A stretch of DNA of 64,000 bases, from positions 12,524,001 to 12,588,000 of the forward strand of contig NC_081331.1 in the NCBI RefSeq assembly GCF_022539665.2, given 5' to 3'. This document shows, in pieces, positions 1 through 64,000 of the stretch; position 1 is the stretch's first letter, and each line of letters starts with the position of its first letter. The notes beneath the pieces are model-generated. The model worked only from the letters and a program-made list of their open reading frames with translations, did not search any database and had not been told where the DNA came from. The stretch comes from Daphnia carinata. Lineage: Eukaryota. Both the position numbers and the translations under genes were made by a program.

Positions 1-2289
1 GTAGGATGTATTTCAGATTCCCCAACGATGAGTTGGTCTGCAAAGCAGTGTCATGCAGCGCACGGATTATATAAAAGAAAACATGTATACAGTAGGTATA
101 TTTATGATTGTTGGGATGTTGACCACCAATGCTCACCTCGATTCAATTATTTTGCACATTGTCTGATGAAGAAGATGCGCTCGTTCAAAGAATTAAAGAA
201 CACTTAATCCACTTGATCTACAAGAGATATAGGAAATTTTTACCAAGAAAAGAAAGAAGCTATAGAGTATTCTATAAGATGTTCATCTCGCTAAGTATAA
301 TAGAACCTGAGAAAGCGAGTGAACCTAATGTCCGGTTTCATCAGATATTCCCATAATTTAGTTAGGATATGGTTTATGCAAGACACGTTGGTTTGAAAGC
401 TCTCGAGAGGTAAGTAATTACATTTTATTTGAATTACTAAACTGTTTAGACAGAAAATAGTTAACCGAGAGGAGCGCGTTGCAACGGTGCGCAAAAAAAA
501 ATCAACTTTGAATTCAATTTCTATAGATCTATAAACCTAGGGCTAATCCTAGCGAAACGGCCTTTTGTGTAGATCTAAGTCTGTCGTTCTAGGTGTCTGA
601 TGAGCTTTGAAGTTATTGAACCGTACCAGCATGCTAGAGGAGCTTCAACATCAACACCCATTCCCTCGACTAAAATTAATTGGATGCCATACACATACAT
701 AGCAGGCAAGGGAATATCTGATTCAAAGAGAGCGTGTTGATGCTAAAGAAATGTATGAGACCATTCAAGACCATTTAACATTGGGTTTACAGATGTGCAG
801 AAAAGAAAATTTAGGTCATTCAGTTAAAGTTTTTTGTGGGATCCGTTTCATGTGTGAATAACACTTTGGACGTTTGCCACGAGAATAGGCTAAATCGTAC
901 TTGGAGATATATAGCGGCCCCCATGGCCTATATACTCGTCAAATTGGGATGAAGGTGCTTTTGGGCAATAATGTTCGCAGTCCATCCGTTCTCTTTACAG
1001 TTGGTAATTTTTTTCCCTATAGACAAGTGTGCCAGGCCATTCACTTAGTCATGCAAGTTTCGCATTCCGTTTCATGGGAAGACAAACGGTGACTGGCGAC
1101 CAAATAAAAATGGAAATAGTTTAGATTGTCGTAAAATCAAACATTCTGTGAGCATCTCAACATACTCGGCAACGATGAGCTTGTCCGCGTTTTCAAGAAA
1201 TGCAAGAAAACCTACAATATAGACAGTTAGTTCCACAAATCTTTAAACGTCTTCCTGTCTTTTGTGCTTTAAAACACAGAAATTTTACCACGTAGAACAT
1301 TCGGGTGCCATGAGATTCCACGTTGCTAGCTTTCAAAAAAGAAAAAGAAGCAGTTACTTGTAGTAGGTATAAGCTTTTCATACTATCGGTATCGCTATGA
1401 GCCTGGCCCGATATCAACATTGAGTATAAACACTTGTTATTGCCCACCTTAAAAATTGACGCCACTTATTGAATCGGCCGCTTTTTTTTACGCATTCAAA
1501 TTTTTTGCAGTCTATACGATGGCAAAACCACAGGCATTGAGAAATGTTGCATTCTCAATTGAAATAGATTGCAATAACGAGTGATATATTCAGTACGTGT
1601 CTTTAAGCACAAAACGAAAAATATGCAAATCATACGACAAGCAACGGATTTCATGAAAGACGTTAAACTCTAGCACCAATAAAGAAATAGCAGAGGACAA
1701 AGATTTGTTTTTCTCAACTTCTAGCCATTGTTTTGACTTTTTTATATAGTCTGATCGTGCTGCTACCACGTATCGATTGTTGCCTTGTGGACTTACATCG
1801 GGCGTCAAAGACGGAGTTACCTTTCTCTTTGTGGCTCTAGTTTTCTCGCTAGAAACATATTATAGACAAGGAAATGCATTTGGTCGTAGACTTCCATTTT
1901 CTAGCTACCCATTCTGCACTGTATAATGTAAGGGCGACAGTGTTTCTTTTTTTCTACTGAAAGGCGAAATTGAAGTTTGTCACGCTCTTTCTTGTCTTGC
2001 CCTAACTTCTTAGAGTAGAAAGTGTTAAACTTTATCTCAACCCATGCTTTTATAGAAAAACTTGTATATAGCGCTCTTCGTAATAAGTTGATCTTACTTG
2101 TTAGGAGAGCTATGAACATCTCGTAACGAGCTCGTGTTGATTATGTCAATGATTAGATAGAAAACATTTCTTTCACCCTGATACTAATTGCTTGTCCAGA
2201 GGTTAGAGAAGACAGAATTCTTAATAGGGCAAAACCAGCCTAAACTTAGATGATACGTAAACTCCCCATTGTTTTGCTTTGCGTTGATT

Positions 2290-2895
2290 TTGAAAAGTAA
2301 TACATGATTTCGATTTAGAATTAAATGCTTATCACGGAAATCAAATTTATTTTCCACGGGGCCTTATAGTTTTTTAGTTAAACGTAAAAAAGGAAAAAAT
2401 AAAAAAAAGTCGGGCTTGTTTAGTCGGGCTTAAAATTTTTTTTTGCAAAAACTTAAAACTCATCGGAATTGGTTGAGTATCACACGATACACTCAAAATT
2501 GGATGCCGATTCCGAGAAAATTGCTATTTTTTATTAAGTCAATCGTTTTTTAAATACACTGAATATTGGACACAATGCTAGCGGGCCAGTACGATACAGC
2601 GCTAGCGTTATGCAGCAGAAATATTCGGTGTATTTCCCAAATGGTTGGCTTGATGAAAAAAAAGCAATTTTTTCTGAATCAGCATTCAATTATGAGTATA
2701 TCTTTTGATATTCAACCAATTCCGATGGGTGTCAGTTTTTGCAGAAAAAAAATTTAAGCCCGACTAAATAAGCCTTTTCTTATTGTTTCGTTTTTTTACG
2801 TTTAATTAAAAAACCATAAGCCCCATTGAAAAATGAACTTGATTTCCGTAATTTTCATTCAATTCTGAATCGGAATCATGTATTTTATATCAAAT
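2290..2895. repeat. Diverged foldback (MITE-like) palindrome, two ~290-bp inverted arms with a short central spacer
   Basis: Left arm (tacatgatttcgatttagaatt...tttagtcgggcttaaaatttttt...catcggaattggttgagtatc...gctagcg) is the diverged reverse complement of the right arm (cgctagc...gatattcaaccaattccgatg...aaatttaagcccgactaaa...aattctgaatcggaatcatgta). A partial third copy lies at ~3108-3162. Confidence 0.8.
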
Positions 2896-4038
2896 CTAAA
2901 TTTTGGCCAAAAATGAAAAAGTGAGAAGGCTATAGCCTTACCACTTTTGACAAAATCTGCCGAAAATAACATCTCTTGGAATCCAATGAAAATCACACAG
3001 TAAAATCACAATTTTACGCTGATTCAGAAAAATTCACTCATTTTCTTGTCACGTTAGTCGTTTTTGAATGACACCCAATATTCGTGCCAAAAATAAGAAA
3101 AGTCGTGCTTATTATTTAGTCGGGCTTAAAATTTTTTCTGAAAAACATGACACGCATCGGAACAATATAATATACTATAACCCACCGCAACAACCAGTAA
3201 TGACTGTATATTATTCAAACATATCATTTACACCTAAAACACGCAATCATTCTCATTGTTATTAGAATTTCATTCATTATCATTGCTACACTACAAAATG
3301 GAAAGTTAGTAGTTAATAGTAGTAATAATTAAGGTCAAGAATTGGAATATAACAAAATAAATAATGTTTACCTATATCTTAATTAAATAAAGTTATTAAT
3401 TTTAAAAAATGTATCTTTATATGGCTATGTTATGTATAAGTCGTATTTAGAGAATTAACTACGAATTTGACCGGTAGATGGCGTTAAGTGCAAAAAGGGA
3501 AAAGAATCCCGAAATTTTTTTTGTGTGTGTATAAAACAGATTGCCATAATCTTTGATGCTGATAAAAGGGGGTAATTTAGCGTTCCGTAGATTGCCGTTC
3601 CATAGAAATCAAATAAATTGCCTTTTAGATCCTCTGTTCCTAATCTTCTACGCTAGATGGCCATAACAACAAAGGACTAAAGAAAAGAGTTGAGCCTGTG
3701 ACGGATCAACAGCCCATGAGTTTCGGCAACCTTTTAACGTTCCAAGGTTATGTAAATTTTCCATAACGTATTGAAACTTCCTAGCTACTTTCGCTGAGCA
3801 GAAACTGAAGGCAAACTAAAATCCACGTCTAGAAAACACTTTCATGGTCAACAACAAACGGATATGATCTAAGTTTTTAATGCAAACTGTGTTAAAGGTA
3901 AATACACACAACCAGTTTCTTTTCTTGCATTGGTCATTTCAGTCAAGTGATTTCCCCACCTTATCAAGTCATATTGTTATTTTATACCATGATGTGTCTT
4001 TGTTTGTGGGATGGTAACCTTTTTTTCAACCATTTAGG

Positions 4039-5656
4039 ATGAGTGTGGACATCGATACAGAAGTCATTGTTTCCGTACCAGATTCCCCTATCATCCAGCT
4101 TTCCAACACAAAACTGCTGGAAGATAAAGATGATTATAATACATCTGATGTCCTACTGGAACTCAAGGAAATTCCATATGTTGACTGTGATATAAAAAAT
4201 GAAGAGCCCCATGAAACAGATGTGCTGTTGGATTCTGAGGGGGCATGTGCTTTGAATACAGAAAACACAGCTGAAATTGTTCGGGATGAATCAGATCTCA
4301 ACCGCTTGTGCCATGAATTGAAGAAGAAACGTGGATCCACCATTGATGTGGTTAACTGTGATGATACCACTGAGTCAAGTGATTCAGGCAGCGTAGATCA
4401 ATTATCACTTCAGGAGTTACCTGGAGGTCAATTGACCATTTCAAAAAATGCTGATGCAGAAGATACTGCTATTGAAATTGAGGAAGATAACGAGCTGTTT
4501 GATTTTCGGGAGATGGCTGCTGGTGCGATGCGCCACGCAGAGGAATTAGTTCGGCGAATGCTTTTGCACGTCTCGTGGACTATTTGCCATTTCCACGCTC
4601 TTCCCAAATGGCTTCAGGATAATGACTTTATATGGCAGGGATATAGACCACCCCTACCTTCATTCTGGGATTGCATCAAAAGCATCTTTAGCATTCATAC
4701 AGAAACAGGCAATATATGGACCCACATGCTTGGTAAGATCAACACCGTCACTTCATTCTCCTTGACTGCAATTTCTAGGTTGTTACTTTGATACATTTCC
4801 TTTCTAAGGTTGCATTGCCTTCCTGGGCGTTGGCGCATTCTTCCTCAGTTGCTCTGAAGAAGAGATACGCAACGAGGACAAGCTAGTCTTCACCGCTTTC
4901 TTTACGGGGGCCTGCGTTTGCCTCGGTCTTTCCACCTGTTTTCACACGTTCCTCTGTCATTCAGAGTGGGCTGGTCAACTGTTCAGCAAACTGGACTACG
5001 TTGGTATAGCGCTGTTGATCATGGGTTCTTTCGTCCCATGGTTGTATTACAGCTTTTACTGCGACTTCTGGCCACGTATTGTGTATGTCTGCGTTGAGAT
5101 CGTCCTTGGTCTCTCGTCCATCATCATTTCGCTATGGCCTAGATTCGGAGAACCAAGATATAGATTCCTTCGAGCAGGTTATTAGCGTTCCCACTTCCAC
5201 CCTTCCGTTTTATGCAATCTTTTCACCTTATTCATTTACTTGCTCTTGTAGGAGTATTTCTGTGCTTCGGATTGAGTGGAGTTGTTCCGGCTGTTCACTA
5301 TTCAGTGCAAGAGGGCTGGCTGAAAGCCCTAAATCAGGCTTCGCTGGGCTGGCTTATCTTGATGGGTCTACTCTACATCCTGGGCACCATGTTCTACGCC
5401 TTGCGAATTCCCGAACGCTTTTTCCCGGGAAAATTTGATATTTGGGTTAAGTTAAACAAATATCAATTTAAAACTTGCATTTTTAAATGGAACAGTAATG
5501 ACGTGTTTGGGCCTGTAGTTCCAAAGCCATCAAATCTTTCACGTTTTCGTGGTAGCTGCAGCCTTTGTCCACTATCATGGAATTTCCGAGATGGCTATGC
5601 ATCGGCTGACTATAGGAGAATGTCCTCCACCACCTGTCGGCGAATTGCGTTTTTAG
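4039..5656 (+). CDS. AdipoR: Adiponectin receptor (PAQR family), 4 coding exons: 4039-4732, 4809-5177, 5252-5445, 5519-5656
   Basis: PAQR motifs LPKWLQDNDF..GYRPP, IHTETGNIWTH, SKLDYVGIALLIMGSFVPWLYY, RIPERFFPGKFDIWFQSHQIFH; GT-AG splicing keeps the frame to a TAG at 5654-5656. Confidence 0.95.
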
Positions 5657-6205
5657 TTCCCACAAGAATACATCAAGCGCGTCAATACCAACTGTGGATT
5701 AGTGTACAACTAAAGTTTCTTAAAATGTAGAGTTATTTTAAGGTTCAACGTTTTCTCGGTTTACGTAGCTCACCATCGTTCGGAAACTTGTCTCAACTTT
5801 TTTACCATTGCCATTACTACTTAAAACAGTGAAGATATTCGTTATTTTGAGATCTGATTCGATGGTGTTAGTATCATTTAAAATGGCAATTCGGCATGGA
5901 TTTTGTACAAACGTTACTCTTTTACGTTATTTAGAATTTCCTTCTTTTAGCTACTTCTTGTTTTGCCTATCGTTGGCTCTATTTGTGTTATTTTAGAACA
6001 CCCATTATTGGTTAGCCCAGCACATAAAATATACTCCCCCATTTGAGCCGGTGTTACCTCGGAATGGGAATTCCGACAGCAAATACCATATCTTTTAAGA
6101 GAAGCTGAAAATATATATACTATCAGAAATACATGTGTTGATTACGTGTCAAACGAATGATTTCTTGTATGCCCATTTAAAAAAACAACCACATAGTATT
6201 AGAAC

Positions 6206-9200
6206 TTACAGATACAGGCTGGCAGCAAAGATGATATCACGTTTTATAAGCTTAATTCCTTCGCTGAACTTGTTCTCCAACTCGGTATTTCCTATACTCT
6301 TGGATGCCTGGACCATCTGTCTGAGCAATTCTTCTAACCGCCTCATGCACCGAATAATGCTTCCTGCATAATTTTTTTTTCATAGATTAGCAAATACCAT
6401 TTACTCTATTTCAAGTTGAGCAAATTACCTTCAAAAAGATCTGTCATTTTACAGATTTCACCAAACGAAGCTCCGCGACACCACGCCGCCACGAGATCCA
6501 TCATATAAGGTTTGAATTTTTCAACATACTCGTCTTCCTCGAGCTCCAACTTAGCTTCCACCGATACTTTAGCGATTCTTCGGGCCAGATCTTGCATTTG
6601 CTTCAGTGGGCCGGACAACGCTTCTGACAGTTTAGGCATTTCGTTTGATTTTTCATCGCAGACAAAGCAACTGAGCAAAGCAGCCGTCTGAGTCACATCA
6701 AGTGCATTGAAGAGGCCGTTGAAGATCATTTCAGTAAGCAAGAGCTCGTCTGCACTTGAGAGCTCGCAAGCCACTCGACCTTTCAGTTCAATCACATCCG
6801 CTGCCGTGCAGTAGCCTAGGCGACGCAAAACGCGCTTACGGCATTTCAGCTCCGTCATTTGCAAAAGCGACTTGGCTTTCTTCAGTTCGTCTTTTGCGTG
6901 TTTTAACTGAGCCACCAACTATTGAATTGGAATAAATGATGGTAATTCAGATTACTTTTGCGTATTTACTATAATACCCCTTGTTTATCGTGGTAAAGCT
7001 GGCAAAGGGACTCGACTTTAGTATCACGATGGAGTTGGTGGGCTGTCAAACGCTCTTCGAAAGCTCTCGATCGTTGCATCATTTCTATGAAATCCTTGTC
7101 TTTGATATGCATGTCCTTGACCGGATCCAGTAGTGGAACGCCGTTTGGGAAGCGTCTGTGAACTTCCTATATTTCAACGCCGAGACTGTAGGTTGCTGAA
7201 AACATTTACATGAACATGTGTTAACGCTGATACCTGTATCCTTTTGTACACTTCCATACGGTTGTCGAGCGGACGAAGGTCTTCGTTAAAGTAAAGGCGG
7301 ACTGAGCTAATCTTAGTGATCAAGTTAAGGAAACAGGGGACTACGCGCATCTCTCCGTCTTCTTTGGGTCCACAAGGCTTCAATGCTGACACTACTTTAC
7401 TTTCGGTACTGGCTTTGGAGATGTACATCAGGACACTGACAACGTATGATGCATCAAGGTCTTTCGTTGTACTGTCATCGCTCTTTCCCACTAAATTTTC
7501 TTTTTTGTAATCAACTATGATACCCCAACCAAAATCATCTCCCTTGTTTTTTATCTAATAACAAGTACGTAGGACTGTAGAAACAGTATTATGGAAACAT
7601 ATTGTACGATATGACTCACGTGAACCATGCGTCCAGCTTGCAGAAACGGAACTATGTACTGAGGTTTCACTATGTACTTATGAAGACCATCATTCAGGTT
7701 GGCAAGTTGCTGTCGAATAGTGTAATAGGAAGAAACATTCTCTTCTTGCGGAACTGAGAATTTCTTCAGATCTTTTTCTTTCTGTTTCACATCTGTATGG
7801 AGAAAACAAAATCATTTATCATTAGAGATGTTAAGAAATAAGAAGAAAAAAACCGACTTACTTTCGACTAAATGTGGGATGGCAGCATACTGCTGAAACT
7901 GGAAAAAGGAACGTTCCAGCATGTACTCTGGGTTAATTTCCTCGACGCGTAGCAAGTTAAGAACCATATTATAGGTAAGGTGGAACGCCGAGTTGAGAAG
8001 GTCTGCTTGGCCTTTAACCAAATTGCGACCAACAGCTGGGCTCATCTTTTCGTCGATCATCAAAATGACAATACCTTTCTCATCGAGACCACGACGACCA
8101 GCACGACCTGACATCTGAATGTATTCTCCGGAAGAAATCTAGTGGGAAACATACCAGTTTAACAAACGTTGAAAAACTATCTGGAAATAGAAAAGGTTTT
8201 ACCCATCGATTCTCTTTGCCGTCAAACTTGCGAGCATTTGTGAAAAACACCGTACGAGCAGGCATGTTGAGGCCCATGGCAAACGTTTCCGTAGCGAAAA
8301 GAGCCTTGATAAGTCCCTCAGAGAATAAGATTTCTACGGTCTCTTTCAAAATTGGTAGCAACCCTTAATTCAACAAATTTTCATTAGATTGATGATACAT
8401 ATTGCTAGTAAAATGTGTTACCTCCGTGGTGAATGCCGATGCCACGTTTCAACAGAGGTAGGACTTGCTCCACCTGGGGCAGTTTACGATCTTCCTCAGA
8501 CAAAACTTCCATAGCATTTTGGAAGACTTCGCCCACTAATTTTTTCTCTTCGTTCGAATTAAAATCCAACTTGGCCATTTGCAGCGCGTAAAATTCACAT
8601 TCCTTTTTGCTAAAGCTGAAGACAATCACAGGAGAAAAGTTCTTTTCCATGATCATCTTGATGATTTTAAAGCAACTCGAGTTGGCTTCGCCGCCCTTGA
8701 CTCCCCCACGTCGACCTCGCTTGTCGCCTGATGCTGCATCTCCGACGTTATGCAATACCGCCATCGCTTCATTAAAGTTATCCTCTCGAAACTGACCCTA
8801 AACGCAATTATAGGTAACAAGTTCTGGAATGATATCAAATGAAAACGGACACTAACCCATTCGTTACCTTTTCGTCGACAACGAGGTGAATGCCTTCGCC
8901 CCCGGGGAAAATGTAGTGTTGAAGGGGAACAGGACGATAGTCGGTGTACACGACGTGACATGGTTGTTTGTGCAAATGGCAAATCCATTCTGCAAACTGA
9001 CGCGCATTAGGAATGGTGGCTGAAAGAAAGACAAAATGGACATTGTCTGGTAACAAGATAATAGTTTCTTCCCAGACTACACCACGCTCCTTGTCTCTCA
9101 TGTAGTGAATTTCGTCGAAAACAACCCAGGCCACTTCACGCACAACTTCTGAGCCACGATAGAGCATACTCCTAAGAATCTACGAAAAGACAGGTGTCTA

Positions 9201-10013
9201 CTTTTATTGGTTTGATACGTACGCAAAAAAGAAAAACAAACCTCAGTTGTCATGATCAAGCAAGAAGCTGTGGGGTTGATGGTGACATCTCCTGTCATCA
9301 GTCCTACATCTTTAAATTCTTCTGAAAATTCTCGGTACTTTTGGTTACTCAAAGCTTTGATGGGAGTTGTGTAAATGACACGCTGCTTCTCTTTCAGGGA
9401 CATGGCAATTGCATATCTAAACAAAGAAAACACATCAAGTACCAAAGGTATAGTGAAATTGAAATGCAAATGATAACCTACTCTGCAACAACTGTTTTAC
9501 CAGCTGAAGTGTGGGCTGATACCAGTACTGATTGTGAATTCTGCAAACAGAGAATTGCTTCTTTTTGAAAAGGATCTAAAACAAAAGGGTACTCCTTAGC
9601 AGGAGGGCCAGAATATGGTCGCAATGGAGCGTAATCAGTATCTGGAGGTACAGCAACTTCATGAGTACACTGCTCTATTGTCTCAAGTGTGTGAATTGCT
9701 ATCCTTGGTCCCGACATAAGAATTTTGTCATCAACTATATTTTCATCTTCAACAGTCTCCATTTTGGAAGTTTTTGCTTGAGGAGATCCATCACCGTCTG
9801 TCGTTGTTTTGTGACGTTTGAGACTGGCAACAGGTCCTTCAATTTGTTCACTAGATTGCAAAGTAAGTGAGCCTTAGCTTTCCGTAGGAATCATTCAGTT
9901 AACTGGCATTACCTTGATTCTGGCTTGCTAACATTTTTGCTGGTTCCAACGAACGATCTTGTCACGGTAGATTCCTCGCTAAAAACGCTGAAGAGGTCGT
10001 CAATATTGTCCAT
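6206..10013 (-). CDS. Mtr4: Exosome RNA helicase Mtr4 (SKIV2L2/MTREX), multi-exon
   Basis: AHTSAGKT (motif I), DEIHYMRD (DExH), [16 protein letters not shown]-terminal [12 protein letters not shown]; start [11 protein letters not shown] at 10013. Confidence 0.95.
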
Positions 10014-10788
10014 TTTCACCTAGCCCTAAAAATTTTTGCGTACGTTTACTTGGCAAAAAATACAGAATTCACATTGGCATTAGAGCCATCAGCCATGTGC
10101 TAAAACAGATGAAATTTCGTCTGCTACTGGCATCTGACTTCACTTGAGTTAGAAAGTTCAATACGGCAATGCCGCATAACGCTCAGTTCTCTTTTAAATA
10201 CTTTCAAATCACTATCGTCATTCAAATTAAGAAAAATAATAATGATAAAAAAGAAAATTCCTAAGTAAGCTTCTTCTCTGAGCAGTAATTAACATACCAC
10301 AAAAATTGGGTCCGATCGTCGCATTATCTATAGCTATCCGAAAATAATGAACGCCGGGAAACCGAATGCATACAGTCTCTCTGAGTTAATACTAGATATG
10401 GTGCAAAATAATGGCAAATTGGAATTGTAACCATTGTATTCGTCAATGTCATCACAGTGCGTGCGTAATTAGCTGTCATACCAGCTTGATTGATAAGAAA
10501 GCAGGGTGCAAAACACCAGGCCAAGAATGTCGCCCTGGCAGTCAACAAGACGGACGGGACGTCAATTTTGCAGTCTACCCCTGTATGGAACAGTTCGTAT
10601 CAAGTGGAAACAGTATACAAGAATGGTACAGGACTTAGAACTGTGTAAAGATGTTTTCAGAAGTTAATCCATTCACGAGATGATCTCATTATTTCTTAGC
10701 TACGAGCAAGGCATTATTTGAGTTTTGATTCCTCTCCTCTATTATTTTTTGTTTTTATTTTCTATATTATCCAGTTCTCGTTTCCTTT

Positions 10789-13267
10789 TCAACTTCTTCT
10801 CGCTTGATCTCCCTCGGTTTCGCTCTTGCCAGATTCGCTTTTACGCTGGAAAACAGTGTTCCATGGTTGTTCTTCTCCAGATCCCAACATGGTGTAGGCA
10901 ACGAATTCAACGAGATAAACCGCAGCCGATGTGTAAAAAATGATTTTCCATTGACCCAACGTTTGCTAATATAAGGAAAAGGCGAAAATGTTTAACCGAA
11001 AACCAGCTAAGGTATTTGTAAATAAAATTGACTGACATTTCCGTGCGTTAAATGGCCGACAAACGCGGGAACGAGGAAACCAGGAACAGTAGCCGCCGTG
11101 TTTGTTAGAGCCATTAGGGTGCCTGCATAATTTGGTGCAATGTCAACGTGGTTGGTGAGGAAGCCGCAATACGTTCCAGCAATGAACATTGTGCTGACAG
11201 TCATCAAAGCTACGGCAGCTTGGCGATTACATCCAACCAAACTGACGCCGACAAAACAAGCGGCAGGAATAATGGATGCTGATTTGCGACATTTAAATTT
11301 TAACAATTATTGTGAAATTTTTGTTTTTGGTTTTGACCTATCGAAAGTTTGGCGAGATAACACAGAAACTCACCAATGGCTGTAGATAATTTTCTGACTG
11401 TCGTTGTGCTGATCCATCCTTTGTTTTTTGCCCAATCTAAACGATTGCTCCAAATGATACTGAATATCCATAGACTCAAATAGGGAATTGCAGATAGTCC
11501 AGCATTCTTTTGTAAAACCATAATATTTTACGAGCTAATAAGATTGGAATATCTTAATATTTTAATCACCTCACTGATATTGAAACGCAAAATGGCCTTC
11601 ATATATGTGGGTAGTTCAACCAACAACATGTACCACCCAAAATTGGCGCACGTATGAGCAATAAAAATAGCCCAAAATGGACCTGATGTTGCAATAGCTC
11701 TCCACGGCACAGTTAAATTCTATCACATCGAAAAAGATTATTATAACTGTCTCATTAAAATCTTTAAGATCGCTTGAGTTAAATTTTTAATGCTCAGTTG
11801 TTAAATACCGAATAACCACCGCTCTTATGATGAGATTGATCTTTGTCGTCCAGGTTGGCTGATAAAGATTTGGAATCAAGATCCCCGTTTTCCAATTTTG
11901 CTTCGCATGTCATTTCCTCGTTTCCCTGATCACCGTGTCCCCTGCTGCATGCACGAAAAAGTTCTAATTCTTCTGGATGGATGCGCGGATGGTCCTGCGG
12001 CGAGTCGTAGACGAAGATGAGCCACAAAACGCACCAGATCATGGCCAGGCCACCTTGGACGTAGAAAACCGATTCCCAGCCACTGACAGCCGCCAGCATG
12101 CCAGAAAATGGAAGGGAAAGTACCGTCCCCAATGCCATTCCTGTGAAGCCACAGAGTTTAAATGAGGTAAGGTGCCCTCTCTTGTTAGAAGTGTCTTACC
12201 AGCATAGACCAAAGAAGACATCAAGTTGCGCTCTTGCGGTAAAACCCATTTGGTCAACATAACGTGGACGGCTGGAGGTGACATTCCCTATAATTAATTA
12301 ACAAAAAAGCGTAATCTTACACACGGATTTGAAGGTTTCCATTGAGTGAATATGGCCAAGCCAAAAGACTCACAGCGCCCAGTCCTTCAATGAAACGGGC
12401 AACGAGGACAGCGATGTAACTTATGTGGGCAGCCAACGGTGTTAAAATGGTGAATACGACATTGATGAGGACTGAAATCCAAATGACCCACTTGGCGGAG
12501 TATTTTTCAGCTATCCTTGCACCGGGAATCTGAGTAAGAATGTAACCCCAGAAGTATGCCCCCAAAACCAAGCCTTGGACATTCTCTGGCCACGCAAAAG
12601 GTCCATCCTATATTCGTGAACGATTTTCGAAGAGTTAGAATTCAAGCAATGCCAGCCAATTCATTAGTACAAAAGAAAACAAAAATCTGCTCGTAGTTGA
12701 TCGAACCTGTATATAGGAGGTTTTGTTTGATTCGGAAAAAGGATCATGGCAAGCAAATTCAGATGATCCGCTTCTAATGCCGTAAGCCAACGAATGATTC
12801 TTTTCAGACAGATAACCTTCGTTGGCCACCGACTCTGCTCTAAGTTCCGTAGAATTAATCTGATATTTCAAAAAATCAAGAAAGACCGCTATATGTGGTT
12901 ACGCGTTGGAGCGTGGTTTGAATTACGCTTACCATTACAACGATTGCCACACTCAGATTAACCTATTAAGTTATTTGGATTTCCCGACATGTCAACAAAT
13001 AATCACAACATTAGATACACATTTCCGTTTACATTTTGGAAGAATGATGGGAAAACAGGCTGGCTTATCGATAAATACCTTCAATCCATAAATGACGGCC
13101 AAGGCAATAGACACTAATGCCGTAAAGATGTAACGAGATGGTACAAATACTGAAAAATGAAGAAAAAAACGTGATTACTTATTAATGCTTTTACTTAGCT
13201 TGGTATTTCGATCTCATTGTGGTTAGGCCACAAAACCGTTTGGCTTCGTACATTTTCGTGTTGCCAT
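10789..13267 (-). CDS. SLC17/sialin-like MFS anion (phosphate/organic anion) transporter, tandem copy 1
   Basis: Exons MATRK | FVPSRYIFTAL..IYGLK | [10 protein letters not shown] | ... [52 protein letters not shown]; stop at 10789-10791. Confidence 0.9.
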
Positions 13268-14615
13268 TTTTCGTTATCGGATATTAACGCTCTTGCAGCC
13301 ACGATGGATCATTCAAAGATAATGGTAGCAAAAACCAGATCTAGCGGAAACGAACGATATAGGTAATAGTTTCTTTAATGCAGAACCGTTGAAGGCGTCT
13401 GCTTCGTTTTAACAGTGCGGATCTTCTACAAACCCTTGTCCGTTGACCGTAGGTGTAATAGGTAGTGCGCTTTTATATAAATAATGATTATTGTAGCCCT
13501 ACTAAGTAGCAATCTAAAAGCTGATTGGCTGACGCCTAGATGATGTAACCAACACAGGAATATGACCTCAGTTCTTAATTGTAAATCTAGCCAAAAACTG
13601 TTAAACCCGTCAACCAACAACACAAGTTATTAAAATTTTATTTTGTTTGGCTTGGCACGCCCTAAAAACACCTTATCGTGGTCGATAACTAGTTCTCAAA
13701 AGGAATTTCTTTTAACTTTATTCAGCATAATTTTATAGTCTCTGCACGGCTTCCGGTGTTGATAAATATGGCTCAGCAATTAGCAGCATCGGCTCATTTA
13801 GTTCTATCTGGTTTCCGGTAGCTTAACAAGAGCTTTTTTACGCAATAAATTCCATTTATTAATGATAAAAATATGAGCTGAGAAAATAACTGTTTCTTAC
13901 AGGAAAAGAAACTTTCCGATGACATAAGAAAGTATTTTTACCTTAAAACGCGTTAACATTATATGTTCGAAAACTGACATACTTTCTATTGGTATCAATG
14001 AACTTACCCTTTTCGGAGAACTGACCTCCTATGTTAAAAATACATTGGTCATCACCACAAAAAAACGTGACTTGACTTTACGATAACTAATGGATCTTTA
14101 GGGCCTACCACAACACTTATCACAACGCACTGCATAGAGATTTGAGATTGGAATTCGTATTCCGATAGATCACGTTTAGACTAATGATGGTTTTCATAAT
14201 GATTCATTTATTTTAGTTTAGTCACGTTACAAAAGATCCAGAAAAAGAAAAACACGTGAGTCTCGTAGACATCAGACTGTGACATCACGGGGTTATCAGG
14301 GACATCAAAATATTTCTCAATAGTTCAACAGCCATTTCCACCTTTGTTATCGTTTTTTTTTTTGTTGTTGTCGCGTGGACAACTTAAAGCAAAATGAAAG
14401 CTTGCCACAGCTGCCCATGCACAAGAATGCGCATGCAAATACAATATGACACAGTTTACAAACTGAAAGGGGGTATTGCTTCGAGTAAAACAAGTTTAAG
14501 ATATCACAGAGTGTAATTGAAACTCCAGGCCTGTAGGGAATCGCCTATAGTACGTTGTTGAGTGTTCCCTGCTAATGCTATTAGATGGTGTTTAACTTAC
14601 CAATCTCAGTGAAAA

Positions 14616-17600
14616 CTAATCATCGTCGGGTGAGTTTGCGTGGCAAGGCGGGACTGGTGGTTCAACTTTAGTGATCCGCTGCAAGTCAAAGTCGATATCC
14701 TGACTATCAACGGGACCAAGAACTAGAGCAGCGCGGAATAAAGATTCTGCCGACCACGCAAACGGAATCCGCGGAAAACGGGCAGTCTGAGTGACGGATG
14801 TTTGAAGGCCCATCCGAAGCAAAAGTAGTCTGAAGAGGCTTGAATTCAGTGCTGAAGCTTCGTCCACCGTCCATGGAATTATCGGACAGGGCAATCTCAT
14901 TTGAAGACTCAGACATGCAACTAGATTGCGGAATTCTTCATTGACGTACGTACCCAAACGGGCGGAACAGGCTACCAATAAAGACTTCTGAATCCAACGT
15001 AGTTTTTGCTGATAGCCTGTTCAAAAAAAAAGAGAAGAAAGTGAAGGAAAATGTAATATTTAAAATGAATTTAGACCAGAAGCCACAAGTTGGGTTTTTA
15101 GTATTTGAAGCTCGGCAAGCTCGGCCTCTATAAAAGAAGGACTTTTGCAAGCAGTTGACTCTCTCTGGGCGTCGAAGGGAATTTGCTTATCCTGATCAGG
15201 AGTTCTGGGGGGCGACCCTTCATAGAAGCAGCCAGTCTTAGTCTGATGGTCTCGCATAAATTTGCGCACAACGTATTCTATAAGGTCTTGCCAATTTTCA
15301 CACAACTAAACGAGAAACAAAATCAAATGAACCATCCCTACAAAATTACAAGCGTTACTAAACGTGAATACCTTGAATTCGCTAGCCCAAATTTGGCTGA
15401 AATTGCGCAAAATAACAGGATCGCACAAGAGGTCAACTTGACCTAGATCAATGCCGACGTGGTGCAACACCGTAAAAATGCAATCGTTGACGAAAGAGCC
15501 GTTTGTCTTAAAATCTCTGAGGGCAGTTCCATATCGATCTATTATCGTCCTGCAACAAAATTGTTTTAAATGTTCAGAAATATCAAAGCTCTTCTCAGAC
15601 GCCGACTGCTTGATAGCACGTTCGAGTGAAAGCAAAAGTATGTGGTTAGCTTTGATGATTTCACAGAGATATCGCCGACCCTGGTTGTTGGGGTTGAACA
15701 GTCGTAATCGGAGCAAAAAGAGTTGACGAAGATCACTGATGACTAGCAAGTAATCTCGTAGTTGGAAAATCTTTGTTTGCTTCGATTCAGCCAAAGTACA
15801 ATACGCATCCAATGCTCGAAGATATTCGCCGATGGCGGTTATTCCTAGATGCAGACGTCGCATAAACGGTGTTAGATCGAGTGACGGTTGTAGTGAGTTA
15901 ACTTCAAATTCTTCAGTCTGGTGAATCGCATCCCACGTCAGATGACAAAGAAGATCAATAACAAAAATATTTTTCAAGCACTTCGCATCCAATTTTAATT
16001 GTGACGCGAAGCGCATGAAATACGTGATGAGCCATAAGAAAAATGACTTCTCCGAATGCAGTAAAACATCCTGTTGTATCAGTTTTTGGTGTAGTTCGTT
16101 CACTAACGCGTTGAAACCTATTGCGTTAAATACAATAGGGAAATTGAGATAGTTGTGCCTTTGAAATGAGAGCTTAGATCCTAACCATTTTGCAAAAAAA
16201 TTGGTATGAATTCTACCAGAAGTTGCGATACATCTTCCTCCGACGGATTTCGTATAATCTTCGTTTGGATGTGGTGCGATTCACTGCCTTTGTTCTCTTT
16301 TTGCTTGTGATTCGTCCCTTTCAATTTTTGTTCCTCCTTTCCTTTTACAATACATTCCCTAAAGAAAATTTGAACTTTATCTCAATAGAGTATGAATCAA
16401 CAACTGCATGATGAACCTAAAACCCAAAATTACACGTTTATTCCATTTCTATCATCAACTCGCGTTAATACTGAAGGTTCATCTTTTCGTGATGTTTCGG
16501 AGTAATTAGCAAACCTTAAACCAGTATCCTCTGCTGCTGCTGATATAAGTTAAAAATTAAAAATAAAGTTTTTCAGGGACATAGCTTGTTATATAACTAC
16601 CTGATGGACTGGCAATAGCACCATCGTTCGGCTACGATCCGGTTCGGTTGTCACATGCAAAAATGGAAGTTTGTTGCTTGAATACATTATTCAACCGGTT
16701 CTTAGCTAAGCGGAGTTTGGAAAAAAAAAACTTATGCTGATATAAGTGTTTCTCACGTCATCATTTGTAGATGAACAGGCCGTATATGCTCTCCTGTCTA
16801 GCAGCTTTTCCATGATCTCTGCCGGATGCCCTTGGTAGAGGAGAGCAATGAGTTGAACGATTGTCACGACCCATTTGCCCTGCAAATATTTTGTTTCGTC
16901 TAAGTTGTCTAACTCAGCTCAAGACAGACGCTTATATTCAAAACTCTGTATTTGTGGGGAAAACAGGTTCGATGCCCACGTTACGAACACTTTTGCTTTG
17001 GGCTACTGTGACCAGTTCGATCGTCAACGAAGTAAAGAAAATGACGGGATGTCGTGATCAATTGAACTACCATATAAGCAAAGAATCCGAAATTGGCGCA
17101 ATAGCTTAAAAAAAAAATCGGTCGTGGTTACGTAACAGCACAATGCGTATTTACAATATTTTCCTGGAATTATGAGACACCACTTCTTGGTTTCAACTTC
17201 AAGTGGCCCACGTCGCTATATTAGTATATTCAAAGCAAATTCCACCCAAAATGTAAAAGGAGGAAAAGGTAGGGTAAGCCAGAAACTTGTACCGTTGTCC
17301 TTAGTTGTTGTTGGCGACCAGCAGTATCTTAAAATTTCCTTTATTTTGTTCGGCCACACCCTGGTCGCTCTTATTTATCTACTCGATAAGCCAAACCCCC
17401 TCACAAATAGAAGCCAAATTTTGAATAGCGTTAACTCTAAATTGCTTACCTTCTGCGAATATGTAAGCAAACTGAGGAGAATTTGGTCAAATCCTTGTGC
17501 GAATAATACCCAAATGAGTCGCCTTTGCTGCGAGCCGTTAGTTCCAGTATCGTGTCCCATAGGATGCATCCATTCTTCAGTTTTCGTAGAATTGAAAGGT

Positions 17601-18467
17601 CGTTCAGGAGCGTATAGGACATTACGGATAAGCAACAGTAAATAGTTGATGAATTCACAATCTCTGGTAGTTAATGGCTGCAAGGAAAGAAACCCGGTTA
17701 ACTGCGCAATTTGGAATAAACAAGCAAATTTGCTAAAAGCTTCTCCGTTTTACATTTGTTAAACAGAATGAAAGCTGATCAACGACAGCTTGGGTAACTT
17801 TAGGGTCCAAAAACGCATCTTTGGCATTGTAGAGAAATTGCGTAAACTCATAGACCATAAACTTTGGCATCGAGATGTCATCGGGCATCGCGTTTGTGGG
17901 AATCAGGCAACTGACGGGCACTGTTAACCAAGTAAGCAGTCTACAGAAAAATAATCGTTAAAACAGTGAACGTTATTTACATTTCAATATGTCTGAACAA
18001 TCCTGATGCTAACTGATGTGGCCAAAATGGACGAAAATCTGAACTTACTCGACTGTTGAACGAATAATGCTAGGTTGATTCACTTGGACCAAAATAGGGA
18101 TAAGATCCTAAAACGAACATACTGAAATTAGAATGGTCTTTCTTTTGCAACATAAAATCAGTCAGGCTAAACCGTTGTATCGACCTTATTCAAGATGTCC
18201 ATAAAGATGAGGGCACGTCGAAGAGCACGCGTATTGGGATCCTCACAATTTATTTTGGCGTTCATTTTCTTTAGGCAAGCTGTCGGTGAAAATGTAACAA
18301 AGAGGATTGAGAAATTATTGTGGAAAGTGGATGAGCATCGTACAGATCTATTATGAATTTTTCTTACCCAAGCATTCGTCGCTTATGTAATATTTATCTC
18401 GGTAGAAAGTGCCGAGTGGTAGAAGGGACAAGCAAGGGAAGCCTACGGTTAACGCCATCCAGTCCAT
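14616..18467 (-). CDS. tim: Timeless (TIM1-type) paralogue, ~12 exons, roughly 830 aa by manual splicing
   Basis: N-terminus MDW..LG..Y.ISDECL..CLKKM..EDPNTRALRR; LLLIRNVLYAPE; WVVTIVQLIALLY; PSEEDVSQLLVEF; SFFLWLITYFMRFA; RRLHLGITAIGEYL; C-terminal PAB-like FRLLLLRMGL..FPRIP. Confidence 0.85.
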
Positions 18468-19498
18468 AATGTACGTTAGACAACACCGTTTTGGGCTGCT
18501 CAGTCAACAAAGAACTTTGCTGCCAACACCAATAATGCTGTAATAAGACTGAATACCACCACCGAAGATGACGACTCTGAAGGACACACCAAAGAATGTT
18601 TGGATGAATTTCTTTTATACCAAAAGAAAGAAAGCAACAAAACTTTAATGGGCGTAATACTTGAACCGGTTTTCTCAATCGTAAGGGGTGTATGCTGCTA
18701 AAGGGGAAACCTCACTGCAACATCGGAGCCAATTCTAGTAAGCATATATAGCCTTTCTAATGCATTTCTTTATCCTTAGTATGGCTTGACGTTGTCTACA
18801 TGCGTGAAACCGATGCATCTCGTTAACTCAAATGGAAAATTTTCCGTTGACGACCGGTTCTCTGATCGAGGCGAGAAACGATCTTTCCAGACGTCCTTCG
18901 GTAGACGTATGAACTACGATTCCGATCAGTTGAACATTATATACGCTTTTGATTTTTGACTCATTTCATTCCCGATTTATTTGTGGTTTCGTATCAAATA
19001 AACTAATGACGCTACCCTACGCCATACGTGATACGGAACACCCATCTTATTATTAGCATGGCTGATTGAATTTATTTAAAAAATAACACTGGAAATGCCG
19101 AGTCGATAAAAGAAAGTTGTGATTTGAATGTCGATACTGGCAGAGCGAGTACAGCTTACCATTTATAACTCGTTATGCGGTGACGACTCTAATGCGCGAA
19201 AGCGTTCGTTCCACGGTAGAACAGGATCGACCAACATAAGGACTGCGGTATAAGTAAAGGTAATTCCAAGTACAATCCTCTTAACAAACAGTACATACAT
19301 GCACGGATAATGTTATGTTGGAAAAGAAGTTACAAAGGAAATATAATTTTCGAGGGTTTATCGTACGAAATTAAACATTAGTAATGAAATTCATTTAATT
19401 AGCAACGTAACAATTTCAATGAACATGAACAACAACACAATCGCTTTTTTTTGTTCCCAAAATCTTGCCCGTTTTACATACATCTGACTTCCTTTGTT

Positions 19499-22371
19499 TT
19501 AAGGATTTTCAGTTTTTCCTTCTAACTGTTCGCTTTCGGACTCGTGAAGAACTTCCTTTGCTGTATGCTTCTCCAATTCAGGCTTGTGATCTACCCCTAC
19601 ATGGTTCCATGGTTGTTCTTCTCCAGATGCAAAAACTGTGTAAACTACAAACTCGAGGACGAAAACCGCTGCCGTTGTGAAAAAAATAATTTGCCATTGG
19701 CCCAATGTTTGCTAGAAGAAAAAATTTGTATCTTTATCTGTTGCTAAGCAATCAGTATTTACATAATATACTGACATTTCCGTGAGTGAGCTGTCCGACA
19801 AAGACGGGAACGATGAATCCCGGAATCGTAGCCGCCGTGTTGGTCAGAGCCATTAATGTGCCGGCGTAATTCGGAGCAATATCGACGTGATTGGTCAAGA
19901 AGCCGCAATACATTCCGGCAACAAACATGGTACCAAGAGTCATCAACGCCACGGCGGCTTGGCGATCACATCCCACCAAGCTGACGCCGATAAAACAAGC
20001 GGCAGGGAACAAGGAGGCTGTTTGCGGGTTTAAAAATGTCGGTATGATCATTTAGCCATTAGTTTCAATCTTCAGCTGAATGTTTCGATTGTTCACACTG
20101 GCGGATAAAATTGTTCATTCGGATACATACCGATAGCTGTAGATAATTTGCGTACAGTCGTCGTGGTAATCCATCCTTTGCCTTTTGCCCAATCTAGACG
20201 ATTGCTCCACATAATGCTAAATATCCATAGACACACGTACGGAATCGCAGATAACCCAGCGTTCTGTTGCAAGTATTGGAAAGGTTAGTTGGATTTGATG
20301 GTTTAGCTCGTGAATTTTCAAATCACGGCTAATAGATTTAGTTTGGTTTACCTGACTGATGTTAAAGCGTAAGATGGCCTTCATGTAGGTGGGTAGTTCA
20401 ACTAACAGCATATACCATCCAAAATTACTGCACGAATGAGCAACCAGAATAGCCCAGAACGGACCGGAAGTAGCGAGAGCTTTCCACGGGATAGGCAAAT
20501 TCTTTTTTAAGGCAAAAACAGCAACACAAAAAAACATAGAAATAAATCAAAATCAAATCATCGTAACAGTAATCCGTTTTCTAGTACCGGATGGCCGTGG
20601 GCTCCGTGATGGCCTTGTTTTTTCAAGTGTTCCTTGTGGAATTTAGGATGTTCGTGATGTTTGTGTCCGGCGTGCCATCCGTGCCATCCGTGGAATCCAT
20701 GCCACCCGTGGAAGCCGTGCCAGTGATGTCCCTGATGGCTATTTCTTCTTTTCTTAGCAATAGGCTTGTCTGAAATGACGGGAGTCATGACAACAACGGA
20801 CCCTTCTGCGATGTTGGAATCTTCTAATTGTGCTGCTTCCTTCGGTGCTTCATGACTTTCGTGGTCATCGTGATGCATGGACGTTTCAAAAAGCTCCAAC
20901 TCCACTGGATGGATGCGCGGATGATCTTCAGGTGAGTCGAAGACAAATATCAGCCATAAAACGCACCAGATCATAGCGAGACCTCCTTGGACGTAAAACA
21001 CCGATTCCCAGCCGAGTGCAGCGGCTAAGATACCGGAAAATGGCAGCGAGATGACTGTACCTAGCGCCATGCCTGCCGTTTTAAAATTTCTTTATTAGTT
21101 TGAACGCTATAAACACTGCATTAAAATGTAGATGGAATAATATTTACCAGCGTAAGCCAACGACGACATCAGGTTGCGCTCTTGCGGTAAAACCCATTTG
21201 GTCAACATAACGTGAATGGCTGGTAGAGAAACTCCCTATTTTGAAAAGAAACGATTTACAGTAAAAACCAAACAAGGATATTGGAAATGAATGAGGAAAT
21301 CGTAATAAAATAATTGGATCTTACAGCGCCCAGCCCTTCGATGAAACGGACAACGAGGACGGCGATGTAACTTATGTTGGCAGCCAACGGTGTTAAAATA
21401 GTGAAAACAACATTGACGAGAACAGATGCCCAGATGACCCACTTGGCCGAATACTTCTCCGCTATCATTCCACCGGGAATCTGAGTCAGAAGGTAGCCCC
21501 AAAAGTAGGCGCTCAATACCAATCCTTGAACAGGTTCGGGCCAAGCGAATGGTCCATCCTATGCAAAGCAATACAAAGAGATTAGACCGATCAATAATTA
21601 AGAGAATTATAAAGAAAAATATACTATTCATATGTCGATTTTGTTATACCTGTATGGTGACAGTTACGTTGGAATGGGAAACTGGAGCTGCACAAGCAAA
21701 CTCCTGTGGAGCAGTTCCGTTGTCTTTGGTGCTACCATAATGCCCACCGTGAGAGACTTCCGATGCCGCCATAGACGCAAGCTCAGTTGAATTGATCTTT
21801 ATAAATGAGGGAGAAATAGAGATATATATAATTAATATTTATGTTGGCTGGAACGTGAGTTGAATTATTCTTACCATGACGACAATCGCCACACTCAAGT
21901 TCACCTGTAGAACATCGTTATGGGATTCCCCATGGAAAACGAAAAAGAAATCATCTATTAGTGTCGTACTCCTATCTTATGTGATCTATATATATCTATC
22001 GATATATATATATGTATCTATCTATGTCAAAATATTCTAGTGCAGCAGCACTTACCTTCAGTCCATAAATAATCGCCAGGCCGATAGAGACCAGCGCTGT
22101 GAAGATGTAACGAGCTGGGATCAAAGCTGAAAATGACGAAAAAGATCAAAATTAATTTAGGAAATCGCAGGATCGAACTTGCCAAAATAATGACTTGTTA
22201 TTTTTATTAATCTTCGAGGTTAAATTGTTATTACAAATTTTAGAATCATGAAACTCTGGCTGTAAAGCAACCGAAAACTGCCACACTTACATTTTGAAAC
22301 TACTAAGAATATCAATAAAAAGATTTAAATAAATGTATATGTTTCATTGTTTACTTACGTCCTTTAGCCAT
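19499..22371 (-). CDS. SLC17/sialin-like MFS transporter, tandem copy 2, with a His/Trp-rich central loop
   Basis: Same exon layout as copy 1 (MAKG | ..PARYIF..IYGLK | [10 protein letters not shown] | ...); ORFs 21256-21522, 20558-21070, 19752-20051, 19499-19705. Confidence 0.9.
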
Positions 22372-23748
22372 GTTGGCTTCTTCTTCCTTAATAGACAACT
22401 TCGATTGGTTTAGCGTTAAAGATATCAGGAAAAAGAAATAAGCCCGGAAAACAAGAACAAGCGTCTGTTCACGTTGAGTACTCTGTAACCTCTGAAGAGT
22501 GGAGGACGGTTGCCAATTAAACATCCTTTTTGACTTGCAGTAACCTTTTAAAGATTTCCCTTCCGCAGGGCACAAGGTGAATCGCAAGTAGTATCTAGCG
22601 ATCAAAAAAAAATTTAGTTGAATAAATTAAGCGTCATGATAAATTTGATACGAGAGAGATGACGTGAAATTTGTCACGTCGAATCATATTATTTGCTCAA
22701 ATGTATTTTGGTTTTTAATCTTTCTCCCGATGCAATAAAAACAAAAGATCAAAGAGATACGTGGATTTCACGTGACGGCCATCGTTGTTGTTGCCATGTC
22801 AGTTGCGGGCCAGCAACTATACACACATAATCCTCGAGAATGCGATTGGAACGAGTAAGGTGTAAGCGTGCTCTGAAAAGACAAGTGGAAAGTAGAATGG
22901 TGTTCGTGACTAGAGGCACACCAACATTTCAAACCTTATATGGGTGAAAGGTTCTGTGCCTCCGTGAACATCAATAACAGAACGAATGTGCATATTGGCT
23001 GCCTGATTATCTAGTATAACTGTTAAACCACCGCCAACAAGGATTCTAATTAGGGAAAATCAATTAGACGCAAAAATGCTTTGTAGATTCATCAAGTGAG
23101 ATCAAGGACATGTTGGTCGATAGACGAATCCATCTTCCCTACAGAACAAGAAAGCGAATTCACCGAATCGTTTCTTATTGTTTGCCAACATTTATCATCA
23201 AACAAGTTCGTGCCAACTTGAATTCCCCTGAATTACAGGGAGCTAGAAAGACACAACTTCGAAAAAATACCACTAGTCATCATCATTTGCAAACGATTAT
23301 GAATTCTATGGCAGAGAATAAACAATTATTTTAGGCAATCCCAGTACGTGTACACGCGTCCTCCTCGTGTCCTACCATTCGAATTTCTCCAGGCGCATTC
23401 CCTATGAACCCGCAGTGATTCGAATTCCAGTCGTAAGCCACTACAAATGAGAATGGCCCAGCGCCAGTTTCTAACACTCGTGACGAAAAAAGGTTTCCCA
23501 CGTGTTCGGGAGCTGATTGGGATCCTCACGTGCGAATGACATAGCACTTTTACGAACTTTTTCTCATTTATAACGTTCCTGTTTGATGAACCCCAAGCGT
23601 AGCACATTTTACGAGCCTATAGTTCTATATACGAACAGGTATGGGAACAACTTTGTAGGTTTACTTCGAATACATAGAACGTAAAATTGGAATACAAATC
23701 AAATTTTTTTTTTAAAGAAAAAGAAAAGTCTTTTAAGTGTTATTTGGC

Positions 23749-25143
23749 CTAGTAAGTGCCTCTTGGATCGTATTTCTGTAAGCTGGTTTTAGCAAGACTA
23801 GCAAGACTACGTGCACCAGCAGGTCCGTTCTCGTTTTCATTGAACGCAGCCTAAAAAACGATGAGGTAAGTGTGTCAATTTGGTATTCAAATCCAAGATT
23901 TAAAATGAATTACCCATTTAACGTCAATGTCTTGGAGAGCAGTGAGGAGATTCCGCCAAAGGGGCACGTTGAGTGCAAGCTTCCTACGGGATTTGCTCCA
24001 CGAATTCTCTAACCATGGAACGGCCCATTCATCAATAAACTTGAGAAGATATTCCGAATTGGTATGTATCATCAATCGTTCTATGCCTGTTAAAATAAAA
24101 AATCAAATCCAGTTAAAAGCTGTTGCGGCCCTTAAGTTCAACGTAATTGTATCGGAAGTGTAAACTGACCATGTTTCTTCGCTTGCTGGATTGCAGTGAT
24201 TGCCGCTATAATTAAGGTTGCATTGCATGTGCGAGGCTCAATTTTACTGACGTTCCTAGAAATAACAATTTTATTTTACGACCATAAATTCGAGGCGGAT
24301 GTGTTTTGTAGGGGTCGAGAATTCTCTTGAATTCTTCTTGATAACAAACGCGTTGTAAAAGTTTGTTTACTTGGAATCATTTTCACCGAAGAAGACACCA
24401 TATCCCATTTGTTTGGTTTCATCATCTCCCGAGATTGCAAGGTAAACTTTGACGTAATTACACGATTGCAAACTGTTGCGTATAGATTGTTTCTTCCTAA
24501 GATCAATCAGCCATTCAACGTCTTGGACCTCTTCAATTACACGCGACCAAGACGGAAATCCAGTCATATAATTGTGGAAACGGGGACCAATTTCTTTACG
24601 AATAACTTCGCGTAAACCGTCAATCAAGTAAGCCAACTTGACACGGAAACAAAACGTTTTCAGCGATTTATCTGTGATCACAGCCAAACCCAGAGCTTTG
24701 ACCAAAAGCGAATCGATTTCTGCAGCGAATGTCGTAACTGACTGATGGGGTTTTTGTCTGAGTTGATCGAGTTGTCCCAGAAAATAGTACTTGTCGTTAT
24801 GCATGAATTCTTCAATCATTAAATCACGCCAGTCCCAGTAATCTTCGACGTAAGTCAATTTCTTCCGGTGATACATCAAGGCATCGCCTCTTAGCCTCAT
24901 GATAAATTTTTGCAACATAATATCTTCATGCCATCCAAGTAGTGATGCCGCTCTTTCGCATTCTTGAAACCAATCTTCAACCAGAGCGCCATTTTCGGAA
25001 CCAGAGAAGCTCGGAAGCGTCTTCCTCGGCTTGTAAATAAACTTTATGTTCGTCGGTATGATGATCGTGTTATATCCGTCGATATCTGCTGTCAGCACGG
25101 TGGGTAACTGTACAGAGTGGTAAGCATTTCTCCTGCTACCCAT
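23749..25143 (-). CDS. Chimeric gene: Ty3/gypsy-like Gag capsid domain fused to an RNase H1-like domain lacking catalytic residues; exons 25143-24371, 24255-24170, 24086-23914, 23850-23749 (377 aa)
   Basis: Exon 1: LPSFSG..VEDWFQECERAA..GW..RLRGDAL..W..L..EF..L.QL.Q...QSVTTF (retrotransposon Gag CA pattern), then VKVY..GYGVFFGE. Spliced on: NVS..AAITAIQQAKKHG | IERLMIHTNSEYL..W...W..N.W..N..LW..L..IDVKW | ..ARSLA (RNase H1 pattern). Three GT-AG introns give 1134 nt with no internal stop. Confidence 0.8.
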
Positions 25144-25354
25144 TCCGTATTAATTTTTTAAAGCTTCACAGCTGGTCTTCTTCGTGGCTGTTGTAAAGAC
25201 AGAGAAATAAATTAAACAAAACCATGTCAAAACGAACGAAATAAAGCTGTCAAAGTTTTAGCGAGAGCTAGCTTTTAAAGAAGTCAAACTTCGGTTTCGA
25301 TCAGATTTCGTGTTTTTATGACAGTCAACAACTTTTTAGTGTGTATCACAAAGC

Positions 25355-26408
25355 AGTGGCGGGTAAAGAGGTAGTCCTCCCTAGAAATATTTTAACCATC
25401 CCCAATAAATGAAGCTGGATATACAGTTGAGTTGTAAAGGCTCACTTGCACTATTTCTCTTAGAAAAACAAAAAGACCAAAAAAGCAACCAAGGAAAATA
25501 CACGCGTCCAATTTCGTGGAGCTCCCAACACTAACCAAAGCTTAACTGTTCATACAGCAACATATAGAGGTCTTGCGCAACATGGTGACTAATACGCTAA
25601 TGTGCTTATATGCGTTATACTTTTAAATGTTTGTGTTGATAAGCAATTTTACGTCGAGCTTCTGTATAATTTTTTGTTTTTAATTTTTACTCGATACTTT
25701 TGGTTTCCTGAACTATTCGTTTTACTCAGTGACTACTATTTATTGTATTACTGCGTCATTACGCGTTCCTTTGAAAAAATGGGATCTAAAGCAGCCATGA
25801 AATGACTGCAGCAAGTGGGTAATGCGTAATAACGAAACCAACTCGAAAACAAGTGTTTACAAAGTCCTTGTGCAAAAAGTGAAAGTGACAAAAGACAAGT
25901 CTAAAATCCATTTCATTTTTAAAGATTTACAATAACAACCTGTCTGTATCCCAAACGATTGTGGTCTACCATTAAAAACAAACACAAAAAAATCTGAGTC
26001 GCTTGAAATCAAAATGCCTCAACAGTTCGTACTTACGGTGCTGCAATATGATCGTAGTTTTGCTGTTGGTAAACTAACACTTTTTATGATGACGTAGCAG
26101 AGCGAGGAGGACGATCTTTTCACGTAGCAACACACTGGTGGCAGAAACACGACTGAGTCACTCGTTGGCTTGTTGGGAACATAAAATGGAGGACTGAGAG
26201 GGATCACCGTACTGGCCGTTTAAATAGAAGGCGGGGTGAAGTGAAGTAGAGAAAATTATAGTCCCTCATTTCTCATAAGGAATATACTTACAAAAAAAGA
26301 ACAACCTTAGAGAAATGTCTTTTATCTCCTTCACTGGTAGTCCCTAGAGGACTACGTTTCTTATTACAAGTCCGAATCACCGAGGGAGTAGAGGACTACC
26401 TGCCGCCA
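25355..26408. mobile_element. Possible decayed non-autonomous DNA transposon (hAT-like termini)
   Basis: Left end cagtggcgg..aggtagtcctc (~25355-25379) is inverted at gaggactacctgccgcca (~26391-26408); an extra ggtagtcc/ggactac palindrome lies at ~26336-26356. No clear TSD. Confidence 0.3.
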
Positions 26409-26723
26409 AAGGGTTTTGTAAACTTTCACACGCCTGCCTGCCAAGGTTGCAGATTCCCAATTGTAAAGAAATTTTTTTTAAGATACCAGCATCAATCAGT
26501 CGCAAGTGTCACGTTTAGAAGCTAACGTGTGATCCAATTTTTGTTGCTGTTAACTACAGATAAACTGCAATATTGTTTCATAAATCCCCCTACCATTCCC
26601 AGGATTCATTTGGGACATGCAATCCATGAACTGCGTTCTCACACTGTACTAAAGAATTTAGTCATTTGAAATATAGAAAACAAGATTTAAAGAGGTTGGA
26701 TGTTGTATTTCTTATCGTTCCAA

Positions 26724-29057
26724 CTAGACACGGGTTCGTTTGTTCAGTTGTTGGGTCTCAGCTGCGCGAGGCCGTCCCTTAGCTCCTGCTCCGGTAGTAT
26801 ATGCTTGATTCCACGGTTGTTCTTCCGCAGAGCTGAATAGTGTAAAGACAATCAATTCCACCAACAAAATAGCGGCCGTCGTGAAGAAGACAATCTGCCA
26901 CGAATGGACGGTTTGCTATTGTGCAAAACAAGAAAGGTTACTTCATTTCTTGATCGGTGATTTGCTATTCATTTCTGCTTCACGCTTACATTTCCGTGAG
27001 TGAGGGCGCCGACAAAGACGGGCACGATGAAACCCGGAATAGTAGCGGCCGTGTTGGTGAGGGCGAGCAAAGTTCCGGCGTAGTTGGATGCCAAGTCTGT
27101 AGGATTAGCCAGTATGCCACAATACATGGCAGCCATGAACATGGTGCCGAGAGACATGAGGACTACAGCGGTAATTCGGTCGCATCCGGCCAAGCTAACA
27201 CCAATGAAACATAACGCCGGAAGTAACGAAGCTTTGCAAAAATACGAGTCACAATCAGGGAAATTTCCAAGTAATAATTCTCATTTTGGACCACACTTCT
27301 ATTACTCACCGACAGCTGTAGACAGCTTCCGGACGGACGTAGTGTTGATCCATTTCTTGTTTTTGCTGTAATCCATCAAGTTACTCCAAATGATACTGAA
27401 CACCCACAGGCAAAGGTAAGGTACGGCGGACAACAGAGAGTTCTGTTTATCATCAGAAATGTTAAGATTTCTTTGGATTTTGATAGAATTTCGGCAACCA
27501 TTACTTTGCCAATGTTGAAACGAAGGATGTGCTTCATGTAAGTTGGTAATTCAACGAGTAACATATACCATCCGAAATTATTGCACATGTGCGCAACTAG
27601 AAGGGCCCAGAACGGAACTGAAGTCGCAATGGCCTTCCATGGTACGGGTAAGTTCTATCAATTAACATTAGTGATGTATTTTTTGGCATAACTTGAAAGT
27701 TGTTGAGCGGCCGGATTTTAGGAAACGTACCGGACGTTTAGCACCACCATTTCCCATGCATTTTTCGAAGAGATTTCGCTCAGCCGGATGGATGCGTGGA
27801 TGATCTTTGGGCGAGTCAAACACGAGTAAGATCCACAAGATACACCAAATGGACCCTAGTCCACCTTGAACGTAGAAAACCGACTCCCAGCCGAATTTTT
27901 CCGCCAAAATTCCAGAGAACGGAAGGGCAATAACAGTCCCCAATGACATTCCTGAAAAACAAAAACAACCAAATATAATCGCAAACACGAGTAGGGATCG
28001 TACGGAATACTAACCAGCGTAGACGAGAGAAGATATTTTGTTGCGCTCGTTTGGCGGTGCCCATTTAGACAACAAGACTTGAAGGGCCGGCATAGAAACT
28101 CCCTGTTAAACAATAAATGTTTTCTTACAGAACGTTAAGTAGCGAATTCATTATCCAATTCTGGAGTAATGAACGTACGGCGCCCAATCCTTCGATGAAA
28201 CGGACGACCAACACGGCGATGTAACTGATATTGGCAGCCACAGGTGTCAAAAGGGTAAACAGTACGTTGACAAACACAGCAGCCCAGACGACCCATTTGG
28301 CTGAAAACATTTCGGCCATTCTTCCGCCGGGAATTTGAGTCACAATGTAGCCCCAAAAATATGCGCCAAGTATCAATCCTTGGATCGGTTCTGGCCATGG
28401 AAACGGGCCATCCTGCGTTTATGAAATACTCTATTTATTTTTTCCTGTAAAAAAATAAATACTACAGCAGGAATTTAGCCTCACTTGAGCGGAATCCGTC
28501 TGGTTTGTGTTTGTATTTGCTGGGCAAGCAAATTCCGAATTGCTACTCTCGTTCAAATGGGTATCGTTATTATGGCTATCGTGTGTTAATGCCATCTCGC
28601 TTAGAGCTGTACTGTTGACCTATATGCACAATCAGTGTTGTAACAATGAGTTGACACAGACAATTGATTACTGCTGATAGTACGTCAACGCGTCACTCAC
28701 CATCACGACAATAGCCACGCTCAAGTTGACCTAAGGGTGGCAATCACGTACGAAGATCAGACAGAAGAAAAAAAAAATTAACCAATCCATCATCATTAAG
28801 TCTAGTTGTTTTGTTTAGAATATAATAAATCGTCAAATACTTTTAAGCCATAGATGATTGCAAGACTGGCAGATGCCAAGAATGTGAAAACGTACCTAGC
28901 CGGCAGGCAAGCTGTGGAATAAATTAAGACAGAGTGCTTATAACGAATAAACAGACACCATGGCGGTTGTCGCTATCAACACACGCACACCTAAACAGAT
29001 CCACAGTAGTTTCACAAATAGATGCCTATAGACCTACTTACGGCCTCCTCTAGTCAT
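26724..29057 (-). CDS. SLC17/sialin-like MFS transporter, tandem copy 3
   Basis: MTRGG | CLPARYVF..IYGLK | [10 protein letters not shown] | ... [50 protein letters not shown]; stop at 26724-26726. Confidence 0.9.
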
Positions 29058-29752
29058 TTCAGCAGCTATTTTAAGATGAAATCAGAAACCCCACATCAAT
29101 CTTACACGTAGACCTGCTGCAACAGTAACTGGTTGAATGAAAGCTACCTTAGATACGCACAGACGTGCTAATACAAATAACGACCGGCTTTTATCTTATT
29201 CAGACGGAGAGAGTAAAAGAAAAGTTATAGGAGATAAGATATGCTATTGAAGATCAAAGATCACTTGATGAATCGTGCGTGATTGTTTTCACAAGCTTTT
29301 CAGACATACCGTAAATAATAATAAAGAACAATAGACACGATCCAGTGCGTTTATTTGACCAAAAATTTGTTTTGCATTTTTGGTTGTATGATAAATGATG
29401 TAAAAATGGGATTTAAAGCCGTTAGAAAATATGGAACACGAATTCATTTTAAATATGATACATAGCAGTGTAAAACAACGAACTGAACACAAATATATAT
29501 CTAATATCCAATAAGCCTTTACTATTGTAACACAGCCGAGCACGAAATTCAAATCGCAGAGGAGGGACAATCACGAGTTTGTACGCAAACTGTAGAAGAG
29601 TGTCACCACATGTTTACTGGATCTGAAGAACACAGGGAAGAAGAAAACATGGCGTTTCACGATTGACAAGATTCTTTGTCGAGATTGCGTTCCGTTTTTC
29701 AGCGATACCGGCCATCAAGAATTAGAATTGCACAAAAACCTGTTTGAATTCT

Positions 29753-32209
29753 TTAAGCACGGCTCGTCTGGTTCAATTTCTCTTCTTCGGGGGTCAGGTG
29801 GGTGCCGTTCTTTCCTTCAGCTGCAGCACTGTATGCTCGGTTCCAGGGTTGTTCTTCACCCGAAGCCAGTAAAGTGTATACAATCAATTCTACCAGTAAA
29901 ACTGCAGACGTCGTGAAGAAGATGATCTGCCATTGGCCGAGACTTTGCTGTAAATGGATGGTGAGCAATCATTAGCACGGAAATATCGTAGAAGATGTTA
30001 TGCAACTTACGTTTCCGTGTGTCATTTCACCGACAAAAACAGGCACGATGAAGCCTGGAATTGTGGCCGCTGTGTTGGTAAGAGCCATCAGAGTACCAGC
30101 ATAGTTGGATGCAATGTCGATATGATTGGAGAGGAAACCGCAATACATTCCGGCGATGAACATGGTACCGAGGGTCATGAGAGCTACAGCCGCTTGACGA
30201 TCGCAACCAGCAAAACTGACACCGACGAAGCACAAGGCCGGAAGGAGAGATCCTGATTGATGTATATGTAGTGTAACAAGAAGAATGAAAATGATATGTC
30301 ATCCTAGTGACTCACCGACGGCGGTGGAGAGTTTGCGAACGGTCGTCGTCGTGATCCATCCCTTGCTCTTGGCCCAATCCAGGCGGTTACTCCAAATGAC
30401 ACTGAAGAGCCAAAGCGAAAGGTATGGGACGGCAGAAAGTCCAGCATTCTAAAACATAGAGAAATTTTACAAAATGCAACATTCTAATTCTTGTTGTGTT
30501 TGATGTAATCATACCTCGCTGATATTGAATCGGAGAATGTGCTTCATGTAGGTAGGCAATTCGACGAGCAGCATGTACCAACCGAAATTGCTACAGGTAT
30601 GGGCCACAAGGATGGCCCAGAAAGGTCCGGATTTCAGGAGGGCTTTCCAAGGGACAGGCAAGTTCTGCAGATTCCTTCGTGATTAATTGCTTGATCTATT
30701 TTTAGGGTCCTATTTTCAACTAACCGCATGTCCGTGACCGCCACCACCACCTTGCATCGAAGATTCAAAGAGCTCCAACTCTGCCGGATGGATGCGCGGA
30801 TGATCTTGAGGGGAATCGTAGACAAAAATGAGCCATAGAAGACACCAAATCATGGCCAGACCTCCTTGCACGTAGAAAACTGCTTCCCAACCAAACGCAG
30901 CGGCCAAAATTCCGGAAAATGGGAGAGAGATGACGGTACCGAGCGCCATTCCTATCGATCGCCAATGGAACTTTAATCGTAATACGAACTCAATTTTGTC
31001 AGCGATTAGACCTTACCTGCATAGGCCAAGGAAGAGATCATGTTTCTCTCCTGTGGAAGAGCCCATTTTGTCAACATAACGTGAATGGCCGGAAGAGAAA
31101 CGCCCTGCATTGAACATTATTCATGTAAGATGTCCACTTTGTTTTGCAGGAAAAAATAAATATAATTATATTACAGCGCCTAATCCTTCAATGAAGCGAA
31201 CAACAAGAACGGCTATGTAACTAAAGTTAGCCGCCAGAGGTGTAAGAATCGTGAAGACTACATTAATGAGAACGGAGCCCCAGATGACCCACTTGGCAGA
31301 GAACATTTCAGCAACTCGACCACCAGGAATTTGAGTCAGAATATAGCCCCAGAAATAGGCTCCTAATACCAATCCCTGCGTCGGCTCTGGCCACGCGAAA
31401 GGTCCGTCCTGCATCAACAATACGTTTATATTTATATTTGGATGACCTTCATCATTGAAAATAATTGTAACAAAAAAAAAAAATGGTTTCTTCCGCGTAC
31501 TCCAAAAGGAATGCATTTTCAATTAGGCAAATAGGGGTTGTTCGATCACCTGTACAGCTACTGTAACGTTGGACCCTGTGTCGGGAGCTGGACAAGCGAA
31601 TTCGGGACTGACTGATGCTGATTCATTTGTTCCGTGATGACTGTTATGATGGTCATCAGAAGCCAATGCCATCAAAGCCAATTCGGTCGAGTTGATCTAA
31701 CCAGATAAACACATAAATTAATCAGTTCAATTCGAATAAAATTGGCAAAAGAGTCTGTTCATTTACCATGACGACGATGGCTACACTCAAGTTCACCTGG
31801 AATAGTAAACAAAACAGAAAAAGAAATGAATGTTTTTTTTTTTCACCAGAATGATATAAATCAGAAATAAAGACTATACTTTCAATCCGTAAATGATAGC
31901 CAAGCCGATAGAGACTAAAGCTGTGAAAATGTAGCGAGCCGGGAAGCATGCTTCAAAAAGGAAATAAAAAATTAGAATAATTAGTATTTCTTATGTGAAA
32001 GCAAAAATGGTATAGTCTTTTAATTAACCAAACAACGTAACGCGAACCTCAACAGAAACCACATTGCCTAAAATGGAATCGTCATCAATAAATATTGATT
32101 GGCTTCACATGGTTCTAAATCAACCCGACACCGGTGCTGCCGGTCCGTATCAAGCTACAGTTCAAATTTCAATAAAAAAATGGAAATACTCACGTCCGCC
32201 TTCAGCCAT
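29753..32209 (-). CDS. SLC17/sialin-like MFS transporter, tandem copy 4
   Basis: MAEGG | [13 protein letters not shown] | [10 protein letters not shown] | ... [41 protein letters not shown]. Confidence 0.9.
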
Positions 32210-34293
32210 AATGCCGCGCTGTTTTGCAGTTAGCACACTGAACGTACACTGTACAACAAAACGCCGTTAGCTTTTGAGACTGTTTATCGATCGTCGGATC
32301 CCGCGTGTGCGTGCAGGAAAGAACGAGAAAGAGAGAGCAAGGAAAAGCGTCTGCTCGACACAGACACTGTCGACCTACTGATTCGACTAGAACGAACTCG
32401 AATGGATTGGTCTGGGTTGACGCCACTGCTTTTGACTCCTAGCTGCTGCACTGGTCTCACGTGTCAAGCGACTGAATCTCAATCTGAATTACAGCTGAGA
32501 AGAGGAGACCAGTTTAGACTAGATGCCCTCACCCTGCCACTGACCAGACAATTATTATAATGACGACAAAGAAACCTCCATTTCCCATAACACTTTTCTG
32601 CGAATTGCTTCATGTTTAATTGGCAAAGAATAAACGATATTGAATCTAAAAAGGAAGCTTTTAATTGTTCTGTGAGGTGGTTACCCAGAGTCACGTAACT
32701 AGAAATCGTGGCCGACTGTCGATGCAAGGACGCCGAGAGGGCGTCACAAGGGCGGTCGCACGAGGTGTTGCCACGGCGACGGCGAACGAAAGAAAAAGAA
32801 ATGAAAAAGCTATACTAAGCGTAGAGAAAACCAAAAGGAAAGGAAGTAGAGAGGGGAGGAGGCGCGTGTGTAGGGACAACGGGTACATAGTAATACTACC
32901 ATGTCGAGCATGCGTGTATCTGTCTATTTACTGAGGCAACCGACTCAAAACAGGCCGACGTGCGTTTACCCTTCAGTTGCGTCATTGCCAGCGGACTACA
33001 GGTTACGTCAAGGTCGTTTACAAAAAGAACTGTCTGCCTCATTGTGCTAATCGAATACCAATTTACTTCTATCTTTATAGCAGTTTGTTAAGGCAAATAG
33101 CTGGAACAACAAGTTGCTACGCGCGACAGGTTAGGTTAACCATCTCTACAAATGGGAAGGGCGTCGGCCAGAACTGTTACAAGTTGTCCTTATTTTTGTG
33201 ACGAAAACTGTGTCGAAAAGGAGTGACGTTAGCTGGAGCGTGAACAAATGCCGTTGACGACAAAGGCTGCTGTTTCCAGCCTCCTTTGTTATAGGCCTCA
33301 GAGAAGCTGTACTACATTGTAAAAAAATGTTTGTTTTTTTCACCATCCACGTATTGTGGTGGTGTTGTTTTGGCAACACAAAATAACGAAGTATAATAAT
33401 AGATATCCCGTTTTCAGGTCATTGCTCTCGAAAAGCTTCACGGTTTCGATTATTAGTTGATATCGGACGACGAAGCATGTTCATTTTTAGTTTCGTTCAT
33501 CAATTAATGCCAAATTTTCACGTTCATGAAACGATCAGGAAAAACAACTGGAAAATCTTATGCTCACGTGAATGGACCGTGACCCAAAGGGTATGTGTAG
33601 TGTACGACACGCAAGTGGCACGTTGCCCGGCTTTCCCAACCTTTTCTCTGATTCTCTTACGTCTTAATATTCAGCACACGCCACTGGAAAGTCAGGCGTA
33701 CTTTTCTTTCCTGGACAACAAAAAATGTTGAAGGCATAAGTCTTCTGTGGTGTGCAAAAAGTCGAGAGACCATAGCGACAAGGTTAGCCTGTTGCCCAGT
33801 TCTAATACTTTTGGGGATGTTATGAAGATAACAAAACCCAATATCCTGATCTGTTTATAATGAGACTCATGGGATATAACGAGAGCAGAAGTTTAATCAA
33901 ATTAACAAAAAGAGAAAGCCAAAAATTGAATAGTTAACCTCTTTTAAAGGAGCCAACATGTGATGTGTCCATGCCCTTTTTGACCGTATAAATGGGTCAT
34001 CAGGAAAATAACAGATACCGTACACAGAAAGCAATTTCAAGTTCACGTCAAGATTGGAAACTAGATTGCCTGAAACCCTATTTTTTTTCCTTAAAGCCAA
34101 CTCACGACTACGCAACGATTTATCACTCTCGGTTAGGGTTGGGCCATCTAGTGTTCGAACGAGTAGTACTGCATTTTTCCGGCTTTTAAACTTTTAATTG
34201 CTGAAACCTATTAACAACAAGACATTTCAATAACAAAGTCCTATTTTAACAAAACCACGCTAGTATCATTGGGCTATTTTAAAAACTCCGTCT

Positions 34294-37076
34294 CTAGGCT
34301 CCAGCACTTTGATTCGAATGATTCTGCTGTTGCTGCCGGATCAGGTTCCAGTAAAGACCACGTTTTTCCACAAGGCTTTTGTGAGTGCCCAACTTAAAAG
34401 CAAACAAATGCGTATACGTCTTTAAATCTGCAGTCTGAGTTTTAAACGACAATTGGGAAGGGGATTTGCCAACGCGCGACAAGAGATTTTGTTTGTTTTA
34501 AGTACAGGATAAACGAGGATTTACGATGGATAAAGTTGGTTACCTCGGCAATAGTTCCGTTAGAGACCACTGCAATAATGTCCGCGTTCTGGATGGTACT
34601 CAAGCGATGTGCAACAATCAGAACGGTTCTGCCCGCCGCAACCTTGTCCAGAGCATCTTGTACAAGCTTCTCTGATTCAGCATCTAAAGCGGAAGTCGCT
34701 TCGTCCAAGATGAGAATAGACGGATTTTTCAATAGTGCCCGGGCAATAGCGATGCGTTGCTTTTGACCACCAGAAATGGTCACGCCCCTTTCTCCTACGC
34801 GCGTCGCGTAACCATTGGGGAAGGACCGGATGAAATCATCAGCGTTAGCCAGTTTGGCTGCTTCCATCACTTCAAAGTCCGAGGCCGAGGGTTTACCATA
34901 CCGGATATTCTCTAATATGGATGTGGCGAATAAAATTGGCTCCTGATTAATGAAACCAATCGCTCGTCCACGTAGCCATGTCGGATCCAGGTTCTTGATG
35001 TTATGACCATCGATTGTAATTGCTCCGCTATCTGTATCATAGAACCTATTGCAAAAATTTATCAAATGAAGTTTTAAGAGATAAATGTTTAATGAACATA
35101 CTACCTTTCCAGCAACGCTGCGACAGTGGATTTACCACCGCCAGAGCTGCCAACCAAAGCGACGACTTTGCCCGCTGGCAGGGTTAGTGTGAAATCCTTC
35201 AACACTTTCTATTTAAATAGACATAATGGGATAATCAAACAAATTTGACATTTACTTGTTGTCTATTACTTGATCTTGGCGAGTGGGGTATGAAAAATGA
35301 ACATTCTTGAATTCCACTTGGCCAAAAAGGGAGTGGAAGGGAATAATTTTGCCTCCATGGAGAGGGATTCTAGGCTCGAGGTGGGTGTACTGTCAAATAT
35401 GATTAAATTAGTAACAGAACTATCAAAGTTAAGAAGCGTATAAATAGGAATTACCTCAAAAACTCGAGAGCCAGCGGATGTACCACGAACGTAATGGCCA
35501 AAGAGGAGAGAGAGCTGCGCTAAAGACCTCTGAATAGTTTGCGTAGCGACTAGGAAGGCCATGAGATCACCCGGTTTGATCTGACCTGACGACAGTAAAG
35601 ATCCGCCAATACCTACTGTTCCAAGAACGATGCCATTGAGAAAAAGATTTGCACCTGACTGCAGAAAACCTCACGTCACAAAATTGTAAGCTCAAAACTT
35701 GTTATTTCATATACCTGGAATAGTCCAATGCCCATGCCAAGATTCTCTTGCATTGTCCTTGCTTTTTCCAATTCTTGTGCATACAATTCCATTTCTTTCT
35801 CTTCCATTGCAAAGGCCCTAACAGTTCGAATGTTGCTTAACGCTTCATCACAAACCGCTGTCGACTTGGCCACCTTTCAAGAATTTAAGATCAGAATGTG
35901 ACAATCATATTAAGCCATATTAAATCATGTTAAGCCTCCTACCTGAGCTTGAGCAGCGCGTGATTGGTTCCTTAAAAATTTCCCTAATAAGCTTCCCACT
36001 CCTATAACCGCTGGAACTATAGTTGCCATATACAGAGTCAATGGGGGGCTGATAAGATACATAGACACCATGCAACCAATTGTTTGGGTGATACTCCTTA
36101 GCCCTTGTGAAACACAAAGCTTGAAAGAACTCTTAAAGTCTTGTACGTCAGTAGTCAATCTGTAGTGGAAAAGAAACCATTAATGATGTGCGGACTAATT
36201 ATTAGCAAAAGACGTAAAAAAAAACACCTGTTAACAAGTTCTCCCGTCCTATGACTGTCAAAGAACGCTATATCCTGACGAACTATAGCGGAAAAGAGAT
36301 CTTGACGGAGCTGGCAGGCCATACGCTCACCAACACATGACAATGTATGGATGTAAACGAATGTAAAGGCCGCTTGGGCGACATACATAATGCCGAGCCT
36401 CATTGCTGGTACTTTTAGCTCTTGCCAGTAGTTTTCTACGGCACTTTCAGCGTCGTTATTCAGATGGTTGGAGACAACATTGATCATATCTCCCAGCAAC
36501 CGAGGAATTTCAATGTTTAGAATTGCCACGACAAAAGCACTCTAGCAAGAAAAGAATCATTTAATGTAATGATTTTAAAAAGCTGTAAAATAACATACTG
36601 AAACAGCAATGATGAGATACCACCAGTGTGGCCTTAAAAGTTCCCAAAATCTGTGCCAGTCAAATTTGGGTTGTTTGCTTTGTTCATCTTCAATAATTCT
36701 TGATGTAAGCTTTGCTTCACAGTAAACCCGACTTTCAGAGTTGAACAGCTGTTTTCCTACAATTAATCCTGCTCCGCAAGAGAGTCCCAATAACCTAAGT
36801 GATATGGATGATGTCTCCTTGGCAGCTGTTTTTGTTGACTGGGTACTGAAGGTCTGCTTGACACTTTGCACTGCTTTGCATTTTAATGTCTTGAATAGGT
36901 ACCTTTGGGAGCTAAATAATTTATAGATTTAATTTTGAGAGGAACCACTTGCAAAAATGTTTACTAATCAAGCAACCTAAAAGAGCATTAAACAAATGAC
37001 AGTGACCTCCTTACCCAAGACGCGCACTTGTATGTGAAGTTTGATTAAGCAAATTTATGATTCTACAAATTATCAT
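34294..37076 (-). CDS. ABCB8: Mitochondrial ABC half-transporter ABCB8 (MitoSUR)
   Basis: Basic presequence-like N-terminus; [54 protein letters not shown]; Walker [10 protein letters not shown]; signature [24 protein letters not shown]. The start codon at 37076 is less certain. Confidence 0.92.
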
Positions 37077-37450
37077 GGTACCAATAATGTGTAAATTTTT
37101 TTAGAAAAGGCAGGTAGGCATATGAAAACACTGTTTTAAAACTAGAAAGTTACCAAAAACTTGTAGAATTACCAGGAGCAGACGACGCAAAATAAGTGTT
37201 GACTACACCACTAACTCCATAGTTGCGCAATGTTTTCATTCTGACTGAGCAATCCTGCCGTTAGTCTCATTTGAAATTGTTAGTCGTTGTATTGAAATTT
37301 TTCCTTCAGACTAAAAAACCATAAATGATTCTGAATAAACTGTTATTAGCATAAGGGTAAATAGTTAATGTACTGACTCGAAATTAAATAATTTATAACA
37401 CAGCTTCTTCTGAAGCGCTCTTTTAACGAAACCGAAACCGCGTTAGCATA

Positions 37451-38737
37451 TCAGCAAAATATTCCAAAAACACATTTGGGAGGGATCTTGCTTTTTGGGA
37501 TGCAAGGAAGCTGATTACGGTAGACGTTACTGGTAACTTTGTGGGATATTGCCAATTGTTTTGAAGACCGGGTCTGCCAGATAGCTGTCTTCCGCACAAA
37601 GCAAGAATTTAATTGACCTTTCTCTGGGATATCTGGATGGTAGTATCTGCAGAAAGATTAAAAACTACAGTCAGAAGGTAAAATACGTTTAATTATATTT
37701 GACTACTTTGGGTGGGTTTGTAGAGTAACGTTTGCTTTGCTAGCGCACAAGCCGGTTAAATAAATATCTTCGATCCAGAAGAACGGCGTTGTCTGAGTGG
37801 CTCCTAGAAGAGGTGTGATGGATTGACCGGATATAGCATAACAGCCGCCCATGAGATAACTAGGATAACGGGGCCAAGGCCATACTAGCCGGCTAACGTA
37901 ATGTTTCTGACCTGGTAATAAAAATCGCCATAAGTTTAGCTTTTATTAACTCCGGAAAAAGCACGTACTTTTCCATCTCTCAGCAAATAGAGTAGGCACT
38001 GGAGTGCCATAAATGCTTCTAGTGGCGTTGATAGCTGGAAGAATTTTCATGAAAACGTTCCAGTTGATGTAATTGTCATCATCGCACTTGAGGACCAGTT
38101 CAGCACCCGGACAGTGACTATGCGTCCAATGTAGCATGGCTACACTCTTTAACGTCAAATTTGCGTAAGTGTCAACAACGTTCACTTGCACCAAATCTTC
38201 ATGCTGGGCATTTTCCTTCTTCAACTGCTCCGTTGTAACTTTATTCTCGTCACGAGTTGATCCTACCAGAAAAATCACTTGTATCCAGTCCACATTTAGT
38301 ACACTTGGGCTAGCCCACGTTCTTCGGATCAAGTCTCTTTTGGCCGAATGTTCTGCAGCCGAAATCACCACAATTAGCAAAGTTTTGTTATAGTCTTCTG
38401 TATTCGTAGATCGAGCGTCCCAGTGACGACATTTGAATTTCCCATTGAGATTAATATCAATAGGATAAACAAACGAAAGAACATCGTTGATAACTTGTTC
38501 TTTACTATTTGGCTCAAGTGGGGAGACAAATGGTATGGGCTTTAAACCCAGTCGTTCGATAGTGTAATTCGTGTATCCAATTAGTGAGCTTTTCCTCAAA
38601 ATATCAGAATGTTTTGCCTCTAAACGAGTTAGCTTTGGCTGATGTTCGAACCGACCTACCAGGAAGAAAAACAGGATAAGAATTATGATGAACCACACTC
38701 CGCTGGATACCCATTTTTTAACAGATCTCTTCAGCAT
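37451..38737 (-). CDS. Beta-1,3-galactosyl/glycosyltransferase (GT31), 3 exons
   Basis: Type II TM anchor; VVISAAEH..KRDLIRRTW; DLVQ..DTYANLTLKS; VLKCDDD; WPWPRYP..GGCY; EDIYLTG; TGA at 37451-37453. Confidence 0.9.
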
Positions 38738-39816
38738 CTTGGCAGATTTGCACTGGTGACACTGTTTTGATTTGCAGAAGATAAAACTAAACGTCTAATT
38801 CCCTGTGTATCAAAGAAACAAATGCAAAACGCATTAAGGTAGGGAACTTTACCGCTTTCTGATTGGTTGCTTTACCTTTTACCTTAACAGGCACCTTTTA
38901 GCATTTTTTTTATTTTCAGTTGCTTACTTCCGCAAACCGCATTGCCGAAACAAATTTAGCCTTATTCACCAAGAGGTGCATTTACAAGAAGGCAGTAGCC
39001 AAGTGTTGGCAACTGTACACTGATTTATTGGGAGGTGGACAGGGAAGGGTGCACCTTTTAAGAAATTTGTTTTACGGACCATGAAGTTCTTTGAATTAAA
39101 AAAAGACAAGAGGAATTAGTGGAGCGTACTGTGTGTCTATGAATAGTTCATTTTACCATCTTGTTACAATGGTTTTTGCTTGCCGGCGGAAACTTAAATT
39201 TATTTCAAAGAGAGATGGCATGGTGTAACAATTAAAATCCCTACTTTATAAGGTATCCAGTTACAAACAGAGATCAATGGTCGATTCGCTCTATAGTCAT
39301 CTAAACTTGAGAGAGTCTTGAACCGAAAAACAAAAACTGGAGCTCTGTGAACAGTTCCTTTTTTCGTGAGTTCAATGACGACAAGAGGGCAGTCTTTATT
39401 GCCATAGTACGATTTCAGTGAAACGAGGCCGTTATGTCGGTAATGCTCGGTGGAATGAAAAATGCGCCAGATGCAGCACGGAAGAGCAAAGGCAATCTAG
39501 CAACATAATTTCTAAGTGAATCACTAGCCGTCTATACATTATGGAAACGCAAGGCTATGGTGCACAGTACAAGTTTAACCTTCAATTTTAGTGCTTGTTT
39601 TTGTTGTGTTCTATAGTATTCATATTCAATATCCGTGTGGGGCGAAGGAAATGGATTGATCAATAAGAGTGCTAGGATCAGGTAGTTACATTTCAAAGCC
39701 CAATTGCAATCGATTCAATCATCCAGATAAACTATTGCGAGTAGGACTGGAAGCTCTTAATGTGAATGAATCGAATTTTTGTTTGCCTGCTTGAATTTGA
39801 TTTGGACAATAAAGCT

Positions 39817-41330
39817 ATGAAGTATCCGTTCACTCATTCGGAATTTTTGCGAAGGTTCAACAAGAAAAGTGTCTTTGTTAAATTGTTTGTTCTGACCGTG
39901 ATTGCGGTATGTATATTCATTATTCGCTTTAACCCCTCTCGATTCCCTATTAATGTTCCAGTACGTCAACTGACGAATAAGCCAAAGGTAGCCATTGTCA
40001 ACAACAGTGCAGTGGTTGGGCACGTTCATAACACACGTCGACGTGTGTTAGGTTATACTGGTTACACGATTCAGCGACTTGGCCTCAAACCAATACCACT
40101 CACGTCTTCACTTCAATCCAATAACGTAGAGCCCGTTGTCAATGATGTACTGTCCTTTATTTATCCTATCGACATTAGTGCCCAGCAAAAGTTTAAGTGT
40201 CGGGAATGGGCAAATCGATCGATTGAACTTGTTCCAAACGTTAAAAGAACTCTGCTGATTATAGTGGTCTCTGCTGCCGAACATTCTGCTAAAAGAGATT
40301 TGATCCGCAAAACATGGGCAGGTCCAAGTCTGCGCAAAGAAGAGGAGATCCAGTTGATTTTTCTGGTTGGATCAACTCTTAATGAAGATAAAGTGATTAA
40401 GAATCGGCTCGAGAATGAAAATGAAAAATACGAAGACGTGGTGCAGGTGAATGTTATCGACACGTATGCAAATTTAACGTTAAAGAGTGTCGCGTTGCTC
40501 CATTGGGCTTACAGCCATTGTCCAGCTGCTCAATTGGTTCTGAAGTGTGATGACGACACTTACCTAAATTTTCACGTATTGAGTAAATTGATTAACAAGC
40601 AACAACTTAAGCCCATGAATCGCCTCTACGGATTAGGAATTATGGAAGACAGTCCTCAAAGAGATCCAAGTACGTACCCCGCATACGTTTCTAACAGTTA
40701 TTTTGACAGCGCATAATTCAAATCTATTTTTAGACAACAAGTACTACATCAGTAGACATGTTTGGCCATGGTCCAAGTATCCAGCCTTTCTTTCCGGCGG
40801 TGGCTATCTTTTAGGTGCGTATGATTTGGGGCCACCTTATTCGGCTTTTGATTAATGTTTATCGGATTCTGTGCGTGTATTAACAGGTCGGGACACTATT
40901 CAACCTTTATTAGCTGCCGTACAGACTACACCGCTTTTTCCTTTGGAAGGTATAGTCGAACAGTTTTTTTGTTCTTGAATATTTGTCGATTGTATGTATG
41001 AATATGAAATGTCGTTTCCATTCCAGATGTATATCTTACAGGAATTTGCGCCCGAAAAGCCCGCATCAAATCTCTTTCATCTCGAAGGTAAGAAGCGAAA
41101 GAAATATCTGCATATTCCTTTATCTTTCAAACCCATATATCGTTTCTAAATGAATCAGAATTTACGAGCGCTTTATTCCCAAAAAATTGGATGCCTGTTT
41201 CGTCCGTTCCACTGCCATGTGGCAGACACAATCCAAAGTTCAGTTTCTTCAATCGCACGATATTGTTTCACTCGTCTATCGACGTAATTTAACTTGTCGC
41301 ATTGCCTGTAAATACTTAGGAATTTGCTGA
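39817..41330 (+). CDS. Beta-1,3-galactosyl/glycosyltransferase (GT31), 5 exons, divergent paralogue of the previous gene
   Basis: TM anchor; SAAEHSAKRDLIRKTW; DTYANLTLKS; LKCDDD; WPWSKYPAFLSGGGY; LEDVYLTG; TGA at 41328-41330. Confidence 0.9.
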
Positions 41331-42004
41331 ATAAACGACGTTTATTACTGCGCGTGAAATTCATTAATCATCCGTTCCACATATACAGTCCGTGATTTCA
41401 TTGTACGATTAAGTATGATGCACCTCCTTTATCGAGAACGAGAAAAATTTCATGATTTGGAGAATCGTTGAAAGGTAGCGTGAAACAAGAATGAATTTTC
41501 TAACCTTGAAACTTATCGTTGCTTCACCAGAAAGAAGAATAGATGAAAATGACAAGCAATAAAACAGAAAATAAATTGCTAGCAATTGCACAAGGTGTTG
41601 TAGGATATGTGACCTCAACGGGGAACATAAGCAATATTCTCCGGTTATAGATTCCGGGAAAGAGGATTTGATTCCATGCGCATGAATATTTTATCAATAG
41701 ATATGCGTCTTCGATAATCCAAGGTCCGCACCGAGAATTGCTTTTTGGAGTTTCTTCATCGCTTGTTTTGCATCCAACACATATGGCAAGACGGCAGTTT
41801 TTAGTTTCTCTGCGTGACAAATCGAGATGAGAGAGAATAAAATACACGTCGTTTATCAACAAAGTGCTAGCTTTCGGTTGGTGATGCAAACGGCGAGAAA
41901 GAATAGAAATTGTCAGCTGGTGGCATAAGGAAATATAAGAAAAAGTACGGCATTCTTCGGTCTCCGATTTCGAATGAAGGATGGTGCCAACCCTTAAAGT
42001 ATGG

Positions 42005-42042
42005 TATAAAAGGTTCTGGGACTGTTGCCGATGCTTGCAGTA
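42005..42042 (+). promoter_or_regulatory. TATA box plus Inr-like element of the cuticle protein gene
   Basis: TATAAAAG at 42005 with GCAGTA ~32 nt downstream, ~50 nt before the ATG at 42091. Confidence 0.5.
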
Positions 42043-42090
42043 TAAAGCTACATCATCATCCACACGGTTCCAAATTCAATAGTCTGCAGA

Positions 42091-42801
42091 ATGCGTCCGT
42101 TGGTATGAGCGCTGTTTGTTTTACTCTTTTAAATGATTAAATCCATAATTCAAAAAGGATATGTTTTCTTTCTTTAGTGCGTGTTGATCGCCATTTTCTT
42201 ACCCGTAATTTTGCCAACTGAAGCTGCTCCGTTACCGACCAGTCCATTTGCCTCGGACTTCGATCCACCAATCTCAGTAACCGACTTGGTGCTTGATGCT
42301 ATTCCTCCGTCATCATCGACGGTTGCCACCATTGTCTCGCAACATCAACATCTATCCCTCAACGGCGCTTACGAATATGGGTACGTCACTAATGACTTAT
42401 TTGATCTATTTTTAATAATGCAACTTTATAGCTTTATTGTCGTGCAAGAGATTCAAATATAATGAAAAATCAAATTGGAATTGTTCGCAGAAATCGATAG
42501 TTTATGTAACATCACAAACGGGGCACATGTTTGATTCTTCGTATTGAAATTTTGAATTTAAAAAAGTAATTTAATATCATATTTTTTAATCAGTTACCTC
42601 AGCAGCAACGGAATCGAAATGGAGGAGAAGGGTGGCCAGAAAGAAATCGAAGGGCCGGACGGAGAAAAAACGTTTGGAATAGTCTCGAGTGGTAAATACT
42701 CTTACAACATCGTTGAGGACGGCAAGATAAAAAAAATGACAGTTGTTTGGACGGCTGATGAAAAAGGATTTCGCCCCGTCATCACCATTTCCGATATTTG
42801 A
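42091..42801 (+). CDS. Cuticular protein, RR-1 (chitin-binding type 4) family, 3 exons
   Basis: Micro-exon MRPL | signal peptide CVLIAIFLPVILPTEA; GAYEYG | YLSSNGI..EEKG..GKYSY...DG....V.WTADEKGFRP (Rebers-Riddiford consensus). Confidence 0.85.
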
Positions 42802-43219
42802 TTTTTTTAACATTATGTAATGCGACAAAAAATGTGTGGCAAGTTGTTTCATTTGCCATTCTCCGTCTTAATTTGTTCATTGTTCCACGCTAAAATTCCC
42901 TTATAAACAATTTCTAATCGCTAAACTTGCAGAGATAAAAATTTAATAAAAGGGCTACATCAAACAGCTTAATAAAGATCCTAAATGATTGCATTATAAA
43001 ATTTCGTGTTAATCGATTTATATCGCCCCTTCCCAGAATGAGTTAGTATCATTTTTTAATGAAGGGGCTCAAAAAGATGTACATAATCGACCTCGGGCAA
43101 GAAATACAGATTGACCAATCAAATCTTATGTTACTAATGGCGTTGGCCGTGACAAACGAAGGTGTCGTCAGAGACCGTATTTGTCGATCAATTTATTCCA
43201 TCTCTGCAAGTTAGGCAAG

Positions 43220-45895
43220 ATGGGTCACCCTCAATTTATTCTCCCATTTTTACTGATAGGTAATAATGTCTTTTTTTGAAATAAATAATTCCGAGCAAGA
43301 GAGTGATTGATGGTTTTCATTTTGTACAGGCTTAATATGTGTGACGTCAACTTTGTCGCTTTCGTTGCCCAGAGCAGTGGACGAAAAGGTTCCAGAGCAG
43401 AAAATAGTTGCTGATATGTTGGAGTTGAGCAGAGCGGCCGATGTCAAAGTTGCCTGCCCACTGTCAGATACATTTTGTTTGCCAAGAGTAAAATGTCCCA
43501 TCAAGTCTATAGTGTACGATCGTGAAGGCACGCGTTTCACGGTCGGTGCCGAGGTAAATTGTATTTCCTATTCCGATTGACTCGAAATTTTTAAAAACTG
43601 TTGTGTGTTTATTATTTGTCTTGTGTACATTTGTCTAATTACATTTACTTTAATTTAATGACGCCCAACAGTTCAGAGACATCTTTGGATGTGGAGCTTT
43701 TAGCCCTACGTGGACATACGTTTGCTGCGCTACACTTGATAAACTAGAAGAAGAAGGTTGGAGACCCACACCTGATTTGTGGTTCTTGCCGCCTCACGAT
43801 GGATCCGCACCTGCCAAAGACGTGGATCCGTCAGCTCCCTTCCCAGTTATCTTGCCTTGGCCAGGTTTCGAAGACGCCGATTCCTCACCCGAGATTATAG
43901 ATTCGGGTGAGTCTAATCAAGTTCGATGTAGTTTTCTTGCAAGTCTGACGTGACATTTAATTTTAAAGGTAACGGCAATTTAACAACCGAACAGCCTTTA
44001 TCAACAGGATCTGCCATGACTGAGAAGCCTAAACAGAGTAAGCAGAAAAAGAATGTAATGTCAACTGAACATTTCATTTAATTCTTATAATTCAATAGAT
44101 CCCAGAAGTGCTACAGAAGCCCCTCAGAACGCTCCAGTGCCACATACCGGAGCTCCTCCTGTGATGATGCAAGATCCACGCCTTAACAACCCATGGTTCA
44201 ACCCTAATGCCCCTCTTATGTCTATGAATCAACCTTGGATGTTTCCACCTTCACCTGGCAATTTTGATCCACGATTTCCTATGCAAAGTGGTCTGCAAGA
44301 TCCTCGACTGCTACAGAGATTCAACCCACCGCGATCTGATTGGGCGGAGATGATTCTTATATTTCCCGATGGCTCTTTTCAGCATTCCATTCGGGATCCA
44401 CGTCCCATGGTAAAAAATCATGAACTACGACTATCCGTTCCACTCATTTAATTCAAATTATGCAGGGTATGGTTCCAATGCCTGACGGACGACCACCCAA
44501 CCAGAGGGATGGTCTGCTTCGACCAACTTTAGAATTTTCGCCACCTCAAACTCAACCAATGCAGACCATCGTCGCTGAAACTGAAAACCCCGATGCCAGC
44601 AATTCCAGATCTCGACGAGCAATTGTATGAAATCTTTGACTAACCCATACGAAGCATTTCAATATTTAAATCATTATGGTTGCAGGCTTCGAAAACATTC
44701 AAAATTCCTCCTGCCGCAGGTGGGCTGTGGACTGGTGAAAACAGGACATCCGAAGGAGAAGGAAGAGCACTTTTACCACCACCAAAAGCCGTTTGGGGAT
44801 CACCTGGCACAGGTAATTTAGACGGCTAGGTCATATTTTGAAAATAATTAATTATCATCCACTTCTCGTGTAGGCAATGTACCAGTCAGGCCAATTCCGC
44901 CGATGTACGGAGTCGATAATGAACGCTGTGGCGTTTCATCGTCGAGTGGCATCAATGCTCGCGTTCTGTCCGGACGCAAACCAGCGTCACAGATGGAATC
45001 TGAAACAAGTTTTGCCGAGTTCCCGTGGCACGTTGCTGTAGTGAACGGACAAACAGGAGACTATCTTTGCGCTGGTACTATCATCTCGGCCCGTTTCGTC
45101 CTGACAGTGGCTCATTGTGTACGCAAATTCCAATTCACTCTGCTCTTCGTCCGTGTCGGAGACTGGGATTTGAGCGGCCTTGGCGAGATGTTTCCGTCTT
45201 ACGATGTTGAAGTTCAAAATACTATTATCCACGAAGAATTCTACGCCGGAAATTTACAGAACGACATTGCCCTTCTCCAACTTAAATTCCCACTTGATTT
45301 CAGCATCATGCCTCATGTCGGTACCATCTGCTTGCCGCCTTCTAGCGAGCCCATCTACTCGGACTGCATTGTCACCGGTTGGGGCCAACAACTGTCTACC
45401 TCAGAGGCAAAAGGCGACACTTCGACCTTCAGTCGTACCTTGAAACAAACCAGCCAAACTCTAGTGACTGCTCAATTCTGCGAGAAAGCTCTCCGTCCTT
45501 TCCTCGGACAGTTTTACCAGCTACCGAAAAAAGGTTTCGTGTGCGCTTACGATAAAGACGGTAAAGATTCTTGCTTTGGTGACGGAGGAGGAGCGCTGGC
45601 CTGCTTGGTTAACGCACCAAACTACCCAAAATCTAATCAATACCACGTCGTCGGACTCGTTTCATGGGGTGTTGGCTGTGGCATGCCCAATGTTCCGTCT
45701 GCCTACACTGCCATTTGGGATTATCTGGACTGGATCCGTGCTAAAATATCTCCTATTGATTCTTATCCCATGGCTAATCCATTGCCTTTGAAGGAACCTA
45801 GTCCTGTCATAATGGTCCGTGCCAACGAAGCTACCACTACAACACCGTCGCCTTCCACCACGCAACACGATTTTATCGATTTAGCTTTTGCCTGA
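43220..45895 (+). CDS. Clip-domain serine protease homologue (masquerade/PPAF-like, non-catalytic)
   Basis: Signal peptide; clip-like Cys pattern C..C..C..(intron)..C..CC; Pro/Met-rich linker; trypsin domain AEFPW, TVAHC, DIALL, with GDGGG (catalytic Ser replaced by Gly). Confidence 0.85.
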
Positions 45896-46203
45896 AAATC
45901 TGTTTATTTTTTTTTTTTCTAAAGAGTAATGATGTACAATTTATTTTAATTGTTGGCTTATCGTGTTTGAAGAAAATTGCTAATATAACGCCAATATTGT
46001 TTATTTACTGTTCATTTATTTTTTTAATTTTCCTTCTCGTATCTGTAAAAAAAATATTTAAATAGTAAAACAAAGAATCGAACACGTGGAACCAGCATGA
46101 CAGCCGCGCTCTATGCCACAGCGCCATCTTTCATTTACACTGCTCTGTACATAAGCTCGGTATTTGAATGGGTGACATCCGAAGCTAAATTTGATTTGAA
46201 TGT

Positions 46204-46275
46204 GCGGTCCTGGCACAGTGGTTATCACCCACGCTGTAATCTGTAGTCCCTGGGTTCAAGTCCCGCCGCCGCCAA
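46204..46275 (+). mobile_element. tRNA-derived SINE-like head / pseudo-tRNA
   Basis: A-box TGGCACAGTGG (46211) and B-box GGTTCAAGTCC (~46253) at tRNA spacing but poor acceptor and anticodon stems; followed by C-rich and GAA-rich low-complexity tracts. Confidence 0.5.
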
Positions 46276-47352
46276 TTTCCAAGCCCTCCCTTCCCTCCCA
46301 CCACCCTCCCCTCCCACCCACCATCTCCATCCATTCAAGATTCATCACGGATTCGCAAGATTCTTCATTACATCGGAATACGCAAGACTCTGCATCTTCA
46401 TCACAACGGATACGCAAGATTCATCATCTCTTCGCAAGAAAGAAAAAACATCCTTCAAGAAAGAAGAAGAAAAAAGAAGAGCAAGAAAGAAAAAACATCC
46501 TTCAAGAAAGAAGAAGAAAAAAGAAGAGCCATGCCTACTATAACGGGGCTAAATGGCACTACACTAAAAAAAACACTACACACATACATTCACACAACAC
46601 TGCCACACACCTACACGACAAAAAACACGTATACAGACGTTTCACATCGATCTGTAGTACCGTTCACTACACGTTGAAGATCGACCCAAACTGAAGGTAG
46701 AGAAGAGGTAATCGTAGCTTGTAGGCTGTTCGTAAGCCTCCCCATGGCCACTAGGTTCATGGATGCATGCAGCTTATCATCGAGCTATGTGACCCTCTTC
46801 GATACCTATTTTTGTTATTTTTGTTGATAAAGATAGACCTACCAATAGCGATTGCACATTTATCATTAACATCAATTCACTTTAACAACAAAACGTAGGT
46901 TGCAACGTCGCTTTAACAGCAGACGACAAGAATGTAATGTCAAATTTTGTTCTTACACGCGTTACAATTCAAGGGAAGGTATGTTGAAAACTCGCATTAA
47001 AAACTAATATATTATAATAAAACAGTGCTCAGTCATTTGAACATACAACATACAACTTGTTTTGTGTAGTCATTTAGAGGACAAAAGAACTTTGACAAAA
47101 AACGGCTATCAAGGTTCACTAAAATCAAAGTTCTCCCTGAAGCTTGAATTAAAGTGGTGTGTTCAATGGTCCACACTTCACAATACCCACTTCTATCTGA
47201 ACTAAATGTTCCAAGTGCTTGTTGTGCAGCTTTATATCTAAGATTATAGACATTTTGCCATTTTTCTTCCTACTGACTAAATCGGTAGTATTACATGAAA
47301 AATTATGTAAAAGAAAATGTGATCTACATTTTACAATTTCAGACGGGAAAAC

Positions 47353-48406
47353 ATGCCTGCATTAGCAACTGACAACCAAATTGAGGCTGTTTCCAAAGTA
47401 CTCAATGACACCAGCAGACCACTAAAAGAACGCTTCCGGGCCTTGTTTACCCTACGCAACCTTGGCGGACCCAAAGCTGTTGAAGGCATTTCATCCTGCT
47501 TCACTGACTCTTCAGCCCTATTGAAACACGAACTAGCATACTGCCTAGGACAGATGCAAGATCCTTCGGCTATTCCTGTGCTTACGTCTGTACTAAAGGA
47601 TGTTCAGCAAGAACCGATGGTTCGCCATGAAGCCGGTATTGCACTAAACACATTCATTTCATATCCCTGTATAAAAATGCTGTATAAAAATGGTCTACTT
47701 CAAATAGGTGAAGCTCTTGGTGCAATCGGTAGCGCAGAATCTCTGCCCGTCTTGCAAGATCATTGTCAAGACAAGGTAATAGAAGTTGCTGAGACTTGCC
47801 AACTGGCAGTCCAACGTATAAACTGGCTGCTTGATGAGAAGAAAAAATGTGAGATCGATAGTGCATACCAGCAAAATCCGTATTGTAGCGTGGACCCAAC
47901 GCCATCAACGTCAGTAAAAGAAACGGAGGAATTGAAGACTATATTACTAGACGAAACTTTGCCTTTATTTGAACGATATCGTGCCATGTTTGCCCTAAGA
48001 AACAAAGGAGATGTTGAAAGCGTAAAAGCCCTGGCCGAAGGTATTAGAAATAATAAATTTTTAAAGTTGATTACCAAATGTAAGAGTATGAAATGCAGGT
48101 TTAAAATGCAATAGTGCGTTATTTAGGCACGAAGTTGCCTATGTCCTTGGACAGATACAGAGCCCTGCCTGCATCAAGCAACTGATCGAGCGGCTCGAAC
48201 TTGCTGACGAAAACGAAATGGTTAGGCATGAATGCGCTGAGGCTCTCGGATCCATTGCCCAGGACGAGTGCCGGGAAATTCTCCAGAAATATGTGGAAGA
48301 CTCTGCTAGGGTGGTCAAAGAAAGTTGTGAAGTGGCGTTGGACATGTGTGAATACGAAAATAGCCCAGAATTCCAGTATGCTAATGGATTAACTAACTTA
48401 GACTGA
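47353..48406 (+). CDS. DOHH: Deoxyhypusine hydroxylase (HEAT-repeat), 3 coding exons
   Basis: [13 protein letters not shown]; four HE motifs ([30 protein letters not shown]); SVDPTP; C-terminal EFQYA. Confidence 0.96.
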
Positions 48407-48831
48407 TAATCGTATAAATAACTCCGCGCGGTTAAAAATAAACTTGGTTCTGGACAATTTCATTTTAGCTTTTGTTATTTAAATAACTATATTTTTTTAG
48501 CTTTTAATGTTTCAACCAGGTGTTCACTTTCCCACGAGAAAAGCTTTAACGATAGCATTTTCGGTTTTTTGGCCTAGTGTTTTGTGCTTGGGTTTATTGT
48601 GTGGCCTAGGGTGGTTGGACCCTTTACGTTAGCCGTGAGAATGAACCATAGATGGCGTGCAAGAAGGGAAAGAAAAAAGACAAGTTAGAGTAATTTGACC
48701 CCTTCACTTACTGTTTTCGTGTGAGCTGTCAACAATATGTTTATGTAGCCTAACCCCAGTTCTTCTTTTTTTGCCCGTTGAGTTGATCTGATTAGATCTT
48801 TGTTGAAAAGCCTTGGTGGCAAAGGGTAGGT

Positions 48832-51800
48832 ATGTACTACCCGGTAAACTGGCCCAGAGTTATCCGGCTGCCCGATCTGGGCAGCCCGGTTATTCATCAA
48901 GTCGTGTGCAATAGGGATAAAATCCTTGTTGCTGTATTGTCTTCCGACACCCTTACAATACTGTATAATAAGGTATTCATCCAACATGATTGAATTATAA
49001 ATATGGAGTTTCTCCAGATTGAAAAACTTTATTCTAGCCATGTGTTCCTGTGGCCTGCCTGAAGCGAGACGACAAATCACTAAATGAACATGGAGAAAAT
49101 CAGGAAGTGGAGTGGAAGCCAGATTCTTCTGCCATTGCCGTCACTGTATGTTTTGTGTTTGATATTCAGAAGATTTTTCATCAATTATGCATTTTTACAC
49201 CATAGACATCTAAGGGCTACTTGTCATTCTATGATCTAAGTTTCCTGTCCGATCAGCAACACTTGTACGAGCAGAAAGATTCATCGGTTCCAGGGCTGAG
49301 AAGGGAGAGTGCTGAATTATTCATTAAAGACAGCATTCCAGCATTCAGTCTAAAGCACTGCCAAACAATACCAATTGACAGTGGTGCTACAGGGATGGTT
49401 TGTATTCGAGATGAACTGATGGTGTCAACTAAATATGGTCATATTTTGCGATATCACTGGAATGGAACCCTCAATCGGGACTATTGCCTTGACTTGAGAC
49501 GGGTGCCATTTTGCGTTGATCAGCTTGCCGCCAGAGCTGTTCCCATAACAGAACCGAACACATTCGTCTCACTAATAGATTACTCCCCATTACTGGGCGG
49601 GTTCGCTGTAGTCCTAAATGATGGAAGAGGTGCATTCCTAACAGCCACTACCTTAAAGTTTGATCCTAATCAAGTCCAAGGTATTTGGGCGCCATTGGAT
49701 GATGTAACGTGCACGGCTATAAATCACAGGTATTTACGTTTTTTGGTTCAAACTGCTGCTAGATTTACAGACTACAATGCTCTGAAATAAAGGTATCGCT
49801 TGGTTGCATTTGGCCGGCGCAATTCGCATGCGGATGTTTACACGATTGATGAAACAACTGGTGGACTACAACTTTCCCACACCCTGCAGCTGAGCAGCAA
49901 AGATTTCCCTGGTTCACCTGGTCCTGTTCAGCTGCTCAAGTGGAGCCCAGACGGCTGCTGTTTGGCCCTTTGCTGGGCAGAGGGAGCTGTTTCTTTATGG
50001 TCCACTTTTGGCGCGTTGTTACTTTGCACGCTTAATTGGGACTATGGTTCAGCTCAACATCATTCTTTGACCGTTCGCGCTATGGACTGGGGCATCGAAG
50101 GCTATCAACTCTGGATGATATCTTTGCCCGGCGATGTACTGACACAGATGGAATTGGTTAAATCACCGTTAACCGCTAACCCTTGCATGAGCTCCAAGGA
50201 ACGGCTTTACCTTCATGGACAAGATAGAATATACATCAACATTAGTGACACCAGCCCGCACCGAACAACGTCTTCTACCGGTGGCGATTCTGGTGCATTA
50301 CTTAGCAGTAAACAATGGCTGATTGTGCAGGCACCATCGGCATACATGGCCGGAAATTGGCCTTTGAGATTCGCTACATTAGACGCCAAGTGCGAAAATC
50401 TTGCAGTAGCTGGTCGAACGGGTTTCGCTTTATATTCATTTTCAACTCGTCGCTGGAAGTTATTTGGAAACGAGTCTCAAGAACGCGATTTTGTCGTAGC
50501 TGGAGGGCTTCTTTGGACAAGCACCGGAGGCCAAGCGCAAGTTGTGATGGGTTGTTACAATATTGGTGCTGACCGAGACGAAGTTCGACTCTATCCTCGC
50601 GACAATCCTCGACTTGACAATGCTTCCTGCACCATACAACAAGTGGCGGGACAAATTCTCCTGCTTAACATGATGCGGGATACATTATTGGTTTACACCT
50701 CAGACTGTCATATTAGTCTTTTTGAAACGGAGGTATCAGGAAGTGGACAGCTTCAATTATCTCGTACACAAGAAATTGACGTCAGTACGCTCGGTTTACA
50801 TCCTGCATGCTTAGTGGCAGCCACATTGACTAGCTTGAGTCATGCCACGGAACCTCAACAATCACACGGATCGTCTTGTCAGCAAAACATTTTGCTCAAC
50901 GTGTGCGGCCGTGTTCTCCTAATACAGCGTAACGAAGGACCGGATGAAAGTGACGAAGGTTCCGCCTACTACTCTGCACCTACCGTCTTGGCTTCGAGTG
51001 TTGAAATTCTTTGGGTTCCTAACCCCGAAGGAATGTGTCCGAGTAAGCCTCATCTGACCCAGGCGCTATGGCTCTGTTGTGGTGCTCATGGAATGCGTGT
51101 CTGGCTCCCACTCTACCCCCGTGAAGGCGATAAAGGTCATCATGCCTTCATGTCCAAGCGGATCATGTTGCCGTTCCAGCTTCATATCTATCCTCTGTCG
51201 GTTCTCTTTGAAGAAGCCATTCTGCTCGGTGTCGAAACGGACACGTTGCTTTATCCTTCCAGCGGAACGTCGGAAAATCCGTGGCTTATTCCTTTATGTG
51301 TCTTGGAACGAAATAGCCAAGTTTACCTTCACCACATCTTCCGACAGCTGGTATAAACGATTTTGTCTGTTAAATCTATTTTATGTTGTTCTAGTAATTT
51401 TGAATTTGAACAGATTCGACGCAACTTGGGATTCCATGCCTGGGAGATTGCCCGTGGCTGCACTGCTTTACCCTATTTTTCCCATTCATTGGAGCTGCTT
51501 TTGCATGAGGTGCTCGAAGAGGAAGCAACAAGCAAAGAGCCCATACCCGATGCTTTATTACCGAGCGTGCTCGAATTTATCCAAGAATTTCCCGTTTATC
51601 TAAAAACTATTGTCCAGTGTGCGCGGAAAACAGAAGTGGCTCTTTGGCCTTATCTTTTCGGTGCTGGTGTGGCCGCCAATCCTCGCCAACTTTTCCAGCG
51701 TTGTCTGGATTCGAAGCAGTTGGATTTGGCCGCTTCTTATCTCATTATTTTGCAAAATATGGAACCTGTGTCAGTCAGTCGACAGTACGCCACTGTACTC

Positions 51801-53543
51801 TTGGATGCTGCGCTTGAAAATTGTAGCTGGGATCTGGCTAAAGAGCTGGTCCGCTTTTTACGTGCCATCGATCCCAGCGATGCTGAATCAGCGACGCCCA
51901 GTTTTTCGTCGACCTGGAAACCTGGGTCAGCTCCTAGTCCTGCGGGATCTCTCCTACCATCAAAAATAAGCCTGGGCTCGCAGACCCCTCCAGTGAGTCC
52001 CAACCCCGAGGATTTTAATTTTTTATTGGGGTCTACTGTCCACCGTCCTGGAAGTCGGACGGCCGGAAGCATGAAATCTCCATCTTCAGAAACAAATGCC
52101 GGATTCCATCGTGAGATCACTCGCTCAATCAGCGAAACAATTCCAATCACCAAAAACTTTTCTACACCACCAGCAGGAAAAGAAGTTCCGCCCAGGAAGA
52201 AATCAGCTCCGGTTAATTCTCATCCAATTACGATCACAGGGGAACACGATCCACCAGATCCATCACTAGAAGAACTCTATATGGATTTGATTTTACAACG
52301 ACATGTCCGTCGTCTACTCTCAGCCGGTCGTCTGAGGGATCTCGGCTACTTGGTTGCCCATTTTGAATGTCCATTAGTTAACTGGCTGAGTAGAGAAAGA
52401 ATGAGAGCAGCCCGGGTGGATGATTTTGTTAGCGCCACACGCCGTTTACATACAGATTTTAACTGGCCTTTCCCTACAGTGAGCACTCAGACCGTTCGGA
52501 AGTTGTCCAACCGTAGTATATCGCTCGAAGAGAAGTTGCAAGCATTGGAAGTGGATGTCACCGCCACCCCTGTAATGTCATCGGCTCGATCTGATCCTCC
52601 TTATCAGCTCAGACAGAACGGTGAAGCCTTACTCGAGCCGATTAATGGTGGACTGTTGCTTCAAACAGTTGAAGCGCAATTGGAACCTCATGTTCCTTCC
52701 CGTAATTATTATTTTATTATTATTAGCTTTTCATTTTGAATTTAAAAAAAAAATTTTACACATATTTTCATAGAGGAGGAATGGAGCGTCCAAAGTGAAG
52801 GGGATCAAATGAGTCTGGCTGGCGAAGATCGTCTCAACGATCTGGATAGCTTACAAGAATCTTCATGGGGCGTGCATACGATGACGGTAGAAGTAGCGTC
52901 GGCTTCCGCTGCGATTAACGAACCACTCCAGAAAGCCAACGCCCAATCAGAGTTGCAATTAAGATACCTACTTCAACTCTTCACCGAGGCTGACTGTTTG
53001 GATTGGGCGTTGATCTTGGCAGTGACCCTTCGAGACGCTATGGCGGTTCTAAGGCTAGTCAGTATGATGAGAAGTGCTTTAAACAGTTGTCAGCCATCAA
53101 ACCAAGCGGCAACGATTGAAGTTGTCACGCGACTGAGAGATGCGTTGCTAGCTTTGTCACATTGGGCAGAGACGGATTGCCAAGGCTATCGGCCTTTTAT
53201 GAACGTCATATACGGGCAAGTGGGTATTTTAACTAAACTTATTCTGCCTCAAAGCAATGGCCCGTTGGCTTTACCCGCGGAACCAAGCGTTGTCTTAGAA
53301 TCTGGAGCAGCAATTCAGGGGACTGGCACTAAATCGCGCCATACTTCTGTGACTTTATTGACGCCATTGGGTCGTGTCCCGGAAGAGGATATGGATATTC
53401 CCGTTTTTAAGACCAATGGTAAATTGGACCTACCACCTGAAGGTGCTTTGTTGGAGCAATCAACGAAAAAAGAGCAGCAAGTCAATCAACATCAAGGCGA
53501 ACCAGTACCAGCTCAACAGGGTTCTAGCTGTGTTATTTCATAA
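48832..53543 (+). CDS. RIC1: RIC1, Rab6 GEF complex subunit (Rich/KIAA1432)
   Basis: N-terminus MYYPVNWPR; RRWKLFGNESQERDF; LPYFSHSLELLLHEVLEEEATSKEPIPDALLP; CARKTEVALW; AASYLIILQN; C-terminal CVIS. Confidence 0.93.
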
Positions 53544-54334
53544 TCGCTTCTCTATTTGTGCCACTGAATAACTCGATTTGGATCTGTTTCTTTCATTCTC
53601 TTTTGTTTTTGATTTGACATTTGACTTGGATTTCCATTCCTGTCTTGTTCCAAATTGTTCTTCTTGTTATTCATCTTTCAACTTCAGAGCAGCTCGGTAC
53701 AAAAGCAAGAAGAGGGAAAGAGAAAGAAGAATCAAACACTCTTCAACATTGTGCGCTATCGACAAACCGATGTTGTGAAATTTCAGTTTTCTTAACGAGA
53801 CATTCTGATGATAACGGGTCGGCCATAGAGTACGGGCAAAATTTGTATAGAAAAGAATAACTTCGTGTTGTGCCTTAATATTACGAAATACAAAGGAGGA
53901 ATTCGTGTCCTATTATTATACCAGCAGTCGCTAATGATTTTGAGGTGATAGCAGTTTTTTTTTTTGTTAGGACCAAACTACGGAAACATGAATGGCGCAT
54001 TTCCGTTGCTTTTAAGCGTTTCCTTGCTTAGATGAAAAATTTGTTATCGTATGCTTTTACAGTTGCCAGCCCGAAAAATCTAACGTCTGATATGAGGACT
54101 GGCTTCGAATTGTAAGACCGCGAAATTTGATGGTTTGGGCTCGCTCCGCCCTATCTTTTGAAAAGTGGGGCACCTAGCGGTATTTTTTCGTGTCTCTGTA
54201 ATCGTCTGTTAACAATACAAAGCAAGAGCTAGTGTGTGCTCCAATATTGCCCAATTCAGTTAGATCTCATTATTGTGTACTGCAAATCCTTAAAAAGAAT
54301 CATTTGTACATAATATCGAGTCGGTTCTCTGAGA

Positions 54335-55966
54335 ATGTCGCATCAAACTGGAATCAGAGGTACATTTGTGATAAAAACGTTCGGGTCGAGTGATTTTCAA
54401 CTTGAGTTCCTCATTCAGGAAACAACGAGCTTATTTCATTTTTCGGCAAGTGCAGGGATGGACAAATTCGAGTCTTCAGAGTTTCAATCATAAATGGTAA
54501 TTGGGTTGTGTTAGGAATGTGTATACTTTTGGCTGATAAAATAATACTGATTATCAACATTGGAATTTGATCAATAAGTATTTGACGTTCACCCATGATA
54601 GCTTATCATTTAAGCCATTGTTTATAAGCAAATATTGAACTTTAATTATGCTTTACAGAGGAATTAAGCCTAAATGAATTTGCAAAAAAGCAGTCAAACT
54701 GGGAAGAAGATTTTGACAACTTAATTCCTTTCCTACTGGAAGAAAATCAACCGGCCTACCTCCTCTTCAGGTAATCCCAACAGGTTCCTTGTGAATTTTT
54801 TTGTTACTGAAGTTTACATATTATGCAGGTTTGATTCTCAAAACTCCTTGGGCTATGAGTGGCTCTTTATTACTTGGATACCTGAGCATGCCCCAGTAAG
54901 AGAAAAAATGATCTATGCATCAACTAAGGCCACTCTAAAAACCCAGTTTGGTACTGGGCAAATTAAAGAAGACATCCTTGGAACAGTTCCAGTCAGTATT
55001 AATTTAAATTGTGAATATCTTTTCATAACAAAGTAAAACTTAAACTAGTTTTTCTGTCTCCATACATCTGTTTAATAGGAGGATTTGACTCTTAAGGGCT
55101 ATCTTAAGCAAAAAAGAAATGCAGCAGCCCCAGCCCCTTTGACTATGGCAGAAGAAGAACTGGCGTTGGTTAAAAAAACCGAAACAAATGCACATATAGG
55201 TTACGATTCAAAACATCAAACACTCAGCGGCGTTGCTTTCCCTATCGCTGAAGCTGGGCTAAAGGCCATGATTGATTTCAAGCACAAAAGCTATTCTTAC
55301 GTCCAGCTAAGCATTGGTCAATGATATTTCGTATCAGCTTAGACGACTACGATACTGAACTTTTTTTCCCTTAAAAGATATGGCCAAGGAAATCGTCAAT
55401 CTTGAAAACGCAGAAGAGGTTAACGTCCACGTCTTGGGTAGTCGGGTACCAGATGATCATGGAAGATATCATCTCTTTCGTTTCCCGCATTCACACGAAG
55501 GCGATTTCCTTGAGAGCATAGGTTTGAAAGCTGCTGCATAGAGAATAAGACACCATACCACATATTTAATGATTTTTTTTTTTATTTCTTTCGGTTTTAC
55601 TAGTCTTTATCTATTCTATGCCTGGCTACGCATGCTCGATTCGCGAGCGCATGCTTTACTCGAGTTGTAAAGGACCTATCACTGACTTGATTGAAAACAA
55701 ACTGCTAATTCAAATTGACAAAAAGGTAAGCTGCGTGCATTAAATAATGTTTCACTTAATGTGCGTCGTTTAAAATTAGTGAATTGAAATTTTATTAAAT
55801 TCCCTAGATCGAAGTTGAGAAAGGAGAGGAATTGACAGAAGAGTTTGTGATGGATGAGTTGCACCCAAAAAAGAACCTTCACCAACCTAAATTTGAAAAA
55901 CCTAAAGGTCCTCCTGGGAGAGGCGCACGTCGCTTAACCAATCAAAAACCACAAGAGCATGTCTGA
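54335..55966 (+). CDS. twf: Twinfilin (two ADF-H domains)
   Basis: MSHQTGIR start; [47 protein letters not shown]-tail [15 protein letters not shown]. Confidence 0.96.
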
Positions 55967-56584
55967 TTTGTCACAACTAAAAACGCAAATACCCAGTTTT
56001 TTAAACATGCAGTTGAAAATGAAATGTCAGAAGCAAAGAGCATTGTTTTATGGTAAGTGCCTAGCTTATAGACTGTTTTCCTATCCAGTGGTATTTAATG
56101 GCAAGCGCAATTATAAGCTGTTTGTGTGATTTTGTGTGGAACAAATAATGAAACAAATTCGATTCGTCTTCTTTATCGGTTCATACCACGCAAAACGCTG
56201 CATTATTACATTATCAGGTAATATTGCGAACTCGGACAACAAAAATCGTAATGTGCAGTGAATCCTCACAATCTTACGTTTCTTACGCTACCTTACGCTA
56301 AGGAAAACGCGACCAAAGTTCATTTTTTTATTCTTCAGAGTTCGCTTACGAGGCATGAAGGATTGCGTGTTTTCTGAAACTGATTCATGAGATGGACCAG
56401 GAATATTGGGTTTTTGCTTTTCGGATTGCCATACATATCCACTTATCTATGGCAACCTGTTTATCCCAAAAAACAAACAAACAAAATCAGCCCTTTTTTT
56501 CAGATCGCCAATCAAGACGTCAACAAGACTAAATATCAATGACTAATTATATTTATGTGACCATCCAATCTTTGTAAGCTCTAT

Positions 56585-57779
56585 TCAGCTAGACGATGTT
56601 ACCAATTTTATTGGTAATGCGTTTTGTCCATTCAAATCTTTGTTGCTGTCCTCATTTTCACGATTTTCCTTATTAGTAGTAGTTTGCAAATTTGCTTTCA
56701 TGGCCAATTCTAAATCATGTGCAATTCCCAGTTTCCCAAGCGCTTCTTTTCTTTGAGGACTCTCAGCCGTTACTTCCCTATTCAAGTGACATTTTGGTTA
56801 AACTTCAAGCAAAAATTCTTTCTGAATAACTTCGTACCTATTGGCGGCTTCTTTCCATCCTTTCTTCCAGTAGCGTAAATCCTCAGCTGTAGTGCCACTA
56901 AGCTTCATGATTCCAACTGTTAGGACACCTGCTACTGTGCCCATGGCTGCTCCTGCAAAACCACCCGAGATCATTGCTTTTGGTCCCATCGGTAGCTTGT
57001 ACATAGCTCCTGCAGAAAAAATTTATTCAAGATTACAATAGTTCTTTAGGAAGGTAACATTTACCTGCCAGTAATCCACCAGCTGAGTATTCAAACACAC
57101 TTGATTTGTTCCTGTAGGTCGACACTGCTGTGGTAAAAAATCTATTGGTTTTGCCAACATTGTTAATCATTGTGCTTCAGAATTTTTTGGTTGTGGTTTG
57201 CCGAATTGTTGCATATACTCACGTGAAGGCCCCTGTGAAAAGAGCCAGTCTCCATCCCACTCTCCAGCCTCCTTGAGCCATAGACTTGGTTACACTGAAC
57301 TGTAATTTGCTCTGTTATGGTAAATCCTAATTAGATATACCTACATTGTTTTGTTTGAATTCAATGCTTACATTACTTTGGCTTCAAAATGATTTTCAAA
57401 TGTGGATGCTTTGTTCCTGTTTATGAAGTCATCATACTCAATCTTAGATGCAGGGATGCCTCCAAGGAACATTCCTGCAATTAGACCTGCAGCTCCAGCA
57501 GAGAGAACATTGTCCAGTTCAGGGCTGATGCTGTTAAACTCACTATTGCATGAATTGAGTTAACCAATAAGAACTAATGAAAGTGTTGAAATGGAAATAC
57601 TCAGTTTCGAATATAGATTTCAGTCGATCCCAGCCGGTTTCATTTCGAATATTCATATTTGCCCTCTCTGCTAGCTTCTGTGCAGTTGGAGAAGTTGGGT
57701 CAATAACATCGTTGTTCGATATTATTTCCACGCCAAAAATGGTAAGTCCTAATCGCACAGGTACTATTCGCTTCCACAT
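56585..57779 (-). CDS. TIMMDC1: TIMMDC1 / 140up (Tim17-family complex I assembly factor)
   Basis: ETGWDRLKSIF; NKASTFENHFEAK; AQGGWRVGWRL; TAVSTYRNKSSVFEY..GG..AGAMYK Tim17-like TM segments. Confidence 0.85.
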
Positions 57780-58434
57780 TTTTTTAACTTATACCGGTAG
57801 CGTATGTTTTGCTGGAAATTTACTAGCAGACAACAATTGCAAGATATCATTGTGTTAGGCAACCTCTTCTTCTGTCATTCAACGTATGTTGCAGTGAGCT
57901 AGCTGGCATGAACTCTTGTGGGCAAGTTCCCAAAAGGAATCTAGGGTTTACGACTTTTGGTTGCAAATTCCCGACACTTAGACTTCTAGTATAATTTAAT
58001 GTCATGACTTTGGTAATACTGCGTAATAGTGCGAACACCGAGAGAGTTGAATACTTTGCTATAGCACCCCTGCGCTACATCCTGCTAGCGCATCAACATT
58101 TGTTATAGTTTTTCCCCTTTTCCCCCAAATTTATGATCTCATGAAAAATAGAAAATCAATTTTCGTAATTCTTTTTTATTTAAAATCTTAAGCGCATCTG
58201 TTCGTTGCTAAATTGAATAATAATAAGGAATGTCAGTAGCAATGAACGGCTATTGCATCGCATGGATGTATCGGTATAAGATTATGAGTCAGATAACCGT
58301 TGATCAACATTTTATTGGTAAGTTACAAAGCTTAAAAAAAATCTTCACCAAAACAACCTTTACCAAACTTGCAAACTCACTGGATCGGCAACAGTGTTTT
58401 TCGCTAAACAAGTATTAAGCAGACGCCACTACAA

Positions 58435-59158
58435 ATGTTTTCAAGTTTTTCCAATATGGAAATCCTGAGAGCAAGCATACTAAAAACTTATTCTGCAATT
58501 GACGTCCATCGTGTTAAATGGAATGAAATACTTAAAAGTTTTGAATCATCACTTCAGGCTTTGGCAGGATTGGTTGATCAGTTAGAATGTGTTCTAAGAA
58601 CAGAACCTTGTGAGCTATCCAGAAACTTTCCTGATCTACAAGGTAAACTGGAACAGATCATCCGAGCCTTGGTGGAAGAGGAGATGACTACAATGACCAT
58701 TTTACTGTATGAAATACATAAATAAGTTTTTGCTAGAAATAATACTTTATAATTACAGTCAGAGAGGAGCTTAATCAATTGAACCAAAAAATAAAAAGCA
58801 TCTGTGAAGTTACTTATAAAGTTTATGTGGATTACTGTGATACGACACAATCTATCCCAGCAGTCTATCAAGGAACATCACTTTATCCACCAATTAGTCA
58901 AATGATTGAGTGGATAGATGATATCAACTTGTGCTATGTCAATAAGTATCAGCTTTGTAGATGATTTACACTTCATGGCACCATTTGATATAATCTTTGT
59001 TTGTTCACAGGCTGACCAACGCAAAATATTTACTTGAAGTTTTCGATTGTTCACCACAAGCTGTAATAAATTTACAAAGTATTTTGAATTTCAAGAATAA
59101 TTTTTCAACAGTTGATGCCATAATGGCTAAAATGTCTATTTTTCTTCTTGAAAACTAA
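58435..59158 (+). CDS. AIRIM: C1orf109/AIRIM-like (AFG2-interacting ribosome maturation factor), 3 exons
   Basis: Recalled similarity: W..IL..SLQAL..LVDQL; RNFPDLQGKL; PPISQMIEWIDDI...Y..K; KYLL; ends MSIFLLEN*. Spliced frame is open. Confidence 0.7.
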
Positions 59159-59839
59159 AATAATTTTCATACAATTGTATTTCAACAAATACATTCTGGT
59201 ACTCAAACAAGACCTGTCGATCTTTTACATCACTAACTTGGTTGCAGTATTTGAATTTTTTATTAATATTTAGGTTCATGTCTTTTTTTTTTGTTGGTGA
59301 TATCTTTTTAGGGATGGATTTTTGTCACGACTATTAAATAACCAAATATAATACCTACGGTGTTCACCAAGTTCCCGGTAGCCCAAAGGTTTTTGGAATA
59401 AATACATTGTGCAATGCCGTTAGCTGCGCAAGGGTACTAGAAGTCGATGCAGTGGGTTTTAGATTGTGAAAATTGTGGTTGTCAAGGAAAGACTGTTTGG
59501 CGTTCACGCAAAAGGATAATGCGTTAGAAAAATTTTTTGATTAAAAAAGGGCAGCATGTTGGTAGTTTACTCTGGTTAAGCGGAAAAAATATAATATAGA
59601 AAACTAAGAGTACGTTTAAAGGTTTTCGCCAATTTTATGGCAATCCGTTTTACACAAAAAAAAAAAAAATTTCGCCAAAAAAAAAAAGAAAAATCACACT
59701 TTTTTCTTTTTTTCCGACACGTAGCCATCTACCGCTCAGACTCGTTATTACTGGCGTAGGCAATTTCAGTCCATTGGATGCCATTCGCAGTTAGTTCAGG
59801 AACGTGGATGGAACGCGTGGCTGGAGGAACAATTGAAAA

Positions 59840-60600
59840 ATGGATAAGATAATACAACAAAAGGATGGTAAGTATAAACATTATTATATTGGTTTTCAAT
59901 TATTAACTATTGTTTATTAGATCAAATTATGAAGCTGCAGGCCCAATTATTGGAACAACACAAAATATTAGATAACAGCAAAGCTAAGGATGGAAAAGCC
60001 TAATACGTAATGATTCTATTTATTTGCTTTTATTCATTTGTGTTTTGTAGCTCAAATTTTGAGTCTACAAGCTCAGCTAGGGGAAAAGAACAAATTGGAA
60101 CGGAACAGTTTCCAAACAGTGAAAGAGGTTTTTCCAAACTCATCCCTAACTGAACATGAGGATGAATTGGCATTAGGTGAACACAGTCAGGTACCTAAAC
60201 TTTTCAAATAAGAATTCAAAATAAGTATAGAATTTTAAAAAACAATTATTTATTGTTTAGTTATTCAGTCTACCACCTGACAGTGTTTTAAAGTTAAATT
60301 CTGTTAGTGCTGCACTAAAAGAATTGTTAGTAATAAGTCCATGCAGCGAAGGAATTGAACAATTGTGGGACTGTATTTGGGCCGAAAATGGGTGTGGTAT
60401 GGAAACTGAGATATGGCATGAGTTCAACATAAAACATGAATTAGGTACTTTTCGGTTTTTTGTCTATTGAAAAAAGTATTTTTAATGCAATTATTTTGCA
60501 TTCACAGAATTTTAGTGGGGGATCAAGTCAAGTCTGGAAGTGTTACAGGATGGAAGAGTGAGCCTACAGTTGAAAAACACTGAAAGTGCATTACCATTAA
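59840..60600 (+). pseudogene. Decayed intron-containing gene of unknown family with coiled-coil repeats, running into the left palindrome arm
   Basis: Exon-like blocks MDKIIQQKD | DQIMKLQAQLLEQH.. | AQILSLQAQLGEK.. | LFSLPPDS..CIWAENGCG..; one donor looks mutated (GATG|GAAAAG) and the exon near 60510 has stops. Confidence 0.4.
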
Positions 60601-61367
60601 GGTATGAGGTAAAGTAATAGAGTATGCAAATTGTCTAATGAGAAGTACCATCTTGTGTGAATGAATCCTGTGTAACAGCAATCCTTTATAGTTCTGTCAC
60701 AGCTAGAGCCTCAAATAATTCTGCTGCTCTGGCTAAAGAACAACTTGTCCTTTACGTTCAGAGTGTTGGTGAAGCTGGGTACTTAAATGGCCCTAAAGAT
60801 GTTTCATTTCGTTGGCATTGCAGCGATGAACATCATACATGGACTGTTTAGGTATGAAAGGAATTTTCTTGAAAATTTTTTGAATTTATGACAAAGCATT
60901 TCTCCTGCTTTTTGCCAACCATGTCTAATCTAAAAAAAAAAATTATCCAATAGGAAAGGATTTTCAGCATACTGGGAACACAACTATCAACAATGCAACA
61001 TTCTAGGGGTGCTATTTTATCATTCAAGAGCCTTGTACAATGATTTTCATCTGCAATTTGTATGGCCTTTCCCAAGCTTCTGCCAGAAGTTGAATCTATA
61101 AGTCATGTAAGTCACATGAGCAACAATTGATATGTTTAATGGTGTTGTTTTTCTTTTCTCAATATAGGTTAATAGTAAAATTGGATCTGAAAAGATTCTT
61201 GGTTGGGGCAAGACACTGAATAAATTGTATTGATTGGATGGATGACATGACATTGCTATACTTAATTCGGATTCCCCAGACGGTATTTGATATTAAAAAA
61301 ATTGAAGTGCATATCTGGGCTCCCTTCTTTTCTGAAGCCCCGTTTCCCCTTGACTCATAATAAGCCC

Positions 61368-61680
61368 GTAGGGGGTCATGCCCCTACTGTACGGTATATA
61401 TAAAAACAACATATACCGAGGTTTGGAGGGCTCTGGCCGGAAAGGGGACGTGGGGTGCCGCTTAGTCCGATGATGTGTTCACGGAGGGTGACGTGGCTGC
61501 CCACAAATCCGAACTAAAGGTTAATCGCTCCTGTAAAAATGTTCCAAATCTTCAGCTCTTCTTCCGGCTTCTCTTAGCCAATCACCGGGTAATCTCCCCG
61601 GTGGGTCAACAAGGCAGTGTCTCCCCCTGCCTGGGTTGACGGCAACTTTTGAAAGGGCTATTGTGCCTTTTTAAAGTTGC
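61368..61680. other. GC-rich island with five stem-loops (mirror copy at ~62558-62870)
   Basis: gtagggg/cccctac (61368-61387); cggtatat/atataccg (61392-61418); caccggg/cccggtg (61583-61603); gtcaac..aggcag/ctgcct..gttgac (61605-61640); gcaacttt..aaagg/ccttt..aaagttgc (61642-61680). Confidence 0.7.
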
Positions 61681-61897
61681 AAAAATAATTGTAATGTGCA
61701 GAGAATTGTCAATAAAATTTTTTTTATAAAATGTTTTTTGCAAAATTTGTTATTTTCATTGTCTGTGTTCACACATTACATTTATCAACTTTTTTTTTTT
61801 TAGCTTGCTCATTTTACCTTTATTGTTTATGCCACCTTTGATGGTAAGTATTGTTTCCATTGGTTTATCGTTTATCTGTATGCATTTATTTATTATT

Positions 61898-61960
61898 CAG
61901 GGATCGAACCCTGGATGTTCGGCATACCGCGCCGATGCTTTACCAATGAGCCATGAATCA
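61898..61960 (-). pseudogene. Degenerate tRNA-like unit 1 (anticodon-position GGT)
   Basis: Reverse strand reads TGGCTCATTGGTAAAGCA-TCGGC-GCGGTAT-GCCGA-ACATC-CAGGGTTCGATCCCTG: A-box, perfect anticodon stem, B-box; no acceptor stem. Confidence 0.55.
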
Positions 61961-62079
61961 TATAATGTCAAGTCGGCTTTTTTCTAGTCACTTGCGGACT
62001 TGCATTTACACTTTGAATAAAACTGACCAATACTGCAATATTTTTTTCTACATTTAGACATAGCTCTTTATACATCTAC

Positions 62080-62142
62080 TAAGGTTTGAACCCAGGGTAA
62101 CAGTTATCGCAGCTGAATGCTCTACCACAGAGCTATGGACCT
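62080..62142 (-). pseudogene. Degenerate tRNA-like unit 2
   Basis: Reverse strand reads TAGCTCTGTGGTAGAGCA...CTGGGTTCAAACC: perfect D-stem GCTC/GAGC and a B-box; anticodon arm decayed. Confidence 0.45.
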
Positions 62143-62238
62143 TAAGAAGTGAATAGAAAGATAAACATATAGTTGTGAAAGACTGCATAAACATCCTAGA
62201 CGATAACATATGATATGCGATAATAAAAAATTTAAATA

Positions 62239-62307
62239 TATCTCGTGGCTCAATGTTATAGCATCGGCGTTGCACGCTGAATGTCTGGGGATCGATTCCC
62301 ATGCCAG
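62239..62307 (+). pseudogene. Degenerate tRNA-like unit 3 (anticodon-position TGC)
   Basis: TGGCTCAATGTTATAGCA-TCGGC-GTTGCAC-GCTGA-ATGTCTGGGGATCGATTCCC; mirror counterpart of unit 1. Confidence 0.5.
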
Positions 62308-64000
62308 TAAAACAATAAACAAATACAAAATTACTTCAGAAAATATCCATGTATTAGTATAATAAATAATAATTGAATACTTACAGATAAACGATACAAC
62401 GGTGGCAAAAACAATAAAGATGAATTGAGCAAGCTAAATAAAAAAAAAGTTGATAAATGTAATGTGTGAATTCAGACAATGAAAATAATAAATTTTGCAA
62501 AAAACATTTTATAAAAAAAATTTTATTGACAATTCTCTGCACATTACAATTATTTTTGCAACTTTAAAAAGGCACAATAGCCCTTTCAAGAGTTGCCGTC
62601 AACCCAGGCAGGGGGAGACACTGCCTTGTTGACCCACCGGGGAGATTACCCGGTGATTGGCTAAGAGAAGCCGGAAGAAGAGCTGAAGATTTGGAACATT
62701 TTTACAGGAGCGATTAACCTTTAGTTCGGATTTGTGGGCAGCCACGTCACCCTCCGTGAACACATCATCGGACTAAGCGGCACCCCACGTCCCCTTTCCG
62801 GCCAGAGCCCTCCAAACCTCGGTATATGTTGTTTTTATATATACCGTACAGTAGGGGCATGACCCCCTACGGGCTTATTATGAGTCAAGGGGAAACGGGG
62901 CTTCAGAAAAGAAGGGAGCCCAGATATGCACTTCAATTTTTTTAATATCAAATACCGTCTGGGGAATCCGAATTAAGTATAGCAATGTCATGTCATCCAT
63001 CCAATCAATACAATTTATTCAGTGTCTTGCCCCAACCAAGAATCTTTTCAGATCCAATTTTACTATTAACCTATATTGAGAAAAGAAAAACAACACCATT
63101 AAACATATCAATTGTTGCTCATGTGACTTACATGACTTATAGATTCAACTTCTGGCAGAAGCTTGGGAAAGGCCATACAAATTGCAGATGAAAATCATTG
63201 TACAAGGCTCTTGAATGATAAAATAGCACCCCTAGAATGTTGCATTGTTGATAGTTGTGTTCCCAGTATGCTGAAAATCCTTTCCTATTGGATAATTTTT
63301 TTTTTTAGATTAGACATGGTTGGCAAAAAGCAGGAGAAATGCTTTGTCATAAATTCAAAAAATTTTCAAGAAAATTCCTTTCATACCTAAACAGTCCATG
63401 TATGATGTTCATCGCTGCAATGCCAACGAAATGAAACATCTTTAGGGCCATTTAAGTACCCAGCTTCACCAACACTCTGAACGTAAAGGACAAGTTGTTC
63501 TTTAGCCAGAGCAGCAGAATTATTTGAGGCTCTAGCTGTGACAGAACTATAAAGGATTGCTGTTACACAGGATTCATTCACACAAGATGGTACTTCTCAT
63601 TAGACAATTTGCATACTCTATTACTTTACCTCATACCTTAATGGTAATGCACTTTCAGTGTTTTTCAACTGTAGGCTCACTCTTCCATCCTGTAACACTT
63701 CCAGACTTGACTTGATCCCCCACTAAAATTCTGTGTATGCAAAATAGTTGCATTAAAAATACTTTTTTCAATAGACAAAAAACCGAAAAGTACCTAATTC
63801 ATGTTTTATGTTGAACTCATGCCATATCTCAGTTTCCATACCACACCTATTTTCGGCCCAAATACAGTCCCACAATTGTTCAATTCCTTCGCTGCATGGA
63901 CTTATTACTAACAATTCTTTTAGTGCAGCACTAACAGAATTTAACTTTAAAACACTGTCAGGTGGTAGACTGAATAACTAAACAATAAATAATTGTTTTT

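Follow-up and report, generated by a model that had tools for sequence, protein, structure and literature searches.

A Daphnia gene that probably joins a Ty3/gypsy-type capsid to an RNase H1-like domain stripped of its catalytic acids

LOC130690963 of Daphnia carinata is most probably a maintained, intron-containing host gene that encodes a Ty3/gypsy-type capsid joined to a dead RNase H1-like domain. The gene lies on the minus strand of the 64-kb stretch of genomic DNA analysed here (hereafter the window). Its four coding exons, joined at GT-AG sites, give 1134 nt, that is 377 aa and a stop codon, and the spliced product is identical to XP_057369829.1, a 377-aa D. carinata protein recorded as uncharacterised. 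A reading of the same DNA made from its letters (the sequence-only reading) had placed the splice sites at 24371/24255, 24170/24086 and 23914/23850; all six positions proved exact, and the frame is open over the 377 aa. The features of the locus are given below, with comparisons to L001, a related locus that is 51% identical and the sole one confirmed among 308 pattern matches.

26037..26156, minus strand: likely non-coding first exon; the 3' boundary, set by a GTAAGT donor (26036), is well placed; the 5' boundary is guessed from an initiator-like TCAGT (26156)
25188..26036, minus strand: likely 5' UTR intron of 849 nt with a donor and a polypyrimidine-AG acceptor; the junction is inferred from a relative's RNA contig
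24371..25143, minus strand: coding exon 1, aa 1-258, with a short N-terminal arm, the capsid, the linker and RNase H strands one to three
24490..25038, minus strand: predicted Ty3/gypsy-type capsid with both lobes, aa ~36-218, without a zinc knuckle behind it
24256..24370, minus strand: intron 1, 115 nt, phase 2; same site in L001
24170..24255, minus strand: coding exon 2, RNase H helix A
24087..24169, minus strand: intron 2, 83 nt, phase 1; spliced out in relatives' RNA contigs
23914..24086, minus strand: coding exon 3, RNase H core and tryptophan-rich basic protrusion; matches PF00075 at 6.3e-4 by itself
23851..23913, minus strand: intron 3, 63 nt, phase 0; same site in L001, and protein P0032 ends just past it
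23749..23850, minus strand: coding exon 4, with the final helix of RNase H and the stop codon
23809..24438, minus strand: positions of the four RNase H catalytic acids, all replaced according to alignments

The capsid and RNase H parts both begin in coding exon 1 with no intron between them, and all three coding introns are confined to the RNase H part, as had been claimed from the sequence. Gag had also been proposed as the first exon of the gene; it is indeed the first coding exon, but is likely the second exon, behind a non-coding one. The non-coding exon is suggested by a loose end (X13) behind 25182 that resembles 26055-26037, and the 5' layout of L001 is similar (donor at 340, acceptor at 1323, a shared 13-mer). 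In a relative's contig there are signs of another acceptor near 25867 and of an alternative, long 5' UTR. Upstream non-coding blocks are colinear in the contigs of relatives, where several short ones within 25600-26230 of the window are conserved. An AP-1-like site stands at 26160-26154, and another lies upstream in L001.

No LTR-like repeat was found between the flanks of LOC130690963, and by eye none of the 21 window ORFs of at least 150 aa resembled pol. Within the window, the earlier statement that protease, RT, integrase and LTRs are missing is therefore borne out. The 64-kb window contains no second copy of the gene; a weak tblastn match at 47752-48057 was rejected as a copy, belonging by eye to an unrelated HEAT-repeat-like gene.

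Pfam gave no capsid match for exon 1 alone or for the full LOC130690963 protein, and Retrotrans_gag was found in one of five relatives (2.3e-5). Structure-based searches placed the region among known capsids. For aa 30-222, Retrotrans_gag/Ty3_capsid clusters of the ESM Atlas ranked on top (0.93, 0.92), with structure TM of 0.50-0.60. An AlphaFold model of aa 31-225, built on a 39-sequence alignment, reached a pLDDT of 92.5; a full-length model from 5 sequences (pLDDT 39.8) was discarded as unusable. With the capsid model as query, each of the top twelve PDB rows in Foldseek was a capsid domain of dArc, PNMA2 or Arc, at a best E of 6e-4. A second aligner scored PNMA2 at Z 10.3 over 169 residues (rmsd 5.5) and the MOAP1 C-lobe at Z 9.0 over 103 (rmsd 2.6); such values are moderate for a helical protein, yet all listed rows are capsids and the sequence evidence is concordant. 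Overall, the model matches the dArc1, dArc2, PNMA2, Arc and Copia capsids, and its best viral match is a metavirus ORF1. Residues ~36-218 of LOC130690963 are thus predicted to adopt a two-lobed Ty3/gypsy capsid fold. The sequence-only reading had assigned the first ~220 aa to a Gag capsid and proposed a fold search with aa 35-220; AlphaFold with Foldseek, like the ESM Atlas, recovered a Retrotrans_gag/Arc-type capsid there, and the first ~35 aa lie outside the fold.

The two capsid lobes are conserved alike (mean 0.62 and 0.63). The zinc-knuckle pattern is absent from all 14 fusion proteins checked; some element Gags matched by the profile (P0034, P0052) run on into a zinc knuckle. Identity between the capsid of LOC130690963 and the nearest element Gags found is only about 20-30%. 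In viral contigs, the family profile detected only giant-virus RNase H (6 loci), and no locus was found there for P0026, a related fusion described below, or for the element Gag P0036.

Residues ~230-370 match PF00075 at 3.1e-9. Consistently, the family profile matched chain 2qk9, a Ribonuclease H1, best among PDB entries (2e-15), and the closest Atlas models are RNase H1. A search with aa 228-370, also proposed from the sequence, thus returned an RNase H1-type domain with its basic protrusion (PF00075, 2qk9), and the earlier RNase H1-like call stands for fold and sequence, although it had mentioned neither the dead active site nor the related clade in which the site is intact. In LOC130690963 the catalytic acids are replaced by A236 (24438-24436), L272 (24215-24213), N296 (24060-24058) and R358 (23811-23809). 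All four acids are missing in each of the four full-length members, and every one of 12 distinct family members lacks the first catalytic Asp and carries Ser238, indicating that the loss of the active site is old. T267, N326 and the protrusion tryptophans W311 and W316 are identical in the four full-length proteins; T267 and N326 align with residues taken to line the DNA phosphate pocket of human RNase H1, whereas R179, also assigned to that pocket, has no conserved counterpart in the family. The hybrid-binding domain PF01693 was not matched in any of five proteins, the N-terminus being taken by the capsid, and the dead domain is barely basic (K+R 19, D+E 16). These last three features make hybrid binding by the dead domain doubtful.

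Full-length relatives are of nearly constant length (377, 377 and 375 aa in D. carinata, D. magna and D. sinensis, respectively). Identity to LOC130690963 is 72-78% in D. magna and 61-63% in D. sinensis, and spans 38-78% when unassigned contigs are included. Over exon 1 the 12 distinct members of the family share 33-78% identity. A representative search (best 150 of 3937) contributed members down to 33% identical to one another, and most of their frames end at the intron 1 site or directly behind it, as would be expected from unspliced DNA. Among the matches in named genomes there is one named protein per species. None comes from the D. pulex group, which in a word-filtered search is no evidence of loss. 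L001 has three introns at the same codons and in the same phases, and the intron 1 site, judged by frame stops or read-through, also occurs in the wider family and in the active sister clade. A tblastx comparison of the L001 flanks with the window gave no coding match.

Against L001, dN/dS is 0.28 (dN 0.41, dS 1.49; bootstrap pN/pS 0.42-0.57), an approximate value because dS is near saturation; it is 0.21 for the capsid and 0.32 for the RNase H part. The dN/dS comparison proposed by the sequence-only reading thus points to purifying selection, with the frame kept in relatives. On a rough estimate from sequence, the family nevertheless appears to change fast between close species. The rough dN/dS against the D. 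magna-type allele is 0.3-0.7, and 102 differences were counted in 797 nt versus a relative, compared with mostly 7-9%, and in one case 15%, in the neighbouring transporter exons listed; domain identities also vary from lineage to lineage. The D. magna protein P0007 (XP_032777718.2) has 331 aa and lacks the last 46 residues. It may represent a nonsense allele or an assembly error, so that either the dead domain is dispensable or the assembly is faulty.

The LOC130690963 family is expressed and spliced in relatives. Contigs of 8 of the 24 listed sequencing runs were examined, all from relatives; no D. carinata run was found, and all 24 listed runs share only 0.05 of words. Intron 2 is skipped in an RNA-Seq contig of a relative (X18, joint 24170-24096), loose ends in two more runs (X1, X5) read into the start of exon 3, and two contigs (X5 record 14, X9 record 18) have, by arithmetic, a length fitting exon 1 plus spliced exons. 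Other relatives' contigs retain the start of intron 1. A check of junction reads had been suggested for all three introns; it bore out the skipping of intron 2 in relatives' RNA contigs, and introns 1 and 3 were not among the joints listed. The lack of contig cover over exons 3-4 is an effect of the 80% likeness floor and not evidence of absence. Further supporting splicing, 3 of 10 members of a D. magna cluster in Logan have continuous frames of 374-377 aa on contigs of 1.38-1.49 kb; the other 7 end at intron 1. Among the outcomes that had been named in advance as speaking against such a gene, those examined (capsid fold, dN/dS, LTRs in the window, splicing in relatives) all came out in its favour.

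An ordinary transposon remnant or decaying pseudogene, with a frame open by chance, would suit the dead active site, the truncated P0007 and the fairly high dN/dS between close species. However, frames and intron positions are kept across a dS of about 1.5 at a dN/dS of 0.28, spliced transcripts occur in relatives and terminal repeats are absent; we consider this explanation extremely improbable.

A sister clade carries only the capsid C-lobe joined to RNase H. It comprises P0026 and the four further clusters P0181, P0182, P0183 and P0185, found by a search of 980 candidates (five of its six hits). The proteins begin about twelve residues ahead of the C-lobe. The first catalytic Asp is kept in all five clusters and all four acids in both full-length ones; judged by these residues, the active site looks intact. 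Three of the clusters break at the intron 1 site; the frame of P0182 continues across that site and stops at the site of intron 2. P0181 aligns with LOC130690963 in a single colinear stretch over aa 129-344 (C-lobe, linker and RNase H) at 32% identity. Apart from self matches, the dead-domain profile scores highest against the P0181 cluster (97 bits, versus at most 90 for ordinary RNase H1 and 85 for P0026). In the C-lobe tree, 17 fusion C-lobes stand on one side of a branch and 33 element Gags on the other (support 96/79), a grouping possibly due to long-branch attraction. In the RNase H tree the dead and active clades are neither united nor set apart (a joint grouping is not rejected, p-AU 0.38); such trees were built with 85 rows from a quick search and with 26 rows from a careful one, from which P0041 and P0082 were dropped because the motif missed their domain start. 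The simplest reading is a single fusion that later diverged into a dead and an active branch.

The RNase H part likely derives from a cellular RNase H1 gene. All coding introns lie within it, which suggests a host RNase H1 gene as the donor, with gag replacing the hybrid-binding domain; human RNASEH1 presumably has introns at codons matching introns 1 and 3. The dead domain forms a long branch that is unplaced in the RNase H tree. An element origin of the RNase H is conceivable because elements with an extra RNase H1-like domain exist: two proteins of the mite Dinothrombium tinctorium (P0125, P0210) carry, behind gypsy-type RT and RT-RNase H, an additional RNase H1-like domain that looks active. 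The fusion could then have come ready-made from a retroelement with an RNase H1-like domain beside gag and gained its introns after domestication, a history that fits any function. The start of capsid and RNase H within one exon and the absence of a tie between the dead domain and the host enzyme in the tree would agree with this. The distribution of introns (three in 145 RNase H codons versus none in 220 gag codons) argues against it, as do the two intron sites common to the active clade, the two that we take to match human RNASEH1, and the lack of an RNase H match in all 44 Gag-only hits. We regard an element origin of the whole fusion as quite improbable.

With regard to function, we tentatively favour, at somewhat less than an even chance, a domesticated decoy that joins and spoils gypsy virus-like particles. 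A single in-frame fusion would have placed a gypsy gag in a duplicate of the host's RNase H1 gene, so that gag took the place of the N-terminal hybrid-binding domain and RNase H that of the element's zinc knuckle. Two branches would have survived, one with the C-lobe and an active RNase H, the other, represented by LOC130690963, with the whole capsid and a dead RNase H. The capsid of LOC130690963 would co-assemble with the Gag of related elements, and the 16-kDa dead domain, at the nucleocapsid position, would crowd the particle interior or clamp, but not cleave, the RNA:DNA intermediate formed in reverse transcription; cleavage of this intermediate would fall to the active branch. Whether both branches together represent natural capsid-targeted inactivation, the active one destroying the RNA:DNA intermediate in particles and the dead one co-assembling to jam or clamp, is more doubtful still. 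The decoy reading draws on the fast evolution of the family, since the rough dN/dS of 0.3-0.7 and the shifting domain identities would fit a conflict. Several precedents have been described: capsid C-lobes restrict Ty1 by interfering with particle assembly (PMC8458377, PMC10951436), cellular RNase H limits Ty1 hybrids and mobility, both of which rise upon its loss (PMC4214602), and engineered RNase HI fused to the Gag C-terminus inhibits MLV (PMC5035972). Against this reading, a capsid only about 20-30% identical to the Gags found may be too distant for co-assembly; restriction factors known to derive from capsids resemble their targets almost exactly. The signal of selection here is a raised dN/dS ratio, short of positive selection.

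Two other roles would draw on the same architecture. The protein could act like Arc, PNMA or PEG10, forming capsids or oligomers of its own in which the dead RNase H stands in for nucleocapsid as the nucleic-acid-binding part, and serving to carry or store RNA or as a scaffold, with no part in defence. Retention of both lobes at equal conservation, the long purifying selection, the missing zinc knuckle and an apparently single gene per species in named genomes are consistent with such a role, as are the dArc1, dArc2 and PNMA2 capsids as the closest folds, although the ranking of folds mirrors which structures have been solved. The rapid change between close species and a C-lobe-only sister clade unable to form a closed shell speak against it, and we think it possible but rather unlikely. 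Alternatively, the capsid would be an oligomerisation module only, as the capsid-derived SCAN domain is, and the dead copy would act as a multimerised reader or regulator of R-loops, either binding and shielding cellular RNA:DNA hybrids or tempering the active sister through C-lobe pairing. The capsid does occupy the usual position of the hybrid-binding domain of RNase H1, the sister clade retains just the C-lobe with an active-looking enzyme, and the substrate-side residues T267, W311 and N326 are retained; yet the whole N-lobe, which dimerisation would not need, is under equal constraint. We hold this role to be unlikely.

Several known systems resemble LOC130690963 in part. Domesticated Ty3/gypsy gag genes (Arc, dArc, PNMA, RTL/PEG10, SCAN, Crtg1) are described as sharing its two-lobed metaviral capsid, freedom from LTRs, expression and purifying selection (PMC8321522, PMC10516033). 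Its dN/dS of 0.28 falls within the range in table 1 of Wang and Han 2021, where 7 of 8 new genes are below 0.44 (PMC8321522). Two genes of that survey, Crtg10 and Crtg14, are fused to the host genes KELP and PEX14 (PMC8321522); LOC130690963 differs from Crtg-type genes in its partner, an intron-bearing RNase H1-like domain. In the mammalian RTL1/PEG11, too, a single domesticated protein unites a capsid and an RNase H that is likely inactive (PMC10516033). However, RTL1 retains the protease, RT and RT-type RNase H of the element in order, whereas LOC130690963 lacks pol, and its RNase H, interrupted by three introns, belongs to the cellular H1 type and has the basic protrusion. Ty1 p22/p18, DRT2 and Fv1 are likewise host- or element-encoded capsid pieces, and the C-lobe-only sister clade has the p18/DRT2 layout; these factors interfere with particles, lack an enzyme domain and closely match their targets, whereas restriction by LOC130690963 is putative. 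In engineered Gag-RNase HI fusions the RNase H sits at the Gag C-terminus, as in both Daphnia-type clades (PMC5035972), but those fusions are artificial and pair full-length Gag with an active enzyme, while in the naturally occurring LOC130690963 the enzyme part is dead. Eukaryotic RNase H1 (PF01693 plus PF00075) shares the fold and sequence of the catalytic domain; LOC130690963 differs in having a capsid instead of the hybrid-binding domain and no catalytic acids.

A domesticated capsid-pseudo-RNase H gene with an active-type sister clade is apparently undescribed. Full-text searches, outside which most subscription papers fall, found no paper naming LOC130690963, the locus ids of its relatives or a Daphnia gag-RNase H gene, nor any description of Gag domestication in a crustacean or in fusion to RNase H1. 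The portions consulted of PMC3597677, PMC9194440 and PMC5413961 held nothing further on a Daphnia capsid-RNase H gene. Wang and Han 2021 counted 14 co-options, only events above the family level, with none in crustaceans, and the words Daphnia, crustacea and RNase are absent from its main text (PMC8321522). Invertebrate Gag domestications are rare in that survey, amounting to dArc and one beetle gene (PMC8321522).

Active and dead versions of the same capsid-RNase H chimera constitute a paired natural test, and knock-outs are routine in Daphnia. The Gag-RNase H fusion design was engineered as an antiviral in the 1990s. If LOC130690963 restricts gypsy, it would be a transposon defence in which a protein brings a host nuclease domain into the particles, something so far known only from engineering; if it forms capsids of its own, it would add a third independent case of an Arc-like invention, one with a novel type of module for binding cargo.

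LOC130690963 is located within a minus-strand tandem array of transporter genes (~18400-22600, ~26700-28500, ~29900-31000+), which by eye we take to be of the SLC17/sialin type. The copy at 20558-21091 carries a long insert rich in histidine, in which an H-G-F/W-H-G motif recurs. Elsewhere in the window, a 324-aa intron-free frame on the minus strand (15306-16280) resembles by eye part of what is presumably a Timeless-family protein. The RNase H searches also returned proteins of other architectures. P0078, P0094, P0061 and P0051 have RNase H1-like domains, possibly element-borne, in long low-complexity proteins, one of which by eye continues from RNase H into an AP endonuclease-like part. P0025, P0027, P0028, P0033 and P0037, from nematode, Euglena and other sources, contain RNase H domains in tandem, three or four per protein, and in several the active sites are degenerate.
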